A stretch of 20,000 bases of DNA, from the IMG/VR virus record IMGVR_UViG_3300031884_000009. One strand, written 5' to 3'. The notes under the pieces were generated by a model, which saw nothing but the letters and a program-made list of their open reading frames with translations, was not told the origin of the DNA and searched no databases. This stretch comes from an uncultured virus (IMG/VR IMGVR_UViG_3300031884_000009). Taxonomy: Duplodnaviria; Heunggongvirae; Uroviricota; Caudoviricetes. Positions 1 to 20,000 of this stretch are shown piece after piece. Both the position numbers and the translations under genes were made by a program. The number at the start of each line of letters is the position of its first letter. Positions within the stretch are counted from its first letter, which is position 1.

Positions 1-450
1 ACAACCACCGAAACTCAAAAAGCCCGTGATGCTTTTAATGACTATCTTGAAAGAACAACAAATAAACGTTCTGAAGAAATTGCTCGAAAAGCATACGAAA
101 CAGAACGTGTTGCTTTAGCTAAAGATACATTACCTACTTTATTTGCTAATAATAGTGGAGCTGCTATTAAAGACCAATTACAAAACTTAGGTAAGAATCC
201 TGAAGGAGTTAAAGTATTTAATCAAGAATTCTTAAGTTACTTAAAAGGCACTACGGCTGTAGAAGCTAAAAAGATGTGGGGAACTATTGGTCCTGAAGTT
301 AAAAAACAGATGAAACTCTCTGATAAAGTGTATAATAACATTACTGACATTATGCAAGGTGCTCAGACACCTCAAGATATTAGTCGTGCTATGAGATTAT
401 TTATTGGTGCTACAACTGCTGGTGCTATCGCTAAAGAGAAAAACCTATGA
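1..450 (+). CDS. C-terminal part of a larger protein (5' truncated), probably a virion/internal protein
   Basis: Frame 1 is open from base 1 to TGA at 448-450 (TTTETQKARDAF...GAIAKEKNL*), with an ATGA overlap onto the next gene. Function is inferred only from its position in the late region. Confidence 0.7.
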   Translation, partial: TTTETQKARDAFNDYLERTTNKRSEEIARKAYETERVALAKDTLPTLFANNSGAAIKDQLQNLGKNPEGVKVFNQEFLSYLKGTTAVEAKKMWGTIGPEVKKQMKLSDKVYNNITDIMQGAQTPQDISRAMRLFIGATTAGAIAKEKNL

Positions 451-995
451 ATGTATTAATTAAACAATGTACTTCTTGTAAAACTCAAAAAGAAATAACT
501 GAGTTTTATAAGGATTCTCATTTAAAAAGTGGATACGCAAGTTCATGTAAAAAATGTATTTCTGTTCGTCAAAAAACATTTAAAGAAAATAATAAAGATT
601 ATTTTAAACAATATAACAAACAATATTGGATTAAAAATAAAAAACAAATGTCTTTACAGTCTAAAAAATACTACGAAGAAAATAAAGAAAATTTAGCAGA
701 ACAAAACAAACAAAGAAGTAAAAAACACTTTCAAGAAAATAAACATCTATACAACGCTAAAAGAGCTAAGTATAGAGCTACTAAATTAAAAGCTACTCCT
801 AAATGGGCTGATTTAAAAGCTATTAAAATTGAATATTCCTTAGCTTCTTGGTGTTCTGCAGTAACAGGAGTGCCTTATGAAGTAGACCATATAATTCCGC
901 TACAGGGTGAAAATGTTTGCGGTCTACATGTTCATTATAATTTACAAGTAATACAACGTGCTCCTAATCGTAGTAAAGGTAATAAACATGCTTAA
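447..995 (+). CDS. Free-standing HNH homing endonuclease with N-terminal CxxC...CxxC zinc-binding region
   Basis: CTSC and CKKC near the N-terminus; Lys-rich linker; C-terminal EVDHIIPL-x7-GLHVHYNLQVI-x4-NRSKGN HNH motif. Visibly more AT-rich than the downstream gene. Confidence 0.9.
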   Translation: MNVLIKQCTSCKTQKEITEFYKDSHLKSGYASSCKKCISVRQKTFKENNKDYFKQYNKQYWIKNKKQMSLQSKKYYEENKENLAEQNKQRSKKHFQENKHLYNAKRAKYRATKLKATPKWADLKAIKIEYSLASWCSAVTGVPYEVDHIIPLQGENVCGLHVHYNLQVIQRAPNRSKGNKHA

Positions 996-2328
996 AGTAC
1001 TTATAATAGACCCATCAGGCTGTGGCTGTGGTCTTTCCTTTGGCTTACGAAGCAAAGAAGCTGGACATGATGTTAAGCTGTTTCTTAGGCACAACAAAGA
1101 TGGCTCACGCTCTGAAGTAGGAGATGGCGGTTTAATCAAACGAGTCTCTGAATGGGAAAGCCACATGAAGTGGGCTGACTTAATCTTTGTTACAGATAAC
1201 ATCTATTACATTCATGGATTAGAGCGTTATCGTGAACAAGGTTACCCTATCTTTGGTGCAAACTTAGCTGGTACTCGTTGGGAACAAGAACGTGACTACG
1301 GTGAACAGATTCTAAACAAAGCTGGTATTCCTACTATCCCTAGTAAGACTTTTGATAATTATGACGAAGCTATTGCTTACGTTAAAGAGAATCCACGTAG
1401 ATTCGTATCTAAGCCTATTGGTGATGGTGATAAGACTTTATCCTATGTAGCTAAGTCTGCTGCTGACATGCTTTACATGTTGACACGATGGAAGAAAAAG
1501 AATTCCTTTAAAGGTAAGTTTATTCTTCAAGAGTTCCGTCCTGGTATTGAGTTTGGTGTCGGTGGTTGGTTTGGTGCTTGTGGCTTTGCTAAGTATTTCT
1601 GTGAGTCTTGGGAACACAAGAAGCTCATGGATGGTGAACTAGGTGTTACTACTGGTGAGCAAGGTACTATTGTTCGATACACTAAAGAATCTAAATTAGC
1701 TGAACAGATGCTCAAGCCATTAGAAGATATGCTTCATGGTATTGGCTACACTGGCTACATCGATGTTAACTGCATTATTGACAAACAAGGTAAAGCATGG
1801 CCTTTAGAGTTCACTACTCGCCCAGGCTGGCCTTTGTTTAACATTCAGATGTCTTTACACAAAGGTGACCCTGCTCAGTGGATGCTTGACATGATTGATG
1901 GTAAAGACACATTCAAAGTATACGACAAGATTGCTTGCGGTGTTGTGGTTACTATTCCTGATTATCCTTACAGTCGCTTAACTAAGAAGGAAAACTCTGG
2001 TTATCCTATCTGGGGCTTGACAATGGAAGATGCAGTCAATGACGTACATCTTTGTGAAGTTCAGTGGGGCAAAGGTCCTGCAATGGTTGACGGTGAACTC
2101 AAAGAGAATGTTCCCATGTTTGTTACTGCTGGTGATTACTGCTGCACTGTTGTTGGTTTAGGAGATAGTATTGAAAAAGCTCGTGAGTCTGTTTACGGCA
2201 AGATTAAGAAAAAGATTGAGATTCCAAACAGTATTGCTTACAGACTTGACATTGGCTGTAAAGTACAAGATAGTTTAGATGATTTACAAGGCTGTGGTTA
2301 CGCTTTCGAGGTAGAAGATGGCCGTTAA
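988..2328 (+). CDS. PurD (phosphoribosylamine-glycine ligase)-like ATP-grasp enzyme
   Basis: Start reassigned to ATG 988 (AAGGT RBS at 976-980). Motifs VSKPIG, ILQEF..GIEF, GVTTGEQG (cf. PurD GPNTGGMG) and LEFTTRPGWP (cf. EFNxRFGDP); length is PurD-like. Confidence 0.8.
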   Translation: MLKVLIIDPSGCGCGLSFGLRSKEAGHDVKLFLRHNKDGSRSEVGDGGLIKRVSEWESHMKWADLIFVTDNIYYIHGLERYREQGYPIFGANLAGTRWEQERDYGEQILNKAGIPTIPSKTFDNYDEAIAYVKENPRRFVSKPIGDGDKTLSYVAKSAADMLYMLTRWKKKNSFKGKFILQEFRPGIEFGVGGWFGACGFAKYFCESWEHKKLMDGELGVTTGEQGTIVRYTKESKLAEQMLKPLEDMLHGIGYTGYIDVNCIIDKQGKAWPLEFTTRPGWPLFNIQMSLHKGDPAQWMLDMIDGKDTFKVYDKIACGVVVTIPDYPYSRLTKKENSGYPIWGLTMEDAVNDVHLCEVQWGKGPAMVDGELKENVPMFVTAGDYCCTVVGLGDSIEKARESVYGKIKKKIEIPNSIAYRLDIGCKVQDSLDDLQGCGYAFEVEDGR

Positions 2329-2722
2329 TAACTTACCTCCGATACCACAAGATAAGATTAGTGAAGTACAGAGCTGGCGTGACTGGTTCCGTAACTTAGG
2401 TAACTACATTCAGCAAGCACAAGGCGGTAACATTGTAGCTCCTGTTTCTTCAGGTGGTACAGGTGCTACCAGTGCTGCAGGAGCAAGGCAGAATCTAGGT
2501 CTTGGTACTTTAGCTACTCAGAATGAAGATGCTATTAATGTTACTGGCGGTTCTCTTTCAGGTGTTGCTGTATCAGGAAGTATCACAGGTAATGTAGCAT
2601 TAACGAATACTACTTCAATAACAGCTACAGCAGGTACACATACTTTACCAGCTAACCCTGTAGGTTTTGTTACTATCAATATCAATGGTACTAACTTTAA
2701 ACTTCCTTACTATAACCTATGA
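2318..2722 (+). CDS. Small tail-fibre-like virion protein
   Basis: GGTGATSAAGARQNLGLG motif, common in phage tail fibres; Gly/Thr/Ser-rich; lies just before the lysis genes. Confidence 0.6.
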   Translation: MAVNNLPPIPQDKISEVQSWRDWFRNLGNYIQQAQGGNIVAPVSSGGTGATSAAGARQNLGLGTLATQNEDAINVTGGSLSGVAVSGSITGNVALTNTTSITATAGTHTLPANPVGFVTININGTNFKLPYYNL

Positions 2723-3168
2723 AGACTTCTGACGCAGGTATTGAGCAGATTAAGCACTTTGAAGGATTCCGTAGTATGCCTTACATGGATACTGCAGGTA
2801 AATGGACAGTAGGGTACGGTCACCTCATTGTACCTAATGATGGCTGTGTTTCAGGAAGTCCTATTACTATGGGACAAGCTACTTCACTTCTTAGAAGAGA
2901 TGTGACTGCTGCAGAGACTGCTGTCAATGCACAAGGACTAAGCCTTAGTCAGAATGAATTTGATGCTCTAGTGTCCTTTACTTTTAACTTAGGTACTGGT
3001 GCTTTTAATCGTTCGACTCTTCTAAAGTTACTTAAAGCAGGAAACAAAGAAGCTGCTTCTAAAGAGTTTCTTAAATGGTCTATGGTAGCTGGGAAGTACA
3101 GCGATAGTATTTTAACACGCAGACTTGCTGAGCAAGATTGCTTTCTACATGCAAATTATAAAGGATAA
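2719..3168 (+). CDS. Endolysin, GH24 (T4-type) lysozyme
   Basis: E-x8-D-x5-T catalytic motif (EGFRSMPYMDTAGKWTVGYGH), plus FDALVSFTFNLG and RRLAE. Confidence 0.95.
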   Translation: MKTSDAGIEQIKHFEGFRSMPYMDTAGKWTVGYGHLIVPNDGCVSGSPITMGQATSLLRRDVTAAETAVNAQGLSLSQNEFDALVSFTFNLGTGAFNRSTLLKLLKAGNKEAASKEFLKWSMVAGKYSDSILTRRLAEQDCFLHANYKG

Positions 3169-3171
3169 CTT

Positions 3172-3336
3172 ATGCCTCTTAAAACTGGTAGTTTTAAAAA
3201 GACAATCTCTAAAAACATTTCTACTTCTGTAAAAGAAGGAAAACCACAGAAGCAAGCTATCGCTATTGCTCTGTCTAAAGCAGGTAAGTCTAAGGTTAAG
3301 CCTAAAGGCAAAGTATCTACTAAAAAGAGAATGTAA
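3172..3336 (+). CDS. Small basic protein, 54 aa, with [11 protein letters not shown] motif (DUF6496-like)
   Basis: Not in the ORF track. [67 protein letters not shown] coupling to the next gene. Confidence 0.8.
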
Positions 3337-3539
3337 TGAAACAGAGAATACATGGAGCTTGGAAATCAAGGACTATGTGGTTCTCTGGTCTCCTATTTCT
3401 TTTAGGAGCTGTATCTGATAACTCCTCTTATCTACAAAGCTTAATAGACCCTAAAGTCTACAGCATTTCTATGTTTGTAATTGGAATTGTTATTGCCTAT
3501 CTTAGAGCTACGACAACTAAACCATTGGACATTAAATAA
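3336..3539 (+). CDS. Putative holin (two hydrophobic helices)
   Basis: 67 aa with two predicted TM segments and basic termini; lies between the endolysin and the spanins. Confidence 0.65.
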   Translation: MKQRIHGAWKSRTMWFSGLLFLLGAVSDNSSYLQSLIDPKVYSISMFVIGIVIAYLRATTTKPLDIK

Positions 3540-3943
3540 TGCCTACGCCTAATATCTATATGAAGTTTATTATTGCTGTGGGATTGCTTGTACTTTCATT
3601 CATTGGTGGTTTCTATGTAGAGCATCTTCGCTTTGCTAACTACAAAGAACAAGTAGTATCCACAGCTAAGGTACAGGAAGAACATACTAAAGACTTAGTC
3701 AAACAACAACAACTAGTAACAGAAAAGGTAACTAATGATTATAAGAACCAGCTTACTCGCCTTACTGCTATGTACAGTGGGTTGCACATCAATGGTAGCA
3801 GCTCCGTGTCCAGCCCCAGCGACACCCTCGTCAGAGTTAATGGCTTCACCACAGACCCTGTATTTGCTCTACAGTGTGCCAATACCACTCAGCAGCTCGT
3901 CTCCCTCCAAGATTATGTTAAAGAGCAACTAAGCATTAAATAA
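3539..3943 (+). CDS. Rz-like inner-membrane spanin
   Basis: N-terminal TM segment followed by a coiled-coil; a lipoprotein gene is embedded in it; last gene of the lysis cassette. Confidence 0.75.
   Translation: MPTPNIYMKFIIAVGLLVLSFIGGFYVEHLRFANYKEQVVSTAKVQEEHTKDLVKQQQLVTEKVTNDYKNQLTRLTAMYSGLHINGSSSVSSPSDTLVRVNGFTTDPVFALQCANTTQQLVSLQDYVKEQLSIK
3735..3932 (+). CDS. Rz1-like outer-membrane spanin lipoprotein nested in Rz
   Basis: Signal peptide with lipobox (LLALLLCTVG-C); Pro-rich mature part; AAGG RBS upstream; +1 frame inside Rz. Confidence 0.75.
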   Translation: MIIRTSLLALLLCTVGCTSMVAAPCPAPATPSSELMASPQTLYLLYSVPIPLSSSSPSKIMLKSN

Positions 3944-3967
3944 AAAGACCCTGCACGAAGCAGGGCC
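3942..3967 (-). terminator. Rho-independent terminator at the convergence of the two transcription blocks
   Basis: - strand GGCCCTGC-TTCGT-GCAGGGTC followed by TTTTT. Confidence 0.75.
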
Positions 3968-3991
3968 ATAAAATACAACTACCGAGAATTC

Positions 3992-4267
3992 TTACAATAC
4001 AGGTTCTGCAGGATAATTAGCAGGATGAGGAGGCTGTAGCTCTCTAAAGAAAGCTGTAGTCTGTAGCTCTAACAACTTATCGTTAAGAGGCTGTACTATC
4101 TTAATCAAGTCTTGAACTAACAACATTTGTTGAATAGCATCTAAATCTTTTAAGCTAGTTCCTGATTCCTGACAACGACTAAACACAATAGGCATTAACT
4201 GGTCTGCTGTGTTCAATACTTCTTCAAGTCGTTTCAATCCTGCAAATACATTATCTAAATCAATCAT
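3992..4267 (-). CDS. Hypothetical protein
   Basis: 91 aa ORF with AAGGA RBS, ATGA-coupled to the upstream gene. Confidence 0.7.
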   Translation of the reverse strand: MIDLDNVFAGLKRLEEVLNTADQLMPIVFSRCQESGTSLKDLDAIQQMLLVQDLIKIVQPLNDKLLELQTTAFFRELQPPHPANYPAEPVL

Positions 4268-4419
4268 TTCATTTCCTTTGTAATAGCACTTAACTGGCTA
4301 GATAGTTCACTCATAAACTGAGCCAGTAAAGCTGCTTCTTTAAACTTACGTCCATTAGCAGCAATCAAATAGTCACTGCTATACTTTTTAATAAGTAATA
4401 GTGTATGTGCATAATCCAT
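4264..4419 (-). CDS. Hypothetical 51 aa protein
   Basis: Not in track. MDYAHTLLLIKKYSSDYLIAANGRKFKEAALLAQFMSELSSQLSAITKEMK* fills the gap exactly. Confidence 0.65.
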   Translation of the reverse strand: MDYAHTLLLIKKYSSDYLIAANGRKFKEAALLAQFMSELSSQLSAITKEMK

Positions 4420-4420
4420 C

Positions 4421-4645
4421 TTAGTGCCTCGTATTCTTCTTGTACTTTTCTACCATCATTGCATCTGCCATGACATAAGAGAAATGAGCAATAACTTCAC
4501 AATACTCTTCTACGTTTGTCTCTGGAACACCAGCAGCAGAGATTGCTCCTGACAATACTGATGTTGCGTAAAAGTCACGGAGGCCTGGAATCTCCTGCTC
4601 AATAGGAGGACCCATGTCATGTAGTGGTTTTTTAGTTGTCATCAT
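4421..4645 (-). CDS. Hypothetical phage protein (LRDxxA...Y.MADAM type)
   Basis: GLRDFYA...SYVMADAM resembles a widespread small phage protein motif. Confidence 0.7.
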   Translation of the reverse strand: MMTTKKPLHDMGPPIEQEIPGLRDFYATSVLSGAISAAGVPETNVEEYCEVIAHFSYVMADAMMVEKYKKNTRH

Positions 4646-4802
4646 CGTCCTTTAGTAGTTGTTCAAGTAAATCTGCTTTCTCTTCGATTATATCAGAGAA
4701 CCTCTCACAGATATCCTCAGTAGTTAAACCAAGAATATCTGTTACATCCATTTCGTCTAATTGCTTAAGACGGTATATTATATCAGCTAGGGTCAAGCTC
4801 AT
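4632..4802 (-). CDS. Small acidic hypothetical protein, 56 aa
   Basis: Not in track. MSLTLADIIYRLKQLDEMDVTDILGLTTEDICERFSDIIEEKADLLEQLLKDDDDN*; AAGGA RBS. Confidence 0.75.
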   Translation of the reverse strand: MSLTLADIIYRLKQLDEMDVTDILGLTTEDICERFSDIIEEKADLLEQLLKDDDDN

Positions 4803-5160
4803 CAATCATCCTTTGAATATACCATTTCGCTTTGGAGAACTCTTGCGCTACTTCATCCTTAAGACCTGCTCTAGAAGTGTACTTAATGATGTTACCTTTT
4901 AAATAACCTTTAAACTCTTCAGGAGTAAGCTTAGCTTTAATGTAGTCAATGGTTTCAATACCTCCTTGAGTGTAATGACTAGGAGAGTTTACCATGTCCT
5001 TAATACCTACACCAGCTCCAGGAGGATAGTAACTTTCACTACGTCCTGCTCCATAAGTAGTACCACTAATAGCCCCTGTGTTTTGAACAGAGTTATTAGC
5101 TAAAGCAGCACAGTCTACACAAAGAGAATGATAGTACCTTTTATGTGTTACGCAATACAT
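4783..5160 (-). CDS. DUF3310 protein (T7 gp1.7-like, putative nucleotide kinase)
   Basis: DMVNSPSHYTQGGIETID...GNIIKY..R...K...KAKWY signature; N-terminal CxxH...CxxC extension. Confidence 0.85.
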   Translation of the reverse strand: MYCVTHKRYYHSLCVDCAALANNSVQNTGAISGTTYGAGRSESYYPPGAGVGIKDMVNSPSHYTQGGIETIDYIKAKLTPEEFKGYLKGNIIKYTSRAGLKDEVAQEFSKAKWYIQRMIDELDPS

Positions 5161-5897
5161 TATACAATCCTTTTTACTTGAACAGATGGCTTGAGAGATT
5201 TAGTTCCCTGTGACCAAGTCCCGCAATCTTTGCACTGATAACGCTGATATGTGCTAGTAGTAGTGACGGCTTGGCCCCTCTTTTGAAGTTTATGTGAATC
5301 ACAAGTTGGACACACATGTTCATCAGTATAGAGGTTATAATTTGGGTGATGTTTAATCCAAGGTAAAATACGATGATAAACATTTTCAAGCAAAGTAACA
5401 TCTTGCTTGTTATACTTCTCCATAATCTTCCACGCACTTTCATCTCCTGCCATACATTTAGTCCATAGCTCCATACCAGCATGAGCTGTCTTCTTACCTA
5501 ATCCTAACCGTTGAGCAACGTAGTCCAATTTGTTACTAGGAAACTTAAACTGGCTACGAGCAACACGTAAAAGGTCAATTTGTTTATAAGGTGATGGTGG
5601 AGTAAAATTATGTAATAAGAATTCCTTGTTAAGAGTAGGAATATCAAACTTAGTACCATTATAATGAATGACGGCGTCAGCATCATTGAGGAGGTCATAG
5701 ATTCCTTTCAGCATCTTCTTAGGTTTTGAATTATGTACAGAATCAAACATTGTTTCTTTTTCACCTAGCCACTTAGCAGCCCAACAAAGAATCTCTGAAG
5801 AATCGATGATGTGATTAGGAGAGATGTTCTGGTCCCAGATACCCCAGACATAAGCTGTCATAGGGCTGGTTTCGATATCTAACAGTAAAATTTTCAT
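5160..5897 (-). CDS. RNase H-like (DEDD, YprB-like) 3'-5' exonuclease with C-terminal zinc ribbon
   Basis: LLDIET, YNGTKFD, YNKQDV motifs; CPTC...CKDC at the C-terminus. Confidence 0.85.
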   Translation of the reverse strand: MKILLLDIETSPMTAYVWGIWDQNISPNHIIDSSEILCWAAKWLGEKETMFDSVHNSKPKKMLKGIYDLLNDADAVIHYNGTKFDIPTLNKEFLLHNFTPPSPYKQIDLLRVARSQFKFPSNKLDYVAQRLGLGKKTAHAGMELWTKCMAGDESAWKIMEKYNKQDVTLLENVYHRILPWIKHHPNYNLYTDEHVCPTCDSHKLQKRGQAVTTTSTYQRYQCKDCGTWSQGTKSLKPSVQVKRIV

Positions 5898-6223
5898 TTC
5901 TTTTTACCTTTCTTAGGTACTGGAAAAGTATGAAAGTCTTCTGTATCAGCATCTTCTTCAAGCTTAGTAAGAATACGGTTACGCAATTCTTTCATCTCAT
6001 CTGTAGCATATTCATTGAGTTCAAACACTTGACAAAAAGTATCCATCAGCTTTGAGCAATTTAATTCAATAGCATATTCAATACCCATGATGTGATTGTG
6101 TTCTTCGTCCTCTGACAGTAGCTCAGGGCAATCGTACATTCTCCATTGAAGCTTATTAACTTGGTCTTTAATAGCCCATACATCCATGATTGCTGCTTCT
6201 AAATCAAATCTATCTGTGCTCAT
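5894..6223 (-). CDS. Hypothetical protein
   Basis: 109 aa ORF coupled to both neighbours. Confidence 0.7.
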   Translation of the reverse strand: MSTDRFDLEAAIMDVWAIKDQVNKLQWRMYDCPELLSEDEEHNHIMGIEYAIELNCSKLMDTFCQVFELNEYATDEMKELRNRILTKLEEDADTEDFHTFPVPKKGKKK

Positions 6224-6557
6224 TTGCTTTCCTAACTAGGTCTATGAAGTGTTCTAAGTCTACTATTGCTAACGGTTTGCTTCTGTTCTGCTTAATTACT
6301 ACTAAAGGTTCTGCATCTCCGTGGGTCTGTGCTTGCTCATAAAACTTGTACACAGCCACCTTTGCTAAGTTCTTACATTCTATATTATAACTAAAGCTTT
6401 TTAAACCAGCTTCAGATAATTGTACATCTTCACCTTGTGCCCCCATCGAAGTACTTTTAACATCACGCTCCGTCAGATGAGGAAAGTGTTTCAGGATTGA
6501 ATCCCTCACTGCTTGCTGCAACAGTCGGCCTTTTTGTTTTGCTGAACTTGTCTTCAT
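6210..6557 (-). CDS. PD-(D/E)XK endonuclease, probable Holliday junction resolvase
   Basis: SAKQKGR, GEDV...IECKN, PLVVIKQNR; replication context. Confidence 0.75.
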   Translation of the reverse strand: MKTSSAKQKGRLLQQAVRDSILKHFPHLTERDVKSTSMGAQGEDVQLSEAGLKSFSYNIECKNLAKVAVYKFYEQAQTHGDAEPLVVIKQNRSKPLAIVDLEHFIDLVRKANEHR

Positions 6558-7062
6558 GTAGCCACCCTATCGGCACTGGTTTAACAGGGATGTCAGGGTT
6601 ACTAACACCTTCGAAAATATTCCAGAGACTTTCTTTTTTAGCAAAGTTAGTGAATAGACCGATTTCTCTACCGTGGGCTTCGATTTCGTAAGGCAATTCG
6701 TAATAGTCCATTGAATCACTGTCGATGGGTTCACCTTGCCACTGCGTTTGCTCTTCATTTAAATCCCCGTCTGCATATTGTTTAATGTGTACAAATTCAT
6801 GTGCTAATGTTTTTAAGATTTCTTTACCTGAGATATAAGGATGGAGTTCAATTAAGAATTCTCTCGCTGCTCCTTTGGTGTTCCTTTTTTCAACGTTAGT
6901 ATATCCAAAAGCATCCAAATGCTTATTAAACTTAACAGTAACAACAATATGCCTGAGGAGTTGCTTAGTGAATAACTGCTCAGCATAGAATTGGGAAGCT
7001 CGTTGAACATATTCGTTAAACCTTTCGTCAGAGTGTCCGTGATTGTTAAGAAGTAATATCAT
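6463..7062 (-). CDS. Zincin-fold metallopeptidase-like protein
   Basis: TLAHEFVHIKQY (HEXXH) plus downstream YYELPYEIEA third-ligand motif. Confidence 0.8.
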   Translation of the reverse strand: MILLLNNHGHSDERFNEYVQRASQFYAEQLFTKQLLRHIVVTVKFNKHLDAFGYTNVEKRNTKGAAREFLIELHPYISGKEILKTLAHEFVHIKQYADGDLNEEQTQWQGEPIDSDSMDYYELPYEIEAHGREIGLFTNFAKKESLWNIFEGVSNPDIPVKPVPIGWLHEDKFSKTKRPTVAASSEGFNPETLSSSDGA

Positions 7063-7273
7063 AATCTACCATTCCAAGTACTCCAGCATTGTTTACAATA
7101 ACATGATAAGTATTTGATTCCCAGCCTTGTCTAGCGTCGTATACACTTTTATCAAAAGTAAGCATTGACCTTGGACATTGAAAATACTTTTCAATGTTTT
7201 CCCAAGTAGGTTCAAATTCTTCCATAGTTTCCATGCTCTCTGCAAAGCTTCCTCTATGTTTTCTAGCTTTCAT
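7046..7273 (-). CDS. Hypothetical protein
   Basis: 75 aa, ATGA-coupled. Confidence 0.6.
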   Translation of the reverse strand: MKARKHRGSFAESMETMEEFEPTWENIEKYFQCPRSMLTFDKSVYDARQGWESNTYHVIVNNAGVLGMVDYDITS

Positions 7274-7500
7274 TTATAACCTAAAGGCAAGTAAGATAAA
7301 CATCTTTCACACTTATTACATTTAACATATAGTTTACCTTCTAAATCAGTAGCTATAACATCAATAGTATTTTTGTGTCCGTACAACTCACATAGTTTTT
7401 TTCTTAGTTCGTCTGTTTTTTTATTAAAAAACATTTCATAAGCCATCAATAAAACTACAATTATACCAAGACAAAGAAAAATATCATTTAATATTATCAT
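7270..7500 (-). CDS. Hypothetical membrane-anchored protein with C-terminal Cys cluster
   Basis: N-terminal hydrophobic helix; C...GH...CNKCERC. Confidence 0.6.
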   Translation of the reverse strand: MIILNDIFLCLGIIVVLLMAYEMFFNKKTDELRKKLCELYGHKNTIDVIATDLEGKLYVKCNKCERCLSYLPLGYK

Positions 7501-8187
7501 TTATAACCCTTCGGTGGGAGGTTGCCAGAGCTGGTTGGCTTCTCTTCTAAGCCAAAGCAGTCTTGCATTTTCAATCGTTCGTTCTTCTGAGCCACCGTAA
7601 GCTTCGACACAAGCAGTATACATTTCTGCTGCACTTGTACATCCGTTGAGGATTTTGTCAGCCTTAACAGGGCCGATGCCTTTGAGACCAATGATGTTAT
7701 CAACTCTGTCACCTGTAAGTACCTGTCTATAAAAGTTGAGCAATGCTTCTTCTTCGTTTACTTCTGTCATCTCTTTCTTGACAAAGTTCCAGTGCTTACC
7801 TTTTAATTGGGCCATGTCTTTATCAATCGATGCGATAATACTTTGATAGTTATGAGCTACGTGCGCTGTCGCAATATCATCGTCAGCTTCTTGTCCGTCA
7901 GACACTGAAAATCCCCAACCATCTATCATATATTCACGTAATATTTCTAAATGTTTAGGCTTAGCAGATGTTCTGTTTCCTTTGTAAGGAGCTGTGACAG
8001 CTATTTCATTTCTAAAATTAGTTTTACCAGTAAGGAATCCCTGATATGTTTCAACTCCTTCTAGGTCTTCCCATAACATTGTTTCAATAAAATGGGCACA
8101 ACGAGAAATAGCAATCTTTTCGCTTTCTTCTTCAGTAGAAAAACCTATTCTGTACCCAAGAATGTCCGCATCTATTAAAACGTGCAT
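7501..8187 (-). CDS. 5'-3' exonuclease (T7 gp6/FEN-like)
   Basis: LIDAD, YKGNR, EADD, SIDKD, GDRVDNIIGLKGIGPVKA motifs. Confidence 0.92.
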   Translation of the reverse strand: MHVLIDADILGYRIGFSTEEESEKIAISRCAHFIETMLWEDLEGVETYQGFLTGKTNFRNEIAVTAPYKGNRTSAKPKHLEILREYMIDGWGFSVSDGQEADDDIATAHVAHNYQSIIASIDKDMAQLKGKHWNFVKKEMTEVNEEEALLNFYRQVLTGDRVDNIIGLKGIGPVKADKILNGCTSAAEMYTACVEAYGGSEERTIENARLLWLRREANQLWQPPTEGL

Positions 8188-8203
8188 TATAAACTTTCTA
8201 AAT

Positions 8204-8221
8204 GAGGAGCCGAAGCTCCTC
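8204..8221 (-). terminator. Extra-stable C(UUCG)G hairpin downstream of SSB (attenuator or mRNA 3'-end stabiliser)
   Basis: - strand GAGGAGC-TTCG-GCTCCTC followed by ATTT; U-tail is weak. Confidence 0.6.
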
Positions 8222-8230
8222 TGTTATTTT

Positions 8231-8653
8231 CTACAATACGTCGTCAAGTTCTTCTACGTTAGCACCTTTGTATTCGATTAGATTAGTAATCGTCAACTTT
8301 TTCAAAGATGGACTAACACCTTTTTTACCACGATAATTCCACTCATACGAAGAAACAATCGCTGTGCATTTGCTACCATTAGCAATCTTCTTATCTGCAG
8401 AGATGAGTTCTCCGTCAGTAGTAAAAGCATCAATCTTGTAATTGCTCTTACAAGTGATGTACTTACCTTCTGCTGAACGCTTCTCTTCGTTTGTACGAAC
8501 TGTAATACCTAGCTCTTCTAATGCTGTTGCTGCCTTATCTGATAGGTTAGACAAGTTGATTGTGTATTGCTCTTTATCCGATGTAGGATTAGGAGTTTGT
8601 GTACATGCCCAAAATACGTCTGCCTGAACTGCTACTGATTTACCTGTACTCAT
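8231..8653 (-). CDS. Single-stranded DNA-binding protein (T7 gp2.5-like)
   Basis: Lies between polymerase and exonuclease; IANGSKC...YEW...KKGVS pattern; acidic C-tail EELDDVL; strong RBS. Confidence 0.75.
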   Translation of the reverse strand: MSTGKSVAVQADVFWACTQTPNPTSDKEQYTINLSNLSDKAATALEELGITVRTNEEKRSAEGKYITCKSNYKIDAFTTDGELISADKKIANGSKCTAIVSSYEWNYRGKKGVSPSLKKLTITNLIEYKGANVEELDDVL

Positions 8654-8696
8654 AATGTTGATTCCTTTAATTTAGTTGAATTTGTACTACTTAGCT

Positions 8697-8705
8697 ATTA
8701 TAACA
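8697..8705 (-). promoter_or_regulatory. Extended -10 sigma70-type promoter for the SSB operon
   Basis: - strand TGTTATAAT (TGn-TATAAT) in the pol-SSB intergenic gap; no consensus -35. Confidence 0.65.
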
Positions 8706-8724
8706 TACTTTTACTTCTACTGCT

Positions 8725-10377
8725 TTAATGACAATCAGCCCATGTATGTCCTACTTTGTATTCTGCACCTACGGGACATCTAAACTTTAAAATCTCTCCT
8801 GATTCTCTTGCTGCTTGTACTACTAATTTACCTACTTGTTCTCCGTACTGTTCAGGTGTTTCTATTTGAACCTCGTCGTGACACCAGGTTACTAGCTTAT
8901 AAGGTATCTTTGCTGCTGTCAAGTTCTTTTTGATTTGAACAAGCCACTGCTTAGCGATGATAGCCCCTGCACTTTGTAGTAACGTGTTGAGCGACGAATG
9001 AGCCGACCTGACCTTAAGTTGATAACCATGAAGCCCAGGTAGTGTTCCCTTTTCAGCAAGGCGTTCAACTTTGGATTTAAGCCTCGCATACGCTGGTATT
9101 GCTTTACTGAAGCTATTGATAATGTTGGCTCCTTGCTTCGCAGTGCCACCAATAACTGTACCAATCTTGGTTGGGGATGCTCCGTACAAAGTCGCATAAA
9201 GGACAGTCTTCGCAAGGTCTCTCGTCTCAACCCCGAAAGCTTGCTGATTTCTCGTGTGGACATCACCGTTGACTGTCTCATTTATGTAGTCCAAGTCATT
9301 AAGGTAATGAGCAAAACAACGCAGTTCAATACCAGACAAGTCAACACCCACAAGGACATTCCCCTTATCAACCGTCCAACACGAACGGAACTCTGTACCC
9401 AAAGTAGCTCGCACTGCTGGCACCTGAGCCATATTAGGGCTACTATGGGTAGCTCTGCCAGTAACAGCACCAAAACCAATAACTTTACCATGAACTCTCC
9501 CGTCCTTTCCTAGTTTTTCTAACCATGAATCTAATTGTGATGCTCTCTTTTGTAATGTCAAATATCTTGCAATAGGTTTAGCTTCCTCAAGCTGTACATC
9601 AGCAAGTACCGTCTCATCGACAATAATCTGCCCCTTCTCTGTAGTCTTGGTAGGCTTCCAACCTTTAGACATAAGACGCTTAGCAATCTGTTGACGTGAG
9701 CCAATATTAAATGCTTCAACATCATCTTTAAGTCTTTTACCAGTCTTCTCCGATACACGCTCCGTAACAATCGGAGGGAATATGGCTTGTAAAGCTTCTT
9801 CAATCTGAGCCATCTCAGTTTTAATTTCACAGAGCAACGTCTGTGCATACGGTTCATCAAGCTTGAATCCATTACGTTCCATCTCCGATAGAATTACTTG
9901 TACTTCATACTCTAGTTTAATAGCTTCGTCGCTAATCTTGTTAGCATCTAATTCTTTCCATAACATATCATATACTTTAGATGTAAGCTCTACGTCTCTT
10001 TGACAATACTCAAGCATAGTATCTGTAAGCCCGTCGTCATAAGCATTAAAATCTAATTTATGATAACCAAGAGTTTTACCCCACGAGTCTAAACTGTGTC
10101 CTCCTTCTCTGCTTGAATCAGATAAACGAGATAAAAGTAAAGTATCTTGAAGTTGAGATTTTCTTATTTTCGTATTCCATAAACGATTAAGGAGATAAGC
10201 ATCAAAAGCAAAAATATTGTGTCCCACGATAGTAATAGCATTTTCTAAATATTCCTTCAACCCTGTAGGTTCTTTCCATACTTTAATCTCTCCAGTTTCA
10301 CGATGTAAAGTAACCACGCACCAGACTATGTCATGTGCTAGGTTGGTTTCAATATCGAGGACTAAAGTCTTAAGCAT
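8725..10377 (-). CDS. polA: Family A DNA polymerase with 3'-5' exonuclease domain (T7 gp5-like)
   Basis: Exo motifs DIETN, GHNIFAFD, YCQRDV; pol motifs DLSGIELR, RDLAKTVLYATLYG, CHDEV. Confidence 0.97.
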   Translation of the reverse strand: MLKTLVLDIETNLAHDIVWCVVTLHRETGEIKVWKEPTGLKEYLENAITIVGHNIFAFDAYLLNRLWNTKIRKSQLQDTLLLSRLSDSSREGGHSLDSWGKTLGYHKLDFNAYDDGLTDTMLEYCQRDVELTSKVYDMLWKELDANKISDEAIKLEYEVQVILSEMERNGFKLDEPYAQTLLCEIKTEMAQIEEALQAIFPPIVTERVSEKTGKRLKDDVEAFNIGSRQQIAKRLMSKGWKPTKTTEKGQIIVDETVLADVQLEEAKPIARYLTLQKRASQLDSWLEKLGKDGRVHGKVIGFGAVTGRATHSSPNMAQVPAVRATLGTEFRSCWTVDKGNVLVGVDLSGIELRCFAHYLNDLDYINETVNGDVHTRNQQAFGVETRDLAKTVLYATLYGASPTKIGTVIGGTAKQGANIINSFSKAIPAYARLKSKVERLAEKGTLPGLHGYQLKVRSAHSSLNTLLQSAGAIIAKQWLVQIKKNLTAAKIPYKLVTWCHDEVQIETPEQYGEQVGKLVVQAARESGEILKFRCPVGAEYKVGHTWADCH

Positions 10378-10517
10378 TACATCTTTTCACAAGAAACAAC
10401 TGTACCAAAATTAGTACACACCATCATTGTACCATCAGGCATAACAATCGTTGTAGTGCTCTGTGCCTGGGCTACTGTCACCAAACAAAACAACAATGTT
10501 GCAATAATAATCTTCAT
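10377..10517 (-). CDS. Small secreted protein, 46 aa, with signal peptide
   Basis: Not in track. MKIIIATLLFCLVTVAQA-QSTTTIVMPDGTMMVCTNFGTVVSCEKM*; AGGAG RBS; TAATG-coupled to polA. Confidence 0.7.
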   Translation of the reverse strand: MKIIIATLLFCLVTVAQAQSTTTIVMPDGTMMVCTNFGTVVSCEKM

Positions 10518-10756
10518 GGTTTAACTCCTATTATCCCACCACTTAGCCTATATGGATAAGCAGTCTTTCTATAAAAACAATATTCTATTTCATTTTTAAC
10601 AGAATAGAACGCTTGATAATTCATTGTATCATGGCATCTGTCATCACCTACATAGCTATTATACATTGCATCTTTGTGCATAATAACTATCCATACTACA
10701 TTACTTAGTAGGAACAGGAGGAGGAACAGGCTTTTCTTTTTTCTTAAATATCTCAT
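10514..10756 (-). CDS. Hypothetical membrane-anchored protein
   Basis: Basic N-terminus plus hydrophobic helix; start is ATG 10756 or TTG 10771. Confidence 0.55.
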   Translation of the reverse strand: MRYLRKKKSLFLLLFLLSNVVWIVIMHKDAMYNSYVGDDRCHDTMNYQAFYSVKNEIEYCFYRKTAYPYRLSGGIIGVKP

Positions 10757-10832
10757 CCCAGTTTTTCTCAAATTGTTCTTTCGGTATTGTTAATGGTCTT
10801 TGCCTATCGCCTTTGCCGCCAGTGCTTCTCAT
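10701..10832 (-). CDS. Small hypothetical protein, 43 aa (GKGxxxRP...NWDxIF type)
   Basis: Not in track. MRSTGGKGDRQRPLTIPKEQFEKNWDEIFKKKEKPVPPPVPTK*; AAGGA RBS; ATGA-coupled. Confidence 0.7.
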   Translation of the reverse strand: MRSTGGKGDRQRPLTIPKEQFEKNWDEIFKKKEKPVPPPVPTK

Positions 10833-11200
10833 AGTTTTCCTTTCTCGACTGCTTCATACCAGTCTTGTAAATATGTTATTAAAGATTCTTTACTGTTACC
10901 AATGAGGTTTAGTTTACCGTTACAGTTTAATACTTGTACTTTAGAAACGTATGCTTCTTCGTCAACATGACCTGTGATAATCAATACCGTATGAATTTTA
11001 GATAAAGATAATAACAGAATCTTTTGACCCATCGTCATCTTCTCACCTTCACGCTTCCATTCACCGAAGATAAACTTTCCTTTACGTTCAACTATCATGT
11101 CAATATTACTAGGCATGAAGTGAGGATTATCAGGAATCATTCCACGAAGGAAACCAAAGTCTACATGAGAAGCATTCGCATTACGCATAGCTGGTATCAT
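10829..11200 (-). CDS. Putative PD-(D/E)XK nuclease-like protein
   Basis: PSNIDMIVERKGKFIFGEWK fits a D-x(n)-E-x-K core. Confidence 0.55.
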   Translation of the reverse strand: MIPAMRNANASHVDFGFLRGMIPDNPHFMPSNIDMIVERKGKFIFGEWKREGEKMTMGQKILLLSLSKIHTVLIITGHVDEEAYVSKVQVLNCNGKLNLIGNSKESLITYLQDWYEAVEKGKL

Positions 11201-11201
11201 T

Positions 11202-11687
11202 TTAATTCATCCCATATCCACTGCATGTTCTATGGCAGTTTTCGTAAGACATCTCCCACCCTGCAGCCTCGTCTTTCAACGCCTCTATTTCTTTCATCTG
11301 GCTTAAATACGCTTCATCATGTAATAATTTGTCAGCTTTCAACGCCTCTATTTCAGCTTGTTGTTTGACAATTATTTTTTCTAAATCAGCAACATATTTA
11401 GGGTCTATTTCATTTGCGTTCATTTCTTTACCTTGTTCACGGAACATGAACTGCTCATTATTTTGAACACTAATTGACCTGTTCATCATTCCTTCTGCAT
11501 AACCTATTTGCTTTCCACGCTCAAAGGAATCTAAATAAAGCTGTTCTGCTGCAACTAACTGTGCTTTATCTTTGTCGTGCGTTTTGTACAAATATTCTAT
11601 TGTTTCTATTTGCTGATAAGCCCATAGTTGAATTTCCGAATCTGCTGTACCGTTTTTTAATGTTTGCAGTTTTCCGTGGTAGCTCAT
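11202..11687 (-). CDS. Hypothetical coiled-coil protein; apparent in-frame fusion of two cassettes (internal MNANE start at 11423)
   Basis: Starts at a junction repeat ATG; internal AAGG-TAAAGAA-ATGAACGCAAATGAA; two EIEALK modules. Confidence 0.7.
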   Translation of the reverse strand: MSYHGKLQTLKNGTADSEIQLWAYQQIETIEYLYKTHDKDKAQLVAAEQLYLDSFERGKQIGYAEGMMNRSISVQNNEQFMFREQGKEMNANEIDPKYVADLEKIIVKQQAEIEALKADKLLHDEAYLSQMKEIEALKDEAAGWEMSYENCHRTCSGYGMN

Positions 11688-11703
11688 TTATCTTGTGCCT
11701 TTC

Positions 11704-11796
11704 TTAACAATGGCTTGCTGAAAGTATTAAATAAAGAGCAATACCGCCAGCTATATAAATCATCACCCAAGATATTACGAAGTCTTTTGTGTTCAT
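11704..11796 (-). CDS. 30 aa single-TM peptide cassette
   Basis: Not in track. MNTKDFVISWVMIYIAGGIALYLILSASHC* starts and stops inside consecutive junction repeats. Confidence 0.65.
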   Translation of the reverse strand: MNTKDFVISWVMIYIAGGIALYLILSASHC

Positions 11797-12005
11797 TTCT
11801 CATTAGCCTTTCTTAACACAAACTGAATAAATTTAATCTCATCATAGCCAAGCCATATATCAAATTCTTCAGCTAATTTCAGTATTTCTTCTTTGTTTAG
11901 CGTCTTTGCTGGATGGGTATAGAGTGGAAGTGTATGAGCCATTCCATCTGTATAAAAAATATTTCCATCTTTATCCATCCACGCTACTGGTTCATTGTCC
12001 GTCAT
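11793..12005 (-). CDS. Hypothetical protein (EPVAWM...PLYTHP...LRKANEK)
   Basis: GAGG RBS; ends in a junction repeat. Confidence 0.75.
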   Translation of the reverse strand: MTDNEPVAWMDKDGNIFYTDGMAHTLPLYTHPAKTLNKEEILKLAEEFDIWLGYDEIKFIQFVLRKANEK

Positions 12006-12267
12006 AGCTAAACCTCAATTGTTCTTTTAACGCCTCTATTTCAGCATTAGCATCATCTAACAACGCTTTATTAGTTTCATTTTGAATGGCTATTTGTGAA
12101 TATTCATTTTCCCTATCCACGATTCTTGTTTGTAATGTTTCTATTTCAGCTTGTTGCTGGCGTAGCATAGTGGCTGCATTCATAACTAAATCTCTAGTAT
12201 CTGAATCACTAATAATTGGAGATTCTAAACAAACCCACAGTTCATCAATCAATTCATTTGCGTTCAT
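11992..12267 (-). CDS. Hypothetical coiled-coil protein (MNANE...MLRQQQAEIE)
   Basis: True start is the repeat ATG at 12267, not 12357. Confidence 0.75.
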   Translation of the reverse strand: MNANELIDELWVCLESPIISDSDTRDLVMNAATMLRQQQAEIETLQTRIVDRENEYSQIAIQNETNKALLDDANAEIEALKEQLRFSYDGQ

Positions 12268-12283
12268 TTCTCTTGTGCCTTTC

Positions 12284-12490
12284 TTAAACTGATAATGGTT
12301 CTTCAATAATCCAATCCAAACCATTGCCTTTGTTTTCAGGCAAAGTTGGAATATCACGCCACATATAATCTATTTGCGATTCGTAAGGTGCATCAGGAAT
12401 TGGCACATATAATCCCCATGCTTGCTGAAGAATCGGCATTTCACCACGCATTACATAACGCAAAGGTGTTAAAGGTTTCCAATATTTCAT
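12284..12490 (-). CDS. Hypothetical protein cassette
   Basis: Starts at a repeat ATG; its stop is the leading TAA of the next repeat. Confidence 0.7.
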   Translation of the reverse strand: MKYWKPLTPLRYVMRGEMPILQQAWGLYVPIPDAPYESQIDYMWRDIPTLPENKGNGLDWIIEEPLSV

Positions 12491-12864
12491 TTTTCATTAG
12501 CCTTTCCTCTTTTAATAAAGCCACATGCACAGCTTGAACATGATATTGCGTCATGCTTTGCTTTCAACGCCTCTATTTCAGCTTGTTGCTGGCGTAGCAT
12601 GGCTTCAGATTTTTGAATTATTGAGTATTCAAATTTAGACATACCATCTTGAAGCGTATCCATCTGACTTAATTGTTGAGCTAGTTCATTTGCGTTCATT
12701 TCTCTTGTGCCTTTCTTAGTATTTCTTAGTATTTCTTCGTACTTATCTAGCTCTTCGTCCGTTGTTCTTCCTACATAAACATCTTTATTATCAGGGTCTC
12801 GGATAAAACGTAGTTTAAGTAAGTCAAGGATTTCTAAATCACGATATAGCATTTTAGTAGTCAT
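12487..12864 (-). CDS. Hypothetical protein; fusion of two cassettes across a junction repeat (second start at 12699)
   Basis: Reads through the repeat as KKGTREM because of a 10-bp duplication at 12712-12731. Confidence 0.7.
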   Translation of the reverse strand: MTTKMLYRDLEILDLLKLRFIRDPDNKDVYVGRTTDEELDKYEEILRNTKKGTREMNANELAQQLSQMDTLQDGMSKFEYSIIQKSEAMLRQQQAEIEALKAKHDAISCSSCACGFIKRGKANEK

Positions 12865-12890
12865 TTCTCTTGTGCCTTTCTTAAATTAGG

Positions 12891-12975
12891 GGTTGACTGT
12901 GCAGACGGTAGCCAACCAATACCGTTAGCAATCGAGCGAGTTGTCTCACTCCAAGCACTACACTTGCTTTGCTAA
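12891..12975 (-). ncRNA. Candidate structured RNA (three-way junction with pseudoknot)
   Basis: P1 GUGUAG/CUGCAC, P2 GAGUGAG/CUCGCUC, P3 ACGGUA/UACCGU; loop GGUUGGC pairs with 3' GUCAACC; G-U pairs all favour the - strand. Confidence 0.55.
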
Positions 12976-13218
12976 TCATTTCTCTTGTGCTTTCTTTAGT
13001 ATTGCTCTAGCAAAAACTAACTGTCTTTCTGCGGTGGAATTATTTGAAAATACATCAAGCCAAATATCACATATCTCATCATCACTTAACTCACGAGGTT
13101 TTGTGGATAATTGACCGCCCTCAAATGCCATAGCAATCAGCTTTCTAATCTCAGGACTGACCGCCATCTGAGTTATGTTTGCATCCCACCAACGGGTAAA
13201 TGGAGATTGATAGTTCAT
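12976..13218 (-). CDS. Hypothetical protein (LSDDEI...FARAILKKAQEK)
   Basis: Starts and ends in junction repeats. Confidence 0.75.
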   Translation of the reverse strand: MNYQSPFTRWWDANITQMAVSPEIRKLIAMAFEGGQLSTKPRELSDDEICDIWLDVFSNNSTAERQLVFARAILKKAQEK

Positions 13219-13427
13219 TTCTCTTGTGCCTTTCTTAGTATTGCTCTAGCAAACTGAATTCCATCACTTTCTAACACCAAATCACTATAACGCCATAAAT
13301 TGTCATCTTGAAATACTTGTGCAATTTCTGCATCTGTTAGTGTTTTTACTTTATTGGTTTTAAGTCCTTCAGCATACCCAAACGCTTTACCACGCTCAAA
13401 AACTTCTAATACTAATTTCTCACTCAT
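13215..13427 (-). CDS. Hypothetical protein (LTDAEI...FARAILRKAQEK)
   Basis: ATGA-coupled to the helicase; ends in a junction repeat. Confidence 0.75.
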   Translation of the reverse strand: MSEKLVLEVFERGKAFGYAEGLKTNKVKTLTDAEIAQVFQDDNLWRYSDLVLESDGIQFARAILRKAQEK

Positions 13428-15001
13428 AATACATCCTCCATTTCAAGCATTCGTCCAGAGTCTTTATTGTATAACAACGAAGCACAATGGGGTGAAGTTA
13501 ATCCTGAAAATCTATTTTTTAAAATGGAAACCCTGGTAGTGTTGCGTTCAATAGGGTCTTCAGCTTGAGCATTACGAACCAATCCAATAACAATGTCACT
13601 AAGTTGGGCGATAGAAGCAGAACCACGCAACTGAGACAATGATGTCGCAGCCCCTTCCTCATGTCCCTTACTATCTGGCCTCTTCAGATGTGACACAGCA
13701 ATAAGACACACTCCAGTTTCTTGAACTAACATACGCAACTTCGTCATTAACTCATCAATAGCCTTGCGCTCATCACCGTTAGATTGTGCAGAAATAATCA
13801 TTGAAATATGGTCTAAAAAGATATACTTGCAATCTGCTGCTTTAGCGAAGTATCGAATACGATTCATCACGTTGTCAATATCCGTAGAACCAAAGTTATC
13901 CCATAAATACAATCTATCTGTACCCATCGTAGCATCAAAGGACTGCTTGAGTTCTTCATTACTTACTAAAGTGTCAGGTAAATGTAAAGGTTTGTTCAAG
14001 TGTAAAGACATAATACTTCTCGCTGTCTTACGTACAGATTCTTCCATAAACATTAAGCCAATGTTAGAGTCTGTAGTCTGTATCAAGTGCCAGAGAATCT
14101 CACGCAAGAATTGAGACTTACCTAGTCCTGAACCTGCACAGACTGTGATAAGCTCTGCTGGACGGATTCCATAGGTAAGCTCGTTGACTCCTGCCCAAGG
14201 ATAGAGGGCTGACGATTTCTCCACAGGTCTATTAACTTCTTCCCATAACGAAGAACCTGCGATAATTCCATCCGGTGTCCATTGCTCTGCTGCCCACCAT
14301 TGCTTAACATAATCAGCTCCTTTACCTACTGCAAGATAATCACAAGCATCTTTAAAACCTGCTACGTGCTTCACAATCTTACACTTGCTACCTAGAATCT
14401 CTGCTACTTCATTCGCTGCCTTCTGTCCAGGCTCATCAGCATCAAAGCAGATATAGATATTCTCAAAGGAAGATAACCACTCATAAGAGGCTTTAACGTC
14501 CTTTAGAGCTGCTTGTGCTCCGTTACGTACTGAGACATTAGCGTACTTGCTACCACTCATCTGGAACCCTGCTAGGGCATCTAGCTCACCTTCATGGATA
14601 GTGACAGTCTTACCGCCTTTAGGAAATAACTGCTGACCGAATAAAGTCGTATGTTTCCACTCTCCAGAGATACCAAAAGTCTTATGCTCAACATTACGAT
14701 TCTTGGTAGCTACAATAATACCTTCTGCATCTGCGTAGGGATAGAACTGTGAAGTCCCATCTTGAGTTACTCCGTAATATTGGCAAGTATCTCGTGTGAT
14801 GCCTCTGTCGCTAATCGACATAATACTGCCTTTAACTTCTAACATATTCTTCTTCCTTGTAGGTGCAACATAACTTTCTGTTCCATCGCCTTTAATGTGA
14901 TTACCACACACATGACAATATTCGTGATGGTCATCATACAATGAATTCCCATCGGAGCTACCGCATTTAAGACATGGAATGTGCTTAAGGAAATTAGACA
15001 C
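13424..15001 (-). CDS. DNA primase/helicase (T7 gp4-like)
   Basis: Zn finger CLKC...CHVC; TOPRIM EGELD and CFDADEPG; Walker A AGSGLGKS; FLDHIS; LRGSASIAQLSD; KNRF. Confidence 0.97.
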   Translation of the reverse strand: MSNFLKHIPCLKCGSSDGNSLYDDHHEYCHVCGNHIKGDGTESYVAPTRKKNMLEVKGSIMSISDRGITRDTCQYYGVTQDGTSQFYPYADAEGIIVATKNRNVEHKTFGISGEWKHTTLFGQQLFPKGGKTVTIHEGELDALAGFQMSGSKYANVSVRNGAQAALKDVKASYEWLSSFENIYICFDADEPGQKAANEVAEILGSKCKIVKHVAGFKDACDYLAVGKGADYVKQWWAAEQWTPDGIIAGSSLWEEVNRPVEKSSALYPWAGVNELTYGIRPAELITVCAGSGLGKSQFLREILWHLIQTTDSNIGLMFMEESVRKTARSIMSLHLNKPLHLPDTLVSNEELKQSFDATMGTDRLYLWDNFGSTDIDNVMNRIRYFAKAADCKYIFLDHISMIISAQSNGDERKAIDELMTKLRMLVQETGVCLIAVSHLKRPDSKGHEEGAATSLSQLRGSASIAQLSDIVIGLVRNAQAEDPIERNTTRVSILKNRFSGLTSPHCASLLYNKDSGRMLEMEDVL

Positions 15002-15563
15002 TTAAATAATCTCCCCATTGTTGTGCTATCGCATCAGCGATTCCTTGGTAAGTAGTGCTGCGTAGTTTCCATCTATCAGGGCTAGGAGGCATTTTGTGCA
15101 CTTTAGCTTCTCTGCCTTCAACAATATTAGTAGGAACAAGTTTAGGTAAGTTTTTAAGCCATAGACAAGTTGCTTTAGTTTCTCCATGCCCGAACTGCCA
15201 AGGCTGTATTATCTGGTCAGGTTTTCTAATTTTACTAGAAATCACGCTAATAGGATTTTCTAAAGCAATATGTTTAATATTTGCATCAAGTAGTTTACGA
15301 ACAAAATCTAAAGCCTCTGCCTGTTCTACCACCTTGTCTTTAAACCATCTTGAACCAGAAACTGCTAAGTGCGTGCAAGGTGGGTGAGCAACCATCAAAG
15401 AAAAACCATTATCAATAATATCAAATACATCTCCTTGATAATGAGGCCCAGGGACATCAGTAGGAAGTAAGTCGCATGAAATAGCATCAAAGCCTCTTTT
15501 AATAAAAGCATCTCTAACTCTACCACTATATTCACACGCTACAAGTATTTTAATTTTAGACAT
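14994..15563 (-). CDS. Short phage C5-cytosine methyltransferase-like protein
   Basis: HPPC catalytic motif IV and LENP motif VI; atypical motif I (VACEYSG). Confidence 0.75.
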   Translation of the reverse strand: MSKIKILVACEYSGRVRDAFIKRGFDAISCDLLPTDVPGPHYQGDVFDIIDNGFSLMVAHPPCTHLAVSGSRWFKDKVVEQAEALDFVRKLLDANIKHIALENPISVISSKIRKPDQIIQPWQFGHGETKATCLWLKNLPKLVPTNIVEGREAKVHKMPPSPDRWKLRSTTYQGIADAIAQQWGDYLSV

Positions 15564-15571
15564 AATTTTCT

Positions 15572-15659
15572 CTATTTAGTACTACATACTACTTAGTTAA
15601 TTTAGTTTTTAAAAACAATATTAATATTATTTACTATTTAGTACTACATACTACTTAGT
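15572..15659. repeat. Perfect 26-bp direct repeat flanking AT-rich palindromes (possible origin or regulatory site)
   Basis: CTATTTAGTACTACATACTACTTAGT at 15572-15597 and 15634-15659; GTTTTTAAAAAC and AATATTAATATT lie between them. Confidence 0.85.
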
Positions 15660-15870
15660 ATTCATCTAGATTATCATAATCATTATCTAGATATAAATCT
15701 AAATCATCTACATCATTACTACTTAGTAAATCAATTCTATCTTTATAATTAATATCTGTTTTTACTGTTTTTAAACATTTTAAACACATATCTAGATAAT
15801 CATTAGTATTAACTGACTTAATCGTACTTTCGTATGGAGTTAATAACACATTGCAGCAATAGCATCTCAT
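15655..15870 (-). CDS. Small zinc-finger protein with acidic tail
   Basis: CYCC...CLKC; GGAG RBS. Confidence 0.75.
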   Translation of the reverse strand: MRCYCCNVLLTPYESTIKSVNTNDYLDMCLKCLKTVKTDINYKDRIDLLSSNDVDDLDLYLDNDYDNLDEY

Positions 15871-15939
15871 CTGGTGTCTCCGTTGCCTTTTATAGGCGAT
15901 TTAAGGTGCTTTTTAGCTGTTTTCTTAGTCATTTGATAC

Positions 15940-16065
15940 CTATCCTTCATCTTCATCTTGAAAGCCTCCTAGAGCTTCTCCTGAAATGTTATCACAATCC
16001 CAAACTACGTGCTCGCAGTCCATTTCTTCAGGTGCGTAAGTGCTTGCACGATTATCTTCAGGCAT
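15940..16065 (-). CDS. Small acidic hypothetical protein
   Basis: Likely start at ATG 16065 (MPEDNRAS...), overlapping the upstream stop; the track start at 16122 is possible. Confidence 0.45.
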   Translation of the reverse strand: MPEDNRASTYAPEEMDCEHVVWDCDNISGEALGGFQDEDEG

Positions 16066-16249
16066 TATCTTGGTTAAGGAAAGAGTCTCGTGAATCAGAT
16101 TGTGTGTTATAATATACTTCATAATAGTTTCTAAATTCCTTAGCTAGTTTACGCCATGTAGGGAGGTTAGTTTCTCCTACTTCACCTTCATATAATGCTG
16201 GAGCAATTCCACCACGATTTAATAATGCTGTCAATTCTGCATCAGTCAT
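16058..16249 (-). CDS. Hypothetical protein
   Basis: 63 aa, coupled to the upstream gene. Confidence 0.6.
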   Translation of the reverse strand: MTDAELTALLNRGGIAPALYEGEVGETNLPTWRKLAKEFRNYYEVYYNTQSDSRDSFLNQDNA

Positions 16250-16388
16250 AATAATGTTCTCTTAATATACCTCTGTTAATAAAAATCTTTCTTAACTTCA
16301 TTAAAGCTCTTTTCTCAATCTCCCATACTGCCTGGTGCGTAACACCTATTTCTTCTGCTATTTCTTGGTAAGTATAAATCTTAGTCAT
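16242..16388 (-). CDS. Stand-alone sigma-70 region 4-like HTH mini-protein (48 aa)
   Basis: Not in track. MTKIYTYQEIAEEIGVTHQAVWEIEKRALMKLRKIFINRGILREHYYD* aligns to sigma70 4.2 [28 protein letters not shown]. Confidence 0.75.
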   Translation of the reverse strand: MTKIYTYQEIAEEIGVTHQAVWEIEKRALMKLRKIFINRGILREHYYD

Positions 16389-16389
16389 C

Positions 16390-16518
16390 TTAAATACAAT
16401 CTCTATCATACCCTAAAGCCATTAAACGCTTGCGAACCTTCATCAAGGCTTTTCTCTCTATGTAAATTACCATCACGTGCGAGATGCCTAATGCTTTTCC
16501 TATTTCTTGATATGTCAT
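16390..16518 (-). CDS. Stand-alone sigma-70 region 4-like HTH mini-protein (42 aa), paralogue
   Basis: Not in track. MTYQEIGKALGISHVMVIYIERKALMKVRKRLMALGYDRDCI*; GGAG RBS. Confidence 0.75.
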   Translation of the reverse strand: MTYQEIGKALGISHVMVIYIERKALMKVRKRLMALGYDRDCI

Positions 16519-16519
16519 T

Positions 16520-16618
16520 TTATTCTCCCATCCCTTTACAGTAACGAAGCAAACTAATCACGGTATCAATGCACGATGTAACCGCAAAGATAATTAAAAG
16601 CATTTCTTCCTTGTCCAT
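16520..16618 (-). CDS. 32 aa hydrophobic peptide
   Basis: MDKEEMLLIIFAVTSCIDTVISLLRYCKGMGE*; AGGA RBS; TAATG-coupled. Confidence 0.55.
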   Translation of the reverse strand: MDKEEMLLIIFAVTSCIDTVISLLRYCKGMGE

Positions 16619-16737
16619 TATACATTCCTATGGTATGCGTCATGCGGATGCGTAAGCATACTTTTCACTAACTCATCAACAGATGAGAACCATTGTATCA
16701 CCTTTAAGCCATCTTGCTGATAAATAGTAAAGCTCAT
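16618..16737 (-). CDS. 39 aa hypothetical protein
   Basis: MSFTIYQQDGLKVIQWFSSVDELVKSMLTHPHDAYHRNV*; starts at the ATG of the ninth junction repeat. Confidence 0.65.
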   Translation of the reverse strand: MSFTIYQQDGLKVIQWFSSVDELVKSMLTHPHDAYHRNV

Positions 16738-16901
16738 TTTTCTTGTGCCTTTCTTTCCATTTCTTCATACTCAGTCCAATGCAAAACATCAGAAGCTGTA
16801 GGATATTTTTCCCATACATCAGCACCTACTAAAGCATCTACTTCAATCCATTCCCATACCAGTTTAGGTATCCTTGCGTAATATGTAGTGTTTGCGCTCA
16901 T
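16734..16901 (-). CDS. 55 aa hypothetical protein ending RKAQEK
   Basis: MSANTTYYARIPKLVWEW...EEMERKAQEK*; ends in a junction repeat. Confidence 0.65.
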   Translation of the reverse strand: MSANTTYYARIPKLVWEWIEVDALVGADVWEKYPTASDVLHWTEYEEMERKAQEK

Positions 16902-16916
16902 TTCTTTTATAACCTT

Positions 16917-17069
16917 TTAAAATAGTGCATCCTCAAATATAAACTTAGGAGCCTTGCGAAGCTCGATTGTCCATGCGTTAGTACCTACATAGGCGAGGGC
17001 CTCAGCTTTAGTATAGAACCAACGCAGCACAAAACCATCCTCATCACTAACCCAGTATTTGCTCAACAT
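16917..17069 (-). CDS. 50 aa hypothetical protein ending FEDALF
   Basis: MLSKYWVSDEDGFVLRWFYTKAEALAYVGTNAWTIELRKAPKFIFEDALF*; GGAG RBS. Confidence 0.65.
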   Translation of the reverse strand: MLSKYWVSDEDGFVLRWFYTKAEALAYVGTNAWTIELRKAPKFIFEDALF

Positions 17070-17070
17070 A

Positions 17071-17412
17071 TCAAGCTCCGCAATAGTAGTCTTTTTTCAT
17101 GTCTTCCTCAATGGCTTTATCTAGCATATCGCCATCAAGCCATTCAAAAGATGACATATTACCATTACATAGCACAACTGCGGGAGCCATAGCGTCATGA
17201 GGTGCGTGGCAGGCACTATTTCGTAGATGACGATACATCTCAGCGTGTTTAAAGTTTTCTTTATTATCCATCATATAGGACAATAACGATGCTCTGTTAT
17301 CTTCTTGGACTTCTAGGGCATCGCATAGCTGGTTAATGAGGTTAGCTGTCACGACGTAGTCATCATTCAATGCGTAGGCACGTGCCTTGCGTATGAGGTT
17401 TTCAGTAATCAT
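17071..17412 (-). CDS. Hypothetical early protein
   Basis: 113 aa; GGAG RBS. Confidence 0.7.
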   Translation of the reverse strand: MITENLIRKARAYALNDDYVVTANLINQLCDALEVQEDNRASLLSYMMDNKENFKHAEMYRHLRNSACHAPHDAMAPAVVLCNGNMSSFEWLDGDMLDKAIEEDMKKDYYCGA

Positions 17413-17576
17413 TATACTTGCTCCGATTGTTTAAACATATTTAATATATCAAGGATAACTACACCTTCGCCCCTTACTTTCATTTGCTTAACAATATCTG
17501 CGAGGTCGAAGTGATATTCTGCCTCTTCCCATGCGTAACGAGCTTCCTCGCTGCTCATCTCTTGTAAGTTATTCAT
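17412..17576 (-). CDS. 54 aa hypothetical protein
   Basis: MNNLQEMSSEEARYAWEEAEYHF...FKQSEQV*; GAGG RBS; coupled on both sides. Confidence 0.65.
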   Translation of the reverse strand: MNNLQEMSSEEARYAWEEAEYHFDLADIVKQMKVRGEGVVILDILNMFKQSEQV

Positions 17577-17857
17577 ATTGGGTTAGCCTCATAGTAGCGT
17601 TGTGCAAGAAATAAAGCTGTATTGTACCAGTAAGCATGTACACGCTGGACAATATCTACAGGTGCGTGCGAGGGTGTAGGATAGTCTGATTCATCGTAAC
17701 CGCACTCTGCTAGACCTTCACCCCAGTGCGTAGCAGGGTTACAGGTGCTCATCATTAGGTTTTGAGTATATAAAGCTATTTCATTCTCTAACATCTCAAT
17801 GTCGGTGTATTCTTCTTCCTCAGGTACATAATAATTTCTATTTCCGTATAAGCTCAT
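17573..17857 (-). CDS. Acidic hypothetical early protein
   Basis: 94 aa; AGGAGG RBS. Confidence 0.7.
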   Translation of the reverse strand: MSLYGNRNYYVPEEEEYTDIEMLENEIALYTQNLMMSTCNPATHWGEGLAECGYDESDYPTPSHAPVDIVQRVHAYWYNTALFLAQRYYEANPI

Positions 17858-17858
17858 T

Positions 17859-17999
17859 TTAAAGACCTCCTATAAACTTAACTAAGAAAACAATACTAAT
17901 ACCAATAAAAAATATAGTAAACATGCTAAGGGCTATTACAGCAAAATATTGCATTAAAAACTTGTAACATTCCCAAAACTCTTTCCAATTCTCAAACAT
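17859..17999 (-). CDS. 46 aa membrane peptide
   Basis: MFENWKEFWECYKFLMQYFAVIALSMFTIFFIGISIVFLVKFIGGL*; GGAGG RBS. Confidence 0.6.
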   Translation of the reverse strand: MFENWKEFWECYKFLMQYFAVIALSMFTIFFIGISIVFLVKFIGGL

Positions 18000-18000
18000 T

Positions 18001-18183
18001 TTAAACACCCTCCAAGGATTCTAAGTTAATCACAAGGTGTAAGCCCTTGACTTCTATTGTGCAACCGTTACAGGCGTAATTAGCTCCATCTGCTGCAACA
18101 TGCGTAAGACGATTCTCTGGGAAATTCTCATCAAGCCATTCGATGAGCAAATCTCTAGTATTAAATATAACTTCATGCTTCAT
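18001..18183 (-). CDS. Hypothetical early protein
   Basis: 60 aa; AAGGGG RBS. Confidence 0.65.
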   Translation of the reverse strand: MKHEVIFNTRDLLIEWLDENFPENRLTHVAADGANYACNGCTIEVKGLHLVINLESLEGV

Positions 18184-18385
18184 CTTTAACCCCTTGTTTG
18201 TTTGTACAGTAACACGCTACAGCAAGTATAAGCAAGAACAAAGCCCATAAGGGATACTCACCAGCCAACCAGATAGCACCTAAGAACAATCCTAGCATAC
18301 ATTCGAAGACACCTAATTGAATAATCAATGGTAAACATACTAAGAACAATAAAGACAATAAGATACCGCCTGCGATTCCAATCAT
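18173..18385 (-). CDS. Small multi-pass membrane protein
   Basis: Almost entirely hydrophobic 70 aa; GGAGG RBS. Confidence 0.65.
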   Translation of the reverse strand: MIGIAGGILLSLLFLVCLPLIIQLGVFECMLGLFLGAIWLAGEYPLWALFLLILAVACYCTNKQGVKDEA

Positions 18386-18525
18386 GGTAAAACCTCCAAT
18401 AATTCATAATCTAAAATACTCTCCCCAGTCTCTAAGGCTTGCTCTACAATGTCATAAACAAAGTCAGCAGCACATATAGAATCATCTTTTAATTCTATCT
18501 CTAGGGTTATCTTGAAAGTTTTCAT
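18382..18525 (-). CDS. 47 aa acidic hypothetical protein
   Basis: MKTFKITLEIELKDDSICAADFVYDIVEQALETGESILDYELLEVLP*. Confidence 0.6.
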   Translation of the reverse strand: MKTFKITLEIELKDDSICAADFVYDIVEQALETGESILDYELLEVLP

Positions 18526-18526
18526 A

Positions 18527-18679
18527 TTAAGCCCCTTCAATAAGTTGTAATCTTCTACCTTTATGAGATGTAAATCTTTTTAGCATCTCACAAGCCTTAT
18601 CATGCGTCATTGCATACCTAGTCATAAATACGCTATCGCCTGTTTTTTCGTTAATTGCTACAATGTGGTAAGTTTTCAT
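18527..18679 (-). CDS. 50 aa hypothetical protein
   Basis: MKTYHIVAINEKTGDSVFMTRYAMTHDKACEMLKRFTSHKGRRLQLIEGA*; GAGG RBS. Confidence 0.65.
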   Translation of the reverse strand: MKTYHIVAINEKTGDSVFMTRYAMTHDKACEMLKRFTSHKGRRLQLIEGA

Positions 18680-18680
18680 G

Positions 18681-18842
18681 TTAAGCCTCAGGATGTTTAG
18701 AATTGAATAAGTTTCTGCCTAGGTTTATCAACGATAACCCTTGTTCTTCAGTCATGCCCCGATGCTCTGCAAACAATGAAGGGCTGAGATAGTTATTTTT
18801 AAATTCTAGGTATTGCTCTATAAGATAGTTTCTTGAGTTCAT
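18681..18842 (-). CDS. 53 aa hypothetical protein
   Basis: MNSRNYLIEQYLEFKNNYLSPSLFAEHRGMTEEQGLSLINLGRNLFNSKHPEA*; GAGG RBS. Confidence 0.65.
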   Translation of the reverse strand: MNSRNYLIEQYLEFKNNYLSPSLFAEHRGMTEEQGLSLINLGRNLFNSKHPEA

Positions 18843-18846
18843 TGTA

Positions 18847-19131
18847 TTAAGCCTCATGTTTTGTAAATTCTAAACCACGAATAAAAGACTGCATATCATT
18901 ATATAGCTCACGCTTAGTGCGTGTTCCCTGTCCTACTGGAGTGCTAACGCCTCCGCCTGTGTTGCTCATACGGTGTAAGTTAACACCGCCATAAGCATAG
19001 TAAATGTGGAAATTACCTACATTAGCACAGTATTTACCATCTACACGGCTTGAGGATTCTAAGGGGCTGTTAGTTAGCTTGTTGATGTAATCAACCAATG
19101 ATTCGAGTTGTTTTTCTGTGATTCTTTGCAT
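18847..19131 (-). CDS. Hypothetical early protein
   Basis: 94 aa; strong AAAGGA RBS directly after a candidate promoter. Confidence 0.75.
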   Translation of the reverse strand: MQRITEKQLESLVDYINKLTNSPLESSSRVDGKYCANVGNFHIYYAYGGVNLHRMSNTGGGVSTPVGQGTRTKRELYNDMQSFIRGLEFTKHEA

Positions 19132-19176
19132 GATGTTTAATCCTTTAATTTAGTTTATGTTTAATGCTTAGCTACT

Positions 19177-19221
19177 AATTTATTCTTATTTCAAGCTATT
19201 GTATATAGGGACTTACCCCTA
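19177..19221 (-). promoter_or_regulatory. Candidate early promoter with 16-bp palindrome abutting the -35
   Basis: - strand TAGG-GGTAAGTC-CCTA, then TATACA-17 bp-TAAATT. Confidence 0.55.
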
Positions 19222-19227
19222 TTGACA

Positions 19228-19317
19228 TTACAAATAATGTATGTTAGTTAGGTGCCATACAGTAAGACACACAGCGAAAACTACTAAGGTAATGATAAGG
19301 GCTTTAAAGTTTGACAT
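19228..19317 (-). CDS. 29 aa membrane peptide (first early gene)
   Basis: MSNFKALIITLVVFAVCLTVWHLTNIHYL*; AAAGGA RBS. Confidence 0.55.
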   Translation of the reverse strand: MSNFKALIITLVVFAVCLTVWHLTNIHYL

Positions 19318-19350
19318 GATGTTTATTCCTTTGTTTGTGTGGGTAACTAC

Positions 19351-19395
19351 AATTTAGTACTAATTGTAAGTAAAATCTATAGGTGTTTATACCTA
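19351..19395 (-). promoter_or_regulatory. Candidate early promoter with 16-bp palindrome abutting the -35
   Basis: - strand TAGG-TATAAACA-CCTA, then TAGATT-17 bp-TAAATT; same geometry as 19177-19221. Confidence 0.55.
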
Positions 19396-20000
19396 GTTGC
19401 AAACAAACAACAATGCCAATTTATAGGGGACAACATCGAGACAGTAAAGCAGATAGCGATAGAACGGATAGACATACTAAAGGGATAGACAATAACAGAC
19501 AGAGAAGGGCATAAGAGAGCTACTTAGTCTATATAACTGAATAGCATATTGAATAGGATTGTCTACTCAGTAATGGTATAAGACTAAGACGCACTAAGCA
19601 GGTGCAAGTCCTTGATTAGTAATGATGGGTAATAAACTGCCTAATAAACAGGCACTACTTAGCCCTGCACAAAGCTGCACAGAACATGACATTACAACGT
19701 AAAGACCTGAGCAGACCTCCAACGTAGCTGGGTAGAGCTGGGTAGTTCCCTAGGTAGAATCTAGGTAGGGTGGGGGTAAAAAAGAATTATTAGATAATAT
19801 ATATAACGCTACATTTAACGCTGGCATAACTTTTAAAACAAGGGGTAGGGTCGGACCAAGGTAGAAACTAGGTCGTGCTCTCCAGGACGGAGTAGACATA
19901 AAGAAAGAAAGTTAAGACATAGAACTAATAAGTGCTCTTTAGCCCTATGTAGACTACATTGTGCTCTATTGCTCTATGTAGTTAATAGTTTTTATTACTA

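Follow-up and report, generated by a model that had tools for sequence, protein, structure and literature searches.

Phage genomes are mosaics, and whether linkers or illegitimate recombination make their joints has been argued for decades. In the boundary or linker idea of modular phage evolution, as outlined in PMC3029335, short conserved stretches at the junctions between unrelated DNA modules are proposed as sites of homologous exchange, the usual objection being that such linkers are not detectable at most boundaries. Recombination at short regulatory motifs has also been described for the PeSLs of T4-type phages (PMC2839356, Arbiol et al. 2010; PMC4122927, Comeau et al. 2014). According to these accounts, PeSLs (promoter-early stem-loops) are intergenic units of a sigma-70-like early promoter and a stem-loop terminator, short conserved expression signals that recur between the small non-essential genes of a variable region flanked by core genes; related phages differ by insertions, deletions, and replacements at the motif, for which homologous recombination was proposed, and mini-circles were shown. 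Recombination of diverged DNA is described for phage Red (PMC2327257). The start-associated sequences (SAS) of Cluster K mycobacteriophages, as presented in PMC3203893, are asymmetric 13-bp repeats (consensus GGGATAGGAGCCC; 11–19 copies) just upstream of the starts of genes from different families, co-oriented with the gene, with a proposed role in translation initiation; that account places them in one phage cluster only and reports neither a stop-start overlap nor a role in shuffling. In ATGA termination-reinitiation, on the description of Huber et al. (2019, PMC6728339), a Shine-Dalgarno-like motif lies within the preceding gene and translation of the overlapping genes is coupled. Integrons carry co-oriented, promoterless small cassettes of varied content that are separated by a repeated site.

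We analyzed a window of 20,000 nucleotides, the whole stretch of DNA from an uncultured virus of the Caudoviricetes (IMG/VR record IMGVR_UViG_3300031884_000009), in which small genes are joined by a repeat that relates to the boundary-sequence or PeSL kind of system in a new form. Its position among small genes of a variable region and the differences between relatives at the motif are PeSL-like. In contrast to PeSLs, this joint has no promoter-like site, terminator-like site, or stem-loop, is predicted to act in translation through an ATGA overlap, lies mostly inside the upstream coding sequence, and spans unrelated backbones, whereas PeSLs, in the accounts cited, stay within one phage family; it is known here from assemblies, where PeSLs are known also from mini-circles. 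It shares with boundary sequences a short conserved stretch between unrelated modules, with the difference that well over 100 gene junctions of uncultured freshwater phages carry one and the same linker and that its link to breakpoints can be quantified by comparison with further junctions of that DNA, so that the question of linkers versus illegitimate recombination becomes testable. Like SAS, it is an asymmetric repeat directly ahead of co-oriented genes of different families; unlike SAS, it is 22–39 nt long, of another sequence, partly coding, and found in diverse backbones. Coupled translation would be expected as at other ATGA overlaps, but these are gene-specific, whereas here a fixed 22-mer precedes more than 100 unrelated genes. 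The joint resembles the integron site in separating cassettes of the same general kind and differs from it in keeping a fixed reading-frame register with the genes and in not being a folded, attC-like imperfect palindrome. The preliminary description had likened the array to an integrase-free integron; no integrase or tyrosine recombinase of the IntI kind was found among the 50 neighboring protein clusters scanned (those common to at least three sequences, minus two already annotated window proteins, in flanks of up to 6 kb).

A search of the window with TAAGAAAGGCACAAGAGAAATGA at up to three mismatches gave eight matches, all on the minus strand, as compared with matches in 0 of 200 shuffles (table 1). 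Of eight copies listed previously, seven fall within this limit, including four that are exact as claimed (12264, 12696, 12861, and 13215), whereas the copy at 12487 has six mismatches; an additional good copy, absent from that list, lies at 16734, beyond the 11202..13427 array. The further 16 bp said to be shared by two copies, TTTGCTAGAGCAATAC, is indeed common to 13215 and 12976, and the ATGA stop/start overlap is found at every copy. The degenerate 12487 junction was assigned to family D3. Genes of the window lie on both strands.

Table 1. Coordinates of the junction copies and associated features in the window (frames A to C are defined in the text).
Feature	Position	Strand	Remarks
Variable region	10378..13423	-	From primase-helicase (13424-15001) to polA (8725-10377)
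Gp2.5-like ssDNA-binding and annealing protein	8231..8653	-	phrog_112, E 9e-7
5'-3' exonuclease	7501-8187		PF02739, PF01367
Endonuclease VII-like protein	447-995		
Junction copy, exact, frame A	13215..13237	-	Ends ORF 13215-13427 as ..FARAILRKAQEK and stop; ATG 13218-13216 starts ORF 12976-13218
39-nt extended form	13215..13237 + 13238-13253	-	
Junction copy, 3 mismatches, frame A	12976..12998	-	Tail ..FARAILKKAQEK and stop; 16-nt upstream extension common to 13215; starts 32-aa ORF 12881-12979
Junction copy, exact, frame B	12861..12883	-	First TAA (12883-12881) ends ORF 12881-12979; remainder untranslated leader; starts ORF 12487-12864
Junction copy, exact, frame C read-through	12696..12718	-	Reads ..KKGTREMNANEL.. 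inside 125-aa ORF 12487-12864
Tandem duplication, exact, of a 10-mer	12716..12735	-	GAAATACTAA x2; read directly from sequence
Degenerate junction, 6 mismatches to the 23-mer	12487..12509	-	Tail ..KRGKANEK and stop, ATGA; starts ORF 12284-12490
Junction copy, exact, frame B	12264..12286	-	TAA is the stop of ORF 12284-12490; ATG at 12267 starts 91-aa MNANEL coiled-coil ORF 11992-12267
Junction copy, 3 mismatches, frame A	11793..11815	-	Tail ..FVLRKANEK and stop, end of NEPVAW-type ORF 11793-12005; starts 30-aa hydrophobic ORF 11704-11796
Junction copy, 1 mismatch	11684..11706	-	TAA ends the 30-aa ORF
Junction copy outside the array, 2 mismatches, frame A	16734..16756	-	Tail ..EEMERKAQEK and stop, end of ORF 16734-16901; starts 39-aa ORF 16618-16737 (MSFTIYQ..)

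The repeat is a gene junction that can be read in three frames: in frame A the upstream ORF ends with a ..RKAQEK tail and TGA, in frame B the leading TAA stops the upstream ORF, and in frame C reading continues in frame into the next ATG. The statement that the repeat is itself protein-coding holds for 13215, 12976, 11793, 16734, and the degenerate 12487, which encode (L)RKAQEK or a variant tail, and fails for 12861, 12264, and 11684, where the first TAA is the upstream stop and the remainder is untranslated leader. At 11684 an alternative 39-aa frame-A ORF (11684-11803) is open as well, and the 161-aa ORF that starts there (11202-11687) holds an in-frame junction relic (..REQGKEMNANEI..). The 12696 copy is read in the third frame (KKGTREM), its ATG still beginning a MNANEL-type module, and is identical to the 12264 copy (family D1) over 34 nt, MNAN codons included. 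Owing to the 10-mer duplication next to it, the upstream cassette is read in frame C instead of frame A, and two cassettes are thereby fused; contigs of two runs span this region without difference.

Seventeen sigma-70-like promoter sites were found between positions 10000 and 17200 (26.4 expected), none of them at any copy of the repeat, and a scan of the minus strand found no terminator-like site. Predicted folds leave the 22-mer unpaired (z +0.95 to +1.18). No stable attC-type hairpin was detected, the sole inverted repeat being a 4–5 bp stem in the FARAIL extension. A single-subunit RNA-polymerase promoter was considered, given a resemblance to the GGCAC core of some phage promoters, and dropped because of the fixed start-codon register, the absence of such a polymerase from the neighbor clusters scanned, and the presence of window genes on both strands.

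The motif has a wide distribution: at least 129 IMG/VR stretches, which have unrelated flanks, and 11 stretches of MAG contigs contain the exact 22-mer, and the flanks of its 167 distinct exact instances are very diverse. For further analysis we used a carrier set of 77 sequences, each locus ascertained by one exact copy, with 158 copies at up to three mismatches. An ORF starts in register at the ATG of the repeat in 155 of the 158, and 151 of the 152 complete downstream ORFs in these 77 sequences are at least 25 aa long. Frame A, with its TGA overlapping the ATG, accounts for 131 copies, frame B for 12, and frame C for one, the other 14 being intergenic or cut by a contig end. The carriers differ in their backbones and replication modules: the helicase or polA of the window is common to only 7 of 76 loci, and 52 of the 76 contain none of eight window core genes. 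Among GenBank phages the motif was found in one record only, MW202753, which is uncultured, so that there is no cultured relative or host to draw on. Host assignment from MAG labels (Polynucleobacter, Burkholderiales, two betaproteobacteria, Bacteroidetes, Chitinophagaceae, a cyanobacterium, Micrarchaeota, and Nitrosotalea) was rejected, since the copies are on single contigs per bin and the one long contig examined is the archaeal one with a chimeric join described below. In the literature, neither the DNA motif nor the peptide FARAILRKAQEK was found in any paper, and RKAQEK alone led to one unrelated lactoferrin review.

Because ..RKAQEK is translated in most copies (131/158), the repeat might be no more than a C-terminal peptide (..FARAILRKAQEK) that is conserved as protein among the many paralogs of one family of small phage proteins. 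About 100 flanking proteins do fall into one single-linkage superfamily, and many high-scoring segment pairs (HSPs) are C-terminal modules of 95–100 nt (left ends at -93 to -99). However, synonymous sites are frozen and do not show the free divergence that the preliminary description had named as a refutation: 108 of 130 distinct hits to a codon-degenerate AILRKAQEK-plus-stop pattern use one 30-nt string, with AGA for Arg and TGA as stop in 130/130 and CTA for Leu in 127/130, and the FARAIL part, which was outside the search pattern, is one 18-nt string in 63 of 65 tails. The joint probability of the 13 codons under background codon usage is 1.5e-6. The same nucleotides also persist in copies that are not translated (25, frame B or intergenic) or that are read in another frame, and the tail stands behind many unrelated proteins, membrane peptides included. 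We therefore regard pure peptide conservation as very improbable.

Conservation to the right falls from about 2 to about 0.2 bits directly after ATGA; its left limit lies at -17/-22 or at -1, according to the class. Diverged copies retain the AAAGG box and AATG better than any other position, which shows selection for translation and leaves room for an explanation by function alone. On such an explanation, the 22-mer would be a specific cis-regulatory RNA site, an operator at which a translational regulator of phage or host, a nuclease, or a small RNA jointly controls an entire class of small early genes; the mosaic breakpoints would then come only from the capture of genes behind it, with recombination there as a by-product. 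The strict start-codon register, the end of conservation exactly after ATGA, the predicted unstructured and accessible state of the element, and the retention of the box and AATG in inexact copies all fit such a site. Other junctions in these phages have strong GGAGG boxes, so that the weaker and longer motif looks like a distinct class, and SAS, for which a bound factor was proposed in the account cited, offer a precedent (PMC3203893). On the other hand, we found no candidate regulator common to the carriers, most of which, as noted above, lack all eight window core genes and have diverse neighbors, and no locus has copies on both strands or an antisense copy. Positions 1–3, 11, 13, and 16 vary in diverged copies that look functional and yet are identical in 116 of the 158 copies, as though function did not need them, and the 17-nt upstream extension is just as frozen (63/65) despite its distance from the start codon. 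A cis-regulatory site is thus a serious but somewhat doubtful alternative.

Breakpoints of homology coincide with the joint. Among 2887 HSP right ends, 1210 fall within 0.5% of the sequence, 15–35 nt past the repeat start, and 613 lie exactly on its last base, counts that do not represent independent events; many upstream matches are paralogous C-terminal modules. Homology continues across 1 of 19 repeat junctions between small ORFs versus 38 of 48 non-repeat ones, and, with tight junctions of all kinds counted, across 4 of 47 at the repeat versus 112 of 150 elsewhere. Gene order differs between relatives: the seven junctions of the window keep their adjacency only in a near-identical record (G001), which begins exactly at the 12264 copy and brings no new arrangement. 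Upstream and downstream families form 112 distinct pairs among 135 junctions, as read from metagenome assemblies, in which chimeras may arise at repeats. Clean cassette indels with repeats at all four ends make up 1 of 41 candidate paired-block events (L027 versus L058). Inexact copies are found at breakpoints as often as exact ones (crossings 0/8 to 0/36), so this comparison does not support a dependence on sequence identity. The small-gene content of these phages differs at sites marked by the motif.

Could the shuffling be an assembly artefact, with different genomes joined by assemblers at the shared repeat? Every carrier is a metagenome assembly, and contigs frequently end at the repeat (21 of 76 within 300 nt of a copy, 4.8 expected). 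Logan contigs break at exact copies, and the one long MAG contig examined (138.7 kb) is archaeal with a phage-like end, the two being joined through a chimeric ORF with an abrupt drop in GC. However, the shared patch of 22–39 nt is shorter than a sequencing read, so each junction is read directly together with both its flanks. Many independent samples show the same diversity of flanks, MW202753 is a complete circular record with two copies, and the depth of unique cassettes equals that of the backbone in two runs (48–56 vs 53–56 and 30–35 vs 32–35), with one exception. An artefact is therefore unlikely. In the assembled contigs of four runs, no recombinant, deletion product, or circle was observed; joints between module copies in run contigs have sides of 19–39 nt, possibly come from other genomes, and were not counted as deletions here. 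In practice, the hypervariable accessory-gene arrays of these phages can be recognized by the motif, which also accounts for the breaks of their assemblies at these points.

The array belongs to an interval between helicase and polA that is 3040 nt long here and 988–2827 nt in five relatives, with different content in each while the core genes align. Four related backbones were examined that align with the window through helicase and polA, and the variable region shares no DNA homology of at least 100 nt with any of them. Breakpoints also lie at its outer edges (helicase stop and polA start), where the repeat is absent. Beyond polA lie genes for a gp2.5-like protein, whose cluster is common to four loci, and a 5'-3' exonuclease, which are candidate catalysts of short-homology recombination; a strand-annealing protein gene is present within 6 kb in 27 of the 77 sequences. 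The 22–39 nt of the joint is a usual size for targets of homing enzymes. It is conceivable that the joint is the target of a free-standing homing-type endonuclease, whose breaks are repaired from a co-infecting genome so that neighboring cassettes are carried along by gene conversion. The endonuclease VII-like protein of the window and an HNH_3 endonuclease cluster near arrays might be such nucleases. However, the latter occurs in just 5 of the 77 sequences within the flank analyzed, and many intact targets of its own nuclease would mean repeated cutting of the carrier genome, which makes homing quite improbable.

The preliminary description had proposed that the repeats are crossover points for gain, loss, and reordering of cassettes, and the breakpoint, gene-order, and synonymous-site results support this idea, whose mechanism, that is, recombination as the cause and the enzymes involved, we infer from sequence comparison. 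With moderate confidence, we consider the repeat to be a portable translational-coupling joint that doubles as short homology for recombinational exchange of cassettes. Its RNA is a purine-rich leader, unstructured in predicted folds, with a weak AAAGG Shine-Dalgarno-like box 10 nt ahead of the ATG. As the ATG overlaps the TGA, a ribosome that ends the upstream small gene could restart on the next one, and all three incoming frames are handled, by the ..RKAQEK-TGA end, by the leading TAA, or by in-frame run-on to the next ATG. Many co-occurring lake phages of different backbones have exactly the same 22 nt (39 nt where the upstream gene ends in ..FARAIL), which may thus provide a short homology patch; 22 nt is at the low end of the lengths that recombination systems use. 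This patch might be used in copy-choice replication or by phage annealing proteins, which are gp2.5-like here and of the Erf, Sak, or RecT kind elsewhere, and whole small genes could then be swapped, deleted, or inserted with expression undisturbed. Repeated exchange would maintain the identity of the patch, mutated copies leaving the exchange.

A bolder version, which we put forward tentatively, is that the joint is more than a ribosome site used again and again, namely a self-propagating exchange module of the whole lake-phage gene pool. It would stay identical because it mobilizes the DNA between two copies among unrelated phages by means of their own annealing proteins, its three-frame design ending or fusing incoming ORFs. 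If so, new proteins and domain fusions could be tried out without an integrase, and the joint would amount to a recombinase-independent cassette system working across phage lineages.

As for the cargo, a role in host takeover or anti-defence had been suggested, which finds no support in our searches: Pfam, PHROGs, and NCBIfam gave no known family above noise for the cassette genes, and a protein atlas returned only viral hypothetical clusters, with PF26207 as the nearest named family at 0.75–0.78, below a usable lead. The possible RNA cargo was likewise not borne out, since Rfam and tRNA scans found none and the predicted fold of the 115-nt cassette at 12861-12998 is no more stable than those of shuffled sequences (z -0.41). 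One cargo family could be followed across junctions: the MSFTIYQ.. family, which in the window starts at the copy outside the array, sits in other contigs after the junction behind four different upstream families.

Around the joints, i.e., the 22–23-nt sequence between adjoining small genes (39 nt with its FARAIL-coding upstream extension), the minus strand of the window is the early and replication region of the phage (see table). A scan of the window with the 23-mer TAAGAAAGGCACAAGAGAAATGA gave eight matches at up to 3 mismatches, all on the minus strand and four of them exact; 0 of 200 shuffles matched. The preliminary description had listed eight copies between the helicase and polA genes. 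Seven of these were recovered at this threshold and the one at 12487 proved to be a relative with 6 mismatches; an additional copy was found at 16734, beyond the interval then considered. The extension reported as common to the copies at 13215 and 12976 was confirmed, and it is this extension that encodes FARAIL.

Joints and neighboring features of the window
Feature	Position (nt)	Strand	Basis
Joint copies, up to 3 mismatches	11684, 11793, 12264, 12696, 12861, 12976, 13215, 16734	-	mismatch scan
Copies read in frame A	13215, 12976, 11793, 16734, degenerate 12487	-	
Copies read in frame B	12861, 12264, 11684	-	
DNA methyltransferase-like gene	14994-15563	-	family/profile matches
T7-type primase-helicase	13424-15001	-	family/profile matches
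polA	8725-10377	-	family/profile matches
gp2.5-like annealing protein	8231-8653	-	family/profile matches
5'-3' exonuclease	7501-8187	-	family/profile matches
DNA-level repeated sub-gene modules	11273-11357, 12024-12168, 12561-12600; 11405-11429, 12249-12273, 12681-12705		

The joint is a gene junction employed in three reading frames. In frame A, it encodes (L)RKAQEK and then a TGA which overlaps the following ATG. In frame B, its leading TAA stops the upstream ORF, and the other 20 nt form a leader. In frame C, it is read as KKGTREM, in frame with the following ATG. We collected 76 loci, each with at most 6 kb of flank, which together with the window (620,785 nt in total) contain 158 copies at up to 3 mismatches, 116 of them exact. 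These comprise 131 frame-A copies, 12 frame-B copies, one frame-C copy (that at 12696), and 14 which are intergenic or cut by a contig end. The ATG is in register in 155 of the 158 copies, and 151 of the 152 complete downstream ORFs have at least 25 amino acids (median 61, maximum 329 amino acids). Just upstream of the frame-C joint, a 10-mer is duplicated exactly in tandem (12716–12735, minus strand). This duplication, covered without difference by contigs from two runs, puts the upstream cassette into another frame, so that two cassettes are merged in one 125-aa ORF (12487–12864).

The only ribosome box of the joint is AAAGG, 10 nt ahead of the ATG, whereas other junctions in these phages carry a strong GGAGG. 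Thus, expression after the joint probably leans on stop-start coupling, which one report found to hold strictly for 13 of the 14 ATGA/TGATG pairs that it tested (PMC6728339). The joint is unpaired in the predicted fold; a site scan found no promoter-like or terminator-like site at it, and Rfam and tRNA scans gave no match there.

Conservation was then analyzed at the nucleotide level by scanning IMG/VR for AILRKAQEK and a stop, with every synonymous codon allowed. Among 130 distinct matches, 108 share an identical 30 nt, with Arg AGA and the TGA stop in all 130, Lys AAG in 128, Leu CTA in 127, and Glu GAG in 122. One 18-nt string encodes FARAIL, whose six codons lie outside the first search pattern, in 63 of 65 instances. 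The joint probability of the 13 codons, given background codon usage of the same loci, is 1.5e-6. Synonymous sites are therefore fixed, not drifting freely as the preliminary description had expected of a pure peptide motif, and a purely peptide-level explanation fails; such a motif ranks among the less probable alternatives. On the left, conservation extends to -17/-22 in the 69 copies of the FARAIL class and to about -1 in the 60 remaining frame-A copies and the 25 untranslated ones. Directly after ATGA, information content drops from about 2 to about 0.2 bits. In the 42 inexact copies, mismatches concentrate at positions 1–3, 11, 13, and 16, and the AAAGG box and AATG are nearly constant, so that selection for translation is evident. 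The same pattern suggests that the former positions are dispensable for translation, although they are identical in most copies.

The genes joined in this way are diverse. Grouping of the 292 flanking proteins gave 117 families, and the 135 two-sided junctions show 112 different family pairs. About 100 small proteins form one single-linkage superfamily assembled from recurring sub-gene modules (an MNANEL start, a ..QQQAEIEALK coiled coil, NEPVAW..PLYTHPAKTL, FERGKxxGYAEG, and ..LTDxEI..FARAIL). Since several of these modules also recur as DNA repeats within the window, where a 22-nt AEIEALK coiled-coil segment occurs five times and the MNANE start four times, exchange may occur within genes as well. 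Searches of the window cassette proteins against Pfam, PHROGs, and NCBIfam gave nothing above noise.

To examine homology breakpoints, we used 3103 HSPs of at least 80 nt between different sequences (2887 right ends and 2997 left ends counted). A zone 15–35 nt past the repeat start, 0.5% of the sequence, contains 1210 of the right ends, and 613 ends coincide exactly with its final base. Enrichment is weaker for left ends (145 within -25..+5). Paralogous C-terminal modules some 100 nt long account for many HSPs, and the comparison was therefore controlled with further tight junctions between genes of these loci. At 85% identity or more and at least 150 nt of flank, homology crosses 4 of 47 repeat junctions versus 112 of 150 others. 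With both ORFs limited to 120 amino acids and pairs counted once, it crosses 1 of 19 versus 38 of 48 (Fisher's P-value = 2e-8, the counts not being independent events); for small ORFs at 80% or more and at least 100 nt, 2 of 58 versus 53 of 95.

Related backbones align through helicase (50–89% amino acid identity) and polA (47–80%). The interval between these genes is 3040 nt in the window versus 988–2827 nt in five relatives, and in four related loci (L009, L015, L029, and L069) it has no DNA match of at least 100 nt to the window. Homologs of the window cassettes (e.g., the MNYQ.. gene, a 32-aa ORF, and a 30-aa membrane peptide) were found in a few other contigs, none of which matches the adjacency on both sides except a near-identical record. 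Of 76 contigs, 21 have an end no more than 300 nt from a copy, versus 4.8 expected. In two lake runs, unitigs over common modules have a summed depth 20–70 times that of the backbone, which fits many co-occurring genomes sharing modules. The segment 12257–12589, between the copies at 12264 and 12696, which are identical over 34 nt, has a unitig depth below that of its unique neighbors (37 versus 48–56 in one run, 13.8 versus 30–35 in the other). This hints weakly at its absence from part of the population.

The best-supported reading, towards which we lean modestly, is that the joint is a portable translational-coupling joint and a short homology patch: it would couple translation of adjoining small genes and would allow whole small genes to be exchanged. 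Phage recombinases have been reported to act on short or diverged homology (PMC2327257), and recombination at short expression signals has been documented for PeSLs (PMC2839356, PMC4122927). An Erf, Sak, RecT, or gp2.5-like annealing protein is encoded within the flank in 27 of 77 sequences. The replication and recombination modules of the carriers vary (polA, SNF2 helicase, T7-type primase-helicase, and YqaJ and PD-(D/E)XK nucleases).

Several results are neutral to recombination or speak against it. Of 41 candidate paired-block events, a single one (138 nt extra between loci L027 and L058) is a clean indel flanked by a repeat at each of its four ends. Inexact copies occur at breakpoints as frequently as exact ones, and the variable region is bordered by breakpoints without a repeat (helicase stop and polA start). 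Every adjacency comes from metagenome assemblies, and the joints in run-data contigs are too short-sided for evidence. The main rival holds that the joint is a specific regulatory RNA site, conserved for its function, with shuffling as a by-product; it appears rather unlikely to us. Smaller shares still are given to an assembly artefact and to a homing-nuclease target.

The joint works like PeSLs but is not one, because it has neither the promoter nor the terminator that define them. It also works like the boundary sequences of modular theory. It resembles start-associated sequences in position but differs in sequence, length, breadth, and its tie to mosaic breakpoints. It does not qualify as an integron: no integrase is among the 50 neighbor protein clusters scanned, and a folded att site is absent.

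At least 129 stretches of IMG/VR contain the exact 22-mer, and freshwater-type MAGs carry it in 11 stretches distributed over 10 contigs; the array of the window is present in 24 lake or freshwater metagenome runs. In the library searched, we found no paper containing the motif or the full peptide. Among 50,697 GenBank phage records, only one, an uncultured phage from a spring (MW202753), carries the joint, in two exact copies; the 680 nt between them (3758–4437) have no annotated gene and are matched by window cassette DNA at 82%. MAG labels were rejected as host evidence, as the single long contig examined is archaeal (138.7 kb, GC 0.56, with PcrB, TruD, and S-layer genes) and probably a chimeric assembly, not a prophage. 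At about 12600–14050 of its part L268 (G002:C5:118700-138666), it changes abruptly to phage-like DNA (GC 0.35–0.45) bearing six joint copies, and the ORF spanning the switch point is a hybrid, with SNF2 helicase as one half and glucosamine-6-phosphate isomerase as the other.

Other features of the window were also observed. The methyltransferase-like gene is missing from L015, the closest helicase relative (89% identical), where the flanking homology blocks are about 49 nt apart versus 658 nt in the window; the joint is not at the bounds of this indel. The intergenic region upstream of this gene (15560–15830) is a possible promoter, operator, or origin; it contains two direct repeats of 36 nt along with several palindromes that overlap one another. 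Two adjacent tiny ORFs on the minus strand (16242–16409 and 16390–16518; 55 and 42 amino acids) resemble sigma-70 region 4, with best E-values of 1.2e-5 and 9e-5, respectively, under curated cut-offs; in MW202753, a 43-aa ORF in comparable surroundings carries a sigma-factor annotation. Amid the late genes, an ATP-grasp protein resembling phosphoribosylglycinamide synthetase (958–2328, plus strand; PF01071, PF02843) is encoded in an unusual position, adjoining a tail-fibre-like ORF and lysozyme.

Follow-up and report, generated by a model that had tools for sequence, protein, structure and literature searches.

The 92-nt cassette at 12884-12975, on the - strand of the window (the whole stretch of viral DNA analysed, 20,000 nt), is probably a mobile RNA module, with the fold as its selected product. 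As far as the sequences compared can tell, it represents an RNA family that is new and narrow, in an array, itself widespread, where cassettes are shuffled. Selection on the nucleotide fold, and not on a peptide, is supported for three of its helices (P1, P2 and H_b), because the proposed pairs are kept in all homologues, because substitutions relocated at random leave every pair intact in 0.0001 of trials, and because a near-invariant core is read in two reading frames, sharing 1 of 24 residues. Phage accessory regions are read almost wholly as lists of small ORFs: here, what a gene caller would report as a 'protein' of 32-39 aa seems to be selected for an RNA fold. Confirmation would add an uncatalogued RNA family, and would mean that cargo made of RNA only also travels in these arrays, to which one usually turns for anti-defence and host-takeover functions.

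Genomic setting and anatomy of the cassette

The window carries the replication module of a phage, read on the - strand; in the PHROGs annotation, exonucleases and a DNA methyltransferase are likewise encoded in it. An array of small ORFs sits between the primase/helicase and the polymerase genes, localized as follows:

13424-15001, - strand: primase/helicase (PHROGs)
8725-10377, - strand: family-A DNA polymerase (PHROGs)

The ORFs of the array are linked by a conserved junction of about 24 nt (..CTAAGAAAGGCACAAGAGAAATGA), which is a translational stop/start signal: frame 1 encodes the C-terminus of the previous protein (..LRKAQEK), with a TGA overlapping the next ATG, frame 2 leads to a TAA stop, and frame 3 is open through into the next gene. 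The 21-nt junction core is found exact, by pattern scan, in at least 130 IMG/VR stretches, and 268 distinct junction contexts are present in the loci compared. That the nucleotide sequence itself is kept next to unrelated genes suggests that the junction is a hotspot of recombination, that it signals translation, or that it does both. Two complete relatives, 43.5 and 45.7 kb long and bearing direct terminal repeats, have their junctions clustered in one small region, in a single orientation. A simple scan of 11000-14000 predicted three promoter-like sites, none of them at any junction, and no terminator-like site; the cassette borders feature neither. A reading of the cassette as an intrinsic terminator was rejected, given the absence of terminator-like sites in that interval.

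Within the window, junctions lie on the - strand at 11673-13237 and 16723-16756; they are also found in loci L003-L132. The upstream coding tail FARAILRKAQEK* is common to about a quarter of the junction contexts (68 out of 268). The cassette proteins (11202-13427 of the window, - strand, and many other loci) are mosaics of recurring modules: an N-terminal MNANEL.., the coiled-coil MLRQQQAEIEALK, a PLYTHP(A/V)K.LTDEEI motif and the FARAILRKAQEK tail, none of which has a match in PHROGs. Many inter-junction cassettes encode peptides of 24-50 aa, hydrophobic or membrane-like in appearance, which terminate in LRKAQEK* or at the junction TAA; examples are found in L094, L075, L066, L047, L136 and L079, and at 11704-11796 of the window. 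The same junctions and coiled-coil module are present at 27187-35640 of MW202753.1 (L002), a GenBank phage from a spring, circular and 35.6 kb long, where the junction array of hypothetical genes adjoins an exonuclease gene and an antirestriction gene.

The cassette is exactly bounded by two junction repeats. All helices and complementarities, and the ORF at 12979-12881, that a preliminary description had placed by inspection of the window are located exactly where it had put them. The H_b hairpin, absent from that model, was added by RNAalifold. The features are the following:

12977-12997, - strand: upstream junction repeat; the gene before it stops here (..ILKKAQEK, TGA overlapping ATG), and the cassette ATG lies at 12979-12977
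12884-12975, - strand: 92-nt cassette body, structured RNA candidate on the basis of sequence and homologue pairing
12881-12979, - strand: 32-codon ORF (MISKASVVLGVRQLARLLTVLVGYRLHSQPLI*), ending at a TAA within the downstream junction
12969-12975, - strand: 5' strand of H_a, UUAGCAA, pairing with 12925-12931 and beginning 2 nt past the AUG
12954-12968, - strand: H_b hairpin, 12968-12965 with 12957-12954 (RNAalifold)
12953-12954, - strand: site of a 1-nt indel, with an extra A in the 93-nt class; the window belongs to the 92-nt class
12934-12951, - strand: P2 hairpin, GAGUGAG-ACAA-CUCGCUC, 7 bp and a tetraloop, the best-supported helix
12925-12931, - strand: 3' strand of H_a, UUGCUAA, within the stretch that joins P2 to P3
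12905-12925, - strand: P3 hairpin, ACGGUA-UUGGUUGGC-UACCGU, 6 bp and a 9-nt loop, nearly invariant
12899-12904, - strand: 3' strand of P1, CUGCAC, pairing with GUGUAG at 12963-12958
12891-12897, - strand: 3' tail, GUCAACC, complementary to GGUUGGC in the P3 loop (12917-12911)
12862-12882, - strand: downstream junction repeat, including the ATG (12864-12862) from which the next gene, 12487-12864, starts

H_a corresponds to the 5'-end complementarity of the preliminary description, UAGCAA (12974-12969) with UUGCUA (12931-12926). H_b consists of 4 bp (columns 12-15 with 23-26 of the alignment), and its 7-nt loop holds the 5' strand of P1 (12963-12958). The complementarity between P3 loop and tail may correspond either to a loop-tail pseudoknot or to an alternative hairpin. 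The downstream junction is unpaired in all predicted folds. As described from the window, the non-Watson-Crick pairs of this copy are three, all G.U, and the cassette is more GC-rich than its surroundings: 47.8%, against 37.8% for the window, where 6.3% of all 92-nt windows are equally or more GC-rich.

The next gene, a 125-aa ORF at 12487-12864, is made of two fused cassettes. At the fusion site (12690-12745, - strand) 10 nt of the junction are duplicated in tandem (..ATACTAAGAA twice), so that the frame is shifted and the sequence reads through as ..EEILRNTKKGTREMNANE... The fused form is common to L171 and L191; the unfused form, ending in ..EEILRKAQEK*, is found in the relative L189.

Conservation of the pairing and of the reading frames

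Thirty full copies of the cassette are available, not all of them independent, since a contig is in some cases, to judge from equal lengths, evidently recorded both in IMG/VR and among the metagenomes; they correspond to 10 distinct sequences, with a mean identity of 93%. A BLAST search of the first 131 junction loci led to two contigs. Pattern scans of IMG/VR gave 12 contigs with a full copy, including a 100% identical twin of the window (L001), together with a copy cut short where its contig ends (L162) and two unrelated matches (L158, L220). The 31 stretches found by the metagenome scan include 18 full copies, 4 truncated ones and 9 from an unrelated bacterial gene; the latter two groups were excluded from the alignment (A1). 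Little was found elsewhere: among GenBank phages, MW202753.1 matched in its junction repeats only, and the remaining matches, of 19-28 nt, are due to chance; in one scan of GTDB species genomes, two chance matches, with no similarity beyond the pattern; in the four DNA runs examined, no new cassette variants. A covariance model finds one copy per phage record, and one in the window; when it was run on 98 junction-array loci (232 kb), it returned only two copies, both already known.

The cassette moves as a unit between junction repeats, as had been proposed: at least 12 distinct combinations of upstream and downstream genes are found, with a junction on both sides every time and always in the sense orientation. 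Contigs of two further runs and three metagenome loci contain the 92-nt form of the window without a single difference; since these assemblies are independent, its length is not an assembly error. The phage is a persistent lake population. The region 12400-13500 of the window is present, at 0.57-0.97 of the sampled words, in 21 lake or freshwater metagenome runs from 2016 to 2023, and partly present in three more, back to 2012. No RNA run is among these 24, and two of the runs may be the source of the window. In one of the unrelated matches (L158, 601-640), the opening 22 nt of a viral gene (MIRKAS..) are nearly those of the cassette, and all similarity ends there; this could be a recombination scar or a chance likeness.

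The structure was drawn from the window alone, before any homologue was seen, and the homologues therefore constitute an independent test of it. All 32 proposed pairs are paired in all ten sequences (320 out of 320 cells), while in a control, where partners were slid by 1-3 columns, only 30-42% of the cells are paired. Compensatory change, the absence of which would have spoken against the fold, is present in P1 and P2: both sides are changed at three pairs, 20/79 (P1), 31/46 and 32/45 (P2). The observed percent paired, number of doubly changed cells and covariation score are not reached by any of 500 column shuffles. Significance is lacking for two measures: pairs changed on both sides (3 in number, matched by 72 of the 500 shuffles) and further pair types (10, against a shuffled mean of 11.3). 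Twelve of the 20 variable substitution columns fall within the 64 paired columns, and none breaks any pair. When substitutions were relocated to random columns with the same majority base, all pairs survived in only 0.0001 of 20,000 trials, the mean number of broken cells being 18.

With the inclusion of H_b, for a total of six helices, 360 out of 360 cells are paired, four pairs are doubly changed, with G.U intermediates for two of them, and three more variable columns are explained; H_b was chosen by RNAalifold on this same alignment, which is not an independent test of it. G.U pairs occupy 34 of the 360 cells and would be A.C on the opposite strand: the fold accordingly belongs to the sense strand. 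The variation found in each helix is reported below, as alignment columns, type of pair and number of sequences (out of ten):

H_a: 9/52, CG 9, UG 1; remaining pairs invariant
H_b: 13/25, GC 6, AU 3, GU 1; 12/26, AU 5, GU 5
P1: 20/79, UA 5, CG 4, UG 1; 17/82, GC 8, GU 2
P2: 31/46, AU 5, GC 5; 32/45, GC 8, AU 2; 33/44, UG 8, UA 2; 35/42, GU 7, AU 3
P3: 60/72, UA 9, UG 1; other pairs invariant
Loop-tail helix: 69/85, GU 8, GC 2

To judge from this variation, support is uneven: strong for P2, moderate for P1 and H_b. H_a, P3 and the loop-tail helix appear compatible with the alignment, each through a single one-sided, wobble-compatible change. The pseudoknotted three-way junction of the preliminary description thus stands in part: its pairs are possible in ten sequences out of ten and change in a compensatory way in P1 and P2, but the pseudoknots and P3 vary by one one-sided change each. 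The family is small and young, and narrow enough that about a dozen substitution events carry the whole pairing argument. Invariant unpaired bases are only five: A16, G48, A49, U62 and U63 (alignment columns).

The reading frames were compared along the same alignment. A 1-nt indel at column 27 (between 12954 and 12953) divides the family into classes. The 93-nt class (four types, 16 of the 30 copies) encodes MISKASVVLG..PIANGIGWLPSTQSTPNLRKAQEK*; the 92-nt class (five types, 10 of the 30 copies, including the window) encodes ..QLARLLTVLVGYRLHSQPLI* and ends at the junction TAA. A hybrid type (L148, 4 copies) combines the deletion with an extra C near the 3' end, and is brought back to ..NLRKAQYK*. 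The core at 12933-12903, where a single position (12909) is variable, is thus read in two frames, whose peptides have 1 of 24 residues in common. In the 39-aa frame, 2 of the variable codon sites are synonymous and 4 non-synonymous; in the 32-aa frame, the counts are 5 and 6. A phmmer search of 1.84 billion representatives gave six matches, and just one of these, 39 aa long and 95% identical, covers the full length; five are to proteins of 164-2644 aa and were taken as probable low-complexity matches. No single peptide is conserved across the family, and the common frame expected of a small protein gene is lacking. The finding is the reverse of stem-breaking changes around a conserved peptide: no stem is broken, and two frames are in use.

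These data bear on the possibility that the cassette is an ordinary micro-gene for a 32-39 aa peptide, its pairing being incidental or merely tuning translation. Several features agree with such a gene: the cassette ATG lies behind the same junction as in all other cassettes; the ATG-initiated frame, with its ATG within the junction, is open to the next junction in ten variants out of ten, and in the hybrid the second indel restores the canonical C-terminus; cassettes for 24-50 aa are common in the arrays; 5 of the 11 variable codon sites are synonymous in the 32-aa frame; and the 39-aa product (P0001) is predicted by gene callers. A micro-gene is nevertheless unlikely, given that the invariant core is used in two frames with hardly a residue in common, that both length classes occur in several phages, and that the variable sites of the 39-aa frame, mostly non-synonymous, are clustered in P2, where they are compensatory in the RNA. 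Moreover, the peptide belongs to no protein family past near-identical copies, and the cassette is an outlier among the short cassettes of the arrays, both for GC content and for folding energy (see below). The earlier claim of an RNA in place of a protein gene consequently holds as to the pairing, which is conserved while the peptide is not, and is weakened by the open ATG frame, kept by all ten variants. This frame and the restored end of the hybrid are the reasons why translation through the element may matter, for instance through coupling with the downstream gene. A -1 frameshifting signal was rejected by inspection: no slippery heptamer is seen ahead of the fold, and a shift is unnecessary in the 93-nt class.

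Folding energies and proposed function

The folding of the cassette as a single sequence is not beyond chance. The window copy has a minimum free energy (MFE) of -27.4 kcal/mol (z = -1.67), and 10 of 200 shuffled sequences fold at least as well. Its MFE fold is a different nested structure, composed of the helix between 5' end and junction, P2 and the loop-tail helix, without P1 or P3. Across nine sense variants, z goes from -0.46 to -2.11, compared with -1.41 for the window's antisense strand. MFE folds vary among variants, with low ensemble frequency, and in every variant the nested three-way junction sits 4-8 kcal/mol above the MFE. When compared to the other short cassettes, in a set of 74 distinct inter-junction segments of up to 200 nt, the family is an outlier in both GC (0.45-0.51, against 0.24-0.42) and MFE per nt (-0.28 to -0.32, against -0.09 to -0.26); in this comparison the consensus junction was appended before translation, so that the last residues shown are those of the consensus.

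Unremarkable z-scores, with the antisense strand about equal to the sense one, would be expected if the cassette were a neutral, recently spread remnant, such as a fragment of a GC-richer gene, its self-complementarity being accidental and spared by the substitutions only by coincidence. Helices of 6-7 bp are, by estimate and not by computation, expected by chance in any 92-nt sequence, the distinct sequences are only ten, with 93% identity, and the count of covarying pairs is equalled by 72 shuffles out of 500. Such a remnant is, however, improbable: it does not account for the result of the relocation test (0.0001), nor for the four completed double substitutions, two of them with observed G.U intermediates, nor for exact borders maintained in at least 12 contexts and in lake metagenome runs from 2012 to 2023. 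The folding of same-strand ssDNA, for example as a replication or recombination signal of the module, would fit the position between primase/helicase and DNA polymerase genes, DNA hairpins tolerate G.T wobbles, and pairing statistics are the same for RNA and same-sense ssDNA, but this is very improbable for an accessory element, swapped among gene contexts, found by the covariance model in only 2 of 98 junction-array loci, in one copy per phage record and always in sense between translational junctions, since such accessory, exchanged, sense-only behaviour is unlike that of an essential origin.

As an RNA module, the cassette would be one part of the long - strand transcript of the replication module. 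Some 80 of the approximately 87 internal bases of the cassette would pair into six short helices (H_a, H_b, P1, P2, P3 and loop-tail), and the outcome would be a single compact, pseudoknotted domain or else two nested folds, alternative to each other. H_b and P1, by structural reasoning, would make a classical H-type pseudoknot with a 1-nt first loop; the coexistence of P3 and the loop-tail helix with P1 is, on the same kind of reasoning, sterically uncertain. The fold, beginning 2 nt after the cassette AUG, would compete there with ribosome loading, and the next junction, where the downstream gene starts, would stay free of it. Phages would swap the cassette by recombination in the conserved stop/start junctions, as they would do with its protein-coding neighbours.

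The pattern of conservation looks more like that of a compact scaffold than of a ligand pocket or a ribozyme core, because nearly all bases are helical, P2 varies while it keeps pairing, and the core is invariant. Tentatively, the role may be that of a compact domain, resistant to nucleases and ribosomes, that stabilises the flanking message or persists as an RNA of about 100 nt, possibly a protein-binding decoy; such a stable RNA would arise by cleavage in the A/U-rich junctions. The next most likely role, itself rather doubtful, would be a throttle on translational coupling to the downstream gene. A ribozyme would be hardly probable, and so would a metabolite aptamer.

Comparison with known RNAs and cassette systems

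The absence of a recognisable known family, reported in the preliminary description, agrees with the searches. With E up to 10, Rfam 15 gave five weak matches over 3,001 bases, all far below gathering scores and none overlapping 12884-12975, and no match over the 161 bases around the cassette, where xrRNA, HDV-like, hammerhead, twister, pistol, hatchet and riboswitch models were among those searched. ARAGORN found no tRNA or tmRNA genes in the window.

In flaviviral xrRNAs, the 5' end pairs with the junction between hairpins, next to a three-way junction, and the loop of the last hairpin pairs with the 3' tail. Such an RNA is described as 71 nt long, with four helices, several pseudoknot-like contacts and resistance to 5'->3' nucleases (PMC7385498). 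The cassette is similar in size to Zika xrRNA1 (PDB 5TPY), and the strand order of the latter equals that of the model drawn from the window. The pairs of the xrRNA type can form in ten sequences out of ten, where the pseudoknot helices and P3 vary at one pair, on one side. Unlike the xrRNA, the cassette would have a 5' pairing of 6-7 bp, lies within an ORF of a DNA phage and has no match in Rfam, and its pseudoknots appear barely supported by the alignment. By analogy, a knot-like double-pseudoknot domain, mechanically blocking a processive enzyme, would make the cassette a phage counterpart of the flaviviral xrRNA, in the form of an exchangeable accessory element; this is decidedly unlikely. 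Candidates for the blocked enzyme are the ribosome and exonucleases of either polarity, 5'->3' (such as RNase J, an exoribonuclease) or 3'->5'. If true, no DNA phage would have provided such a knot before, and a cassette-shuffling system would include a 'gene' made of RNA only.

HDV-like ribozymes are nested double pseudoknots, in which the first helix measures 7 bp, the second closes at the 3' side and two hairpins lie inside; they feature a catalytic C in the J4/2 linker, a P1.1 and a 3-bp P3 with a loop of 7-8 nt. The strand order is common to these ribozymes and the cassette. Membership was rejected, because 12905 abuts 12904 and 12925 is common to H_a and P3, so that both linkers, expected to hold P1.1 and the catalytic C, measure 0 nt and leave no room for P1.1. 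The internal hairpin, in addition, has 7 bp and a 4-nt loop, and no Rfam ribozyme is matched.

Structured RNAs occur in phage operons: examples are the pseudoknot of the T4 gene 32 mRNA and the DicF sRNA, cut from a prophage operon of small genes. Like these, the cassette would be a folded domain in a polycistronic phage message, sense-specific and without a promoter or terminator of its own. It differs from them in that it has no similarity of sequence or model, it is not bound to a particular neighbour gene, and it features hardly any conserved single-stranded region that could correspond to a seed or an operator. A search for targets of the P3 loop found 5 loop complements in the window, against 3.25 expected.

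For junction-mediated exchange among different gene neighbourhoods, the nearest analogue is provided by the PeSL cassettes of T4-type phages, where short conserved flanks around small accessory genes are described as mediating modular shuffling between related phages (PMC2839356, PMC4122927). The flanks of a PeSL cassette consist of promoter and stem-loop terminator motifs; the junction described here features neither in the simple scan and encodes ..LRKAQEK*. The cargo of this cassette is apparently an RNA fold.
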